From NCBI GenBank assembly GCA_963804955.1, contig CAWDSQ010000007.1:192001-256000 (forward strand): a DNA stretch of 64,000 nucleotides, given 5' to 3'. The DNA is from an uncultured delta proteobacterium (lineage in GTDB: Bacteria; Desulfobacterota; WTBG01; CAIYCZ01; CAIRTM01). The notes under the pieces are model-generated. The model searched no databases and was not told the DNA's origin. It was given only the letters and a program-made list of their open reading frames with translations. The position numbers and the translations under genes were made by a program. Shown piece by piece: positions 1 to 64,000 of this stretch (position 1 is the stretch's first letter; every line of letters begins with the position of its first letter).

Positions 1-276
1 GGAGCTTCGTCTCCCGAAGGCGAGCCGGTCTTCCGTTCCGGCCCTGCCGCAATAGGCGCTGACACCTGGCAAACCATCGCTGTGGATCCGCCGGTTACCA
101 TAGAAGCCGCCAGGGATTACTGGGCAGGCTACAGCGTCGTTACCATACCCGGCATAAACCTGCTGGCCCAGGGCGCGAAAGCCAATTACGGAAATAACCG
201 CATCTCATTCAACAGCGGCATCAGTTTCCAAAAAGCCTCAAGCAACTTTCTTGTCAGGCTTGTTGTGAGGCGATAA
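1..276 (+). CDS. 3' end of a hypothetical protein, truncated by the window edge
   Basis: Frame 1 is open from base 1 (GASSPEGEPVFRSGP...WQTIAVDPPVTIEAARDYWAGY...NFLVRLVVRR) to the stop at 276. Confidence 0.6.
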   Translation, partial: GASSPEGEPVFRSGPAAIGADTWQTIAVDPPVTIEAARDYWAGYSVVTIPGINLLAQGAKANYGNNRISFNSGISFQKASSNFLVRLVVRR

Positions 277-499
277 CCCGGGGATGGTCCCTTTACCGGT
301 TTCTTTACAGGTCACTTTTCCCCTTGCCCCGTTTCTCATATTGTGCCCTGTCTGTCTGGGGCTCCGCTGCCTTCCCGTCTTCCCGCCCGCATTTATATTG
401 ACACACAGCCCTTCCGTCTTATATATCATTCCCATCGCAAATTGCGCTTTGGATACTGACCATCAAGCGTCCCGGATGACGAACTCAAGGAGACCTGGT

Positions 500-1798
500 A
501 TGAAAAAAATGTTTCTAGCCGTCCTGATTCTTGCAGCTGGTATTGCCTTTACAGCCTGCACCCGTCCCGTAGCTGAGACCACGGCAGTGGGAACCGCAAC
601 CGGCAATCCCGAAACAAAAACCATCGGCACCGGCGGCGGCACGCTGACATTGCTGGATGGGCGTCTCGAACTCACGGTTCCGCCCGGCGCCCTCTCATCT
701 GAGATTATCCTTTCCGCACAGCCCATCACCAATACTGCCTTCGGCGGGCTGGGCACGGCATATCGCCTCGAGCCGGACGGCGCCACCTTCGCCAAGCCGG
801 TCACCCTCATATTCAAGGCAGGGGCTGAGGATCTGGGTAAAGTCAGCATTGAGGGCATGGGGATGGCTTTTCAGGATGCAGAGGGCTACTGGAAGCGGCT
901 TCCCGGGGCCACCTTCGATGCAGCGGCAAAAACCCTGACGGTCGCGACTGATCATTTCACCGATTACGCACCCGTAGCCGTAACGCTGCTGCAGCCGCTT
1001 GCAAAAACGGTGAAACCAGGTGAAACCGTCGAACTGGAACTGTCCAACTGCTACCCGGTCAATGTCAGCACGGATCCCGATGACTGGCGCGGCTACCGCT
1101 GCGACAATTACTTCGGGGTTGATGAAAGCGCAAAAGAGTGGTTTGTCAACGGGATAACCGGCGGGGATGGCACAGTGGGCACGATCAATGGTATAAGCGA
1201 TTCCGCGCGGTATATCGCACCTGGCGAGCCCCCCTCGCCCTCGACGGTCAACGCCTCGGTAAAGCTGACCAATGGTAGTGGCGCCGAAGCGCAGAATGTC
1301 GAGCTTTTCTCACAGATCACCGTCAGCGAGCCGGGAGATTTCAAGGGCGCCATCACCATCAACTGGCAGTTTTCGGGATTGAACTTCGTCATCACGATCA
1401 ATGACGCGACGCTTACCCTGAAAGATGACGGTATCGATGAAACCAACTATACCCTGAGCGGCACAGCCACAATTTCGCCAGGCACGTTTACCTATGGCGG
1501 CAATGTGTACACGCTCGCAGAAGCTGCGGAGAAAGCTTTCAGCAGCGAGTATGGATTCAAGGTGCGCAAACTTCCTGAACCGGCCGTGCGATGGGGCTAT
1601 GCTGAAATGTGGAACTATACCAGCGGCAGTTCCCCGTTTGGGATTGTTGTAAATTTCGGAACTAAAACGGGCTTAGGGTGCGGGGGAATCGTCGATGTGC
1701 CGATTGCAAGCCTCGACACCCTTGATGGCGAATACACCATGTCATGCATGGAGCCGGCCTATGGCGGCACGGCAATCTGGGAGTTCACGAAGCAGTAA
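500..1798 (+). CDS. Lipoprotein with an N-terminal ZU5-like domain and a beta-rich C-terminal region
   Basis: AAGGAG RBS before ATG at 500; signal MKKMFLAVLILAAGIAFTA-C (lipobox); LELTVPPGAL...YRLEPDGATFAKPVTL...TDHFTDY resembles bacterial ZU5 domains. Confidence 0.75.
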   Translation: MKKMFLAVLILAAGIAFTACTRPVAETTAVGTATGNPETKTIGTGGGTLTLLDGRLELTVPPGALSSEIILSAQPITNTAFGGLGTAYRLEPDGATFAKPVTLIFKAGAEDLGKVSIEGMGMAFQDAEGYWKRLPGATFDAAAKTLTVATDHFTDYAPVAVTLLQPLAKTVKPGETVELELSNCYPVNVSTDPDDWRGYRCDNYFGVDESAKEWFVNGITGGDGTVGTINGISDSARYIAPGEPPSPSTVNASVKLTNGSGAEAQNVELFSQITVSEPGDFKGAITINWQFSGLNFVITINDATLTLKDDGIDETNYTLSGTATISPGTFTYGGNVYTLAEAAEKAFSSEYGFKVRKLPEPAVRWGYAEMWNYTSGSSPFGIVVNFGTKTGLGCGGIVDVPIASLDTLDGEYTMSCMEPAYGGTAIWEFTKQ

Positions 1799-1866
1799 CC
1801 CGCTGTATGCCGGACGGTAAAGATACCGGCATTGCCCGCAGGCAGCTCACGTTACAGAGCTTAGTC

Positions 1867-1902
1867 AAAAGGCAAGGGGGCAACCGCACCCTTGCCTTTT
1901 TT
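1867..1902 (+). terminator. Rho-independent terminator
   Basis: AAAAGGCAAGGG...CCCTTGCCTTTTTT hairpin with T-tract after the lipoprotein gene. Confidence 0.7.
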
Positions 1903-2144
1903 GTTTTCTGTCCATAAAAAAACAGGCGGCTTTTCCTTATTCCTTCCGGGTCATACAGCCGGAAGGTGCAAACAATTTTTTGGCACGTTTCACTTTGCCC
2001 AACCTCCTCCCGGCATTTTTTAATAGAAAAATTTAGCGGCAACAGCTATGATATGATAAAAAAAATTTGCTCCTCTTGATTATCTTTTTGACCACTATCA
2101 GGAACTGCGCAAAATATAAAAACATTAAAAACGGAGAATGCCCT

Positions 2145-2417
2145 ATGCCTGAGAAAAAAAACTGCCCGGGAAAGCTGCCCCCTGAAACCCCTGCCGTCAT
2201 CTGCGCCAACTGCGGCGCTGTAGCCCTGAGCCCGAACAGCGTCTGCAAGCCGCAGGGGCATGGCACAAAAAAAGACTGGTGCGGCACCGAATCCATAAAA
2301 AAACCATCTTTCTGCCGCAACAATGTTCATACAAACCGCTATCAATGCGCCACATGTGGAAAGGTTGCTATTGACTGTGAATTGCTCTGCGCGCCCGAAC
2401 CCCTTGTGCGGAACTGA
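2145..2417 (+). CDS. Small Cys-rich putative metal-binding protein with two C-x2-C-G-x9-C-x-P repeats
   Basis: GGAG RBS then MPEKKNCPG...CANCGAVALSPNSVCKP...CATCGKVAIDCELLCAP. Confidence 0.7.
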   Translation: MPEKKNCPGKLPPETPAVICANCGAVALSPNSVCKPQGHGTKKDWCGTESIKKPSFCRNNVHTNRYQCATCGKVAIDCELLCAPEPLVRN

Positions 2418-2499
2418 CGGGCTGAGGCAGAACAAAGTCCGCAGGCTGGGCAAAGCGCAGCGTTCCCAGTAGTATGTGATTTCGATCATAAGGCTGTTG

Positions 2500-2661
2500 G
2501 GCACGTTTCACTTTGCCCAGCTACCCCCTTTATTTTAATAAGTGGCTATCCCCGGTTATTTACGGAAACAGCCTATGGCGGCATGGCAACCTGGTAGTTC
2601 ACGAAGCAGTAAACCGCTCTGTAGCGGAAGGCACAGATACCGGCAGCGCCCCCAGGCAGCT
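2500..2661 (+). repeat. Degenerate copies of 1982-2001 and 1757-1847
   Basis: GGCACGTTTCACTTTGCCCA is identical at 1982-2001 and 2500-2519; 2571-2661 aligns with the lipoprotein 3' end and its downstream sequence. Confidence 0.8.
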
Positions 2662-2684
2662 TAACCAAAGAAGGGTGGCCTCCC

Positions 2685-3401
2685 TTACTCTTTCCAGGAA
2701 TGCTTCTGTTTTTGTTTGCGGACACATTTCACTGCTAAAGAAATACCCATGCACACAAGCAGAGAAGCTGCAATTGCCAGTGCGCCTGTTTTTCCGACAG
2801 CGGCATAAATCTCGCGCCATCGCTCGCCTCCGATCTTTCCGATAAAAGCAAGCAGCATAAAAAGCGCAAGGTTTGCAAGCAGGAACGCCGTATATATCCT
2901 GGATTCCTTCAGGGCAAGGATGCCGCTTGAAACTACGGCGCATAAATATATGCCCGGAACGAACTTTGAAAAGAATAGCGCCACTGCCCCGTATGTTTCA
3001 AGCCAGTGCCTGGTGCGGGTTACCGCATCATCGTTGATATAGCGGGCAAAGAAAGGCTTTTTGAGTATCGGAGCGCCAAAGTACCGCACAATACGGTAAC
3101 AGAGCACGCTGCCGGCGAACATTCCAAGCGTTGGGGCTGCTATTACCAAAACAAGCGAGCTGTGCCCCTGCGAGACCAGGTATCCGCAAAATACGGTGAC
3201 TAGTTCTATCGGGATGATCGGAAAAAAGAAGTTTGCCAGCCCGGCAAGAAACAATAAAATAAAAAACATGAAGGGGGCATCGGCAAATGATACTGCTGCG
3301 TTAAATAACTGGTCCAGGAGACTCTCCCTGTACGGATACGAGTGCGATTGCGTGTCAACAGAAATGGTTTCGGAAAATCTGAGAGCAGAAAGCAAAGGCA
3401 C
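2685..3401 (-). CDS. DedA family membrane protein
   Basis: FFFPIIPIELV...GMFAGSVLCYRIVRYFG...YGAVALFFSKFVPGI pattern, multiple TM helices; start uncertain. Confidence 0.85.
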   Translation of the reverse strand: MPLLSALRFSETISVDTQSHSYPYRESLLDQLFNAAVSFADAPFMFFILLFLAGLANFFFPIIPIELVTVFCGYLVSQGHSSLVLVIAAPTLGMFAGSVLCYRIVRYFGAPILKKPFFARYINDDAVTRTRHWLETYGAVALFFSKFVPGIYLCAVVSSGILALKESRIYTAFLLANLALFMLLAFIGKIGGERWREIYAAVGKTGALAIAASLLVCMGISLAVKCVRKQKQKHSWKE

Positions 3402-3478
3402 ATGGTCTTTATCGTTAAAACAGGTCGCCCTGTTTCTTCCGGCGCATGAATAAAGAATGTCCGATCTTTTTGCTGCTG

Positions 3479-3862
3479 TTAATCAATGAAGACTTCAAAC
3501 TGATCAATAATGCGGCTGCCGGTTTCATGCATGATATACCTCGCAAGAAGAAACAGGCATGACCCGGCAAGAACAAAAACAATATCAGTCAGGGCTGCTT
3601 TTTGTTTTACGATAAGCCCCTGCGCCAGCTCCAGTAAAACTGCACCCGCGACAACTATTGCCACGGTGAGAGCAATGGGGTTGGGCACCTCCAGCAGTTC
3701 ATTGGTCAGGATGAACCCGAGCGTTGATGTCAGGACAAATGAAACTGCCACCAGAGCACCGCGGCTCGTCAGCCAGGTGTTTCTCCTGTTTGACAGGGCA
3801 ACACTAAGGGTTGCCGCCAAAAGTATCAGAAATACAAGGGAGCATAACGCAAGTGCGGTCAT
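3479..3862 (-). CDS. Hypothetical membrane protein, weakly VanZ-like
   Basis: AGGAAGGAG RBS; four hydrophobic segments; LLELAQGL...LTDIVFVLAG resembles the VanZ E-x2-Q...D motif. Confidence 0.55.
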   Translation of the reverse strand: MTALALCSLVFLILLAATLSVALSNRRNTWLTSRGALVAVSFVLTSTLGFILTNELLEVPNPIALTVAIVVAGAVLLELAQGLIVKQKAALTDIVFVLAGSCLFLLARYIMHETGSRIIDQFEVFID

Positions 3863-4060
3863 CGGGCTCCTTCCTGTGCTGCCTGCATCGGCAACAGGCT
3901 TTGATGTATGCCGGACAGAATAGAACAGGCGGCGTTTGCCTGTCAAGACAAAAGCCCGCATCGGTCTCCGGCTCAGAAGTCAGGCGCATCTCGGCAGAAC
4001 ATGCCCGTATTGCGAACCCACGCCGCCGGCTTCATCGCTCGCCCAGGAGCCTGCCACTGT

Positions 4061-4981
4061 TTACTGTATGCCATCCCGGCCTTCAGCCTGACAGCGAGCT
4101 TCTTTGAAAAAATCCTCAAGGTACCGGGCAAAGCTGCCCTGCCGGACGTCAAAAACCGACTTCATGGCGGTAATGTCGCAGGTGCTGCCGCCGGTGAAGG
4201 CAGATAGTATGCCCCGGGCATTGTACCTGTTGCCGGTCGCGAAATCGATGCATGAGGCGGCAAAGCTTGCAAGCGGCAGGGGCACGAAAATGAAACGGAC
4301 TTTTTTGCCCAGCGCCCGGCAGAAGAGCTGCTCGAAGCTGCGGAAATCGTACTCCTCTTCTCCCGCCGCCTCGATGATCCGCCGGGAGGCTTTGGGGTTG
4401 TCGATGGCATCGGCCATGCACCAGGCCAGGTCCTCAAGCAGTATGGGCCTGATCTTCTCATAGGGCTTCATGAGCAGCGGCACGCGGCCCTTCCGAAGCA
4501 GCGTGCGCCCCAGAAGCTCCGACATGTCCGTGGCAAGCGTGGTTACCCTGAACACCGTATAATCTAGGCCGCTGACCTTCAGCAGGTCCTCCACCATTTT
4601 CTTTATCTTCCCGTGCTCGAAATCGCCGAACTTGGCAAGGCCCCAGTAGCTCACGAAAATAAACTTCCTGAGGCCCGCCTCCTTCGACAGGCGTATGAGC
4701 GCAAGGTTGCCCTCATAGTCATTGGCCCAGAGGGTGGCGACGCTCCGCTCCCTGGCGATATTGGTGGCAAAGCTGCTGATAACCGTGTCGATGCCTTCCA
4801 AAGCCTGCTTCACCGACGCCTGATCCCGCAGGTCGCCCCGGACGATCTCCGCGCCCGTCGCCTCAAGGCCGGTCACATCCGAGCTGTTCCGCACCAGGCA
4901 TCTAACCTTTTTTCCCCTTTTTGCGAGCTCGCGCACTGCGGCGCTGCCCAGATGGCCTGTTGCTCCCACATACAGGATCAT
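4061..4981 (-). CDS. NAD(P)-binding atypical SDR (NmrA/Ycf39-like) oxidoreductase
   Basis: MILYVGATGHLGS Rossmann motif, GDLRD, SGLDYTVFR. Confidence 0.9.
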   Translation of the reverse strand: MILYVGATGHLGSAAVRELAKRGKKVRCLVRNSSDVTGLEATGAEIVRGDLRDQASVKQALEGIDTVISSFATNIARERSVATLWANDYEGNLALIRLSKEAGLRKFIFVSYWGLAKFGDFEHGKIKKMVEDLLKVSGLDYTVFRVTTLATDMSELLGRTLLRKGRVPLLMKPYEKIRPILLEDLAWCMADAIDNPKASRRIIEAAGEEEYDFRSFEQLFCRALGKKVRFIFVPLPLASFAASCIDFATGNRYNARGILSAFTGGSTCDITAMKSVFDVRQGSFARYLEDFFKEARCQAEGRDGIQ

Positions 4982-5065
4982 GGCGTTTTCTCCTTATAAA
5001 ATGCTGGATGAAGATACCGGGTTTTATTCCCCAACCCGGCCTGCGGACTCATAAAAATTTAAGAT

Positions 5066-5287
5066 TCAGGCAATCTCCCGTGAAAATGTGATGACAGCAG
5101 CTTCCCTCGCCCAGAACAGGAGCATCCGGTGCTGCTCAAGCACCATGAAATTCATTTCCCAGCCTTCCGCGCCATAGCGGTTCATAACTTCTTCCATCTT
5201 TTTCACCGGCAGCTTGCTGGCGCCAAGAATCATTGTGCCGAGAGCTCCTTCCCGAACGATCTCAATTTTGAATTCTCTTCTTTTCAT
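5066..5287 (-). CDS. DUF4177-type small protein
   Basis: REFKIEIVREGALGT...EEVMNRYGAEGWEM...TFSRE; GGAG RBS. Confidence 0.75.
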   Translation of the reverse strand: MKRREFKIEIVREGALGTMILGASKLPVKKMEEVMNRYGAEGWEMNFMVLEQHRMLLFWAREAAVITFSREIA

Positions 5288-5449
5288 GTGTATCTCCAAG
5301 GAATGCCCCCTGATTTTAAAAACATGGTGGACGTGCTTCGCAAGTCAACCCTACCAGCTGATTTATTTATGGACGACCCTAACCCCGCTCTCTTTTTTTA
5401 GTTTGTGTAATTTGTCAACGACGTCCCGGAACTGCGCCCACCTACCGGC

Positions 5450-6106
5450 TTACCCGCTAATGAATTGCAAAAACTTGGCGCCCATTTGCGTTGTTCGATC
5501 TCTAATCAAATCATTGCCGGATAACGTGCCGTTAAGTTGCTCAATATTTACGAATCCTCGTAAATACAAATCGCGCCAGATTTGATCATAGAACTCTCGA
5601 CGACCTCGCAACTCTACGTTGTGATTCTCTAGTACTGTCGATAAGCTGCCAATTGACAGACCAGGAACAGACGGGGGGGACTTAAAGAAGCGCAACAAAC
5701 GGATATGCCACTCCGTCATGATATCAACAAAGTTTAAGAACATTTGTTGTTCGCTGTCATCGGGAGAATTTGGACGGGCAGAGTTTAGTACAGCATTTTT
5801 CAGTGCCTCGCGTTTTTCCTGTTGATGTGTCCGAATAGAAATCTGCGTTGCCTGCAAAAGAGTGGAGATAAATTTTTCGTTCTGTTGGATTTTTTCAAAC
5901 GTCAGGCCCTCAGATTCGAGCTTCTTCAAGCGTTCACTAACATCGGTCATCCAATCATCTCGGCGCTTTTCAAGAGGTGGTTGAACGAGTGGCTGCAAAA
6001 ATTCAGCCGCCGCATTTCCGACCAATGGGACCGAACTGACAGCAGCTTTTACAATTGCATGAACGATATCGCCCTTGGAGTTTTTCGGAGTATGATCAGA
6101 AATCAC
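5450..6106 (-). CDS. Hypothetical protein, AT-richer than its neighbours, possibly Abi-alpha/DUF4393-like
   Basis: Uninterrupted 218-aa ORF with AGGAG RBS; SSVPLVGNAAAEFL...QEKREALKNAVLN...FLNFVDIMTEWHIRLL...TTQMGAKFLQFI. Confidence 0.65.
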   Translation of the reverse strand: MISDHTPKNSKGDIVHAIVKAAVSSVPLVGNAAAEFLQPLVQPPLEKRRDDWMTDVSERLKKLESEGLTFEKIQQNEKFISTLLQATQISIRTHQQEKREALKNAVLNSARPNSPDDSEQQMFLNFVDIMTEWHIRLLRFFKSPPSVPGLSIGSLSTVLENHNVELRGRREFYDQIWRDLYLRGFVNIEQLNGTLSGNDLIRDRTTQMGAKFLQFISG

Positions 6107-6151
6107 TACGATTATCTCCTATGTGGTAAAGACTAAATACAAAAAAAGGTA

Positions 6152-6216
6152 GTAGGGTGCGCATCGCGCACCATTTCAATGCCCCTATTAACATCAGTGC
6201 GCGGTGCGAACCCTGC
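6152..6216. repeat. GTAG-type REP doublet (REPIN-like)
   Basis: GTAGGGTGCGCATCGCGCACC...GTGCGCGGTGCGAACCCTGC; same family as 47472-47602. Confidence 0.75.
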
Positions 6217-6220
6217 CTGC

Positions 6221-6878
6221 TCACACGCCATAAAAAATATCCAGCGCGCGTTCAATGCCTTCCTTCCTGCCGAAAAATAAAATATTCCCCTTTACGCCGG
6301 GGTCGTGGTCTACAACGGTTTTCAGATATTCGTCAAAGGATGATTTTATTTTTTCAAGAGCGCTGCCGGTGAGCGGGTCCGCGGTTTTAATAAGCTCAAG
6401 GTAGGCGCTGAAATACTCGCAGAAAATGCTGATTGCCTGCTCATCAAGCTCGCAGGGAATTTTTACCTGGCAGGCTGCCTTTGAATTAACCGACTGGAAT
6501 GCCCTGGGCCGCTATCTTCTGATATTTCATAAGCTCGGGATACTTGCCCCTGATCTCCAGAAGATGATCAAAAAAATCATCGTATTGCTTCTCGCCTCCC
6601 GCGCCGCCCTTGTGCGCATCGACTATAAAGATGCGCTTGTTTCCCAGCATGACTGCTTCGCAGATAAAAACCGGCAGGTCGTATTCTATTTTTGGAGAAA
6701 TGAAAGTGGAGAAAACTTTCATAAAAACAGGCAAGTGTATCTGCATGAGCACCGCGCGGTTGAGCTTTTCAGAGCAGTAGACCTCGCCGTCAAATTTTAT
6801 AAGGCCGAGCATGCGGCCGGGCCGCACCGGGAAGGGATATTTGAGCGCCACCGGTGTGAGGGGCATGGCTGTTCTCAT
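6221..6878 (-). CDS. Ferredoxin-dependent bilin reductase-like protein (PcyA/PebA/PebB/RCCR fold), frameshifted near 6497
   Basis: N-half has SPKIEYDLPVFICEAV...IVDAH; the adjacent frame continues QSVNSKAACQV...FCEYFSAYLELI...FDEYLKTVVDHDPGVKGNILFFGRKEGIERALDIFYGV to the stop at 6221. Confidence 0.6.
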
Positions 6879-6931
6879 AAGAGCAATCGCTTCGCCCTGT
6901 AATTCTGTAATGCTTCTCTATTATGATCACC

Positions 6932-7237
6932 TTACATATAAATTATTGGGAACGGTTCTATGTCACCACCCTGTTTAGTAATTATGCCTACCATGTCAGT
7001 TTTTCTGTGCTTAGGACACTTCTTGATTTGGTTCTCGAATTTCAAGGCCATGCTTTTAGAGTAGCAATTAGCGGTTCGCGCAAGAACTTTAACCGGCGTG
7101 CGCCCTCGTGTGTACCTGGATGCAGTCCCCTCATTATGCTGCTTGAGGCGATGCTCCATATCCGTGGTTATCCCGCAGTAATACGAACCATCGCGGCACT
7201 CAAGCAAATAAATGCAGTATTTATTATCAGGACTCAT
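6932..7237 (-). CDS. GIY-YIG nuclease family protein (UPF0213/YhbQ-like)
   Basis: YCIYLLECRDGSYYCGITTDMEHRLKQHNEG...SRYTRGRTPV...ALKFENQIK. Confidence 0.9.
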   Translation of the reverse strand: MSPDNKYCIYLLECRDGSYYCGITTDMEHRLKQHNEGTASRYTRGRTPVKVLARTANCYSKSMALKFENQIKKCPKHRKTDMVGIITKQGGDIEPFPIIYM

Positions 7238-7300
7238 ATTGAAAATTTCGCACCGAACATTTTACGCTTCGCGAGTCCACAGCGAGCGATGAAAAAAAAT

Positions 7301-7570
7301 TTACCGCAGAGCCGCGGAGAGCGCAGAGAATAAAGTTCTTTTTATTTTTCGCTGAGAGGGCGAAAAATAAAAACTTCTCCGTGTGATTCATGGAGCGAGG
7401 ACTCTTCCCTTTCTGTCCTCTCAGCAGAAGGGGAAATATTTCTCTCTTTGCGTTCTCTGCGCCTCGAGCGCAGCGGGCGGTGAACTTCGCCCCCCTCACC
7501 TCTGGTCCTATCCCCGGTGCAGGTGGCGAGGAGGATTCCGGATGCTGACTTCCGAATTCTGGTTTCTGAT
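7301..7570. repeat. Composite intergenic repeat (CGCAGAG-type inverted repeat, CCCCCTCACCT hairpin, heptamer run)
   Basis: ACCGCAGAGCCGCGGAGAGCGCAGAG pairs with CTCTGCGCCTCGAGCGCAGCGGGCGGT; a related block lies at 9403-9520. Confidence 0.65.
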
Positions 7571-9230
7571 TCAGTGGTACAGGAAACGTTTAATCTTTTT
7601 CGTAGCTGTCTTTTTAAACGGCTCGAAATGCGCTACCACTTTTTGTATTCTTGAGAATTTATTCACCCGTGCATTGACATAAACGTGAAGCTCTTTGGTC
7701 AGCTCTTCGATGTGCTTTTCGATAAACTCGCCGGCTTGCTCTTTCAGGTGCTGATAGGTGTTCTGCAGCTCTTCCATATTGAAATGAACCAGAGCAACGA
7801 GCTTGCCTTTTTGCTGAACAACCACCGATTCAAGAACATGTTTAAACCGGTTGATGATTTCTTCTATCTCTTCGGGATAAATGTTTTCACCGCTGGCGCC
7901 GACAATCATATTCTTCACCCGGCCCTTAAGAAATAAATAACCCCGATGTGTCGAAACAGCCCAAATCACCGGTTTTAAACCAGCCGTCCTCGGTCAGCAC
8001 CTCTTTGGTAAGCTCCGGTTCTTTGTAGTAGCCGAGCATCACGTTTTCGCCGCGGGCCCACACCTCACCCTGGCCGGTAACCGGATCAGGATCATTGATT
8101 TTCAGGGTTACTCCCGGCATCGGCAGCCCCGTTGACTGATGCTTGCCGCAGAACGCATCAAAGCCCGCAAGCAGGGGCGAGGTTTCCGTAAGTCCATAGC
8201 CGACGGCATAGGGGAATTTGCCTTCGATTAAAAACCGTTCCACTTCCGGGTCAAGCTTTGCGCCGCCAATGCCGAAAAATTTTAATCTTCCGCCGAATGT
8301 CTGCATCAGTTTCTTTCCGGCAACCCTGTTCAGCAGCTTGCGGGCTGGAGGAAATTTATACAGCATGCGGGTCAGCGGCTTTGGCATTAAAAGCCGGCAG
8401 TATTTTCCCTTTATATATTTTTTCAATAATCAGCGGCACGGTCAGCATGAGGGTCGGCTTTACCTGCTGCAAGGCAGAGATCAAAACAGAAGCCACGGGC
8501 GGCTTTCTGAGATAACTAATTGACGATCCATACATCATCGGAAATATGAAACCGATGGTGTTTTCATAGGTGTGTGAAAGCGGCAGAACCGAAAGCATAC
8601 TGTCTGTTGTATCTACCGGATGGATTCTCCCTGACATCTCGGCTGTAAAAATCAAATTATGGTGAGTCAGCATGACGCCTTTTGACTTGCCTGTTGTCCC
8701 CGATGTGTAGATGAGCGAGGCCAGATCATGCTTATCAACATGGTACTCTTTTTCAGGCACTGCATCATCGTTAAGCGCGCCTGGCAGCCCGGCTATATCA
8801 GCAGCCGCAGCTGCCGTCGGGCACGACAGCAAACTGCTCGATAACAACCCGCAGCTTTAAAGTCTCGATTTGGATTGGTGAAATTTTACGGTACAGGCTT
8901 TCCGAAACAAAAACTGCTTTTGCCTCAGAGTGCGTCAAAACATTTTCAATTTCGCTTTCACTGAAATCGGGCAGAATCGGAACAACAACAGCCCCCATAG
9001 CGGCTATGGCAAAAAATGCTATGCCCCAATTTGGCTGGTTTGAGCTGAGAATGGCGACTTTGTCGCCGCTTTGAATGCCGCTCTTTTCCAGAAGCGCAAT
9101 TACCGCAGCAGCTGTGCGGGCAACATCGGCATAGGTTAACATCTGTTTCTCCGACAAAACCCAGAGCTGGGCTGGAGCCGAATTGTTGAGCGGAATTTTT
9201 TAACAGATCACCCAGGGTTTTAATTTCCAT
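7571..9230 (-). CDS. Long-chain fatty acid-CoA ligase (AMP-binding), split by about 4 frameshifts
   Basis: LIYTSGTTGKSKGVMLTH, GYGLTETSP, WFKTGDLG and KGRVKNMIVGASGENIYPEEIE in consecutive overlapping ORFs. Confidence 0.9.
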
Positions 9231-9579
9231 ACTTCTTCCATCATCCTTCTTAATGGGATTAAATCAGTAAGTCGGGCGGCGCTGTTTATTTAGCTCCCCG
9301 CGCTTTAAAGTCATGAAATATTCTTTAAATATTTAATAAAAATTCTAAATTTTGTCAAAGTGAAATAAAAGCCAAAGAAAGACCGCCGCGGCGGACAGGA
9401 GGTTTCACTGCAGAGTTGCAGAAGGCACAGAGCTAAGAAGTTTTATTTTTCGCCTGAGATGACGAGAATCACACCCCCCTCACCTCTATCCTCTCCCCCG
9501 TACCGGGGGCGAGGAGGGACAAAAATGCAGGCGCAGCGGCCGGTGAAAAGTTCGGGGGCCGCAGGGTACGCTCAGGCTT

Positions 9580-10137
9580 TCAATACCGCGGCTTGAAGAT
9601 GATCGAAGGCTTTGTTGCGGCCGAGCAGGCAAACCCCTGTATCTCTTGCACCGCGCCGTATTTCTTTTTGAGCTCCTCCAGCGGCCCGGCATCCAAGGCA
9701 TAGAGCGGGCAGGCTGCCACGCAGGCAGGCTGTTTGCCTTCAGCCAGGCGGTCGAGGCAGAAGGTGCACATCTGCATTTTGTCGTCGCCCCGGCTGGAAA
9801 ACTGCGGCACTGAGTAGGGGCAGGCTTCTTTGCATGCGCCGCAGGCATCGCCGCCAAGGCATGCCTCGCGGTCAACCGTCATAATGCCGTCTTCGCTGCG
9901 CTTTGCAATGGCTGAAACCGGGCAGGCATCAGCGCAGGCGGGCTCTGCGCAGTGGCAGCAGGACAGCGACACATAGGAAAGATGCACGCCGGGGTAGGAG
10001 CCTGTTTCTGTTTCAACAATGCGGCGCCACGACACCTGCGTGTCCCGAATGTCGTGCTTGTCGCGGCAGGCTATGGCGCAGGCATAGCAGCCTGTGCAGC
10101 GTGACTGGTCAAAATAAAATGCCATTTGCATGATCAC
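9580..10137 (-). CDS. 4Fe-4S electron-transfer subunit (DmsB-like)
   Basis: FDQSRCTGCYACAIAC, SCCHCAEPACADACP, CLGGDACGACKEACP, MCTFCLDR...PACVAACP. Confidence 0.92.
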   Translation of the reverse strand: MIMQMAFYFDQSRCTGCYACAIACRDKHDIRDTQVSWRRIVETETGSYPGVHLSYVSLSCCHCAEPACADACPVSAIAKRSEDGIMTVDREACLGGDACGACKEACPYSVPQFSSRGDDKMQMCTFCLDRLAEGKQPACVAACPLYALDAGPLEELKKKYGAVQEIQGFACSAATKPSIIFKPRY

Positions 10138-12379
10138 AATTCCTCTCTGCGTCCTCTGCGCCTTTGCGGTGAACCTCCGTCTTTTAGCTCTCCTGGTATT
10201 CTTTCAACCTGCACAAGGCAGGTATTGCCGCAGAAGGCCCCGGCGGGCGAGCAGGCGTCTTTTAACAGCGTATTGGCACATCCCCCGCGGTCGATGCCCT
10301 TGTCATCGGGCTGATACCAGGCGCCCTGCCCCATGCTCACCACTCCCGGCATGATGCGCCCCGTTACTTTGGCAGAAACCACGACCGTGCCCCGGTCATT
10401 GAACACCTTCACCATGTCGCCGTTTTTGATGCCCCGCGGCCCTGCATCGGCCGGATTGATCCAGACCTTATGCGGCTCAAGGTCCCGCAGCCAGGGATTA
10501 TTATGCATATTGGAATGTATGCGCCGCTTTGAGTGCGTGCTGATGAACTGCAGGGGGTACTTCTTTGCAAGCTCGTCATCGCTGCCTTCCCATGCCGGTA
10601 TATAGGTCGGCAGGGGCGGCAGGTCTGGGATCACTCCGCTCCTTAATTTTTGATGAATAAATCTCTATTTTGCCCGAAGGAGTCGGAAAGGGGTTTGCCG
10701 CAATATCCTCGCGCTGCTTTGCAAAAGCGATGACAGGCTTCTCAAGGGGTATCTTATGCACGCCTTCGGCCTTGAACGTCTCATAGTCGGGCAGGGGCTT
10801 TGAATCGGTGAATTTTTCAGCATCCGCCCAGAACAGGCGCAGCCATTCATCTTCGGTGTGAGTCGCTGTAGTCCTCAATGCCCAGACGCGGGGCAAGCTC
10901 GGCGCAGATCTGCAAATCGGACTTTGACTCATGCAGCGGCTCGATAAGCTTGTTCATATAAATATAATAGGGCCCGCCCTGCCAGGGCCGGATAATGTCA
11001 TTGCGCTCGAAATGGGTGTTGACCGGCAGCACGATATCGGCATAACGGGCAGTGGCGGTCATGACCTGCTCATGCACAACCACGAATTCCGGCTCCTGCA
11101 GCGCCCGGGATGCCTTGTTGGAATTAAGAAACTGGTTGACGGCGTTTGAATTGGTCACATACACGAACTTGATGTCAGCAGGGTGGCCGCCTGCCTTGCC
11201 GTTTAAAATAGCATCCCACACCTTGGTTATATGAATGGCAGGCCTCTGGCGGGCGCCTTCGGGAAGGTTCCCCGACAGCTGGCGGGAGATGAGCCCGGTG
11301 CCGGCAAGAGGCTGCAGGCCCGACGGCAGGCAGGTTAAATGCTGCCGGCTCGCCGCCGTAAATGCCCACATTGCCCGTCATGGCAGCCAAGGGTTGATGC
11401 CGCCCGGTGAAACTGCTCGCCGAAGGCCGTGCGGCCCGGCGCGCCCAGGGTCAGAAGCTTGGCGGGCTTGATGGTTGCATACTGCCGCGCAAGGGAGGCG
11501 ATGGTTTCGGGCCTCAACGCCGGTAATGGCCCCTGCCCACTGCGGAGTTTTGGGCAGGCCGTCGGTCGTGCCCAGCACATAGTCTTTAAACGCGTCAAAG
11601 CCCACCGTGTGGGAATCGAGAAACTGCTGATCCTGCAGATTCTCGGTAATCATGACATAGGCCATGGCAATGAGCATGGCCGTGTCCGTGCCGGGCCGGA
11701 TGGGCACCCACTGCGTGGCGAATGCCGCAGCCGAATCGGTGAAGCGCGGATCGATTGCCACGATCTTGACGCCCTGCTCTTTTGCTTTGGCAAGATTCCA
11801 GGCCGTGGTGGTGCGCTGCACGGTTTCAGCCGGGTTCCAGCCCCACATGATGATGAAGCGGGCATTGGGAATATCATCTGATGTGTGGCCGGCAGTGACG
11901 GTGCCGTAGGTGGTCTCGGAATTGAACAGGCTGCCCCAGAACGAGCAGGAGCCCCAGATGGGCGTGAACCCGCCGAACATGGTCAGCAGCCTGAACACGG
12001 AAAGCTGATTGTGGAGAAATGTTCCCGTATTGCCCGAATAGGCGATGTAGAGAATGGAATCGTTGCCGTAGGTGTTTTTTACGTGCTTGAGCTTGTCGGC
12101 GATGGTGTCCAGGGCCTCGGCCCAGGAAATGGGCTCAAACTTGCCCTCGCCCCGTTTTCCCACGCGCTTCAGCGGGGTGCGCAGGCGGTTTTCCGAATAC
12201 ACATGCTCCCGGTAGGCCCTGCCCCGGCAGCAGGCCCGCAGCTGCGGGTCACCGCCGTCATCGGTTTCGATCTCGCGAATGACGCCGCCTTCCACATGAA
12301 CTTTCAGCACGCATCTGCCGCCGCAGTCATGGGGGCAGCTGGTGAGCACGACCTTTTCTGTAGCTTCTTCCTGTGCCAT
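10134..12379 (-). CDS. DMSO reductase-family molybdopterin oxidoreductase catalytic subunit (DmsA-like), frameshifted
   Basis: [11 protein letters not shown]eS motif, [52 protein letters not shown]...HS, INPADA. Confidence 0.9.
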
Positions 12380-12583
12380 AGAACCCTTCCGGACATAAAT
12401 TAGGATTTTTTGACATAAATAGTTATACCGCATAACTATATATTGCGCAATCCCGGTGCAGCAAAAATCAGGCACTCCTGAGGGAGCAAAGGTTCAGGGT
12501 GCATGCAGGTTTCAGGGGCCAGGCAAGACAGACAAAGAATGTATCGGAGAGCGGAGGCTTGTGTCATCCAGCGGCAACACTTC

Positions 12584-12684
12584 GGGCAGACACATAGGTC
12601 TGCCCCTACTGCTATGGACGGGATTACCCCTGACCCTTGCAATCCAGAACCTTGAACTTTGAACCTTGAACCTTAAACCCTGAA
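12584..12684. repeat. GTAG REP plus heptamer tandem run
   Basis: GGGCAGACACATAGGTCTGCCCCTAC, then GAACCTT/GAACTTT repeats. Confidence 0.6.
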
Positions 12685-14168
12685 TCAGGCTCTCGGCTTT
12701 GTCTCCATGCGGTGGCTGTCAGTGGGGCTGAGCTTCTCGCTGTACACATCTATCCGGGTCGAAAACTGCTGCTCAATTGATACAAGGTCGCTGCGCTTGT
12801 TGTTCAGCAGATACGCCGCCGCATCTTCCGAGACCCAGACCTTGATCTCGGCGCAGTCCCCTGCTGAGGCCTTGTCAAAAACAGCCGTCAAGACTAAAAG
12901 GGCTATGGTCTCCCGTGATTTCAAGCTGCCGGTGCCGCCGCAGCACGCACACTGCGTCTGGTTCGTATCGACAAGGGGGGTGCGCAGCCGCTCCCGGCTC
13001 ATCTCCAGCAGCCCGAACTGCGAAATACGGGTGATCTCGATATTTGCCTTGTCGTTCTTGAACGCATTGCGGAGCTGGCGCTCCACCTGCAGGCGGTTTT
13101 TCTGGCTCTTCATGTCGATAAAATCAATGACGATGAGCCCGCCAAGATCGCGCAGGCGCAGCTGACGGGCTATCTCATCGGCGGCCTCAAGATTGGTGAT
13201 GAGCGTCGACTCCTCGGGGTCTTTCACCCGCGTGAAGCGGCCTGTATTGACATCGATGGCCACAAGGGCTTCCGTGGGATCAATGGCAATCGATCCGCCC
13301 GACTTCAGGGGCACCGTGCGCCGCAGCAGGGGCGCAATCTGCTCCTCGATCTTATATTTGAGGAAAATAGGCGTTTTTTCTTCGTACAGCCGCACCACCT
13401 TATGGTGCTTGGGGATGACCTGTTTGAAAAAATCATGCGCCCGCTTGTACATCTCGGGATTGTCGATCAGCACCTCGGTGGTGTCCGTGGTGAAATAATC
13501 CCTGATCGATTGAATGACCATATTGCTTTCCTGATAAATCATGGCCGGCGCGGAAACCTCTTTTCCCCGCGCCTCGATGGCCTTCCACAGGCGAACCAGA
13601 TAGTCGGCATCGCCCTGCAGCTCCTTCTTGGTCTTGCTCAGGCCCGCGGTGCGAACGATGACGCCCATGGCCTCGGGCAGCACAAGCTCGCGGCTGATGT
13701 CTTTGAGCTTCTGCCGCTCCTCCTCATCCTCGATCTTGCGGGATATGCCGGTGCGGCTGTAGCCGGGCATGAGCACCAGGTAGCGGCCCGGCAGCGATAT
13801 GAAGGTGGTGAGCGCAGCGCCCTTGGTGCCCTTGACCTCCTTGGAGACCTGCACGATCACCTCCTGGCCCTTGTGCAAAATTTTGCCGGGCGGAAGCTTG
13901 CCTCTGCCGGGGTGGCTGTCGGGATCCTGGTAGTAGGTGTGCCGGACCTCGTCCAGGGGCAAAAAGCCGGGTTTCGGGCCGCCGTATTCGACAAAGGCCG
14001 CATACAGGCTCGGCTCGACACGCTGAACCACGCCCTTGTAGATATTGCCCTTGATTTTTTCAACATTGGTTGTTTCGACGGCAAGGTTGGAAAGAATGCC
14101 GTCTTCAATGATCGCCACCCTGCTTTCTTCGGGGTGGATGACATTAATAATCATTTTTTTTCCGGCAT
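12685..14168 (-). CDS. Rne/Rng family ribonuclease (RNase E/G catalytic domain)
   Basis: GNIYKGVVQRVEPSLYAAFV, QVSKE..GTKGAALTT, ALVAIDVNTG, LRDLGGLIVIDFIDM, ISQFGLLEMSRER; the likely start MPEKKMII at 14168 needs one extra A in a homopolymer. Confidence 0.93.
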
Positions 14169-15037
14169 CAGTCGCCTTGTTCCTGCCCCTCGTTAGAACG
14201 CTGAAAAACATCAATGTAGTAACCTTTCTCTGTGAATTTGCGCATTACAGCCACTGACAAAGGGCTGCTGCAGCGATCAGCAAAACGGCGGGCTGCAGTA
14301 TCAGCCGCCTTCCTCAATATAGCGTGCACCCGTATCAGACTCGGGCCGCAGCCGCTGGAGCGCCCGGGCAAGAGAGCCGGGGTCATGAGCGCGCACACTG
14401 CGGCGGGTTTGAAACCTTGCAGTAATTCCAGGTACGGAAGGTAGCCTCGGCATAGGCCTCGGGAAAAGGCCCCATGCTCTTGGTGAAATCCGGGCCTTTG
14501 GTAAAAAGTATCTCCTGTTCCGGTCCGTCCAGCTGCAGTGCAAGGTAGGAATTTTCAAGCTTCTCTTCAAATAGTACTCGCCACGATAGTCGCCATTTTG
14601 TAATAATACTGGAAAATCAGCCTGTTGGTCAAGCCAATAATCATAAGCAGTGGCAGGCAGCCCCGAACTTTTGCTTAGATTTTTCTCTGTTCTTTTGATA
14701 GATAGCTCGACGGTGTCGCGGGCTCAGGCCTTCTTCTCTACATTAAACTCCGACGGGCGGTCAATGAATGTTCTGTAAGCAGCCGAATCTGTTGCATTCC
14801 TCCGCACATCGCTGGTTTCAGCAATGGACTTAGGCTGGTGTCTTTCTAATACTGTACAGACATTGCTGCAAGAATATGGATGCTTTTAAAGAATAAACTG
14901 GACGTAGCAGTCATGTACGAAACCATGACCACGCCGCAAGCCGCGGGAAAAAAACATGCAACCACAGATCAGCCAAAGGGGGGAAGCGAAGCCTCTGTGG
15001 AGGTGCTGCACCATTGGTTTGTGTGGCTGATCCTACT

Positions 15038-15207
15038 TAGTGCCTGAACGAAAAGTCATTTTTTTGTAGGTTGGGTTAAGCCCGAAAGAACCCGTTGGGT
15101 TTCGTACCTCAACCCAACCTAGGCAAAAAGCAAAGGTTTACGAAACAGCACTAATCATAAGGGCGAACCCAACAAATGTATTTTTCAAGGTTTTCGTTCA
15201 GACACTA
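15038..15207. mobile_element. MITE-like element with 17-bp terminal inverted repeats and an internal REP-like hairpin
   Basis: TAGTGCCTGAACGAAAA...TTTTCGTTCAGACACTA (1 mismatch); internal GTAGGTTGGGTT...AACCCAACCTA. Confidence 0.7.
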
Positions 15208-15272
15208 CTTACTAACTACAAGAAGGGCGCGGCCGTTCGCTCCTGCGCAACTCTTTTTTCATAAAGGAAACC

Positions 15273-17448
15273 ATGCCGGACTATAAAAATACAATTGCGG
15301 CCCTTGAGGCAGCCCGCGACAAAGGGCTCATAAAAACATCATCCTGCGCCAATGCCTGCTCATGGCTTGCCCCGTCATTTGCTGCAGTTGAAATCGACGG
15401 CATTCTGGTGGGCGATCATATTGCCGGGCTGGCGGCACAGCAGCGCTGGACTGAAATCGACAATGCTTTTTTTGAAATGAACGGTTTCGGCACTGCCGGC
15501 GTGAGGGGCAACCTTGCCATCGGCACAGCCTATTTCAATAAGATAATACTGGGCCTTGGCGTTGAAGCCCATGCCCGCTATATCGAAAAAGCCTACGCTG
15601 AAAACGGCAGGCGGCTGGGCCGGGAAAAAGCCGTCATCATCGCCTATGATTCGCGCCGCGGCTCCTATGATCCTCAGACCGACGGCCCCGGTTTTATGGT
15701 GAGGGAAGCCGCGGGCATCTATGCAGCCCACGGCATCAAGGTCTATGTGTTCGACACGGTTGCCCCCACGCCGGAGCTGTCATTTGCCATAGCAGAGCTT
15801 GACGGCATTGCCCCGTATGCCGGCGGCGTTTTCACCGCATCGCATAACCCGGCAACCGACAACGGGTTCAAGCCCTATGACTGCCACGGCGGCCAGGTCG
15901 TGCACAAGCGGCGTGCAGCAGATAGCCGACAGCATCACCGACTACGGCGAGGTAAAAAAAATGGACTATGCCGAGGGCGCGGCCCGGGGGCTCATCGTCA
16001 CGGTGGGCCCCGAGGTGGATGCGGCCTATATTGAAAAGGAAAACCAGACCGCCATCTGGGTTGATGCCGCGGGCCGGTTTCTGCCCGATAAAATCGACCC
16101 GTCGCTCACGATTGTATTCTCGGCCCTCAACGGCACATCGCAGCGCCTGGTGCCCCGCGTGCTTGAGCGGCGCGGATTCAACCTGCAGCAACCTGTTTCC
16201 GGTTGCGGCTCAGTGCGTGCCCGATGGCGATTTCCCGACCTGCCCCAAGCCCAATCCCGAAGAAAAGCCGGCCCTCAATGAAGCGGTGAAGCTTGCCAAT
16301 GAAACTGCGGCCGACATACTCATCGCCACCGATCCCGATGCCGACCGGCTGGGCGTGGGCGTGCGCCTGAAGGACGGCGAAAAAAGCCTCTACGCTGATG
16401 ATGCCGCAGTAAAGGACGGCTACTACCTGCTCACCGGCAATCAGCAGCTGGTGCTGCTCACCGATTATATCCTGAGCCAGACCATTGCACGCGACGGAAC
16501 CCTGCCGGCAAACAGCGTCATCTCAAAAACGCTTGTCTCGACCGATCTTGCGAAAAGCGATTGCCGATGCCTTCGGCGTCAAAACGATTGAGCCCCATGT
16601 GGGCTTCAAGTTTCTCGGAGAAAAGCTTGCCTGGTATGCCAGGCATGCCTGCGCAGCAGCAGACCTTGCAACAGCCCTATCGCAGCCTGTCGCGCCGGGA
16701 GCGCGTGGAGCTGCTCTCGCAGCACAGCCTCTGCGTGCTGTTCGGCGGTGAGGAGTCCTACGGCTCGCTGGTGGGCGATTATGTCAAGGACAAGGACGCC
16801 ATAACCGTCAGCGCCATGTTTGCCGAAATGGCGGGCTTTTACAAGCTGCAGGGCAAAACCCTCATGCAGCGGCTTGAGGAAATTTTTGTGCAGTACGGCT
16901 ATGCCCGCGAGGAAACCATATCCCTTGGCTATACGGGCGCGGCGGGCAATGATGTCATCAGGGCCATCATGGCAGAGCTGCGGGCGCGTCCGCCGCAGCA
17001 GTTCTGCGGCAGACAGGTCATCGCCGCCATCGATTATAAGGCCCCCGACGACGGCGGCAGCCGCACAGCACTGGCCGGCAACGGCAGCGTGCTGTTCTGC
17101 GATGCCGAGCCGGCAGATGCGTCAGCCCATACGGGCTACGAGCCGGTGCAGGGCGTTCAGGTGCCCCTGTTCTGGCATGGCGACTACAAAATAATCGGGG
17201 CAGCGCGCACGGCTTGCCGGAGGCCAATATGCTTGTCTACGTGCTTGCCGACGGCTCAAAAATAATCGCACGGCCCTCGGGCACGGAACCGAAAATCAAG
17301 TTCTATGTGCTTGCCCGCGGCACGCAGGGTGCTGATAAAGGACTCTGTGCAGGACAAGAAGGCAGTCAACGCATTTTTCGGAAACGTCAAGCAGGAGCTT
17401 ACGGAATTTGCCGGCCGCATTGCCGGGCCGATTCTTGCCCAGGCATAA
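15273..17448 (+). CDS. Phosphoglucomutase/phosphomannomutase, frameshifted several times
   Basis: [15 protein letters not shown] (catalytic Ser), DPDADR (metal loop), [19 protein letters not shown]. Confidence 0.92.
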
Positions 17449-17501
17449 AAAAAACACGCAGTACAACCGTTTTATATTCACTCCCGGTTGCCGAATGCCG
17501 G

Positions 17502-18300
17502 CTATATTTTTTTCAGCACAATTCTGTCGCCCCGGCATGCGCCGAGGAATGCTGCAGCGCTTTTGTTTTTCACCGATATCTCAAGCCGGCCGCTGCTGCC
17601 GATAATGCAGAACGGTTCGCCCTCCTGCGCTGCGGCATACGATAGCATCATTTTTGTAATGGCCGCCCCTTTCACTTCAACCCGTATCGCCGGCTCCATG
17701 AAAAAAACCCTGCAGCATAACACGGCTGATATTGGTTATGAGATTGCCGAAGCGGTCGATATGCACAATGCAGCCCTCAAGAATGCCTGCGCCCCGCATG
17801 ACCGGCACAGCCTGCGGCAGTATGACCGGATCATCGATTCTGCGGCCCATATGCTCAGGCTGAACGCCTTTGGAAAGATGGGCTGCCACAGGCGCAAAAA
17901 TATCCCTGCCATGAAAGGTTGCTGACATATCCGGGAGAAAATAATCTGTAGAGGTAAGCGCATAGACCGCTTTCAGGCCGGGAGCTGAGAGGGCAAAGCT
18001 GAAAATGCCATTATCCGGCCCCACAAACAGGCTCCTTTCTGTTTCCACCACGAGCGCACGCCTGCCGCTGCCCACGCCGGGATCGACAATCGCCATATGT
18101 ATCGCTCCGGCAGGGAAATACGGGCAGGACGACTCAAGGGCAAAAGCCCCGGCTGCAATATCCCGGGGCGTTACGGCATGAGTAATATCCACTATGGTGC
18201 AAGCCGGGTTGATGGACAAAATAACGCCCTTCATGATCCCGACATAGATATCGTCAAGGCCGAAATCCGTGGTAAGTGTTATGATTGCGTGAGCGCTCAT
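17502..18300 (-). CDS. SAM hydroxide adenosyltransferase / chlorinase-fluorinase family (DUF62), frameshifted
   Basis: [56 protein letters not shown]. Confidence 0.92.
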
Positions 18301-18587
18301 GCCGGCGAAACCGAAAAAAAATTGATTTAACCTCCAAAATACTTAATTTTTCTGTTAAAATCAAGTCATCAAGCCATCCGAATAGCGGGAGGCTTGATTT
18401 CGCCCGGAAAGGGCATAATCAAAAACACGCAGTGATTGCGCTGCCTTCTTAAAAAAACCGTGAAAGATTCAGGATGCTGCCCGGCGAACGGGCATACGGC
18501 CATGAAAAATGATCACGGAACATATGAGGATTTTGTGTTCATGAACTGCTCTTGCGCAGCACAGAACCACGCAGCAGTGAGGAAAGC

Positions 18588-19516
18588 ATGCCGGAAAAGA
18601 CACTAACCTGTCCCAAATGCGGCTACGACCAGCCGGAGGGAAGCGAATGCCGGCGTTGCGGGGTTATTTTCTCGCGAATCCCGAAAGCAAAGCCGGGCCC
18701 CCCTGCCCGGGCGCGAGCTGAAAACACCCAACAAAGCAAACCGGCTTCTTTCGGGCCATGCGGATTACCTTTCTGCTGCTGGTGATGTTCGGGCTGGCCT
18801 TTAATGTCTGGCTTGCCAAGTGGCGGGTGGCAGCCTGGGACCGCCCCCTGTGGGTGGTCATACATCCGATCTGCGGCGATGCAAGCCCCGAAACCCGCGC
18901 GTATATCGACTCGCTGACCCCTGAAGAATTCAAGCCGGTGACAGACTTTTTCTCTGCCGAGGCCGAGCGCTACAGCCTGAAAATCGAGGAGCCTTTCAGC
19001 CTTGTGCTTGCCCCGAGGCTCGACGCAGTGCCGCCGCAGATACCGGATCAGCCGACACCCCTGAGCATGATTGTCTGGAGCCTGAAACTTCGCCTCTGGG
19101 CATGGCGCATCGACAAAGCACAAGCTCCGGTGCAGGACATACAGCTGTTTGTGCTGTACTTTGACAAAAGCCGAAACATCGTGGATCACTCCTATGTCAT
19201 GCAGAAAGGCTATATCGGCGTCGTGAATGCCTATGCCGCACCTGCAATGAAAAATAAAAACAATATCGTCATAGCCCACGAACTCCTGCATCTGGCGGGC
19301 GCCACTGACAAATACAATCCGGCAAATGAGCTGCCCGTGTATCCCGCAGGGTACGCTGACCCGGAGGCCCGTCCGCTCTACCCCCAAACTGAGGCTGAAA
19401 TCATGGCGGGTTCGATCCCGGTGAGCGCAACGAAAGCAGAGATGCCCGGCAGTCTGGATGAAACCGTCATAGGCCCTGCCACCGCGCGGGAAATAAATTG
19501 GCTTCAAGTCGAGTGA
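18588..19516 (+). CDS. Zinc-ribbon plus membrane-anchored zincin-like (HExxH) hypothetical protein, frameshifted
   Basis: CPKCG...CRRCG N-terminus; TM helix; IAHELLHLAGATDKY...AEIMAG. Confidence 0.7.
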
Positions 19517-19539
19517 GACTATGGTATAGTTAGATTAAA

Positions 19540-19697
19540 GAAGCCAGAATGAAGCAGTCGGAATCCAGAATAGAAGACACACAGGCTGCAAAGAGTGTAT
19601 CTGTTTCTTCCGGGAAATCAGATCCTGAATCGTTTTCCGGTGTTTTTTCCTGCTGACTTCCGGCTCCTGAATTCCGGCTTCTGGATTCTGACTTCTA
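19540..19697. repeat. Inverted heptamer-periodic repeat
   Basis: GAAGCCAGAAT...GGAATCCAGAAT opposite TTCCGGCTTCTGGATTCTGACTTCT; similar at 54437-54531. Confidence 0.6.
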
Positions 19698-19810
19698 GTT
19701 TATATGCTCTACAGATTTTTCCCTGAGGGCGGATTTTTATGCATATCACCTGCTTAACTTGAAACCTGAAATTTAAAATCATGGCCATCGGACGTTTACG
19801 ATTAAAACCC

Positions 19811-20709
19811 ATGTCCTACGACTTTCCGCCCTGGCGCCCGCCCAGCGAGGCAAACAGCCTGCTTGTGCGCGTAACGCGGGGCTGCACCTGGAACCGCTGC
19901 ACCTTCTGCTCCATGTACAAGCAGTTCACCTTCGAGCGCAGGCCGGTGGAGGACGTAAAGGCCGATATACTCACAGCTGCGTCTGCTCTACAGCGACCGA
20001 TGTTCGCACGCGTCTTCATCGGCGACTCCAACAGCCCCTCAATAAAAACCGCTGATTTCGCGGACATACTGCACCAGCTCTACTGCATCGTTTCCCGAAC
20101 TTGAGCGTGTCACGAGCTATGCGCGCGCCAAAACGCTGCTGAAAAAACCTCTCGATGATCTCAAGCAGCTCCGGCAGGCAGGGCTTACCCGGCTGCATGT
20201 GGGGCTTGAAACCGGCAATGCCGAACTTCTGAAAAAAATCCGCAAAGGCGCCACGCCGGATGAAATGGTTGCGGGCTGCCGCAAGGCCAAAGAGGCGGGG
20301 TTCGAGCTGTCGGTGTACGTGCTGCTGGGCCTTGGCGGCGAGCATCTTTCCGCAGCGCATGCCCGCGATACGGCAGCGGTGCTGAACCGCATCGATCCGC
20401 ACTTCATCCGCGTGCGCACCCTGCAGCCCCAGCCCGGCTCCGAGCTGTACGACGACATGGCAGCCGGCGCCTTCGTGAAAGCATCCCATGAAACCGTTCT
20501 TCAGTGAGCAGCGCATCATGGTTGCGAATCTCGACGTCACATCAGAGTATCTGAGCGATCACATAACAAATTATATTCCCGTGAACGGCAAACTGCCCGG
20601 CGACAGGCACGCCATGCTCCGCGCGATCGATGAGCACAGCGCCGACCTTGCACATAATGCCGCCCTGCAGGACCGGTTTGCCCGCAAGGACAGGCTGTCA
20701 AGCCTGTAG
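19811..20709 (+). CDS. Radical SAM protein, frameshifted
   Basis: RPPSEANSLLVRVTRGCTWNRCTFCSMY (CxxxCxxC), GLETG, LLGLGG, SDHITNY. Confidence 0.9.
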
Positions 20710-20777
20710 CGTCGGCTGGAATGCTTACAACCTTCTGAGGCAATTCAGACAATTAACCATTATCCATTGACTTTTTT

Positions 20778-21239
20778 ATGCCCGGTAAAATACTTATCGT
20801 TTCAGACAGCCACGGCGCCGTGCGCAAGCTTGACGCTATCGTGCGGCACGAAGAGCCCTTCGACGTCCTGGTGCACTGCGGCGACGGAGTAGAGGATCTC
20901 TCGCACATAACCATTCCCGGCAGCACACGGGTGCTCAAGGTGACCGGCAATGTGGATATCTCCCATGGATACATTTTCGAGCGGATTCTCATTGAAGAGC
21001 TCTACGGCAGGCGCATCATGATTACCCATGGCGATCTGTTCAGGGTCGAGCGTGATATGGCAATGATGCTGGAAGAGGGCATTCTGCAGGAGGCTGACAT
21101 CATCTGCTTCGGTCACACGCATATGAAATTTTTCCGCGACGGACCGGTGGCTCTGTTCAGCCCCGGGCCTGCCAACGAGGGCTGCTACGGCGTGATAACA
21201 ATCGGCGCCGATATTCGCTGCCGGCACAGGATGCTCTGA
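20778..21239 (+). CDS. YfcE-family metallophosphoesterase
   Basis: SDSHG, HCGD, GNVD, THGD, GHTH motifs. Confidence 0.9.
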   Translation: MPGKILIVSDSHGAVRKLDAIVRHEEPFDVLVHCGDGVEDLSHITIPGSTRVLKVTGNVDISHGYIFERILIEELYGRRIMITHGDLFRVERDMAMMLEEGILQEADIICFGHTHMKFFRDGPVALFSPGPANEGCYGVITIGADIRCRHRML

Positions 21240-21285
21240 CCGCGCGCTTCAGGCACCCCGCTCATACAATTTGAACGGAGCTGTC

Positions 21286-22310
21286 ATGGCTGCAGATTTT
21301 TCGCTCAACACGATACATGCCCGTATGGCATCCTCGACCGCCGCGCTCATTATCGTTTCCCGGCCTGTCGACCCCGACTGTATCGGCACGGCTCAAGCGC
21401 TTCGGTGGCTGCTTGCCGCGCAGGGGCACGCCGCCTCCATAGTCTGTTTTTTCAGCATACCTTCCAACATGACCGGTTTCCCCGGCATGGACGAGGTTCT
21501 GGTTGCACAGCCCGACTCGTTTGACTTTTCCCCCTTTGATCTCTTCATCACCGTGGACGGCAGTTCATGGGGCCAGTTTTTGGGCGATGAGTGGCAAAAC
21601 ATACTCGGCCGCATGGACATGGCGCGCATTGTCAACATCGACCATCATGAGGCTGATGAAATTATGCAGGCCATACCCGGCCAGTGCCTGAACATCAAAA
21701 CATCCTCCACCGCGCAGGTGCTGTACGAATACTTCATCGAGCCGTCAGGGCTTACCCCGCCTGCCCGTATTGCCGACTGCCTCTACCTGGCTCTGCTCTA
21801 CGACACGCGCGGATTCAGAAACGAGATGCATGCCGGCGCCTACCGTTTCGCCGAAGCGCTCATCGCCCTTGGCGCCGACCATGCCAGAGCGGTTGATGTC
21901 AACTACGACATGCGGGAGGTACAGTACCTGACCTGGGCCATCGAGCACACCGGTTCATCAGCGACCTGGGGCTCATGCTGCTGGTTATCGATGCTGAAGG
22001 GCTGGCAGAGCTTGAGGCGATCCTCGGCAAAGACTTCCTTGATTTTGATACGATATACAAAGAAACCATTCAGCGGCAGGTTGCGGGATTCCACTACGGC
22101 ATCATCCTCACCGACAAGCTCGACGGCAGCGTGCGCCTGAACTGGCGCACCCGGGGCTATGGCAGCCATCTAGCCATAGCCGACGTGGCCCGCAGGGCGG
22201 GCTTTCGTGCCGGCGGCCACCGCAATGCCGGCGGCGGCAGTTTTACTGGCAGCATACAGGATGCACAGGCACGGCTCCTTGAGCAGCTGCGCAGAGAGCT
22301 GCTGAAGTAG
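21286..22310 (+). CDS. DHH/DHHA1 phosphoesterase (NrnA-like), frameshifted
   Basis: DPDCIG, TVDG, NIDHH, LYDT, GGHRNAGG. Confidence 0.88.
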
Positions 22311-22451
22311 GGGCCGGGGAAACTGACAGGCTGTGCAGTTCAGCACAACCTGTTTCCAGCAATGAAAATAGTATTTTCTTTTCAGGCATTATTTGGTAAA
22401 AAGACGTTAAGGTTTCCAAACAAACCCAAACAACACACAAGGAGAAACCGC

Positions 22452-22760
22452 ATGGCAGCAAAAGCACCCGCAAAAAAAACGGCAAAGCCTGCAGCGAAAA
22501 AAGCTCCGGCAAAGAAAGCTCCTGCTAAGAAGGTCTACACCTGCAGGACCTGCGGCAAAACAACATCCGATGCAAAGCACCTGTGCAACCCGGGAAAATA
22601 CGAACCGGTTTACACCTGTGAGTACTGCGGCACGGCAGGCAGCGATCCCCGCCACATCTGCAAGCCAAAGGTAGTAGACGTGCAGTGGTTCTGCGATGCC
22701 TGCGGCAGAGTATCCGTATCGAAAAGCCTGCTGTGCAAGCCCAAACAGATTAAAGGATAG
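22452..22760 (+). CDS. Small basic protein: H1-like PAKK tail plus three C-x2-C-G-x9-C-x-P repeats
   Basis: AAGGAG RBS; MAAKAPAKKTAKPAAKKAPAKKAPAKK followed by CRTCG..HLCNP, CEYCG..HICKP, CDACG..LLCKP. Confidence 0.8.
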   Translation: MAAKAPAKKTAKPAAKKAPAKKAPAKKVYTCRTCGKTTSDAKHLCNPGKYEPVYTCEYCGTAGSDPRHICKPKVVDVQWFCDACGRVSVSKSLLCKPKQIKG

Positions 22761-22865
22761 CTTGCCTGCGCAACGTCAGGCTCTGCGCGCGCAAAAAAAG
22801 CGCAGTTTAACCAGCAGGCATAAGACTATTTGTTCACCTTAGACATAACCGGGGGATCACGTCGC

Positions 22866-23123
22866 ATGAAATATCTGCCTAAAACAGGGAGGCTTGAGCG
22901 CAACCTGTCGGACGCTCGCATAACATCCATACCAAAAAGCGAAACTGTCCAGACTATCGAACTCACCAGGTTGCCCGACGGCAGCATTTTGGAGGGAGAT
23001 GATTTCATCCTGGCTGAAAAAGACCGCAAAGTGCTTGCTTTAAAAGAAAAGTACGGCTCCATCGATGAAAAGCAGATCACCTGGGTAAAAATAAAAAAGG
23101 ACCAGACAACCCCCGCATTATAG
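22866..23123 (+). CDS. Hypothetical protein
   Basis: GGGGGA RBS, 85-aa ORF MKYLPKTGRLERNLSD... Confidence 0.5.
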   Translation: MKYLPKTGRLERNLSDARITSIPKSETVQTIELTRLPDGSILEGDDFILAEKDRKVLALKEKYGSIDEKQITWVKIKKDQTTPAL

Positions 23124-23285
23124 CCTCAGGTGCATATGGCTCACGCTGCACCGTGCTGTGCAGACCTGCCGCCACGAGCACAACCGGATGATCCAAACGC
23201 GAAGCCGCGACAGGCTCCGCGTTTTTTATTTTTGCACCTCTCGTCAATGTAATGAATTGATAGAGCCGTCCGGGGAATAAACAGC

Positions 23286-23690
23286 TAGAGCATTTTTCAA
23301 ATACTGTAGCCCACACAAAAAATCATTTTTCGAAAATGAAAATCCTCATCCGTTCGCCCTGAGCCTGTCGAAGGGCTACGTGCCGTTCATGGTTCGACTG
23401 GCTGCACCACGTGACGGCTATGCCCTGTCCCGGATACTACAGCTCCCAAAATAGAGGGAGGAAACATGCCCCTTAGCAAAGGGGGCTAGGGGGATTTGTC
23501 AGGCTGCAAAAATCCTGCCGGGGTTATCGCGGGGGTGATCCAAAGCCGGGGACGAAGCAGGCGGGATATCGACGTTGCTATAAAATAATTACGTAGGGGC
23601 CCTTGTTTTTTCGTAGGGGCTCAAAATTTTTAGCCCCTACAACGGCAGAGATTGCTTCACGTCGTTCGCAATGACAGTTGGTTTGACTTT
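23286..23690. repeat. Cluster of MITE/REP-like repeats
   Basis: TAGAGCATTTTTC...CCGTTCGCCCTGAGCCTGTCGAAGGG (inverted relative to 49036-49241); CCCCTTAGCAAAGGGGG hairpin; GTAGGGGCTCAAAATTTTTAGCCCCTAC. Confidence 0.75.
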
Positions 23691-23701
23691 TTACAGGAAC
23701 A

Positions 23702-24508
23702 TCAAGGTTGAGCGATACGCTGTCCGGAACTCCAGCAAAAAAGCGCTATCGATACCGCAGCGGCAGCATTGAGCGATTCAACCGCGCCGGTCATGGGAAT
23801 TGCCACGGCCTGATGCCGCAGCACATCGGGCAGGCCCTGCCCTTCCATGCCGGGAAGCAGCAGAAAGCGTTCGGGAAAAGCACATTCGCGTATCGACGCG
23901 CCCTGCATATCAAGGGCGACGATATGCCGGGCCATATCCGGCAGCTGCACCACCCCGGCAAGCGACGGTCCGCGGAAAAATGACAGCCTGAACACCGCGC
24001 CGCCCGATGCGCGGATGCTTTTCGGGTGAAACGGACTGGCTGCTTCTTTGAGCAGCACCACCTGCCGCACCCCGAACGCCGCTGCCGAGCGCGCCGCAGC
24101 ACCCACATTGGCCGGGTCCTGAAACGGTAGGGCCAGAACGCAGCCGGGTTCGGTCAGCCGGCAATCCCATTCCGGGATGGATGGCGCAAGCATCTCAAGC
24201 AGGGGTCCGTTCGTCCTGAACATATCAAGCTCGTTGAAGAGCGCCTTCTTGAGTACAAGCAGCTTTCCCTCCCGGCTGAACTGCTGCACAACATCGCCCA
24301 TGCCGCTCTCCTCAAAGCCGTCAAAGACAATCAGCGCGCAGCATTCCTGCGGCCGCTCCAGGGCAAGCTCCCGCACCAGCTTCGTGCCGGACACGAGCGT
24401 GCGCTCCTGCTTCTTCAGGCCGCGGCCATCGGTCAATTTGCACAGGGCCTTGAAGGTCCTGTTGTCGGGCGATGTGATGATAAGGGGGGCGTGGATTTTT
24501 TCGATCAT
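23702..24508 (-). CDS. TrmH/SpoU family RNA methyltransferase
   Basis: ITSPDN, QDPANVGAAARSAAAFG, GMEGQGL, IPMTGAVESLNAAAA. Confidence 0.92.
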   Translation of the reverse strand: MIEKIHAPLIITSPDNRTFKALCKLTDGRGLKKQERTLVSGTKLVRELALERPQECCALIVFDGFEESGMGDVVQQFSREGKLLVLKKALFNELDMFRTNGPLLEMLAPSIPEWDCRLTEPGCVLALPFQDPANVGAAARSAAAFGVRQVVLLKEAASPFHPKSIRASGGAVFRLSFFRGPSLAGVVQLPDMARHIVALDMQGASIRECAFPERFLLLPGMEGQGLPDVLRHQAVAIPMTGAVESLNAAAAVSIALFCWSSGQRIAQP

Positions 24509-24722
24509 GACTGCTACCGGCTGCTTCGTTCTTAGTACAGAGCCCCACAAAAAAGGGGTGAAAAATTCCCCTTTAGCAAAGGGGGATTAACTAGGCTTAT
24601 TTATCGTATGAAATTATATGCCCTCTTATTTGAGAGGCGCTGTACTTATAATTGCACAGCTAACCTATAAAACAACAGGCCAAATTTTACAATGTGAAAC
24701 ACGTCGCCCCGCACATGCTCAC

Positions 24723-24778
24723 TTGACAGTCTGCCGGACTTAGGCTAAAAGTATAACATATGTACAATCAAATTACAT
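24723..24778 (+). promoter_or_regulatory. lexA promoter with candidate LexA operator
   Basis: TTGACA at 24723; TAAC-N4-GTAC at 24754-24765 and palindrome ATGTA-N9-TACAT at 24760-24778. Confidence 0.45.
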
Positions 24779-24795
24779 GACAGAGGTCACTACCC

Positions 24796-25412
24796 ATGGA
24801 ACAGCTGACCGCAAAGCAGGCGCGGGTGCTTGATTTCATAAAAGGCCACCTGCAGCATACCGGCTATCCGCCCACGGTTCGTGAAATAGCCGACAGGCTC
24901 GGCCTTGCAGGCCCCAACAGCGCAAAAAAATTTCTCGATATCCTCGAACGCAAGGGATGCATCCGGCGGCAGCCGGGCTGCTCGCGTGCCATTGAAATTA
25001 TGGGATCCTGCGGGCCGCAGCCATTCGCAGCCTGCCCGTAGTGGGCGCCATACGGGCAGGCGAACCGGTGCTGGCCTTTGAAAACATCGAGGAGCATGTG
25101 GCAGTGGACCCGTCTTTTGCCCGTGGCGAAGGGCTCTTCTTCCTTCGCGTGAAGGGCGACAGCATGATCGATGCTCATGTCATGGACGGCGACCTTGCCC
25201 TCATCCGGCCCCAGCCGGAAGTCGCCTCCGGCGACATTGCCGCCGTGCTGCTCGGCGATGAGGCGACGCTGAAATATTTTTTTAAAGAAAAAACAGCTAT
25301 ACGCCTGCAGCCTGCCAACCCTGCCTATGAGCCGATTGTGATTAAGCAGAAAGATGGCGCGCAGGTGCGCATCATCGGCAAGGTTGTTGGCGTCATGAGG
25401 AAAATGGAGTAG
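24796..25412 (+). CDS. lexA: LexA repressor, frameshifted near 25020-25040
   Basis: LTAKQARVLDFI...GYPPTVREIA; Ala-Gly cleavage site (IRAGEP); catalytic Ser (GDSM) and Lys (TLK). Confidence 0.93.
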
Positions 25413-25675
25413 CATGGATTTTAGATTGAGGATATTGGATTTCAGACTCTGGGCTTGGTCTGGGCTTGGGGTCGAATCTTTAACGTGACATTTCTTCGAA
25501 AAGATAAGGTAACAGGCTTAGTTCTGCTGCCTCACAAATCGAGCTTACCGGTTGAGGTATAGTTGTTCAAATATTCAGAAAAAACAGAATTAACGGGCAA
25601 AAAAAAATGAAGCGAATTCTACAGATCAGACTTTTTAAAAATATTGACATCTTTGCAAAGGAATACTATATAGAA

Positions 25676-25735
25676 GTCAGCACACCCGCCGCGCCTCTGC
25701 CTAGCATGCGAAATTCGGTGGGTTTTTCTTTTTCT
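25676..25735 (+). ncRNA. Candidate abiF-type RNA (antitoxin/leader hairpin)
   Basis: ACCCGCCG (25684-25691) pairs with CGGTGGGT (25716-25723) around CGCCTCT...ATGCG, followed by a T-tract; TTGACA at 25644 with an AT-rich -10; immediately 5' of an Abi_2 gene. Confidence 0.65.
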
Positions 25736-25745
25736 GGGGGGCTTT

Positions 25746-26645
25746 ATGGAATATTGTAAGCCCCCGCTTTCCTTTGAGGCACAGGCAGAGCTTCTCCTCT
25801 CACGGGGCCTTCAGGCAGATAAAAACGCTTTAATTGCTCGCTTGCAAGCGGTTAATTATTACCGGCTTAGCGCCTATCTTTATCCCTTTCGTAAGAACTC
25901 AAGCGATACATTCCAAAAAAATACTACTCTTGATCTTGTCTGGAAACACTACACCTTCGACCGTCAATTACGAATCCTCGCAATGGATGCCATTGAGCGT
26001 ATCGAAGTTGCGGTGAGGACTCAGCTTGTCTACCATTTTGCGCATCGACATGGCGCGTTTGATTATTTAAAGCCAACCAACTTCCCGAAGCTAAGCCAAG
26101 ACCGATTTAACCGCTGGCTTGTCGACATGAAAGATGAAATCAAGCGCAGCCGGGAGACATTTGCAGAGCACTTTAGTCAAAAATATGGCGATCATCATGA
26201 ACTACCGCCTCTTTGGATGCTTTGTGAAGTCATGAGCTTCGGGAAAATGCTGACCCTTTTTAACGGCGTTGACGATGCCATGAGACGCTTGATTGCCCGC
26301 GAATATGGGCTTGAGGATAAGGTGCTTCAATCCTGGCTTGGTTCGCTCAACGTCATTAGAAACATCTGCGCTCATCATGGACGTCTCTGGAATCGCGAAC
26401 TCGGATTTAAGCCTTTCATACCGCGCAGGCAGAAATATCCGCAGTGGCATGCTCCTGTAGAAATTGCCAATCACCGCATCTTTGCCATAATGACTATCCT
26501 TAAGTTTATGCTTAGGAAAGTTGCACCTACAAGCAAATGGGAGTGCCGGTTTAGCGACCTTCTCAGCCGTTATCCTGAAATACCGCTTGCGTCGATGGGG
26601 TTCCCGGGAAACTGGGAAAGTTGCGCAATTTGGAGCAACCAATAA
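25746..26645 (+). CDS. Abi_2 (AbiD/AbiF-like) HEPN-domain protein
   Basis: KPPLSFEAQ..LL.SRGL, VNYYRLSAY, YTFDRQLR...IERIEVAVR, PPLW..EVMSFG, HEPN R-x4-H motif RNICAH(H)GRLWNR. Confidence 0.92.
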   Translation: MEYCKPPLSFEAQAELLLSRGLQADKNALIARLQAVNYYRLSAYLYPFRKNSSDTFQKNTTLDLVWKHYTFDRQLRILAMDAIERIEVAVRTQLVYHFAHRHGAFDYLKPTNFPKLSQDRFNRWLVDMKDEIKRSRETFAEHFSQKYGDHHELPPLWMLCEVMSFGKMLTLFNGVDDAMRRLIAREYGLEDKVLQSWLGSLNVIRNICAHHGRLWNRELGFKPFIPRRQKYPQWHAPVEIANHRIFAIMTILKFMLRKVAPTSKWECRFSDLLSRYPEIPLASMGFPGNWESCAIWSNQ

Positions 26646-26698
26646 AATCAACAACGCGAAAAAAATACGCAAACAAGTTCCATCAGACAATTTAAACT

Positions 26699-27929
26699 AT
26701 GCCGAGCACTATCATCCATCTTGACATGAACGCCTTCTTCGCCTCGGTGGAGCAGCAGTGCTAACCCCGCCCTGCGGGGCAAGCCTATTGCTGTCGTCGG
26801 CCGGGGCAGCCGCACCGTTGTCACCACGGCCTCCTATGAGGCCCGGGCTTTCGGCGTCAAGACGGGCATGAACAAATTTGAGGCGCAGCGGCAGTGCCCG
26901 CACATCATTTTCGTGGAAGGCAATAACCGGCGCTATGCCGAAACATGCGCCGGGTTCACGGCCATGTGCCGCAGGTTTACCCCGCTGGTGGAGGTTTTTT
27001 CCATTGATGAAGTATTCATGGATGTGACCGGCTCCTTAAAGATTTTCTCCTCGGCCCGGGATATTATCGCACGTATTAAGCAGCAGATAAAAAGCCGGTA
27101 CGGCCTTACCTGCTCGGCAGGCATCGCCCCCAATAAGCTGCTTGCCAAACTTGCCAGCGACCGGGAAAAGCCCGACGGACTGGTGGACATACCGCCTGAC
27201 ACCGTGCTGCCCTTTCTTGAAGGCCTGCCGGTCCAGGACCTGTGCGGCATCGGGAGCAAAACGCAGGCAAAGCTGGCGCTTCTCGGCATAACAACCTGCG
27301 GCCAGCTCGGCAGGGCTGACGCGAATCTGCTCTCCCGCCATTTCGGTGTGATGGGAGACATGCTGCGCCACATGGGAAGGGGAGAAGACGACAGCCCGGT
27401 GGTGCCTTTGGAAGAGACGCCCGACCCCAAGTCAATCGGCCACAGCCATACTCTTCCGAGCGATATAACCCGGCGCGAGCTGCTTGATTTCCATCTGCTG
27501 CGGCTCTCTGAAATGGTTGGCCGCCGGGCGCGCGATGGCGGCTTTGCCGGCCGCACCGTATGCCTTACTATCCGCTATAAGGATTTCACCACCTTCACCC
27601 GCAGAGTTTCTGTTTCGCATCCTATGTGCGAAACCCCGGATATATTTGCCGCGGCAAAAGGCATTCTTGACGGCATCAAGCTTCAGCAGGCCGTGCGGCT
27701 GGTGGGCGTAGCGCTTTCACAGCTGGGAGAGATGCCGCGCCAGCTGCCCCTTTTTGCAAAGCAAACCAAAAGCCGCAAGCTTACCCGTGCGATGGATGAA
27801 ATCAATAACCGCTTTGGTGATTTTACGCTGACCTGGGGCAGCATGCTTGAGCATGATGATTCTGAAGGCCACGGGGGCGTGATATCGCCTGCCTGGCGGC
27901 CTGAAGGCGTGCGAAAAATCACGTTTTGA
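26699..27929 (+). CDS. dinB: DNA polymerase IV (Y family), frameshifted near 26760
   Basis: MPSTIIHLDMNAFFASVEQ from 26699; SYEARAFGVKTGM, FSIDEVFMD, NKLLAKLASD..KPDG. Confidence 0.93.
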
Positions 27930-28079
27930 CCGCACTAAAAAAATTCACTGAAGAGTCAGGAAGCGTGCAGAGGAAAAATGTATTTTTTTCTCAAGAAACT
28001 GTTGCCAAGTGCCGACTATAGGATTAATAAATAATGCACGGAAGTCGTTAACCATTTTCTCTAGAAAGGAAGGTATGTC

Positions 28080-28184
28080 ATGTCAAAAGGAATGGATGCC
28101 AAAAAAACAGACAAAAAGAAGTCGGAAAAAAGCCTGAAAGAAAAACGAGCCGAAAAGAAACAGAAAAAGGCCAACAAGGCCTGA
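28080..28184 (+). CDS. 34-aa lysine-rich small protein (below the ORF-track cutoff)
   Basis: AAGGAAGG RBS; MSKGMDAKKTDKKKSEKSLKEKRAEKKQKKANKA; own terminator immediately downstream. Confidence 0.7.
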   Translation: MSKGMDAKKTDKKKSEKSLKEKRAEKKQKKANKA

Positions 28185-28195
28185 AAAAATACGAA

Positions 28196-28236
28196 ACAGG
28201 GAGGAGACGCACAGGCGCTCCTCCCTGTTTTTTTTC
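28196..28236 (+). terminator. Rho-independent terminator
   Basis: ACAGGGAGGAG...CTCCTCCCTGTTTTTTTT. Confidence 0.75.
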
Positions 28237-28270
28237 ACCCGCGCGCCCTGTTGCGGAGGGAGAACCAACA

Positions 28271-28708
28271 ATGGACACCGCACAGCTCAGTCAGGTTGAG
28301 TACGTCGGCTTCTGGCCCCGTGTGCTTGCCTCGATCATCGACAGCGTTCTGCTTATGCTGGTGCTGGCGCCGGTTGCCGGCATGCTGACGGGCGGCGGCA
28401 CCGGCAGTGTGCTCATCAATGTCATCCTGCCCGCCGTGGCAGTCATTGTTTTCTGGATATACAAATCGGCAACACCGGGCAAAATGATCATCAAGGCTGA
28501 AATTGTCGACGCAAAGACCTTCGGCAAGCCCACCACCGGCCAGTTTATCGGCCGGTATCTGGGGTATTATGTTTCAACCATTCCGCTTTTGCTGGGGCTT
28601 ATCTGGGTGGCCTTCGATGAGCGGAAGCAGGGCTGGCATGACAAGCTTGCCGGCACCGTCGTGATCAGCACGAAAGACCGGGGGCAGCAGCAGGCTCCAC
28701 AGGCATAA
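28271..28708 (+). CDS. RDD family membrane protein
   Basis: YVGFWPRVLASIID...ATPGKM...RKQGWHDKLAGTVV. Confidence 0.93.
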   Translation: MDTAQLSQVEYVGFWPRVLASIIDSVLLMLVLAPVAGMLTGGGTGSVLINVILPAVAVIVFWIYKSATPGKMIIKAEIVDAKTFGKPTTGQFIGRYLGYYVSTIPLLLGLIWVAFDERKQGWHDKLAGTVVISTKDRGQQQAPQA

Positions 28709-28838
28709 AAAAACGACGGGGCATGACCTTGTCGTTTCATCTCAACATGTGTAATGGGTGAACCCCATCATTGATGCAAATGGATATATTGCGGGTTTTA
28801 CCAACAATATTTGTGAACTAAAATTTCCTTCTCCCCTT

Positions 28839-29218
28839 GAGAGGCTGTGTTGCAATCACCTTTGCTGTCATCTCGACCCCTTCGGCTTTGCTCAGGGCAG
28901 GCTCCGGGAGAGATCTTTGTAGCAGGTAAAATCAAGGGCTTAAGATTGATGCGCGGTGGCGCAACCTGCGGACTCACCGCCTGCGGCGGATTCGAAATGA
29001 CATTAATAAATCAATCTGGTTATCTCCAAAGCTGAACTTACCCTTATTCTGGACACCAACTTACGAACACTGTGTCGTAATTGCCCTTGATGTCATTTCG
29101 AATCCCGCTGAAAGCGGGATGAGAAATCCTAACGCCCTAATTTCACATCAGTCTAAGATTTCTCCCTGCGGTCGAAATGGCAGTTTTCGCTGACAGAGGG
29201 GTTTTCGTTCAGATACTA
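28839..29218. repeat. Composite MITE-like repeat, related to 63528-63736 and 15038-15207
   Basis: Shared CTGTGTYGYAAT, GGTTATCTCCAA.GCTGAAC, GTCATTTCGAA...GAGAAATC and terminal TTTCGTTCAG..ACTA. Confidence 0.7.
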
Positions 29219-29438
29219 TATAAGATGATATATTCTTTATAGAGCATGGAAGTTTTGGCCTTCCGGATAAAATCGTTCATTGCCCTCAGGCAGCAAAGAT
29301 TTTTCACTTGCAAAGATGCTTTGATAGTTGTTTAATGCAAAAATGGGATGAGGGGCCTTGCGGATGAATCCTGCTGGGAAGGATACCCCCGCACGCCGCA
29401 TACTGCAATTTTCAAAAAATCCTCGCATGTGAGGGATA

Positions 29439-29708
29439 GTGAAAAAAATTGACCTATTGGGAAGACTGGAAAATTTCTTCTTATATAGTTTTTATCCCCT
29501 ATTGTTTCTTGCCCTTTCCGGTATATTGATAATAGTTGATTCCCTTTTCTTTCAGGACTTTCCTGTACTGCTGCGAGCTGTATTGTTCTGTGCCGGTGTA
29601 TTTTCCGGCGCGGCTCTCGGGTATAGTGCAGCAACAGTGATATTTGACCTTTTTTTCCCCCGGTACTGCAGGGTTATGGAAGAAATCGTCAATGAAAAAC
29701 AAGAATAG
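29439..29708 (+). CDS. Hypothetical small membrane protein
   Basis: GAGGGA RBS, GTG start, two hydrophobic segments. Confidence 0.45.
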   Translation: MKKIDLLGRLENFFLYSFYPLLFLALSGILIIVDSLFFQDFPVLLRAVLFCAGVFSGAALGYSAATVIFDLFFPRYCRVMEEIVNEKQE

Positions 29709-30086
29709 GCCGACAGGCCGCTTGACCCTCTTGTTCCCGCCCCCTTTTTTTTCGGCCTTTGATTCCTGAACAGTGCCCTTGAGTGCATTCTTAAAAATAG
29801 CATAGCCACAGGCGCACCTGTGCAGAGGGCTGCAAAAAAGTTCTCTCGTGGGTCGTCACCTTCAATAGTAGCAGTTGCTGGTACCCTCACTCCACCCGCA
29901 GGAAGGGCACTGTTGGGCCTAAAAGATAGCCTTTGGGGCTATTGATTAAACCGATATTTCTATATATCCTATACGTCTCAGGAAGGTATTTTGAAAAAAA
30001 CAGGTCCGATTAATAGAGCCAATCAATTTCTCAAACGGTTCGTGCAGATACTATATGCGGATTATCAGGAGAGAAGAAGGCCGAAT

Positions 30087-30401
30087 ATGGCGCCACTCGT
30101 TGCAGCTAAACAAACTGTAAAAGAAATCGCAATAGCCATTTTGACAGCCATTGCCGCTTGTATCAACAGGTGTTGCAGGGGGAAGCAGCAGTCCCTGGAC
30201 AGAGCAAAGATGGGACAGGTCGTTTTTGACCTGGAGGACCGTTTGCGCAAGGTGGCAATCGAGCTTATGCGCGTCAATGGTGTATCGCCATCGAGGATTG
30301 AAGAACTGAAGGCAGAGAAGAATAAGCTGCTTGCGGAGATTGATGCCGTGACCCGTGCCGCCGGGCTGAGAAGCCGCATCTTGTCTTCCGGTTTTGAATG
30401 A
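30087..30401 (+). CDS. Hypothetical helical protein
   Basis: MAPLVAAKQTVKEIAIAIL...RIEELKAEKNKLLAEID. Confidence 0.45.
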   Translation: MAPLVAAKQTVKEIAIAILTAIAACINRCCRGKQQSLDRAKMGQVVFDLEDRLRKVAIELMRVNGVSPSRIEELKAEKNKLLAEIDAVTRAAGLRSRILSSGFE

Positions 30402-30596
30402 TTGTTGCGCCCTCGTCCGTTCAGCGTTTATGTCCGTCTCAGTGATGCCAAGGGCGATGGGAGTTGAAATGCCTTTACACCCCCCCCTGTAATTTTTTAG
30501 CTACATTATCTAAGAATTGGTCCGATACGTTACTTATAAGAAAAGAGAAGCAATCATAAGCGATAGCCGTGGATCACAAACAATGAGGGGTAAGCC

Positions 30597-31039
30597 ATGG
30601 ACAAGACACTCCAGACTGATAAAAAACCGTGCCGGAAGCCGGAGCTGATGGCATATTGTTTTCAGGGGGATACAGAGTGACTGCTACCACACCGGGCACC
30701 AGTGAACGTTTCAATGTCCACCTCAAAGCCACATATGGCATCATGGGGCTGGACATGCAGCCTCAGGATTGCCGGATCGCCAATCTGAGTGCAAGCGGTG
30801 CGAAAGTTCTCTTCCCGCACACTGAAAGCTTTAAGAACGGAGCTGTTATTGCAGTGGATATACCCATACCGAACACGAGCATGCGCATTGCTGCTGAGGC
30901 GGAAATCATATGGACCAGGCAGCGCTTCAATGAGTTAATAAGCGGCATCAGGTTTTCCGGTGCGCTCAGTGATGCCATGCTCCGGCAGGTCGTTAACAAT
31001 ATTCAGCAGTTGAGCGATTATACCGAGGTGATCTGGTAA
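30597..31039 (+). CDS. PilZ-domain protein; the 5' end likely has a homopolymer indel
   Basis: ERFNVHLKATY...CRIANLSASGAKV...AEIIW...GIRF; GAGGGG RBS before ATG at 30597. Confidence 0.75.
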
Positions 31040-31578
31040 ACAGGCTGCCCTGGCGTCAACCTCCAAAAACCGAGACATTGCAAAGCACGTGGTTGTGGCA
31101 CATGAAAAGCGGGGCTGTAAAAGGCCCTGCTTTTTTTATGCATGCCGGTCAGTTGTCCTCCTTTTTACTCCTTTGTAATCTTAGGGTGAAAAAAAGTGAC
31201 GGATTTATTGCTTTCAGAAGGGCCGTCGCTTATGGCGATGATTCCTGAAGATAGCAAGCCAAACGCAGCGTGTTTTGAATTACTCCCTTTCTGGGCGAAA
31301 TCAAGTCACCCTCTATGCTGGCGTCTGCTGACTTTTTTGCAGCAACATGCCGCCGTGGCACACAAGCACCCCACTCCGCGTCTTCACCGAAGGTAAAAAA
31401 ACTCTAGAACCGCACCATCCCTCCGCCCCCATCATCATTTTTTACTATTGATTTTAGCTATTGAATAACCTAAATAATATACTATTAGCCTCTTAAATTT
31501 TAGATTTTTCGTTTTTCTATTCCTTGTTCTTCTAAAAATTTCTATTCATAAAAATTTTATCTGTGAAGGGAGGATGTC

Positions 31579-32679
31579 ATGAATCGTATTTTTCGCGCTT
31601 TTTCGTTAGCCTTGTCACTGGCACTCCTGGGAAGTTTCGCAATACTATCTTCAGCGCCTCAACAAGCCGCTGCAGCCGGCACCCTTACTGTTGGCATTTA
31701 TGGCGCAACTGAAGCAAGCTATTTAACAGATATCCAGAGCAAACTGAACAGCACCGGGTTTTTTAGCCAGGTGGATATTCACGAGATAGGCGCATACACT
31801 CCGACCTTGGCAGAACTACAAGGTTATCAGGCTGTGCTTGTGTTCTGTGATGACGATTTCCATAACAACACTACAATGGGCGATGTTCTGGCAGATTATG
31901 CAGATGCTGGCGGCGGCGTTGTGGTGGCCACCTTTGCTTTCACATCCGGTTGGGGTGTTGGCGGGCGGATCTTAAGCGGCGGCTATCTGCCTTTTACGTT
32001 TAATGAGCAGAATGAAGGAACACTCCTCACTTTGATCCCGGACCTGCCGGCCCATCCCATTCTGGCAGGCGTCAATTCCTTCGACGGAGGATCTAACAGC
32101 TACCATGATGTCGTAACCCTAACGGCTGGCGCGACCCAGGTGGCTCATTGGAGCAACGACGTTCCGCTGGTTGCCACGAAACAGAAGGCCACCGGGATAA
32201 AAATCGTGGGTTTGAACTTTTTTCCACCCTCCAGCGATGCCAGATCGGACTTCTGGAATGCAACAACAGATGGCGCCCTGCTGATGGGCAACTCGCTGGG
32301 CTGGGCGGCCTGTATTGATAATGACAATGACACCTATGGACAAGGCTGTGCTGCAGGGCCTGACTGCGACGATACGGATGTTTTTTACACCGACATCTGC
32401 CAGGACTGCCAGGTAAAGGTTATTCCCAAAACCTTTGGCAGGCTGATTGGCGGCCAGGAGAAGAGCAGATGGCTGCTCATTATCGGGGAGCGGGGGATGG
32501 ATTTCGGAGATAACGCCACGATCAGATGGGAGTCAAATGCGATAGAGGTTGTTAAGACGCATGTGTTTTTCAAACGGTTCATGTTAATGCAGGCGAAGTT
32601 CAACGGTGAGCCGCTTGAGATGCAGGACTACCGTGTGCTCGTCAACAGCTGCGAAGGCAAGATCACCTGGGCGAGATGA
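31579..32679 (+). CDS. Secreted protein with an acidic Cys-containing putative metal-binding motif
   Basis: GGAGGA RBS, Sec signal ending ...QQAAAA; CIDNDNDTYGQGCAAGPDCDDTD. Confidence 0.75.
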   Translation: MNRIFRAFSLALSLALLGSFAILSSAPQQAAAAGTLTVGIYGATEASYLTDIQSKLNSTGFFSQVDIHEIGAYTPTLAELQGYQAVLVFCDDDFHNNTTMGDVLADYADAGGGVVVATFAFTSGWGVGGRILSGGYLPFTFNEQNEGTLLTLIPDLPAHPILAGVNSFDGGSNSYHDVVTLTAGATQVAHWSNDVPLVATKQKATGIKIVGLNFFPPSSDARSDFWNATTDGALLMGNSLGWAACIDNDNDTYGQGCAAGPDCDDTDVFYTDICQDCQVKVIPKTFGRLIGGQEKSRWLLIIGERGMDFGDNATIRWESNAIEVVKTHVFFKRFMLMQAKFNGEPLEMQDYRVLVNSCEGKITWAR

Positions 32680-32727
32680 TTGCCGACAGCGTTTGCTGAG
32701 GTTTTAATCTGCTGAAACCGAAACAAT

Positions 32728-32770
32728 AAAAAGCCCCGTTCACTTTGTATCCTTTTGAACGGGGCTTTTA
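32728..32770 (+). terminator. Rho-independent terminator
   Basis: AAAAGCCCCGTTCA...TGAACGGGGCTTTT. Confidence 0.7.
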
Positions 32771-33029
32771 ATGCATGGTGGAATAAGAAAGCAGAGGCTA
32801 CCGGTCTATATTATGGTGGTCCAAGTAAATTAAAAGAAGTCCACACTCGCATGTAAACGCCCTGGCCGCAATACGAGACTCAGTTTTTTGCATGTTAGAT
32901 TTGGTAAGCTTGAATTTTTAAGTCTGTCGCCATTTTTCGCATTTTGAATTCGGCGGGTTAGCACCCGTCCTTCTATGAGGACCGTTGTCAAGCCTCGGGT
33001 TAATTTTTTTTGTTTTTTTCTTTCTTTAT

Positions 33030-33275
33030 CTTTTGATACTCATTCCGTTTTGGCCGGTTGGGCTTGTCGTTTTCCGGGAACCTTGCCCGGAACCACCTTC
33101 TATCCGTGCCGGTATTATAACCGTGCATCCACATACTGCGTGCGCCAATTGGCGTCAGTCCAACCAGTTTAAGAAGCCTTCAATCTACAAAGACGGTGCT
33201 TTTAGACCCAGGGCGGGTACGAAGGGCTTCACCAACTGGAATGCCTATCAAATCCTTTTCCTCCTGTTGTATGTC
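33030..33275 (-). ncRNA. Candidate bridge (seek) RNA of the IS110 element
   Basis: On the minus strand it contains GCACCGTC and TGTAGA (target halves) and CAGTAT and ATAGAAGG (donor halves), plus hairpins; boundaries approximate. Confidence 0.65.
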
Positions 33276-33277
33276 CT

Positions 33278-34420
33278 TTATGCCATCTTCAGTATCGCGC
33301 CTTCCGGCACGATGTCGTGATCAACATACTTCCACAGCGCTATGAGCAGTTTTCTGGCCAGCGCCACGATCCCTATTCGCCTCATCCGCTTGTTGCCCCC
33401 TCCAAAGCGCTCATGAAACCACGTGCTTAGCTTACTGCCAGGCTGCCATCTCAGCCATCCCCAGGCTAGCTCTATCAGCAAAGCTCGAATCCGCCGATTG
33501 CCCGCTTTGCTTATCCCTTGCTCAATCTGCATATCCCCGCTGCTGTAGGGCATTGGCGCAAGACCCGCTGCACCTCCCACCTGCTTCACATTCTTGAATT
33601 CCCGCCAGCCAAAAAACTCATAGATCAAATCCCATGAACTGATCGGCCCAATTGCCCGTATCCGGGCAAGCTTGCTTACCTTGCGCATTTGTTCAGGACT
33701 TGCCGCAAGCTGCCGCTTCTTTTCCTCTTGTATCTGCCTCAGCTGCCGGTCCAGCACCCCTATCCGTTCATACTCCCGCTTCATCTCCTGCACGATATGC
33801 TCTGGCAGTTTGCTGCCATCCCAGGCTCGCACTTCCTCAAGCAGCTTCAGGAATTTACTGCCTACCTCTGCATGTATCCCATACAATACAAGTAATGACT
33901 TTATCCGGCTTACATGTGCTCCCCGTTCCTTTAACAGCCGATCCCGCTCTCGGTTGAGTCGCCGTTCATCTTCCTGTTCCTGTGTCGGAACCCGTACCAC
34001 ACTCCAGACTTTCTGCTCTCCTCCCAAGTGCCGTATCAGCATGGTTAACAACTTTAACCCATCTACCCGGTCCGTCTTGGCCCGCCGATGCCGCCGGTTC
34101 ACTTCGATACTGGCCGAGTCCACCACGATATTCTTTATCCCTATGCTCTCCAAATACCGATGTATCCAAAACCCGTCTCGTCCCGATTCATAACAGCTGT
34201 ATATGGCGCAATCTTCATCCAGTCTAAAATGCTTCCGGGCCTTGACCAGCTCTTCCTTAAACTCTTCAAGATCTGCTGATGTTATTGTTCGCTCCCTCCT
34301 GCGTTGCCCGTCCCCAAACGTCAGTTTCCATTTCTTGTTGGACAGTTCAAGGGATATGTACAAAACCTGCTTACCTGTGCTATTCTTTGCCTCGGTTTGG
34401 ATCATTTGATTGTTCGCCAT
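33278..34420 (-). CDS. IS110-family transposase (bridge recombinase)
   Basis: YISLELS, CYESGRDGFWIHR, RAKTDRVD (DEDD-type RuvC); GLAPMPYSSG, GISKAGNRRIR, IVALARKLL. Confidence 0.95.
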   Translation of the reverse strand: MANNQMIQTEAKNSTGKQVLYISLELSNKKWKLTFGDGQRRRERTITSADLEEFKEELVKARKHFRLDEDCAIYSCYESGRDGFWIHRYLESIGIKNIVVDSASIEVNRRHRRAKTDRVDGLKLLTMLIRHLGGEQKVWSVVRVPTQEQEDERRLNRERDRLLKERGAHVSRIKSLLVLYGIHAEVGSKFLKLLEEVRAWDGSKLPEHIVQEMKREYERIGVLDRQLRQIQEEKKRQLAASPEQMRKVSKLARIRAIGPISSWDLIYEFFGWREFKNVKQVGGAAGLAPMPYSSGDMQIEQGISKAGNRRIRALLIELAWGWLRWQPGSKLSTWFHERFGGGNKRMRRIGIVALARKLLIALWKYVDHDIVPEGAILKMA

Positions 34421-34930
34421 GTTTGTCTCCTTTATGCTGAAAGTTATTGACGTGACTTTTTCAGCATATCCGAGACGTGACGCCTGTCAAATGATCCGTT
34501 CCTTCACAGTATCTACAGGCTTTGAGCGGCCAGTTGCCGCATGTTGTGCCTCCCAGCCGCCAGCAATATCTGGCCTCGCACAGAGCTTTAAATGTTGCGT
34601 ACGGGTCGCCTTTCGTCGTGACAAAATGTGATTTAATGTATTTTTCTTGCACGCCTAACTCTTTGAAATAACTAAAAGCCTTGGCTTATCTGTAGCTTTT
34701 CACCTCTAAGGTCGCCCCGATTAAAGCCGGAGTCGTCTCTGCCATATATTCAAGGTCTGCTGAAAAGCAGACCTTTTTTATAGGTTAACCGGTGCCGCAA
34801 CATCTGCCTATGGGCTCGCAACGCACTGTAATAACTTGACCTTGAGGCTAATTTTTAGTATGCTTACAATTATTTTCCAGGTTTTGAATATCTGCATTTA
34901 TGTGCCATACAATCTTATTGGAGGTTTGCC

Positions 34931-36199
34931 ATGGAAGAAATGAAACCCGGACCACTGAGCGGCGTGACCATTCTTGATTTCACCTGGGTGCTTGCAGGTC
35001 CCTTCGCCACCAGAACACTCGCCGACATGGGCGCCTATGTTATCAAGGTGGAGCGCTACAAAGACGGCACCAATGAGCGGCATCTGCCGCTGATCGTTGA
35101 AAATGAAGGTGTCAAGCAAAGCTCCTACAATATCAATTGCAACCGCGGCAAAAAAAGTATCTGTATCAATCTCAAGGATCCCAAGGGCATGGAGCTGATT
35201 CACGAGCTCATCAAAAAATGCGATGTGCTTATGGAAAACTTCGCTCCCGGCGTCATGGACCGCCTGAAGCTGGATTATGACTCAGTAAAGAAGCTCAATC
35301 CCAAAATCATCTACTGCTCGGTTTCCTGCTTCGGCCACTGGGGCCCGTACTCCCATAAGCCAGGCTATGACATGATCGCCCAGGGCGCAAGCGGCTGGAC
35401 CGACCAGAGCGAGATTCCCCAGATCGCGCCCGTCTCCATAGGCGACATGAATGCAGCAGTGCATGCAGCCGTTGCCATCTGCGGCGCTCTGTACTGCCGC
35501 GAAAAGACCGGCATCGGACAGAACATCGATATCTCCATGATGGACTGCCTGTTCTCTTTTCATGAAAACACCCTGCCGTGGTATCTGCTGACCAGCGCCA
35601 TCGGCAAGCCTGTGGAGCCGCCCCGGATCGGCCGCCTGCATCCGGGCTATGCCCCGTACGGAATATACAAATGCAAAAACGGCTATATCGTCATCGCCTC
35701 CCTCACCCAGCCCCGCTGGGAAGGCATCGTGAAGGCCATGGGCGAAAAGTACAGCTGGCTGCTTGATGATCCCCGCGCAGCCACCGTTTCAACACGCTGC
35801 ACACAGGAAAACGCCCCCTTTATTCATGAGGTGGTTGAAGAGTGGACCATGTCATGCGCTTCAGCGGAAGAGGCCGAGCGCATTCTTGAAAAGCACGAGA
35901 CACCCTGCCTGCGCACGCGCACCATCAAGGAGCTTGCCGACAATGATGAGCATGTGAAGGCACGCGAAATGATGGTTGAGATCGAACAGCCGTTTGTCGG
36001 GAAAATGAAAATGTACGGCAGCCCGCTGAAGATGTCCGAAACGCCCTGCTGCGTACGCGGCCATGGCCCCCTGCTGGGCGAGCATACGCGGGAAGTGCTC
36101 GGAGATGTTCTCAAGTACGGCAAGGAGCAGATAGATGCGCTCTATTCAGGCGGAGTTTTGTTTCAGGAGCCTGCCGTGGAAATGCTTGAAAAAAAATAA
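34931..36199 (+). CDS. Class III CoA-transferase (CaiB/BaiF)
   Basis: GPLSGVTILDFTWVLAGPF, NRGKKSICINLK, ENFAPGVM, PGYDMIAQG, IGDMNA. Confidence 0.95.
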   Translation: MEEMKPGPLSGVTILDFTWVLAGPFATRTLADMGAYVIKVERYKDGTNERHLPLIVENEGVKQSSYNINCNRGKKSICINLKDPKGMELIHELIKKCDVLMENFAPGVMDRLKLDYDSVKKLNPKIIYCSVSCFGHWGPYSHKPGYDMIAQGASGWTDQSEIPQIAPVSIGDMNAAVHAAVAICGALYCREKTGIGQNIDISMMDCLFSFHENTLPWYLLTSAIGKPVEPPRIGRLHPGYAPYGIYKCKNGYIVIASLTQPRWEGIVKAMGEKYSWLLDDPRAATVSTRCTQENAPFIHEVVEEWTMSCASAEEAERILEKHETPCLRTRTIKELADNDEHVKAREMMVEIEQPFVGKMKMYGSPLKMSETPCCVRGHGPLLGEHTREVLGDVLKYGKEQIDALYSGGVLFQEPAVEMLEKK

Positions 36200-36218
36200 A
36201 CTAAACGTGCATGAAAAT

Positions 36219-36253
36219 AAAAAAGGGACGGCCTGCAGGCCGTCCCTTTTTTA
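36219..36253. terminator. Bidirectional terminator
   Basis: AAAAAAGGGACGGCCTGCAGGCCGTCCCTTTTTT between convergent genes. Confidence 0.85.
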
Positions 36254-36272
36254 TTGCTGCCGCAGCTGCAGG

Positions 36273-36662
36273 TCAGGAGGAGGGGGAATGCCCTTCCAGT
36301 TTTTCTATCTGCTTTACGACATATTTGCGCAGCAGATAGGCCTGCCGCGAAATCCTAAAGAGGTCCTGCTCCAGCATGTACAGGTTGTCCATCTGCATAT
36401 TCTGGGCAATGGTTTTTATTGAACTGACCTCGCTTTCAATGGCTTCATGTCCCGGCTCGATATAGTGGCCCTTGTAAAAATAGTCCAGCAGCGAGACGAG
36501 ATCGGGGGCGTTTTTTTCGCCGCAGCTTTTGCAGACCAACTGCTGGGTGTCGTTGAGAAAAAGGTCAAAAGGGCGCTGCGGCTCGGTTTTTTTTCCACAC
36601 AGGGCGCACAGGCCTGCGCTCACGGAACTGCCCGGTTTGATGGCAAGCTTGATATGTTCCAT
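36273..36662 (-). CDS. Hypothetical protein with a CxxC...CxxC zinc ribbon
   Basis: CALCGKK...VCKSCG; AAAGGAGG RBS. Confidence 0.75.
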   Translation of the reverse strand: MEHIKLAIKPGSSVSAGLCALCGKKTEPQRPFDLFLNDTQQLVCKSCGEKNAPDLVSLLDYFYKGHYIEPGHEAIESEVSSIKTIAQNMQMDNLYMLEQDLFRISRQAYLLRKYVVKQIEKLEGHSPSS

Positions 36663-36853
36663 GCCATATCCTCCTTTGGTATGTGTGACAGTTTTTATTC
36701 TATGTATATTTTAGCATATATTTGTTTGCAATTAACGTTTCCTGTAGAAAATGTTGCGAGTAACTTTTTCGAAACTCCCGTGTTGAAATATTAGAGTATT
36801 GCAGAAAACCATATGCTGATATTAAAAAAGACGATGTGCGAAGGGAGATTGTC

Positions 36854-37039
36854 ATGAATGAAATATATACCTGCATTGCTTCAGGGCTCCGGGATGCGGG
36901 CCTGCCTGCAAGCACATTTATTGTTGAGCAGTATCTGGGGCGCAATGATTTCAAAGGGCTTATTGATCTGCTGATGAAAGCGCAGGAGACATGCAGTCTT
37001 AACAACCTTATAAGCATTTCATATAAAGCAGTGGTCTGA
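36854..37039 (+). CDS. Hypothetical small protein
   Basis: AAGGGAG RBS, 61 aa, followed by a bidirectional terminator. Confidence 0.5.
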   Translation: MNEIYTCIASGLRDAGLPASTFIVEQYLGRNDFKGLIDLLMKAQETCSLNNLISISYKAVV

Positions 37040-37041
37040 AT

Positions 37042-37078
37042 AAAAAAAGAGACAAGCCGCGGCCCGTCTCTTTTTTTA
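37042..37078. terminator. Bidirectional terminator
   Basis: AAAAAAAGAGAC...GTCTCTTTTTTT. Confidence 0.75.
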
Positions 37079-37106
37079 TCTCTGGCGGCAGATCCATTGA
37101 ACTTCT

Positions 37107-38582
37107 TTAGTTCTCCTTAAAGCTCCACTGTGTTCCCTGGGCTGAATCTTTTAAAATAACACCTTTTTCTGCAAGGCCATTGCGGATTTCATCCGATCTG
37201 GCCCAGTTCTTCTCTTTGCGGGCCTGCAAACGCTCGGCAATAAGCTCCTCGATCTCCTGCTTGCTGATGCCGTGCGACGCGCTGCCCAGCTCCTTCAAAT
37301 TTTCAAAATAGGCAGCAGGCTGTTTCTGAAGAATCCCGAAAACCTTGCCGGCACGGGCAAAAACTTTCTGAGCCTCACGGGCAAGGGCTTCATCAAGAGC
37401 AAAGCCTGAGTCTTTTTTACACCGGTCAACAATGCCGTTGAGCGTACGGGTCAGGCTGTGAAGATGCCCGAGCGCGGCTGCCGTGTTGAAATCATCATCC
37501 ATGGCTTCCTTGAATTTTTCAGGCAGGCCGCGCGCTTCATCAAGCGCTGCCTTTTCAGCCGCCTCAAGTACGCCTTCATCCTTTGCCGCTGTTTTAATGG
37601 TCTGCAGGTCAAGCAGCAGTGTGTAAAACCGCTCAAGGCCTATTTTTGCCTCGGTAAGGTTCTGGTCGGAAAAATCAACCGGGCTTCGATAGTGATTGGA
37701 CAGCAAAAAGAGCCGCACAACTTCGGGATGGTAGCTTTGCAGCACATCGCGGATGGTCAGGAAATTTTTGAGCGACTTTGACATTTTTTCGTGGTTGATA
37801 TTCACAAAACCGTTGTGAACCCAGTACCGGGCAAAAGGCTTGCCTGTTGTGCACTCGGCCTGGGCGATTTCGTTTTCATGATGCGGGAACACCAGATCCA
37901 TGCCGCCGCCATGAATGTCGAATGTTTCGCCCAGGTATTTCTGGCTCATGGCAGAGCATTCTATATGCCAGCCCGGCCGGCCCTTGCCCCAGGGGCAGTC
38001 CCACCAAGGCTCTCCGGGTTTGCTTTTTTTCCACAGCGCAAAATCAACAGGGCTTCGTTTGCGCTCATCGATATCGACCCGTGCGCCCGACAGCAAATCA
38101 TCGAGGTTCTTGCCCGACAGCTTGCCGTAGTCTGAAAAATTGCGGACCGAAAAGTAGACATCGCCGTCAACCTCGTAGGCCTTGCCCTTGTCGATGAGCG
38201 CCTGCACCATGGTGATCATCTCGGGGATATGGTGCGTGGCGCGCGGCGTGTGCGTGGGCATCTCGACACCCAGCGCCTGCATGTCATTATCAAATTCTTT
38301 TATGAAGCGCTCGGACAGCTCGTTGAAGGCAATGCCCTGTTCATTGGCCCGGTTGATGATCTTGTCGTCAATATCGGTGTAGTTGCGCACGAACGTGACA
38401 TCATAGCCTGCTGACTTGAGATAGCGCTGGATAACGTCAAAAACGACCATGGCGCGGGCATGGCCGATATGGGAAAAGTCGTAAACGGTGACACCGCAGG
38501 CATACATGCCGACTTTGCCCTCGCAAAGGGGCACAAAAATTTCCTTTTTACGGGTCATGGTATTGTAGATTTTCAGTGCCAT
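37107..38582 (-). CDS. cysS: Cysteine-tRNA ligase
   Basis: HIGH, GRPGWHIECSAM, DIHGGG.DL.FPHHENE, KMSKS. Confidence 0.98.
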   Translation of the reverse strand: MALKIYNTMTRKKEIFVPLCEGKVGMYACGVTVYDFSHIGHARAMVVFDVIQRYLKSAGYDVTFVRNYTDIDDKIINRANEQGIAFNELSERFIKEFDNDMQALGVEMPTHTPRATHHIPEMITMVQALIDKGKAYEVDGDVYFSVRNFSDYGKLSGKNLDDLLSGARVDIDERKRSPVDFALWKKSKPGEPWWDCPWGKGRPGWHIECSAMSQKYLGETFDIHGGGMDLVFPHHENEIAQAECTTGKPFARYWVHNGFVNINHEKMSKSLKNFLTIRDVLQSYHPEVVRLFLLSNHYRSPVDFSDQNLTEAKIGLERFYTLLLDLQTIKTAAKDEGVLEAAEKAALDEARGLPEKFKEAMDDDFNTAAALGHLHSLTRTLNGIVDRCKKDSGFALDEALAREAQKVFARAGKVFGILQKQPAAYFENLKELGSASHGISKQEIEELIAERLQARKEKNWARSDEIRNGLAEKGVILKDSAQGTQWSFKEN

Positions 38583-38638
38583 AGCTTGATCATCCTCACA
38601 AAAGCATTTTATTTTCAGCCTGCAGGCTTGCAGGTTGT

Positions 38639-39106
38639 TTATTCAACCAGTGCCACGGCCTGCGCCGATATGCCTTCACCGCGGCCTTCAAAGCCCATGC
38701 CTTCGGTCGTCGTTGCTTTAATATTGACGGCATCAGGGGCTATCTGCAGGGCAGTGGCGATAGTGCAGCGCATCCGGTCCATGTACGGAGCCAGCTTTGG
38801 CTGCTGCGCCACGATCACGGCATCGATATTGCCGCAGCGCAGGTCTTTTTCAGTAAGCTTGTTCCGGACTTCAACAAGCAGCCTGATGCTTGAGATGCCC
38901 CGGTAGCGCTCGTCAGTGTCGGGAAAATGCCTGCCGATATCGCCCAGGCCGGCGGCGCCAAGCAGGGCATCGCATAGTGCATGCAGCAGCACATCTGCAT
39001 CGGAATGCCCGAGGAGACCCTTTTCATACGGGATATGTACGCCGCCGAGAATAAGGGGCCGGCCCTCCACCAGTTTGTGTGCGTCATATCCTATGCCAAC
39101 TCTCAC
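38639..39106 (-). CDS. ispF: 2-C-methyl-D-erythritol 2,4-cyclodiphosphate synthase
   Basis: [32 protein letters not shown]. Confidence 0.97.
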
Positions 39107-39801
39107 GTATGCAGCCTCCTGTGCAGTATCGCTTCGGCAAACAGCAGATCTTCCTGCGTGGTGATTTTAATATTATCGTAGGAGCCCATGATGACCGACA
39201 CGGGCACGCCCAGCCTTTCAACCAGCGAAGCATCGTCAGTCCCGGCAAAGCCTTCTGCGCAGGCTCTGCGGTGCGCCTCGCAGATGAGCTCCCGCTCAAA
39301 GGTCTGGGGCGTCTGGATAAGGTACAGGCGGTCGCGCTCAAGCGTTTGCTCGATCACAGCCGTATCTTTTGCAACTATGGTAACCGTATCCTTAACCGGC
39401 ACAGCCATGGTCGTGGCGCGTTTGCGCCTGGTTATCTCAAGCGCGTCGCAAATCATCCGCACGGTAACAAAGGGGCGCGCGCCGTCGTGGATCATGACCA
39501 GATCGACCTCCCCGGATACAGCGGCAAGCCCATTGCGAACCGAGTCCTGCCGCCGGTCGCCGCCCGCCACCACGGTCACCGGTTTTGCTATGGCACAGCC
39601 CTTCACAACCTGCTGCCGGCAAAAATCCTCCTGGCCCGGGCTCACCGTAACAATCAGCTCTGCAATATCAGGTGCTTGTGCAAACACCCGCAGGGTGTGG
39701 GCAAGCAGCGGCATGCCCTGAAGCATGATGTAGGGCTTTTTGATGCTGCCGCCCATGCGTTCACCACTCCCGGCTGCGGTGATAATTGCCGCGGCTTTCA
39801 T
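39103..39801 (-). CDS. ispD: 2-C-methyl-D-erythritol 4-phosphate cytidylyltransferase
   Basis: [39 protein letters not shown]. Confidence 0.97.
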
Positions 39802-39885
39802 GTCACCTGCATCTCCATATAAAAAAAGCAGGCCCGAATGATATGGCCTGCTTTAATATTATCCAAATTTACATAAAAAGAAATG

Positions 39886-40381
39886 CTAATTTTCAAAGAT
39901 GGCCGCGATATTTTTCTCTACATGATCTTCTGTTGTTTTCTGGGCTATTGAAAGCTCTTTGACGAGCAGTCCTTTTGCGATATCCATCATACGGCGTTCG
40001 CCAAAAGAAAGGTCTTTGCCGATTTTCAGAAGAAACAGGTCACGCAGCACAGCCGCCACCTCATAGACCGATCCTGTTTTAATGCGATCCATATAATCGC
40101 GGTATCTGCGGTTCCAGGTCTGAGCATCCGGAGGCGCTGATTTTTTATCTTTTAGTATTTTATAAACTTTTGTTGCATCTTTATTGCTGATAACGCTTCT
40201 CAATGCCAACCTGCTCGACATTATCAGTCGGCACCATAATGGTCATACCATTGCCCAGTATGCGCATTATGTAAAATTTTTGTTTTTTATCGTGTCCAAC
40301 GGACATATCCTTTTCCTCAACAGCCTCTATAACACCTACGCCGTGGGTAGGATAGACCGCCATATCGCCTTTTTTAAACAT
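39886..40381 (-). CDS. carD: CarD-family transcriptional regulator, frameshifted
   Basis: FKKGDMAVYPTHGVG; QTWNRRYR...KTGS...LSFGERRM; lies upstream of ispD. Confidence 0.92.
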
Positions 40382-40783
40382 AGAGCAATCCTCCCAATAA
40401 AATAAAATATATAATAAAAAAGTTAAGAACTTTGGCTGTTCCGTGGCCCCCCACGCCAAGTGCAGGATTTGTTATACATAATACAGTACGAAACGGTTTT
40501 TTTTCGTGCGGAACAGAAAATAGAATCAACCATGAATCTTATATCAAAAATTTAAAAAAAAGACAATGAAAAATATCAACTGCTAGGGGAGGGCTTAGGG
40601 CTTGATTGAAAAAAAATAAAGCAAATTAAGGACTTTGAATGGGGTTCTCCGGAGAGGCTTAAAAATGTTTTTATGTGCATGCCGGTAAACGACGGTGCAT
40701 CTATGGATACTTCGCCGGTATGCTGTGCATGGTAACCCGGAGCCGGCTTTATGCTGTCTGGCTACAGACAAGGCCCCGAACTT

Positions 40784-41050
40784 TTATCTGTTTATTCCGT
40801 TTTGCGTCTGCCGCAGTTCCCGCCGGAGTTTTTTTACCTCACGGCTGAGCCTGAACCGCTGTACGACATCAAGCAGGTTACCTGCCAGAACACCTATAAA
40901 AAACGGCGCAATGACAATTCCCCAGAGGGGGAATGTATCTGCCATGTCGCTGTAATAGGTCAGCGTTACGGCCTGGTTGTTGTGCATGGCAAAATAGATA
41001 AGAGCAAAAAGAACCGCAACAATGCCGCAGGTGTTAAGAAAAATTTTCAT
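40784..41050 (-). CDS. LapA-family membrane protein
   Basis: FAMHNNQAVTL...PLWGIVI..FFIGVLAG...basic C-terminal helix. Confidence 0.8.
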   Translation of the reverse strand: MKIFLNTCGIVAVLFALIYFAMHNNQAVTLTYYSDMADTFPLWGIVIAPFFIGVLAGNLLDVVQRFRLSREVKKLRRELRQTQNGINR

Positions 41051-41087
41051 GACGCCTCAATACGCAGCACGCATGCTCTTTAGCACA

Positions 41088-41282
41088 TCAAGCTTTTTGG
41101 TCCTGCTGTTTTGATATGATGCCCGCTATCATCTCGCGGCGAAACCTCCACGAGTTTCCGACCCTGAATCCCGGCAGGTCGCCTTTTTTGACCAGTTTAT
41201 AGACCGTTATTTTTGAAAGCTTCAAAAATTCGGCCACTTCTTCAACTGTCATGATTTGTGAAGATTCTCTTGATGTTGTCAT
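41088..41282 (-). CDS. Excisionase-type helix-turn-helix DNA-binding protein
   Basis: MTVEEVAEFLKLSKITVYKLVKKGDLPGFRVGNSWRF. Confidence 0.9.
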   Translation of the reverse strand: MTTSRESSQIMTVEEVAEFLKLSKITVYKLVKKGDLPGFRVGNSWRFRREMIAGIISKQQDQKA

Positions 41283-41922
41283 AGCAAAGCTCTGCTCCCC
41301 TGAAATTTTTTTTAAACTGTTTGATGATTAAAAGGATTAGATTTAATGCTTCAACATTTTGAGATACCCTATTAATATCTTTTATAACACATAGAAAAAA
41401 ATAAATCAATAAAAATTTATTATAGCACAATTTAAATAAATAATAATAAAATGACCCCATCGAGTTTAAGGCAGTGGCATATAGAGTTTTTCGAAATACA
41501 CCATATCTGATAGCCGGAAAAGATTTTAGATGAAAAAACGTTTTGCTTAAAAGTTTCCTGTCAGCATTACCGAATGGGGAGAGTATGCGAAGGAGTCTTC
41601 TGCAACTGCTCTATATGACTTTTTTTGCTTTACAAGCAGCACAGTTGAGTATCGGCTGCAACCGCCGGATGTACTATTCAATATACAGTCAGTTGATTAT
41701 CTGTTAATAAATTATAAAAAGGCTCGAAACAATGGCTCTGTGACGTTCATTGCAAATAAGGGTATAAGGGATTATAATAAAATGACGCCTGATGCTTGAT
41801 TATATTGTCAGGAGCAGGGCAACATGCAGCCATTTTGATTTTTTTAAGTAGCGCACACGACAGGATAAAACGCCGGTAAGCGAAAATGCAGGTGCAAGCA
41901 GAGCACAACAAGAGGAATGCGT

Positions 41923-42294
41923 ATGTATGAGATATCAATTCAGACGGTTTTTTCAGCGGCGCATCGGCTGCGGAATTATCAGGGCGATTGTGAAGCCCTG
42001 CATGGCCATAACTGGAAGGTTCAAGTGACCGTGCAAACCCCTGCGCTTAATGACCTTGGCCTTGCCATTGATTTTAAAATGCTGAAAAAAATCACCAATG
42101 AAACGCTGGAACGCCTGGATCATGCCTGCCTCAATGATATTGCTCCGTTTTGCGATATCAACCCTTCATCGGAAAACATCGCCCGCGTGCTTTTTGAAGG
42201 CATGCAAGCAGGCATTGCGGCTTGTGGCGTCAGCCTTGTAAAGATTTCCGTCTGGGAATCGGATAATGCCTGGGCAACCTATTCTGAAGGGTAA
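41923..42294 (+). CDS. queD: 6-carboxytetrahydropterin synthase
   Basis: FSAAHRL...CEALHGHNW, LDH, NPSSENIA, WES. Confidence 0.95.
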   Translation: MYEISIQTVFSAAHRLRNYQGDCEALHGHNWKVQVTVQTPALNDLGLAIDFKMLKKITNETLERLDHACLNDIAPFCDINPSSENIARVLFEGMQAGIAACGVSLVKISVWESDNAWATYSEG

Positions 42295-42301
42295 TACGGC
42301 C

Positions 42302-43072
42302 ATGTCTCTCAAGGATATACAGAGCCAGAATGACCATCGCCGTATAGAAATCGACAAGGTCGGCGTCAAGGGCATACACTATCCCATAGTCGTGCTCGAC
42401 AAAATGAACAAGGTGCAGAACACCATAGCGACGATCAACATGTATGTGAGCCTTCCCCATCACTTTAAGGGCACCCATATGAGCCGCTTCATTGAGGTCC
42501 TGAACGCCTATCGCCACGGCATCAGCACGAAGAATATCTCGGAAATACTTATAAAAATAAAGGAGAAGCTCCGGTCCGAATCGGCGCACATCGAAATTTT
42601 CTTTCCTTTTTTTATCGAGAAACAAGCACCGGTCACCGGTGCTGCAAGCCTTATGGAATATACCTGTCATCTCGTTGGATCGCACCGCGAGAAGCTCGAT
42701 CTGATCGTCGGCGTAGAGGTTCCGGTCACAACCCTGTGCCCCTGCTCACGGGAAATCAGCAATTACGGGGCTCATAATCAGCGCAGCCTTGTGCGGGTTC
42801 AGGGGCGCTTCAAGAAATTTTTCTGGATAGAGGATCTGATAGCCCTCATTGAGCAGTGCGCTGTAAATGAAATTTATCCCCTGCTCAAGCGTCCGGACGA
42901 AAAGTTCGTAACTGAAAAGGCCTATGATAACCCCATGTTTGTTGAGGATATAGTGCGTTCTGTTGCCGCCCGGCTGGAGCTTGACAGCAATGTCATCTGG
43001 TATATGATCGAGTCGGAGAATTTCGAAAGCATACATAATCACAGCGCCTATGCGCTGGTAGAAAAACGATAA
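42302..43072 (+). CDS. folE2: GTP cyclohydrolase IB
   Basis: DIQ, KGTHMSRF, TTLCPCS, GAHNQR, LKRPDE, FVED, ESIHNH. Confidence 0.97.
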   Translation: MSLKDIQSQNDHRRIEIDKVGVKGIHYPIVVLDKMNKVQNTIATINMYVSLPHHFKGTHMSRFIEVLNAYRHGISTKNISEILIKIKEKLRSESAHIEIFFPFFIEKQAPVTGAASLMEYTCHLVGSHREKLDLIVGVEVPVTTLCPCSREISNYGAHNQRSLVRVQGRFKKFFWIEDLIALIEQCAVNEIYPLLKRPDEKFVTEKAYDNPMFVEDIVRSVAARLELDSNVIWYMIESENFESIHNHSAYALVEKR

Positions 43073-43198
43073 CTGCTTGTGCCATAACCGTATGCGACAG
43101 CCGTGTTGGCCCGCACCGGATAGCCGGCAGCGATTGTACTGCGGGCAGGCAGGCATGCCGTCAGCTATGCTAAAACTCATCTTCAAGGAGGATCAGTC

Positions 43199-43933
43199 AT
43201 GAGTATATTCACGAAACGATGGGCCTGTGCCTCTGCTGCACTCATTTGCATACTGCTTGCGGCGCCAGGATATGCCGAAGCGATGCGTTTTGAATATTCT
43301 GCCGGCCAGGATGGTTTCCAGTTCAAATACCGCATACCTTTTTTGGGCTTTGGCAGGGTGAATCTGGCCGACCCGGCTGACCCGCCGGAGGCTATCAACA
43401 TCCGGTTTCTTTTTGTAAAACTGGCCACCATACAGTTGTCGATTGCTTCTGTAAACCCTGATGCAAAACAGCCCAATCTCACGCTGCGCTATGATATTTC
43501 AAGCCGGTTTTCGTCTTCACCGAAATCCGGCACTATTCCGGTTTCTTTTGGAGACGGAGGCCTCAGAATAAAGTTTTTTCGCCCATGGTTTTTATGGACC
43601 AGGGGCAATGATGCAGATATACGGCTGCTGCTGACCAGAAAAAAAACAAAGGCCGTGTTTGATTTTAGTTTGCCGAAGCTTGAGGGCACATGGGTGGATG
43701 AAGCCAACAGCCAGGACAATCAAATCCAGCAGTCAATAACCAACAATGATAATGAGACCTTTGCAGATATTACCATGACGTTTACCTATCTGCCGGCTTT
43801 TGTCACGAGAGTTAATTACTCTATAACCGTAACGCCCGACCCCGCGGGCGACCCTGATAATTCATCCAGTTTTGACGGCGATCTGGTGCTGCCCAATGGC
43901 AGTTATCATGCCTGGTTTAATGCTGCACAATAA
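43199..43933 (+). CDS. Hypothetical secreted beta-rich protein
   Basis: AAGGAGG RBS; signal peptide ...APGYAEA. Confidence 0.7.
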   Translation: MSIFTKRWACASAALICILLAAPGYAEAMRFEYSAGQDGFQFKYRIPFLGFGRVNLADPADPPEAINIRFLFVKLATIQLSIASVNPDAKQPNLTLRYDISSRFSSSPKSGTIPVSFGDGGLRIKFFRPWFLWTRGNDADIRLLLTRKKTKAVFDFSLPKLEGTWVDEANSQDNQIQQSITNNDNETFADITMTFTYLPAFVTRVNYSITVTPDPAGDPDNSSSFDGDLVLPNGSYHAWFNAAQ

Positions 43934-43998
43934 AATGGCTCCAGCAGGAACTGTGGGCCGCCTGACTGGTGCCTTAAAAAAACCGGCATGAGCTATTA

Positions 43999-44140
43999 TT
44001 CCCCCTTTAGCAAAGGGGGTTGGGGGGATTTGTCAGATTGCAAAAAATCCCCCTGTATCCCCCTTTTCCAAAGGGGGATGAAAACAGGCATATTTTTTTG
44101 TATACATACTATTGCCCCTCTTGTTTATGGGACGCTATAC
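43999..44140. repeat. CCCCCTTT...AAAGGGGG hairpin repeat family
   Basis: Related copies at about 23469-23517 and 24567-24645. Confidence 0.7.
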
Positions 44141-44286
44141 TCAGATTGATGCGCACTGCGCAGCCTGCAGACTCCTTCATTTGAAATGACAATGCGGCTG
44201 CACTATTTTGAGAAATGCTCGAAGGTTATCCGGCATTTTAAAAATATCACCAGCTGTATCTTATAAAGAATTTTATCTGAAATTGC

Positions 44287-45204
44287 ATGAAACAGCTCCG
44301 CATCGGCTATCTTTCCACGCTGTATCATACCTCCCATATCCTGAAGCACCAGGGCCGCATTGATGCCGGGCTTGGCGTTGCGGCGCAGTGGCAGCTGTTT
44401 GGAACAGGGCCTGCCATGGTCGAGGCTTTTGCCCGGGGAGAGCTCGACCTTGGCTATATAGGTCTTCCGCCTGCCATGATCGGCATCAGCCGGGGGCTTC
44501 CCCTGAAGTGCATCGCCGGCGGGCATATTGAGGGTACGGTGATGGTAGGCCCTGCTGACCTGGGCACTGCCCGGGACATGCACGACAGAAACGATATTCT
44601 TGCGCGGTTTGCAGGCAAAAAGATCGGCGCGCCTGCCCGCGGCTCGATTCATGATATTATCATCCGCCACCTTTTGCACACACAGGGCGTTGCCGGCGCT
44701 TCTGTGGTCAATTATCCGTGGGCCGATCTTATGCCGCAGGCCATTGCCGATGGCGAGATTGCAGCGGCAGTGGGCACGCCGCCCCTTGCGGCAGTGGCGC
44801 AGGCCTGGTACGGCCACAGCATCATCATCCCGCCCGGGCTTGTATGGCCTTTCAATCCCAGCTACGGCATTATCGTGCATGCGGATCTGCTGAATGAGAG
44901 AGATTTTCTGGATGGCTTTATCGGGCTGCATGAGCAGGCCTGCGCCTGCATGCGCGAGCAGCCGGGCGAGGCCGCACGGATTCTATCCCAGGCAGTGAAA
45001 GTCGTCGATGCGGCCTTTGTGCAGAGAGTGCTGGCTGTTTCGCCGCATTACTGCTCGGCACTGCCCGAGCCCTATCGCGCGGCAACCATGGCATTTGTTC
45101 CGGTGCTGCGGGAACTGGGGTATATAGACCGGGAGCTTGAGGAGCGGGAGGTTTTTGATCTTTCCTTCATCGGCCGGGTGCATGCCGGGCCCCACCATTA
45201 CTGA
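44287..45204 (+). CDS. ABC transporter substrate-binding protein (NitT/TauT type)
   Basis: LRIGYL, FGTGPAMVEAFARGELDLGYIGLPP, GKKIGAPARGSIHD. Confidence 0.85.
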   Translation: MKQLRIGYLSTLYHTSHILKHQGRIDAGLGVAAQWQLFGTGPAMVEAFARGELDLGYIGLPPAMIGISRGLPLKCIAGGHIEGTVMVGPADLGTARDMHDRNDILARFAGKKIGAPARGSIHDIIIRHLLHTQGVAGASVVNYPWADLMPQAIADGEIAAAVGTPPLAAVAQAWYGHSIIIPPGLVWPFNPSYGIIVHADLLNERDFLDGFIGLHEQACACMREQPGEAARILSQAVKVVDAAFVQRVLAVSPHYCSALPEPYRAATMAFVPVLRELGYIDRELEEREVFDLSFIGRVHAGPHHY

Positions 45205-45899
45205 TCATCATGCTTCTTTTTGGCCGGGCAGCCCTCAACCACGACGGTGAATTCGCCTTTTATCACAGCGCTGCCCAGTTTATCTGCAATCACGGAAAGC
45301 GATCCGTATATAAATTCTTCATGCAGTTTGGTGAGCTCCCGGGCAACAACTGCGCGCCGCTCGCCAAGCACCTCCATCATATCGGCAATGGCTGCCTGAA
45401 TTCTATAGGGGGATTCATAGAAGATGAGCGTCCGCTCTTCGCCGGCTATTTTTTTAAGCAGATTCTTGCGCTTGCCCGACTTGGGCGGCAGAAATCCTTC
45501 AAAGGCAAAACGGTGCACGGCCAGGCCCGAGGCGCTCAGTGCTGCAATGGCAGCGCAGACGCCGGGCAGGGGCACGACGGTTATCGATTCGGCAATAGCC
45601 GCGGCAACAATGCGAAATCCCGGATCTGAAATGGTGGGCGTGCCTGCTTCTGAAACAAGGGCAATATTTTTCCCCTCCTTCAGCCGGCTTACAAGCCAGC
45701 CGGTTTTTACCTGCTCATTATGCTCAAAGTAGCTGGTAAGGGGCTTCTTTATGGTATAATGATTCAAAAGGATGGAGGTTTTGCGCGTATCCTCTGCGGC
45801 AATGAGATCAACCTCGGCGAGAATGCGCAGCGCCCGCATGGTGATATCTTCGAGATTGCCGATAGGGGTTGAAACGATATAGAGTGTGCCTGTTGACAT
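45198..45899 (-). CDS. rsmI: 16S rRNA (cytidine1402-2'-O)-methyltransferase
   Basis: LYIVSTPIGNLEDIT, AEDTR, SEAGTPTISDPG, FYESPYR, RELTKLHEE. Confidence 0.96.
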   Translation of the reverse strand: MSTGTLYIVSTPIGNLEDITMRALRILAEVDLIAAEDTRKTSILLNHYTIKKPLTSYFEHNEQVKTGWLVSRLKEGKNIALVSEAGTPTISDPGFRIVAAAIAESITVVPLPGVCAAIAALSASGLAVHRFAFEGFLPPKSGKRKNLLKKIAGEERTLIFYESPYRIQAAIADMMEVLGERRAVVARELTKLHEEFIYGSLSVIADKLGSAVIKGEFTVVVEGCPAKKKHDDQ

Positions 45900-46226
45900 G
45901 CCTGCGCCTTTTTTGAATGAATTGTGATGCTCACGCAAAAAGTTAAAAAAACAGTCATTGCGGACGAAGTAGGGGCTCAAGATTTTGAGCCCCTGCGAAA
46001 AACAGAGATGTGATGCAAGGCTCGAAAAACGGTCAATGACAGCAGGTGCTTTTTTGTCATCGCGGGGCCACAGGCCGTGGCGATCTCATGTGCCGGTGCA
46101 GGACCGGGATTGCCGCGTCAGTCGCTCCGCTCTTTCCTTGCAATGACGGTCATCGCGACTTATTTATAAGAGTAGCAGTTGTTGTAGCCGCAGTTTAATG
46201 CATCAGGGAGGTGCTGTCCACAGATT

Positions 46227-47436
46227 ATGAAAAAAAAGAGAACGGCAGTCAGCTTGTCACCGCAGCTCGAGCAGCTGCTCAGCAGCAATGCGGGCCTGGA
46301 AGACGGGCTGCGCAAAAACAAAAAATTGCTGCAGGAACTGGCGGGAGCAGTGAAGGCGCTCTCGGATGCCTATGTTGAGCCGGAGCAGTGTGACTGGAAA
46401 GCGCTCTACAAGAACACAGCAGCCGTCCATGCCTACCTGCTTTATTATCTGCCGGTAAATCTGGTCAAGCTTTTTCCGCTGCTGGATGAGCTTGCCAAAG
46501 GCGGCGCTTTCGATGTCGCGCAGCGGCAGCATATGTCCGTACTTGATATCGGGTGCGGCCCCGGCACTTTCATGCTCGGTCTGCTTGAATACTGTTGCCG
46601 GGCCGGCAGGCCGGAATCTGCCGGCCCTGTATCAATTTCTCTTACCGGCATCGACCGCAGCAAAGACAACCTGGCTGCGGCAGACAGGCTCATCCGGCAG
46701 TATTGCAGCCCCGGCTGTTTGCCTCCGGGCATGACGGTCACGGCATCGTTCAGGCAGGGCTCCGTGCTCTCACCGGATTTTTTGAACAGCCCCGAACTGT
46801 ATGATCTCATTATCGCCGGCAATGTGCTTGCAGAGCTGCAGGGAGAAGCTCTTTCCTCCTGTCTGGCTGCAATCACTGAGCATCTGGCCCCGGGCGGAGC
46901 GCTCATTATTGTAGATCCCGGTACGCGCCGCGCGGCACAGCGCCTGCTTGATGTCAGGAACATGCTTCTTCAGAATACCGGGTTGCGGCTGTATGCCCCC
47001 TGCCTCTGCGCCGCGCCCTGCCCCCTGCAGGATGACCCCGGGCAGTGGTGCCATGAAAAGCTGTTCTGGCAGCCCACGGAGGCTGTTCGCCTGATCGACA
47101 GCGTGCTTGGTTTCACCAAAGAAAAAGGGATCAAGTATTCATTTCTCAGTTTTGTAAAGAAGGATGTTGACACGGCTGAGCCTGTATGCCGGCATGGCGC
47201 AGGAAAAGATCTGGCGGGTCGGCAGCTATGTGATAAAAAATAAAGGTGAGCATCGGCTGTGGGTCTGCAATGGACGGCAGCGGCTGCTGCTGCGCCGCCT
47301 TGAACGCAATTGTTCAGAGACAAACAGTGATTTTGACCAGGCTGAGCGCGGCGATATTGTTTTTGTCGACGGAACCGTTGCCCGCGCTGCATTTCATGAT
47401 ATGCCGCGGGAGGCTGTTTTTACCATCCTGCAATGA
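46227..47436 (+). CDS. Rsm22-family SAM-dependent methyltransferase, frameshifted
   Basis: AYLLYYLPVN, LDIGCGPG, IVDPGT, APC...CP...WCH, YSFL. Confidence 0.8.
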
Positions 47437-47471
47437 TATGCGCTGAGGGTTCTGCACGCTGTTGCGAGTTG

Positions 47472-47602
47472 GTAGGGTGCGCCGTGCGCACCGATGACGG
47501 CAGGTTATTGTGTTGCTATGCCCGCGGTGTAAAAAACCGGATAGGCGACGTGGTTTTAAATTTGATTTTTGTTTAATTATCGGTGCGCACGGCGCACCCT
47601 AC
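47472..47602. repeat. GTAG-type REP doublet (REPIN-like)
   Basis: GTAGGGTGCGCCGTGCGCACCG...CGGTGCGCACGGCGCACCCTAC, a perfect inverted pair. Confidence 0.85.
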
Positions 47603-47721
47603 GCCCTGAACACACAGAACGAATCATATTGCAGCCGACCCCGCTAAAGCGGGGCGGCTGAGCTTTAGCGGTATAATTCTTGTTTTGAAGCCGGGATGTC
47701 CAGGAAAGAAAGCAAAAAGCT

Positions 47722-49038
47722 ATGCATACATCAGTTTTTTCACGCCGCGATTTTATTAAACTGACCGGCCTTACTGCCGCGGGGCTCGCTCTTGGCTGCG
47801 CGGTCAATCCCGTCACCGGGCAGTCGCAACTGATGCTTGTGTCTGAAGGGGATGAGGTTCAGCTCGACCGCCAGAGCTCGCCGTTTCAGCTTTCGGCAGA
47901 CTATGGCATGGTGCAGGACAGCGCTCTTGCTGCCTATGTCAGCGGGGTGGGCATGCGCCTTGCAAAACTTACCCACCGGCCGCAGATGCCCTATGCCTTC
48001 CGCACGGTCAATGCCGTGTATGTCAATGCCTATGCTTTTCCCGGCGGCACAATCGCCGCCACGCGGGGCATTTTGCTGAAACTCAGGAATGAGGCGGAGC
48101 TAGCGGCCCTTTTAGGGCATGAGCTGGGGCATGTGAATGCACGGCATACGGCGCAGCAGGCCTCAAAAAGCATGATTGCGCAGGCAGTGCTGGGCAGCGT
48201 TGCCATGATTGCGGGCACAACAAGCCAGGCTCTGGGAAATATTGCTTCGCAAATGGGCATGATCGGCGCGGGGGTGCTGCTTGCTTCCTACAGCCGTGAA
48301 GCCGAAAGGCAGGCAGACAGCCTCAGCATGGACTATGCCGTGCGCGCCGGCTACAGCCCCGAGGGCTGTGTCGGGCTCATGGACATGCTGAAAGGACTTT
48401 CCAAAAGCCGCTCCGGGGCTGTTGAGCTGCTGTTTTCCACGCATCCCATGAGCGAAGACCGCTATCAGGCCATGGCAGCGGAAGCATCGCAGAAATACGC
48501 CGCAGCCCGTACAAACCCCCTGTACCGCGAGCGGTATATGGATAACACGTCCCGCCTGCGCAGCCGGCAGGCTGCCATCGAGTCGATGCAGAAGGCAGAA
48601 GAGGAGCTTGCCAAAAAACAGTACGGCCCTGCCGAGGCGCTGCTGCGCCGGGCTCTTTCGCTTGCCCCTGATGATTATGCCGGGCTTCTCATCATGGCCA
48701 AGTGCCGGTTTATGCAGGAGCGCTACGGCGAGGCGCAGCGCTACGGGCAGCAGGCAAAGCAGGCTTACCCCGGCGAGGCGCAGGGCCACCAGGTGTGCGC
48801 GTATGCCTGCATGAAACTGAAAAAATATGACCTGGCGTATCAGGATTTTTCAACCGTCGAGCGCCTGCTGCCCGGCAATCCGGATAATGCTTTCAGCAAG
48901 GGATACTGCCTTGAGCAGATGGGCCGCAAGCCTGATGCTGCCAGGGAGTACCAGCGGTATCTCCAGAAGGTGCAGGAGGGTGACAAGGCCCGGTATGCCT
49001 ACCAGCGCCTGGTGCAGTGGGGGTATGTGAATGGATAG
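47722..49038 (+). CDS. M48-family metalloprotease (BepA-like) with Tat/lipoprotein signal and TPRs
   Basis: SRRDFIK...LGC; NAYAFPGG, GHELGH, YSREAERQAD, STHP; TPR C-terminus. Confidence 0.92.
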   Translation: MHTSVFSRRDFIKLTGLTAAGLALGCAVNPVTGQSQLMLVSEGDEVQLDRQSSPFQLSADYGMVQDSALAAYVSGVGMRLAKLTHRPQMPYAFRTVNAVYVNAYAFPGGTIAATRGILLKLRNEAELAALLGHELGHVNARHTAQQASKSMIAQAVLGSVAMIAGTTSQALGNIASQMGMIGAGVLLASYSREAERQADSLSMDYAVRAGYSPEGCVGLMDMLKGLSKSRSGAVELLFSTHPMSEDRYQAMAAEASQKYAAARTNPLYRERYMDNTSRLRSRQAAIESMQKAEEELAKKQYGPAEALLRRALSLAPDDYAGLLIMAKCRFMQERYGEAQRYGQQAKQAYPGEAQGHQVCAYACMKLKKYDLAYQDFSTVERLLPGNPDNAFSKGYCLEQMGRKPDAAREYQRYLQKVQEGDKARYAYQRLVQWGYVNG

Positions 49039-49241
49039 AGTATTTTTCTTTATTTTGCAGCCGAATTCTCCATAGCTGCCATTCCCGTTCGTGGTGAGCC
49101 CTGAGCTTGACGAAGGGTCGAACCATGAACGGAAAGGCGGCCCTTCGATCCTTCGACAGGCTCAGGATGCAGGGCGAACGGATAGGAGTTTTTTTTGAAG
49201 ATATTTTTTTTGCAGGCTACAGTATTTAGAAAAATGCTCTC
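49036..49241. mobile_element. MITE-like element with 13-bp terminal inverted repeats
   Basis: AGAGTATTTTTCT...AGAAAAATGCTCT; internal CCGTTCG...CGAACGG hairpin; related to 23286-23440. Confidence 0.7.
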
Positions 49242-49316
49242 GTTAAGCTGCCAGCAAGAAAAAAGCCCCCGCGCCATAAGGCACAGGGGCTTTTGCTTGT
49301 AGCGGGTGAGTTTGGA

Positions 49317-50957
<1,641 letters not shown>

Positions 50958-50991
50958 CTAGCCTCCACTATATATTAATTGTTTATTTAAA

Positions 50992-51282
50992 TTACTTCTG
51001 GATGATGCCCAGGATATCGTCTTCGCGCAGGATCAGATGCTCTTCATTTTCGATTTTGATCTCGGTGCCTGCATATTTGCCGAACAGCACGATGTCGCCT
51101 GCCTTCACCTCGGGTGCAACGCGGGTGCCCTTTTCATTCAATTTTCCGGGGCCTACGGCTATAACCTTGCCCTCCATGGGCTTTTCTTTGGCGCTGTCGG
51201 GGATGATGATGCCGCCCTTGGTCTTTTCTTCGCCTTCCAGTCTTTTAACGATGATTCGGTCCTGCAGTGGTCTGATTTTCAT
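50992..51282 (-). CDS. groES: Co-chaperonin GroES
   Basis: [10 protein letters not shown]...[15 protein letters not shown]. Confidence 0.99.
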
Positions 51283-51525
51283 ACGTTTCCTCCTTTGACT
51301 ACTGTTTAATGGTTGCCTTAAACTTGAATAAATTCAAATAGTTAGGCTTTTTAGGGTGTTTTAGTGCACCGCGCATTAGCAAATGCTTGATAATATAAGG
51401 TATATCGTAACAGAGTCAAGGCAGGGTGGTCATTTTTTTTTAAAAAATGCGTGAGAAAGCCTGCTTGACTTGAAGACAGGAAGCTCTTATGTTTATCTTA
51501 AATAACGCTTTTGAAAGGAACGGCA

Positions 51526-52374
51526 ATGGGAAATCAGCTTAAAACCGCAGTTTTGCTTGGCGTTTTGACAGCCCTCATCATCATGTTCGGCAGCTCTGTG
51601 GGCGGCCAGAACGGCATGATGATAGCATTTGTTTTTGCCCTGGGTATGAATTTTTTCAGCTATTGGTTCAGCGACAAAATCGTTCTGCGGATGTACAAAG
51701 CACAGGAAGTCTCCGAGGCAGAGTCCCCCGAGCTTTTTGCCATAGTGCACCGGCTGACGGCAGCAGCCGGTCTTCCGATGCCCAAGCTGTATATTATCCC
51801 TGATGAGTCGCCCAATGCATTTGCCACGGGCCGAAACCCTGAGCATGCGGCTGTGGCCGTCACACAGGGTATCCTGAGGCTTCTGAGCCGCGATGAGCTC
51901 GAGGGCGTGCTTGCCCATGAGCTTGCTCATGTAAAAAATCGAGACATTCTTATCGGCACTGTGGCAGCCGTGCTGGCGGGTGTTATTACCTATATAGCCC
52001 ATATGGCTCAGTGGGCTGCCATGTTCGGCGGTTTTTCGCGCGATGATGATGAGGATGGCGGCGGAAGCCTGATCGGCACCATCATTCTTGCCATTGTCGC
52101 TCCCATAGCCGCGCTGATTATTCAGATGGCGATTTCGCGCTCCCGGGAATATCTTGCGGATGAAACCGGCGCACGTTTTGCCGGCACCCCCTCGGGGCTC
52201 GCCGGAGCGCTTGAAAAGCTCGATTATGCTTCGCAGCGCGTACCGCTCAAGGCCAATCCCGCCACGGAGAATATGTTCATTGTCAAGCCCTTTACCGGCG
52301 GCGGCATCATGAACCTGTTCAGCACCCATCCGCCTATTGAGGAGCGCATTCAGCGGCTGCGGGAGTTGCGGTAA
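51526..52374 (+). CDS. htpX: Zinc metalloprotease HtpX
   Basis: [32 protein letters not shown]. Confidence 0.96.
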
Positions 52375-52517
52375 CGAGCTATTGCGGATTTTAAAATGAG
52401 AATCTAACGGGTGCGGTCATCGCGCTCCCTACGATCCTGAACACCGAACTTATAACTTCGAACTTAAGCACGGGAACATCCTTACAGCCCCTAGAATCTT
52501 GAACTCTATAACAGGGG

Positions 52518-52874
52518 ATGATCATGGAAAACAGAGAAACCGATCACCGCCCCTGGGGCTACTATGAAGTTCTGAAGGATGAGCCGTTCTGCAAGGTAAA
52601 GAAGATCGTCGTGTATCCCGGCAAACGCCTCAGCCTGCAGCGCCACCGGCGCCGCAGCGAGCACTGGTTTATCGTTCAGGGCCTGGCATCGGTGACGCTT
52701 GATGACGCGGTGCTGCATATTGCTGCCGGTCAGGCCGTGGATATTCCCCGCGGGGCAAAACACCGTGTTGCCAATACCGCAGCCGATGAACTGGCCTTTA
52801 TTGAAATTCAGACGGGTGATTATTTTGGTGAAGACGATATAGAACGGCTGGAAGACGATTTCGGGAGAGCCTGA
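52518..52874 (+). CDS. Cupin protein (type II phosphomannose isomerase C-terminal domain)
   Basis: RPWGYY, LSLQRHRRRSEHW, IEIQTGDYFGEDDIERLEDDFGR. Confidence 0.92.
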   Translation: MIMENRETDHRPWGYYEVLKDEPFCKVKKIVVYPGKRLSLQRHRRRSEHWFIVQGLASVTLDDAVLHIAAGQAVDIPRGAKHRVANTAADELAFIEIQTGDYFGEDDIERLEDDFGRA

Positions 52875-53308
52875 GAAATTTTGATGGTTTCAAGTTAGAA
52901 AAATCTTTACGTGTTCGAATTCCGAAGATGGATGCTTTTATATTTTCCCCGCGGATTACCTCAAATACTCCATTACGCAATTTCCCGGTTTAAACGTATC
53001 CGTTGGGGATCAAAAATGCGAACAGTCCTCAGACCTCCTGATATGCACGCAGCAATCTGTGCAGGTGGGGTATCCTAGCGGAAACATGCAGATAGTCTGC
53101 GCAAACACAGCATAGAAGCCTGGCTGTTTGCCGCTCATCCCCGGTCTTTCATGCCGTAACGAACATAACAGTGTGGCTTTCAACATGCGTCCTTTCAAAT
53201 CAATGGTTGTTTGCACGCACATTTTTCAAAAAATATTATTTATACCTCTTGCATAATTTCATTTAAAGCAGTATATCTGAAAAAAACCTTTAAGAAGTTT
53301 GCCGAATT

Positions 53309-54436
53309 ATGAAAAAGAAAATAATTATTGTTGTTATTGGATTGGCTGTACTGATCGGCATTATTGCCGGCATCAAAGGCCTTCAGATCGGCAAGATGAT
53401 GGGCCAGAAGCGGCCCGTACTTGTTGAGACCGTTACCGCAGCCGTAGTAGAGCACTCAGAATTGGGAATCAACACTTTCATCGGTCGGATCGCTGGTCGC
53501 GGTGCAGGGAGTAACAGTATCCGCGGAAATGGCGGGGAAGGTGGCCAGTATTGCTTTTGAGCCCGGCTCCAGCGGTGCAGGCGGGCGATTTGCTCGTGCA
53601 GCAGGATGTAGCAGCCGAGACCGCGCAGCTGCGCTCGGCGGAAGCAAGCCTTGCCCTTGCCAAAGTAAATTTCGAGCGCGCCACAAAACTGCTGCAGCAG
53701 AAAACCTATTCCCGGTCAGAGTATGACAGCGCAGATGCCCAGTTCAAGCAGGCCGCGGCACAGGCTGATAACTTAAAGGCTGTCATTGCAAAAAAAACCA
53801 TCCGGGCGCCGTTTGCCGGCGTACTCGGGATACGGCTGATAAATCTCGGGCAGATGCTCAGTGCCGGAGACGCCATCGTTTCGCTGCAGGCCCTTGATCC
53901 GGTATTTGTAAATTTTTCCCTTCCCCAGCAGCAGTTCTCAAAAATAAAAACCGGCCTGACCGTGCGCATCAAGACCGATGCGCTGCCGGGGCGGGTTCTC
54001 GATGGAACCATTACGGCTCTTAATCCGCAGGTTGAAGCTGCAACGCGCAATATCATGGTGCAGGGCAACGATAAAAAACTCCGAACTGCTGCTGCGGCCC
54101 GGCATGTTCGTAACCGTAACCCTGGTGCTGCCGGAGCAGCAGCCGGTGCTTGCCATACCCGCAACCGGGGTTTTAAACGCGCCCTACAGCGATTCGGTTT
54201 TTATTGTGGAAAAGGCCCCTGATAACAGCACCGCTGCAGGCGGCATGGTGGTTCGCCAGCAGTTTGTGCGGCTCGGCGAGCGGCAGGGCGATTTTGTAGC
54301 GGTACATGCCGGGCTGAAACAGGGCGACATGATTGTCAGCACCGGAGTGTTTAAGCTCCGCAACGGCCAGGCTGTTGCTGTTGATAATACGCTGGCACCC
54401 AAATTCGAACTTGCGCCCACACCCAAGGACAGATGA
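53309..54436 (+). CDS. RND efflux periplasmic adaptor subunit, frameshifted
   Basis: TM anchor; GVTVSAEMAGKV, IRAPFAG, LRPGMFV, GVFKLRNG. Confidence 0.9.
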
Positions 54437-54560
54437 AGTCAGAATCCAGAATCCAGGAGTCGGAACCCGGAAGAAAAGACTAAGTATCCGGAAGTTGGAG
54501 CAATAAAAATTTTTTATTTATTCTGAATTCTGCCTACGGACTTCCTTTAATGGTTATAGA

Positions 54561-57500
54561 ATGAAATTTACCGATCTGTTCATACGCCGCCCTGTTCTCG
54601 CGCTGGTTATTAATTTAATAATCATCATCGCTGGGTTGCAGGCTATCCGCTCTGTCAATGTCCGCCAGTTTCCGCGCAATGAAAACTCCTCCGTCACGGT
54701 CAAGACCGTGTATGTCGGGGCAAACGCCGAGCTGGTGCGCGGCTTTATCACCACGCCCCTTGAGCGCGCCATTGCCTCTGCCGACGGCATCGATTATATG
54801 CAGTCCCAAAGCAGCCAGGGTCTTTCAAGTATCACCATCCGGCTGAAGCTCAACTATGATCCGCTCAAGGCCCTTGCCGAGGTCAGCTCCAAGGTTGACC
54901 AGGTTCGGCAGGACCTTCCTCCCGAATCAGAAGTGCCGATCATTGATGTCGTATCGGCGGACAGCCAGTTTGCGGCAGCCTATCTCAGCTACGAGTCCGA
55001 CATTCTGGATCAGAACCAGATAACCGACTATCTCATCCGCATGGTGCAGCCCCGGCTTTCGGCCATTGAAGGCATGCAGCGGGCCCAGATCCTCGGCGAC
55101 CGCACATTTGCCATGCGCATCTGGCTGCAGCCCGAGCGCATGGCCGCCTTCAATATCAGCCCGCTGCAGGTCCGGCAGGTTCTGGCCTCCAACAATTATC
55201 TTGCCGCCGTCGGCCAGACAAAAGGCGCGCTCATTCAGGTGAACCTGACGGCCAATACCGATCTGCATACGGCCGAGGAGTTTAAAAAACTCGTGATCCG
55301 CGAACAGGACGGCGCAATCGTGCGGCTTGAGGACATAGCCCAGATCGCTCTCGGCGCCCAGGACTATGAATCCGAGGTTACGCTCTCGGGCCAGACCGCG
55401 GTTTTTATGGCCCTGTACCCGCTGCCCACTGCCAATACCCTCGATGTTATAAATCGCGTCCGCACGGAGATGGAAACAATAGAGAAAAATCTGCCCGAGC
55501 GGCATCCGGATGCGCATCGGCTATGACGCGACCGATTACATTAAAAACGCGATCAGCGAAGTGCTCGGCACGTTGATCGATACCCTGCTCATCGTCATGG
55601 TTGTTATCTTTCTGTTTCTCGGGTCGATGCGCGCCGGTGTTTATCCCGATCGTTGCCATTCCCTTGTCACTTATCGGCGCTGTTTTTGTAATGCAGGCCT
55701 TCGGCTTTACCATTAACCTGCTGACGCTGCTTGCTATCGTGCTGTCGGTGGGGCTGGTGGTTGATGACGCCATCGTGGTGGTTGAAAACGTGGAGCGCCA
55801 TTTGAGCGGAGGGCAAATCCCCCCTTGATGCGGCGCTGCTCGGGGCGCGCGAGCTTGTGGGCCCGATTATCGCCATGACGGTCACCTTAGCGGCAGTGTA
55901 TGCGCCCATCGGGCTGCAGGGCGGCCTTACCGGCGCTTTCTTCAGGGAATTTGCCTTTACCCTTGCCGGGCGCGGTCATGATTTCGGGCATTGTGGCGCT
56001 CACCCTGTCGCCCATGATGGCTTCAAAAATGCTCAAGCCGGGCTTGAGCGAGCATGGGCTTGCGGGCCGTATCGAGCGCGATTTTGCCCGGTTCAAGGAA
56101 CTGTACGGCCGCCTGCTGAACGTAACCCTGGATGCGCGGCCGGCAGTGTATGTGGTGTGGCTGGTGCTGAGCCTTGCGGCCATACCCATGTTTATCATGT
56201 CTCCCGCCGAGCTTGCTCCCATGGAGGATGAGGGCGCCATATTCAGCATTGTCGATGCTCCGGCAAATTCGGCCCTTGAACTGACCGCTCATTTTATCCA
56301 TGCTGCAGATAAAATTTTTCAGGCCATTCCTGAAACGGACTTTACCTTTGAGGTTATATTCCCCAGCTCGGGTTTCGGCGGTGTGATTACAAAACCCTGG
56401 AAGCGAGCGCAAGCGCACGGTGCAGCAGATACTGGCCGAGATGCAGCAGAAGCTGCGCTGCTATACCCGGCGTACGGCTTATGTCGATCACCCCGCCGCC
56501 ACTGCCCGGCGGAGGTGATTTTCCGGTCGAGTTTGTCATAACCTCGACAGCCAGGCCTGAAGAGATTCTCGCCATTGCCCAGCAGATGCAGCTGAAGGCT
56601 ATTGAGAGCCGCATGTTCGCTTTTCCGCCGCTTATTGATCTGAAAATGGATCAGCCGCCAGTCCGAGCTTGTCATTGATCGCGACAAGGTGGCGGACCTT
56701 GGCCTCAATCTCCAGCAGGTCGGCGCTGATGTGGCCTCGATGCTCGGGGGCAACTATGTCAACCGCTTTAATATTGCCGGTCGCAGCTATAAGGTCATCC
56801 CGCAGATCCAGCGCAGCGACCGTCTCAACCCGGACCAGCTGCAGGAGATGTATATCAACGGGCCCAAGGGCCAGCTCGTGCCGCTCCGTACGGTCGCGGA
56901 AATAAAAAACTCCACGGTTGCCCGGTCGCTCAACCGCTTTCAGCAGCTCAACAGCGTGAAAATCAGCGGCGTGGCAATACGCCCTCTTGATGAGGCGCTG
57001 GGTTTTCTTGAAGCCGAAGCCGCAAAAATTCTGCCCGACGGCTACACGATCGATTATACGGGCGAGTCGCGCCAGCTCAGGACCGAAGGGCAGAAATTTC
57101 TGCCGGCCTTTCGTCCTTGCCATGGTGCTTATTTTTCTGGTGCTTGCAGCACAGTTTAACAGCTTTCAGCGATCCGCTTGTCATTCTTGCCGGCTCAGTG
57201 CCCCTGGCCATGTTCGGCGCGCTTATCTTCATGTTTCTGAAAATGCCCAGCCCCAATGTACCATTTTTCACAAACGGCTGGACCACGACGCTCAATATTT
57301 ACTCTCAGGTGGGGCTGGTGACGCTGATCGGGCTTGTTTCAAAAAACGGCATTCTTATCGTCGAGTTTGCCAACAAACTGCAGGAGCAGGGCCTTGCCAA
57401 GCGCGCAGGCCGTAATCGAGGCTGCCAGACCCGCATCCGCCCGATTCTCATGATCAGTGTTGCAACCATTGCCGGCCACTTCCCTCTGACGCTGGTCACC

Positions 57501-57632
57501 GGCGCCGGCGCCGCAGCCAGAAACTCCATCGGCCTCGTGCTTGTGGGCGGCATGGCCATCGGCACCCTGTTTACCCTTTTTGTTATCCCCTCGATCTACA
57601 TGCTTATCGCCCGCGACCATTCAAAAAACTGA
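54561..57632 (+). CDS. RND efflux permease (AcrB/MexI-like), multiply frameshifted
   Basis: [50 protein letters not shown]. Confidence 0.93.
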
Positions 57633-57806
57633 ATTCCTTTTTTCCGGCATGCGGCCGAGCACCTCGCCTGCCCCTGAGGCTGTGACGCCAGGCCCGTCAA
57701 TGAAAACGGCTCTCGTCCGCACCACGTGAAGCGCAATAAAAAATATTTCATAATATGAATAAAAAAGCTATACTTAAAACAACTGGAATATATTCCGTAC
57801 GGAGGC

Positions 57807-58552
57807 ATGATGAGAAGTCCTACGCGCAGCACTTTTTTCTTTTTTATACTCGCGCTGGCGCTGCTGCAGGGCAGCCGTGCTTACGCCGATACTGATCGGG
57901 CCCGCGACTGCTTATCTTCTGTTGATGCGGCAGCCCTGCCCCGCTACGCCGCCGGCAAGCTTGACGAAATAAAGCGCATGATTGCTTCTTTTCCCCGGAA
58001 CGAAATCAGCGCAAAAAATGAAGAGCAATCGTTGTATGAACTTATCCGTATTGTTAAGACAACGCAATCAAGCTATCATGCGGTCAACTACGATGTTTTT
58101 GGATGGAATGATGTGCTTGAGTTTTTGTACCGGACAAATGTGGCAGCGGTAAAAAGGGGGATTGCGGTCACCAGAACTTTTATTGTTTCAGATGATACTT
58201 TGCAGAATGCCGTCATGCTTGAAAATCTGCTGGACATTATGGCAACACACAGCAGGGACGGCATCAAGGTGTATTATGGCCTGCACCGGGAGATCATCAA
58301 AGACGCGGGGTATAATCAAATACGCTATGTATCGATGCCGGATTAAGCGATGGTGTGGTTCTGGCCCAGGTGAAGGCTGTCAGCATATACGGGCCGCAGC
58401 CTTCGTATCTTGATATAACGTGGGACAAGGAAATTTTAAAAAAGAAAAACCCCTTCCCGTTTTTGAAAAACAGCGCCCATATTTATCCCTATAATGAAGC
58501 TGCTGAAAAAAAGCTGCGCGGCCTTGCTGCAACTCCCGCGCCGGTGCAGTAG
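57807..58552 (+). CDS. Hypothetical secreted protein, probably frameshifted near 58340
   Basis: GGAGG RBS, signal peptide ...RAYA; continues in ORF 58355-58552. Confidence 0.55.
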
Positions 58553-58599
58553 GACGGGGCAGTGGTCCGCATGTTTAAAGACGGCCCCCAACTCTGCGT

Positions 58600-59271
58600 T
58601 TATATAATCAGGTAGGCAAGCAGGGTTATTTCTATTGATAGATGGGCAAGAAGGGGCAGGAGCACGTTTTTACGCTTATAGCTCCAGTAGGTGAGAACGA
58701 TGGATAAGAGCAGCATGCCCAATGCCTCCGGAATTGATTTTTGCAGATGAAACAGAAATTCAAAGGCCGGAATGAAACAGGGGCCGATTTTGCCCAGCAC
58801 TGCCTGCAGGTACTTCATGAGAAAAACGCGATGGAGAAATTCCCATCCGATCAGCCACGAGGACAGCCAGATAAGATAGCCCGTCGCATAGGACCACTTC
58901 ATTGCGCCGCTGAGATGTGATTGGGGCTGATAGTACTGGTTGAGCACCGGTATGAATTTGATGAGATAGACGCCGCAGGCGCCCAGCAGCATTAAAGCGA
59001 TCAGCAGCCAGGCATCGGTTTTTTTCCATCGAGCGAACGTAAAGACCCGGATGTCAAGATCCCGCCACATAAGCAGCACGGGAATGCCCAGCCACAAAAT
59101 CGCCGTCGACATTTCAAATCCGTTTTTTAATCGCCAGTAGAATATCGACCAGTCAATGATCCACTGGGTGTGATTCGTCGATAGCGAGTCAACCGTGAGG
59201 GCAAAAACGGCATACAGAACCATTATGATGGCGTATGCTGTTTTTGCAGGCCGCTGTTGAGCGTCTTTCAT
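58600..59271 (-). CDS. CPBP (CAAX/Rce1-like) intramembrane glutamic protease
   Basis: WEFLHR, FEFLFH, LAHL motifs with multiple TM helices. Confidence 0.8.
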   Translation of the reverse strand: MKDAQQRPAKTAYAIIMVLYAVFALTVDSLSTNHTQWIIDWSIFYWRLKNGFEMSTAILWLGIPVLLMWRDLDIRVFTFARWKKTDAWLLIALMLLGACGVYLIKFIPVLNQYYQPQSHLSGAMKWSYATGYLIWLSSWLIGWEFLHRVFLMKYLQAVLGKIGPCFIPAFEFLFHLQKSIPEALGMLLLSIVLTYWSYKRKNVLLPLLAHLSIEITLLAYLII

Positions 59272-59334
59272 ATGCAGGGGAATTAAGCTTATGTACGGTT
59301 TTTTCGATGTCCGGTATCCTTGCCAGTGCTGCCA

Positions 59335-59847
59335 TTATTTGAGATAGGTTTGGAGAACTGTTTTGAAGGTTTCTTCAGCGATGCCCGGTGCAGCCTGCCA
59401 CCAGATAACAGTCATGCCCTTTTGAAAGAAGAAATGCTTCAGTCCTGAGCCGGTTGTCTCATATATATCCTGCTCCGGGCCGGGCCTTTTAGCAGGAGGG
59501 CTGAAGCCTGCGGGACCGTCGGCCATTTTGGAGAGCATCCGCTCAAAGGCCCTGCGTGCCTGCTCATCATTCATGAAGGCGCTTATATAGAGAACATTGT
59601 TTGAATCTGCGCCCCCATAGTAGCCCACTGCCGAGGTGGAGCCGCTGTTAGCCTTGCCATGCATATTGTAGATAAGCTTATTGGCTTCAACGCCCTCAAC
59701 CGTGCGGGCAAGGGCAAGGCTGCCTATTGCGGCAGGCAGTTTGGGCGCCGGCGCTTTTTCAGGGCCGGCGCATGATGAAAAGAACGCTATGCAGAGCAGG
59801 CTTTGTGCCGCAATGCGGGCAACTGCTTGTATGGATTGTCTGTGCAT
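59335..59847 (-). CDS. Hypothetical lipoprotein
   Basis: Signal ending ...IAFFSS-C. Confidence 0.7.
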   Translation of the reverse strand: MHRQSIQAVARIAAQSLLCIAFFSSCAGPEKAPAPKLPAAIGSLALARTVEGVEANKLIYNMHGKANSGSTSAVGYYGGADSNNVLYISAFMNDEQARRAFERMLSKMADGPAGFSPPAKRPGPEQDIYETTGSGLKHFFFQKGMTVIWWQAAPGIAEETFKTVLQTYLK

Positions 59848-59890
59848 GTCATTATTTCCTTTTAATTTTTTTTGATAAGGTGCTCAATTT

Positions 59891-60613
59891 TCATCTAACA
59901 TTGGAAGCCGGTGCTGTGTCGGGAGAAATATAGAATTCCCGAAACGCTAAAATGCCCATGGTCACATAGCATATCGTTTTGGGAATCATCAGCATGCCCA
60001 CGGCAGGGAAACGGTCGAACAGGAAAACAACCGGGGCATAGCAGGCGAAAGAAACCAGTATGAGTATGGCAATTCGCCGCAGCAGCGTGTCGTTGGCCGC
60101 AAGTGAGTCACGGAGTATCAGGGCAGCCAGCCCGAGCTGCATGAGCATGAGCGGAATATTGCGGTATATGTACAGGGGGCCACCGCCGAAAGATTTGTTC
60201 CAGCCGTTGTCGGGATGCATCATGATGAAACAGCGAATGACGGCAAGGGCAAAAAGAGCCCAGCCCCATATGCCGATATCTTTTTTGTAGCGCGCAGCCC
60301 AGGCCAGTATCATCGCCCCGTAAAACAGCGTGAAGGTTACGGCAGTGGCCAGGCCGCCCAGCGGCACGAGAAATAAATTCGAGCCGAAGATGGTGACCGG
60401 CTCAGCAGTTTTGTTCAGGGCAAACGCCAGCACCTGGAAACCCACATGGGCCGCATCGCCGATGGCGAGAAAGAGAAAGGCCAAAAGGATGAATGCGGCG
60501 GTGCGCCTGTCGGAATCGGAAACCTGCCGCCTGCGCCGCCACATAGCCCCGACAAGACAGCAAATGGTGATCAGGTACAGCACATTGAAAGGCATTTCAA
60601 ATAAAGCGCGCAT
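59891..60613 (-). CDS. Conserved multi-pass membrane protein
   Basis: GAGGAGGAG RBS; LAIGDAAH, YRNIP, YAPVV...GMLMIPKT. Confidence 0.75.
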   Translation of the reverse strand: MRALFEMPFNVLYLITICCLVGAMWRRRRQVSDSDRRTAAFILLAFLFLAIGDAAHVGFQVLAFALNKTAEPVTIFGSNLFLVPLGGLATAVTFTLFYGAMILAWAARYKKDIGIWGWALFALAVIRCFIMMHPDNGWNKSFGGGPLYIYRNIPLMLMQLGLAALILRDSLAANDTLLRRIAILILVSFACYAPVVFLFDRFPAVGMLMIPKTICYVTMGILAFREFYISPDTAPASNVR

Positions 60614-60707
60614 GATGGCAGTCTCCTCCTCTATGGGTTGTGTCAGTTCGTGGCGGTTGTAATCCGTCGTTTTTATTATGTTGTTATCAAAAATTATCTC
60701 AGATGTA

Positions 60708-60999
60708 GATACTATGAAGGAAAGGATCATTTGACAGGCGTCAGTCTCGGGTATGCTTATAAAGTCAGATCAATAACTTTTAGCATAAGGAGACAAACAT
60801 GGCGAACTATCAAATGATCCAAACCGAGGCAAAGGATAGCACAGGTAAGCAGGTTTTGTACATATCCCTTGAACTGTCCAACAAGAAATGGAAACTGACG
60901 TTTGGGGACGGGCAACGCAGGAGGGAGCGAACAATAACATCCGCAGATCTTGCAATGGTTCAGGAAGAGCTGGTCAAGGCGAGGAAGCATTTTAGACTG
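60708..60999 (+). mobile_element. Truncated IS110 copy (left end and first ~67 codons of the transposase)
   Basis: Near-identical to 34513-34225 on the opposite strand; similarity stops at ...AAGCATTTTAGACTG. Confidence 0.92.
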
Positions 61000-61033
61000 T
61001 ATGCCAATCTGCCATTTTTTGCTTGTATGATTC

Positions 61034-61114
61034 CGGCGGGTTGGCGCCCGCCCTACGTTCTACCTTCTGTGTTTTGCATTATGTGGTGGATTCGCTGCGC
61101 TTAATCCACCCTAC
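61034..61114. repeat. Two GTAG-type REPs
   Basis: CGGCGGGTTGGCGCCCGCCCTAC and GGTGGATTCGCTGCGCTTAATCCACCCTAC. Confidence 0.7.
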
Positions 61115-61241
61115 GGCTTCTGTACCCTGATTCCTGATCCCCGACCCCGGACCCTGCTTTTATTAATCCTTCACCTTTACGGTTGACATATGATAGTATA
61201 GATTATATTTCAGTTACAATCATTGTATCGGGAGAATTTTT

Positions 61242-61727
61242 ATGAACGAAATAGCTGAACTGCTGCAGAAAGACGCACGGCTCACAGCCGAAGACATCGC
61301 CTCCATGCTCAACAAGAGCGTCGAGGATGTGCGCGATAAGATTCGCCAGATGGAGGATGACGGCACCATTATTAAGTACAGCGCCGTCATCAATGAAGAG
61401 AAGCTGCCGAAGCAGAAGGACAAGGTCGTTGCTTTTATTGAAATACAGGTGCAGCCCGAGCGCGAAAAGGGCTTTGACGCCATTGCCGAGCGCATTTACC
61501 AGTTTCCGCAGGTTACGTCGCTGTATCTTATGTCGGGCCGCTATGACCTGCTGGTCGTGGTGGAGGGAGACAACCTGAAGGATGTGGCTTTTTTCGTGTC
61601 CGACAAGCTTTCAACCCTGGATAATGTCAAGAGCACGGCCACCCATTTTCTACTGAAGAAGTACAAGGAAAACGGCACCATGCTGTTCAAACAAAACAAG
61701 CTGGAGCGGCTCAATGTTGCGCTTTAA
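61242..61727 (+). CDS. Lrp/AsnC family transcriptional regulator
   Basis: LLQKDARLT...GFDAIAERIYQFPQV..LYLMSGRYDL...STATHF. Confidence 0.93.
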   Translation: MNEIAELLQKDARLTAEDIASMLNKSVEDVRDKIRQMEDDGTIIKYSAVINEEKLPKQKDKVVAFIEIQVQPEREKGFDAIAERIYQFPQVTSLYLMSGRYDLLVVVEGDNLKDVAFFVSDKLSTLDNVKSTATHFLLKKYKENGTMLFKQNKLERLNVAL

Positions 61728-62856
61728 CAACCGCATCGAGCAGATGCCGCCATCGGGCATCCGCAAATTTTTTGATCTCGTGATCGACGCCAAGGATATT
61801 ATCTCCCTTGGCGTGGGCGAGCCGGATTTTGTCACGCCCTGGCATGTGCGCGAGCGGGTGTTCTATTCCCTGGAGCAGGGCCGCACGAGCTATACCTCGA
61901 ACTGGGGCCTCATGGAGCTGCGCAAGGAAACGGCAAAATATCTCAAAGACCGCTTTGCCGTGACATATGACGCCAACGAAATTATGATTACCGTGGGCGT
62001 GAGCGAAGCTGTGGATATCGCCCTGCGCACGATATTAAACGAGGGCGATGAGGTAATTCTGCCCGAGCCCACCTATGTGTGCTACCGGCCCCTTGCCGAG
62101 CTTGCGGGCGCAAAGGCCGTGGCGGTGAGCAACCCGAGCTTCAAGATCACGGCAGATGATATTGAAAAAGCCGTAACGCCAAAAAGCAAGGTGATAATAC
62201 TGTCCTATCCCTCAAATCCAACGGGCTACACCATCGACCGGGCCGAAATCGAAAAGATAGCCGAGATTGCCCGGAAGCATGACCTGTGGATTATTTCAGA
62301 CGAAATTTATGGCGAGCTCACCTATGAAAAAGAGCACTTCTCCATAGCGGCGGTACCGGGCATGAAGGACCGCGTTATCCTCATGAACGGATTCTCCAAG
62401 GCCTTTGCCATGACAGGCTGGCGCCTTGGCTATATTGCAGCGTCAAACGATTTTCTTGAGCAGGCCGTAAAAATCCATCAGTATGCCGCTCTGTGCGCTC
62501 CCATCATGGCCCAGTACGCAGCCATTGAATCTCTGCAGCGGGGCATGCCTGAAATGGAAGAGATGAAAAAAAGCTACTGGCGGCGGCGCAATTATATGTT
62601 CGAAGCGCTCAATAAAATAGGCATGACGGTGAACCGGCCCGAAGGCGCGTTCTATATCTTTCCTTCCATCGAGTGCTCAAAGCTCTCCTCGGAGGATTTC
62701 GCCCTGGGGCTGCTGGAAAAGCAGCGCGTGGCTGTTATTCCCGGTGATGTATTCGGCCTTGGCGGCGAGGGCCGCGTTCGCATCTGCTATGCCATCGACT
62801 TTGAGCTTTTGAAGGAGTCTGTGGCGAGGATGGAAAAATTTATTAAATCTTTATAG
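61714..62856 (+). CDS. Class I/II PLP-dependent aminotransferase
   Basis: PSGIRKFFD, GVGEPDF, YPSNPTG, SDEIY, GFSKAFAMTGWRLGY. Confidence 0.96.
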   Translation: MLRFNNRIEQMPPSGIRKFFDLVIDAKDIISLGVGEPDFVTPWHVRERVFYSLEQGRTSYTSNWGLMELRKETAKYLKDRFAVTYDANEIMITVGVSEAVDIALRTILNEGDEVILPEPTYVCYRPLAELAGAKAVAVSNPSFKITADDIEKAVTPKSKVIILSYPSNPTGYTIDRAEIEKIAEIARKHDLWIISDEIYGELTYEKEHFSIAAVPGMKDRVILMNGFSKAFAMTGWRLGYIAASNDFLEQAVKIHQYAALCAPIMAQYAAIESLQRGMPEMEEMKKSYWRRRNYMFEALNKIGMTVNRPEGAFYIFPSIECSKLSSEDFALGLLEKQRVAVIPGDVFGLGGEGRVRICYAIDFELLKESVARMEKFIKSL

Positions 62857-62862
62857 AAAAAT

Positions 62863-62889
62863 GAAGCGCCCCTGCAGGGGCGTTTTTTT
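62863..62889 (+). terminator. Rho-independent terminator
   Basis: AAGCGCCCCTGCAGGGGCGTTTTTT. Confidence 0.7.
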
Positions 62890-62907
62890 ATTGAGACGGG
62901 AGTATGT

Positions 62908-63465
62908 ATGAAGTGCCTGTACTGCGCCGAGGAGATCAAAGACGAGGCGAAGCTGTGCCGGTTCTGCGGAGCGCGCCTGTCTGACGGCCAGTGGCAGCCT
63001 CCTTCCGCACCGGCGGGAGCCGCAGGCCGGCGCAGCTTCACCATGCTCACCACGGGCTGGCTGCTGGCGCTGTCCGGTGCGTGGATGCTGGTCATGTGCA
63101 ACTCCCCGGTGCCGCTGTTCGGCTCGGTGCGCGGCGGTATCGTCGCTGTGCTGTACAACGGTGTTTTCGGCGTGCTTATGCTGGCCATGGGATATGCTCT
63201 GGCCGGCCGCAAGCCATGGGCTCTTACGGCAACGGCTGCCGCCACTGCCGCCTATACGCTGGACAAGGTGCTTTTTATTTTCGATACTCCCGCGCGGCTC
63301 GCATCACTGAAAGATGGTTCGCAGCTGCTTAATTCCCTGGGCCCGGGAATGGACTCAATGGTTGATCAGGTGGCGGTGGTGATGGCGGCTTCGTTCCTGG
63401 CGGGCTGGTGGGGGCTTGTTATCTATATTTATCTCAAGCGCGGCTATTTCCGGCAGGATGCATAG
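62908..63465 (+). CDS. Zinc-ribbon membrane protein
   Basis: MKCLYCAEEIKDEAKLCRFCG followed by four TM helices. Confidence 0.85.
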   Translation: MKCLYCAEEIKDEAKLCRFCGARLSDGQWQPPSAPAGAAGRRSFTMLTTGWLLALSGAWMLVMCNSPVPLFGSVRGGIVAVLYNGVFGVLMLAMGYALAGRKPWALTATAAATAAYTLDKVLFIFDTPARLASLKDGSQLLNSLGPGMDSMVDQVAVVMAASFLAGWWGLVIYIYLKRGYFRQDA

Positions 63466-63527
63466 CTCACATCGGGTGGGTGAAACTCAATATTTAGGAA
63501 TTAAGTAAAAAAAGTTCCTCGCCCCCG

Positions 63528-63736
63528 GAGCCTGTGTCGCAATTGATTTATTTGGTTATCTCCAATGCTGAACCTGTATGTGGTCGTTAATTTCATCGCA
63601 AAATTTTGTCATTTCGAAGGAGCGGAGCGACTGAGAAATCTTAAGCACATGCAAAGATCTCTCCCGCAGTCTGCCCTGAGCGAAGTCGAAGGGGTCGAGA
63701 CATGAATATAAAAACAGAGCTTTCGTTCAGCCACTA
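63528..63736. repeat. Composite MITE-like repeat related to 28839-29218
   Basis: CTGTGTCGCAAT, GGTTATCTCCAATGCTGAAC, GTCATTTCGAA...GAGAAATCT, TTTCGTTCAGCCACTA. Confidence 0.7.
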
Positions 63737-63841
63737 TATAGCTCCGGGCTGCTGGAGAAGGGCCTCCGTACAGGCAAAAACAGCATCACGATTCGCTTCA
63801 CGAAGAGAGATATTCTGGGGTATGGATACACTGCCATAAAA

Positions 63842-64000
63842 CTATTTCAAGCTGCCCGTGCAAACGCTGCCGGCACAGGCCGCCCTGCCCTGCGGCTGCT
63901 CGAATACAACCTGGCCGGATACCTGCGGCGCATCGATAAAACCGTAATGCCGCCCCATCCAGTAGGGCAAAATAAAATCAAGTCCGGTGGCCTCATTCAG
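63842..64000 (-). CDS. 3' end of a hypothetical protein, truncated by the window edge
   Basis: Open from 64000: LNEATGLDFILPYWMGRHYGFIDAP... to the stop at 63842. Confidence 0.55.
   Translation of the reverse strand: MNEATGLDFILPYWMGRHYGFIDAPQVSGQVVFEQPQGRAACAGSVCTGSLK

Follow-up and report, generated by a model that had tools for sequence, protein, structure and literature searches.

The right end of a site-specific IS110-family element with IS1111-type layout very probably encodes a guide RNA for its target and ends

The question raised by this locus is whether the long non-coding stretch behind the transposase gene of an IS110-family element encodes an RNA that specifies the target and the element's own ends, and if so, which of its bases act as guides. 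The window, i.e. the whole stretch of 64,000 nucleotides that we analysed from an uncultured delta proteobacterium (assembly GCA_963804955.1, contig CAWDSQ010000007.1), holds the element at positions 32972-34512 on the minus strand (1541 bp). RNA-guided recombination in the IS110/IS1111 class was described in 2024 (Siddiquee et al., PMC11187229; Durrant et al., PMC11208160), and the parts of these two papers used here list ISEc11, ISPa11, ISKpn4 and ISPst6 as IS1111-type elements with a downstream seekRNA or bridge RNA. Our reading, in which we have high confidence, is that the window holds a site-specific IS110-family element of IS1111-type layout, the right end of which encodes a guide (bridge/seek) RNA for the target and the element ends. 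The term IS1111-type refers here to the apparent layout, repeats and guide order. The element and its surroundings comprise the following features:

32952-32969, unstranded: target hairpin GGCGGGT / TAGC / ACCCGTC, adjoining the element; right half of the target in gene orientation
32970-32971, unstranded: core dinucleotide CT (AG on the gene strand), right end; from the four copies and the uninterrupted sites
32972-33277, minus strand: 3' non-coding region (right end), 306 nt; homologous in 74 of the 78 related loci that have enough flank
32973-32981, unstranded: right subterminal inverted repeat CTATGAGGA (plus strand), pairing with 34509-34500
32986-32991, minus strand: TTGACA, candidate -35 half of a circle-junction promoter, at a conserved distance from the end in relatives
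33278-34420, minus strand: recombinase (transposase) gene, 380 aa; from Pfam, profile alignment and structure model
34421-34512, minus strand: left end, 92 nt, with the left subterminal repeat at 34509-34500 and a promoter-like site at 34490-34463
34513-34514, unstranded: core dinucleotide CT (AG on the gene strand), left end; from the copies and the uninterrupted sites

A preliminary description of this DNA, made from the letters alone, had called the element an IS110 element, and the recombinase bears this out. It matches the Pfam family Transposase_20 (PF02371) with an E-value of 1.8e-16 and 60.7 bits against a cut-off of 21.3; the score for DEDD_Tnp_IS110 is 24.7 bits, under the 29-bit cut-off. 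The string GLAPMPYSSG corresponds to the G..P....SG catalytic-Ser motif of the C-terminal Tnp domain of IS110, and across 20 recombinase sequences S294 and G295 are invariant, as are E78, D117 and D120, while E25 is retained in at least 90%. In the catalytic set, the leading acidic residue is apparently Glu instead of Asp, which would make the set Glu-Glu-Asp-Asp. A profile of the family can be aligned with IS621 and ISCro4, and its Ser-Gly motif then stands in register, opposite YESGS of IS621. According to the AlphaFold model (pLDDT 75.1), the predicted fold is that of IS621 and ISCro4; the model matches both full-length chains over ~360 columns (E 1.6e-11 to 7.2e-10), and with IS621 the sequence identity in the structural alignment is 17-19%. 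Among relatives that bear a name, ISRel9 is the nearest, being 38.7% identical over 95% of the protein; this is an ISfinder name annotated on the Rhizobium plasmid NZ_CP013592.1; when plasmids were searched for a close relative with a name, the best matches were ~50% identical and carried no element name.

The genome holds four full copies of the element, at 98-100% identity, and all four are flanked by CT, in the window at 32970-32971 and 34513-34514. In gene orientation each copy has a left flank ending in ..GT-AG and a right flank beginning AG-G(G/A)CGGGTGC.., and two uninterrupted sites in the genome read ..ACCCGCC-CT-AC.., with a single AG on the gene strand, which fits a CT core. The recurrence of the same core and right flank in every copy, together with a single core at the uninterrupted sites, marks the insertion as site-specific. 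One contig from a DNA run departs from the window sequence exactly after 32971; among the public sequencing runs, none contains at least half of the element's words. GC-hairpin target sites occur ten times in the genome and are occupied by the element in four cases; at 32968 the window copy carries T in place of the C of the other sites. Sequence variation among the four copies is found at 39 sites, none of them in the last 293 nt (33264-32972), where about 7 would be expected by length.

The ends of the element follow the plan of the IS1111 group. The subterminal repeats CTGTGAAGGA (34509-34500, gene strand) and CTATGAGGA (32973-32981, plus strand) agree at 8 of 9 positions with one indel, and in the other three copies the match is 9 of 9 (CTATGAAGGA). 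They lie three and one bases inside the core, an arrangement shared by relatives, in which right ends of the CATAGAAG type recur. With a length of ~9-10 bp they fall within the 7-17 bp of the IS1111 group and are longer than the 2-3 bp given for the IS110 group in the part of PMC11208160 used here. The non-coding lengths, 306 nt downstream of the gene versus 92 nt upstream, likewise correspond to the IS1111 group, for which non-coding sequence that is long behind the gene but short in front of it, subterminal inverted repeats, and a right-end -35 box for the junction promoter have all been described (PMC11187229); the IS1111 transposases, in contrast, measure 330-350 aa (PMC11187229), compared to 380 aa in the window element. 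The -10 half of this candidate promoter would lie in the left end, 17 nt farther along the joined circle, and read TACTGT (the other copies have TACTAT). A promoter scan returned one promoter-like site, in the left end, which is fewer than the 2.3 expected by chance and so does not count as evidence. The target is of a familiar kind as well, since IS1111-type elements also use hairpin-type repeats, and the target of ISPa11 also starts GTAGGGCG (PMC13604230, Table 1).

The evidence that the 3' non-coding region encodes a structured RNA comes from comparison with the related loci. We counted pairs in six helices (33 pairs) on a MAFFT alignment with a hand-written structure, a set to which the innermost part of the target hairpin, the hairpin on the 3' side and the outer stem of 15 bp do not belong: 85.7% were paired, compared to 33.7-44.5% in slid controls. 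Changes on both sides were seen for 23 of the 33 pairs, and none of 500 shuffles reached this. G-U pairs are frequent, and these would be C-A on the other strand, which argues for an RNA of the minus (gene) strand. The parts of the putative RNA, all on the minus strand, are:

33032-33252, minus strand: putative bridge RNA, largest likely extent; a 15-bp outer stem encloses both loops
33221-33230, minus strand: predicted basal stem of the target loop, 5' arm, pairing with 33181-33173 (helix 2)
33195-33209, minus strand: predicted inner hairpin of the target loop, between the two target guides, with conserved GGGU..ACCGU (helix 3)
33173-33181, minus strand: predicted basal stem of the target loop, 3' arm (helix 2)
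33143-33154, minus strand: predicted linker hairpin joining the two loops (helix 5; 92.1% paired, little variation)
33106-33130, minus strand: predicted inner hairpin of the donor loop (helix 6)
33074-33090, minus strand: predicted 3' hairpin after the donor loop, present in relatives out of register and uncounted
33052-33062, minus strand: predicted 3' strand closing the long-range helices, with 33236-33231 and the strand past the target arm

Helices 2 and 6, with 7 and 8 pairs, of which 6 each have changed on both sides, are 90.3% and 95.8% paired, respectively. Helix 3 is 77% paired, with one poorly aligned pair that forms in 18 of 42 sequences, and helices 1 and 4 reach 90.1% and 63.5%, their register in the window copy being approximate. 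The arms of the outer stem, 33252-33238 and 33046-33032, are 87% complementary over 15 nt, and the core conserved in the family spans approximately 33239-33050. The RNA region (229 nt) is identical in all four copies. Folding was among the checks that the preliminary description had proposed; the single-sequence fold of the right end is like that of shuffled sequence (z = -0.84, with 20 of 100 shuffles folding as well). RNAalifold on the alignment of the target arm alone yields only 5 pairs because the inner hairpin is out of register in the alignment. An Rfam scan of 32500-35000 returned no relevant family, only isrJ outside the element at chance level (E 0.94).

Within this structure, four single strands stand out as candidate guides:

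33210-33218, minus strand: putative target guide 1, ACCCGCCCU, complementary to the gene-strand core AG plus GGCGGGT (hairpin side)
33183-33189, minus strand: putative target guide 2, UGU (left flank), AG (core) and AU (handshake)
33133-33138, minus strand: putative donor guide 1, CAGUAU, which complements ATACTG, the first bases of the left end
33096-33103, minus strand: putative donor guide 2, AUAGA (right end), AG (core) and G (handshake)

The caution in the preliminary description that some of its matches could be due to chance was well placed: when the non-coding region was shuffled 3000 times, a 6-mer target match arose in 1491 shuffles, a 6-mer donor match in 1585, and a 7-mer match in 865. 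Since 6- and 7-mer matches are singly at chance level, the support for the guides has to come from comparison with relatives and not from the lone sequence; only the 9-mer match of ACCCGCCCU, which the preliminary description had overlooked, is rare, arising in 14 of 3000 shuffles. Regular expressions were used to call the flanks; of the 75 sources that make up the guide table, 42 gave a call on the right side and 47-53 on the left. Against its own right flank, target guide 1 of the relatives has a mean longest run of 6.38, versus 2.91 for non-cognate flanks, a value reached in 0 of 2000 permutations; this and the permutation tests below count related elements as independent, identical rows alone having been removed. 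Runs of at least 7 occur in 18 of 37 cognate pairs but only in 9 of 1332 non-cognate ones. The right flank of the window copy has one mismatch to this guide (A for G). In target guide 2, the hexamer ahead of the core agrees with the cognate left flank at a mean of 3.57 of 6 positions versus 1.85 (0 of 5000 permutations), and the 2 nt past the core equal bases 1-2 of the left end in 44 of 53 loci; in the window element, just 2-3 bases of the left-flank guide plus the core match at its four sites.

The donor strands behave in a similar way. Cognate 5-mer matches of donor guide 1 average 4.06 of 5 positions versus 3.46 (0 of 5000 permutations), and the left ends AAACT, ATGCT, ATCCT and GAACT are each matched in some loci, the match being exact in only 10 of the 29 loci whose left end is other than ATACT. 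For donor guide 2, loci with the end CATAGGAG carry AUAGGAGG in the RNA (L042 and L044), and in 42 of 46 loci the base past the core is identical to the one with which the flank begins, a level that none of 5000 permutations reached. Judged by these alignments, the four putative guide strands co-vary with the flanks and ends of each element, and the region reads as an RNA whose two loops, one for the target and one for the donor, are predicted to pair with both strands of target and donor. The segment 33218-33210 is complementary to the gene strand and 33189-33183 has gene-strand sense, which puts the match to the gene (top) strand 5' of the match to the bottom strand, as in IS1111-type elements (PMC11187229).

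Much of the preliminary description survives this comparison. The strings it quoted (the TC pairs, GCACCGTC, TGTAGA, CAGTAT, ATAGAAGG and AGTATC) are all in place, and its main proposal, a 3' non-coding end with target and donor guides, agrees with strands that follow flanks and ends. TGTAGA (33189-33184) fits a target strand, as homologous strands in relatives track their own left flanks; CAGTAT (33138-33133) and ATAGAAGG (33103-33096) fit donor strands, the counterparts of which follow their own ends, and the hairpin noted between them is the donor-loop inner hairpin at 33130-33106. Co-variation of RNA positions with insertion sites among relatives, which it had suggested looking for, is thereby found.

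One could instead assign the conserved 3' region a role in DNA, as subterminal protein-binding sites, or regard it as a 3' UTR or terminator, with the guide likeness arising from DNA repeats. The inverted repeat and the -35 box of the right end do both act in DNA, and what speaks for a transcript of the 3' region is a weak hint: a single 151-nt contig from an RNA library covers 33086-33236 with one difference, in a run without a contig on the gene, and this could also be DNA carry-over. Across two RNA runs most of the element is without contig cover, which tells nothing either way, and the contigs reveal neither level nor transcript ends. We nevertheless consider a DNA role highly unlikely, as it leaves unexplained the six helices kept by compensatory changes with frequent strand-specific G-U pairs, as well as variable strands that complement one DNA strand on one side of the core and the opposite DNA strand beyond it, which is the known scheme of RNA guides; moreover, no terminator-like site was found.

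The preliminary description had placed the core and one of the guides differently, with TC (32968-32969 and 34512-34513) as the duplicated core and with GCACCGTC (33199-33192) and TGTAGA as target guides 2 nt apart, in an unusually compact loop. Both strings exist, and the window copy, taken alone, has TC at both ends. The duplicated core is nonetheless CT and not TC: in the other three full copies the corresponding bases differ between the two sides, one having CC where the other has TC, TC is likewise absent as a core from the uninterrupted sites, and these are one base longer than the empty target that had been reconstructed. TC fits the window copy only because its flank variant ..CCCGTC replaces ..CCCGCC. 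As for GCACCGTC, it matches the target only if one base is deleted, it overlaps ACCGT and the preceding arm, on the 3' side of the inner hairpin, both of which are conserved in relatives with different, unrelated targets, and the co-variation with the right flank belongs to the strand 33218-33210. GCACCGTC is therefore conserved scaffold, and the target loop is not unusually compact, the hairpin 33209-33195 separating ACCCGCCCU from the other guide, which is the usual arrangement of bridge RNAs. A TC core with such closely spaced guides is accordingly exceedingly improbable. Apart from this, AGTATC (33040-33035), offered as an alternative donor match, was rejected as a chance-level match beyond the conserved donor loop.

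The view that every match arose by chance, in a 3' region of non-coding DNA left to drift as the element decays, is hardly credible, for although 6-7-base matches are expected by chance in one sequence and the L004 copy is frameshifted, cognate matching on four separate strands was reached in 0 of 2000-5000 permutations, the 3' region is identical in four copies although the gene varies, and three of the four copies retain the full 380-aa frame.

Returning to the guide RNA, we propose that the bridge or seek RNA to which the right end gives rise measures ~190-220 nt and has two internal loops. ACCCGCCCU, in the target loop, would pair with the gene-strand core and the foot of the GC hairpin, and UGUAG with the opposite strand of the other flank and the core; in the donor loop, CAGUAU would find its partner in the first bases of the left end, and AUAGAAG would pair with the right end and the core on the opposite strand. 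One or two bases past the core in each loop would match the partner DNA, as handshake positions. Bound to the recombinase, the RNA would join the excised circle and the target, with recombination at the CT/AG core. By analogy with the family, transcription probably runs from a junction promoter through the gene and is followed by processing, and the binding to the recombinase and the chemistry of strand exchange would also be those of the family.

Such a guide RNA explains why all four copies are found at one kind of place, the foot of the same GC hairpin, and for annotation it means that 33250-33050 should be treated as an RNA gene and not as spacer. The window element is an ordinary member of the RNA-guided IS110/IS1111 class; it adds a well-resolved natural example and leaves knowledge of the mechanism unchanged. 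Together with the related loci it provides a few dozen natural pairs of guides and targets or donors from a compact recombinase branch far from the studied IS621, ISCro4 and ISEc11, with handshake positions made visible by co-variation, and sets of this kind can aid in choosing and programming new recombinases.

The ends of ISRel9 resemble those of the window element in their AG core, CATGAGGA / TCCTCATG repeats and TTGAC box, and by eye its 3' region contains, in the same order, strings that match first its right flank, then its left flank with the core, and lastly its left and its right end. The sequences of guides and ends are different, and a nucleotide profile of the 3' region of the window family gave no match at the ISRel9 locus. 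According to the part of PMC11187229 used here, ISRel9 is ~14-24% identical to other ISfinder members (190/345 matrix columns) and among the deep branches; in the supplements of PMC11208160, as far as they were available to us, it was found in the tree table only, and a group or bridge-RNA assignment was not found there.

The closest parallel in architecture is IS621 (PMC11208160, PMC11208158; PDB 8wt6, 8wt9), which in the parts of these sources used here likewise has two internal loops, each consisting of stem, guide, hairpin and guide, in which the two guides pair with the bottom and the top strand, respectively, a CT core, and handshake bases adjoining the core. Read on the plus (CT) strand, the target loop of the window element has the same sequence of left guide, hairpin, right guide and handshake; unlike in IS621, its RNA gene lies behind that of the recombinase, and its transcription is antisense to the CT strand. 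With the CT strand taken as top, both loops show this order, and both handshakes co-vary with the partner DNA. We see an even chance that the RNA represents the IS621 bridge RNA plan laid out on the opposite DNA strand in an ISRel9-related branch (380 aa, apparently Glu-Glu-Asp-Asp). If this were general, the 'reversed order' of IS1111-type seekRNAs would amount only to how transcription of the RNA gene is oriented with respect to the core, and exchange would begin with the strand that is antisense to the recombinase gene.

A last comparison concerns the position of the RNA gene. In ISPpu9 of Pseudomonas putida, a member of the IS110 group, the guide RNA lies upstream of the gene and the downstream sRNA Ssr9 is dispensable for transposition (PMC12288879), whereas in the window element it is the downstream RNA that carries the putative guides.

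Judged by its own sequence and that of its relatives, the element is genuine and intact: an RNA-guided insertion sequence whose right end encodes a legible bridge RNA. Its kind is already known, having been described in 2024. The preliminary description, which read the guides of an IS110 element from its 3' non-coding end, is right in its core idea and wrong in the core dinucleotide, in one target guide and in the claim of an unusual loop. All the strings it quoted were found where it placed them.

Features of the element (window positions; the gene strand is the minus strand; guide strands 1 and 2 form the target loop, 3 and 4 the donor loop)
32972-34512, minus: element proper, 1541 bp
32970-71 and 34513-14: core, CT on the + strand, AG on the gene strand
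34509-34500 and 32973-32981: subterminal inverted repeats, 9-10 bp
34420 to 33278, minus: recombinase ORF, 380 aa
33218-33210, minus: strand 1, 5' side of the first loop, ACCCGCCCU; its reverse complement is core plus right flank
33189-33183 (matching part), minus: strand 2, 3' side of the first loop, ..CUUUGU-AG-AU
33138-33133, minus: strand 3, 5' side of the second loop, CAGUAU
33103-33096, minus: strand 4, 3' side of the second loop, AUAGA-AG-G; repeats right end plus core
32991-32986, minus: TTGACA in the right end, conserved in relatives

The window's genome holds four full copies (100, 99, 98 and 98% identity), plus one 5' fragment. In gene orientation, all four copies have a left boundary of ..GT-AG-ATACT.. 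and a right boundary of ..CATAGA-AG-G(G/A)CGGGTGC(T/C)AACCCGCC, while two uninterrupted sites read ..GTAG-GGCGGG.. with one AG only; the duplicated core is thus AG on the gene strand. TC, the duplication originally proposed, fits only the copy in the window, owing to a base change in its hairpin (..CCCGTC): where this copy has TC on the hairpin side, CC stands in the three others. Unrelated repeats of the left flank of the window copy occur elsewhere in the same genome. The element inserts at the foot of a GC hairpin (GGCGGGT, a 4-nt loop, ACCCGCC), and a relaxed pattern search of the 4.26-Mb genome found 10 such sites, 4 of them occupied. A contig from a DNA run tracks the window as far as 32971, beyond which it reads ACAGGCT.., as expected of an empty site, although as a single contig it gives only a hint of one. 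The four copies vary at 39 sites, none of which falls in the last 293 nt (33264 to 32972), where ~7 are expected by length; the RNA region (229 nt) is identical in all four, and no solo copy of it was found in the window's genome. The 380-aa frame is intact in three copies; in the copy at locus L004 (contig C30), a one-base insertion opposite window 34101 leads to a stop after 151 aa, and the RNA region is intact.

That the guides lie in the 3' non-coding end is borne out by the relatives, in which all four strands track flanks or ends. Locus by locus, the alignment supplied the variable strands and pattern searches the flanks and ends, and the flank calls hinge on the patterns we chose; the permutations drop identical rows only, so that kin elements are counted repeatedly. 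For strand 1 (42 loci with both calls, 37 distinct guides), the longest run shared with the right flank averages 6.38 in cognate and 2.91 in non-cognate pairs, a cognate mean attained by none of 2000 permutations, and runs of at least 7 occur in 18/37 cognate vs 9/1332 non-cognate pairs. In strand 2, the hexamer preceding AG agrees with the left flank at a mean of 3.57 of 6 positions in cognate pairs and 1.85 in non-cognate ones (47 loci, 44 of them distinct; 0/5000 permutations), and the signal peaks beside the core (positions -1 to -5: 0.95, 0.84, 0.61, 0.45, 0.48). The left end opens with a pentamer that the reverse complement of strand 3 reproduces at 4.06 of 5 positions on average (non-cognate 3.46; 53 loci; 0/5000 permutations); at the 29 loci with a left end other than ATACT, the guide matches exactly in 10 (AAACT, ATGCT, ATCCT, GAACT) and is still ATACT in 2. 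In strand 4, both loci whose right end is CATAGGAG have AUAGGAGG. Immediately past the core, strand 4 has the base with which the right flank begins in 42/46 loci (0/5000 permutations), and strand 2 has the dinucleotide that opens the left end in 44/53, this being AA in guide and left end alike in three of the matching loci; these handshake equalities indicate that each loop extends into the partner DNA by one or two bases.

Three of the strings first read as guides, TGTAGA, CAGTAT and ATAGAAGG, thus belong to strands 2, 3 and 4, respectively, and follow flanks and ends among homologs. The fourth, GCACCGTC (33199-33192), is not a guide: it covers the 3' arm of the inner hairpin and the ACCGU motif, which are kept in relatives with unrelated targets. 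The true partner of strand 2 is strand 1, across the hairpin at 33209-33195, and the target loop is therefore of the usual kind rather than unusually compact; AGTATC (33040-33035), suggested as an alternative donor match, is part of the outer stem and not of the conserved donor loop. Taken in one sequence alone, the matches initially described are not significant: 6-base target or donor matches occur in about half of 3000 shuffles and a 7-base match in 865/3000, while the 9-mer missed in that description occurs in 14/3000.

The relatives comprise 80 loci with proteins 45-58% identical; leaving out L051 and L052, 78 have 247 nt or more beyond the ORF. Of these 78 loci, 74 are matched by a nucleotide profile seeded with the 3' region of the window copy, with no match at L024, L026, L049 and L060, and the right-end alignment consists of a fixed scaffold with short variable strands. 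RNAalifold (42 sequences) gives 21 pairs, with compensatory changes in 15. A structure written by hand has 33 pairs in six helices: a long-range closing helix, the basal stem of the target arm, the foot of the target inner hairpin, a helix closing the donor domain, a linker hairpin and the donor hairpin. Its positions are 85.7% paired, vs 33.7-44.5% when partners are slid by 1-3 columns; both sides change in 23/33 pairs, and none of 500 shuffles attains any of five measures. The sequence-based alignment leaves two weak spots, helix 4 (63.5% paired) and a single pair in helix 3. The frequent G-U pairs in the conserved helices point to a right end conserved as RNA of the gene strand. Folded alone, the right end of the window copy is indistinguishable from shuffles (z = -0.84), and no Rfam family matches the element's RNA region.

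In one metatranscriptome, positions 33086-33236 are covered by a contig of 151 nt that differs at a single base, and the run gave no contig aligned to the gene; this contig is compatible with a stable RNA but could be of DNA origin, and contigs reveal neither expression level nor ends. At the circle junction, TTGACA would stand 17 nt from the left-end TACTGT (TACTAT in the other copies) as a putative junction promoter, a layout described for the IS110 family (PMC11187229, PMC12288879). The left end of the window copy reads ATACTG (at window 34507) vs ATACTA in the other three, a variant that adds one pair with the donor guide and weakens the putative -10. One promoter-like site was found, below chance expectation; lying in the left end (34490-34463, minus strand; TTGACA, 16 nt, TATGCT; 10/12), it could be the gene's promoter in the integrated copy, which is only a lead.

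The recombinase ORF matches Pfam Transposase_20 (E 1.8e-16) and, more weakly, DEDD_Tnp_IS110 (24.7 bits, under the 29-bit cut-off). In a profile of 20 family members, its C-terminal half aligns with IS621 and ISCro4 with the Ser-Gly motif in register, and its AlphaFold model (mean pLDDT 75.1) matches the full-length IS621 and ISCro4 chains over ~360 columns (E 1.6e-11 to 7.2e-10). The family is very large, with at least 8000 matches, the nearest non-self one being 87% identical among the matches listed. The first acidic residue of the catalytic set is apparently Glu, not Asp (residue 25, codon at window 34346-34348); the SLELS motif with E25 lies in the first predicted strand, E25 is kept in at least 90% of the 20 family members, and the Pfam match stops short of this region.

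We compared the element with PMC11187229 and with passages of PMC11208160, PMC11208158, PMC12288879, PMC13626964 and PMC13604230. In IS1111-type elements, the gene is followed by a long non-coding region, the inverted repeats are subterminal, and the top-strand match of the seekRNA lies 5' of its bottom-strand match (PMC11187229). The window element shares all three traits; however, its recombinase has 380 aa vs 330-350 aa for the group (PMC11187229), and it counts as a candidate member of the IS1111 group proper. IS621 has the order stem, left guide (bottom strand), hairpin, right guide (top strand), with a CT core and handshake bases beside the right guides (parts of PMC11208160 and PMC11208158). 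Read on the + strand, where the core is CT, the window RNA shows this order in both loops, but its gene lies downstream of that for the recombinase, with transcription antisense to the CT strand. The closest named relative of the recombinase is ISRel9 (38.7% identity), itself ~14-24% identical to other ISfinder members in part of the identity matrix of PMC11187229 (190/345 columns). The ISRel9 locus on a Rhizobium plasmid (L089, 700-860 and 2010-2400) likewise has an AG core, CATGAGGA / TCCTCATG repeats and a TTGAC box; by eye, its 3' region contains, in order, strings corresponding to the element's right flank, left flank plus core, left end and right end. The searchable supplements of PMC11208160 yielded no right-end RNA assignment for the ISRel9-related branch.

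The 5' fragment of the element (300 bp, 93% identity; left end and gene start) lies at window 60704-61003 on the minus strand, ~60 bp from an unoccupied hairpin site near 61064 (..GTAG-GGCGGGCGCC..), whose adjoining sequence repeats the right flank of L004. At L002, on contig C24 of the same genome, the initial ~27 bases of the left end occur once more, with a ..TGT-AG of their own, 36 bp upstream of the full copy; another unoccupied hairpin site lies ~100 bp past the right end of that full copy. The left flank at 34519-34594 is 84-88% identical to L006 and L008 in the same genome, where an open frame runs on; the likeness to the window stops 4 bases before the core, placing element and hairpin at a break in a small paralogous gene.
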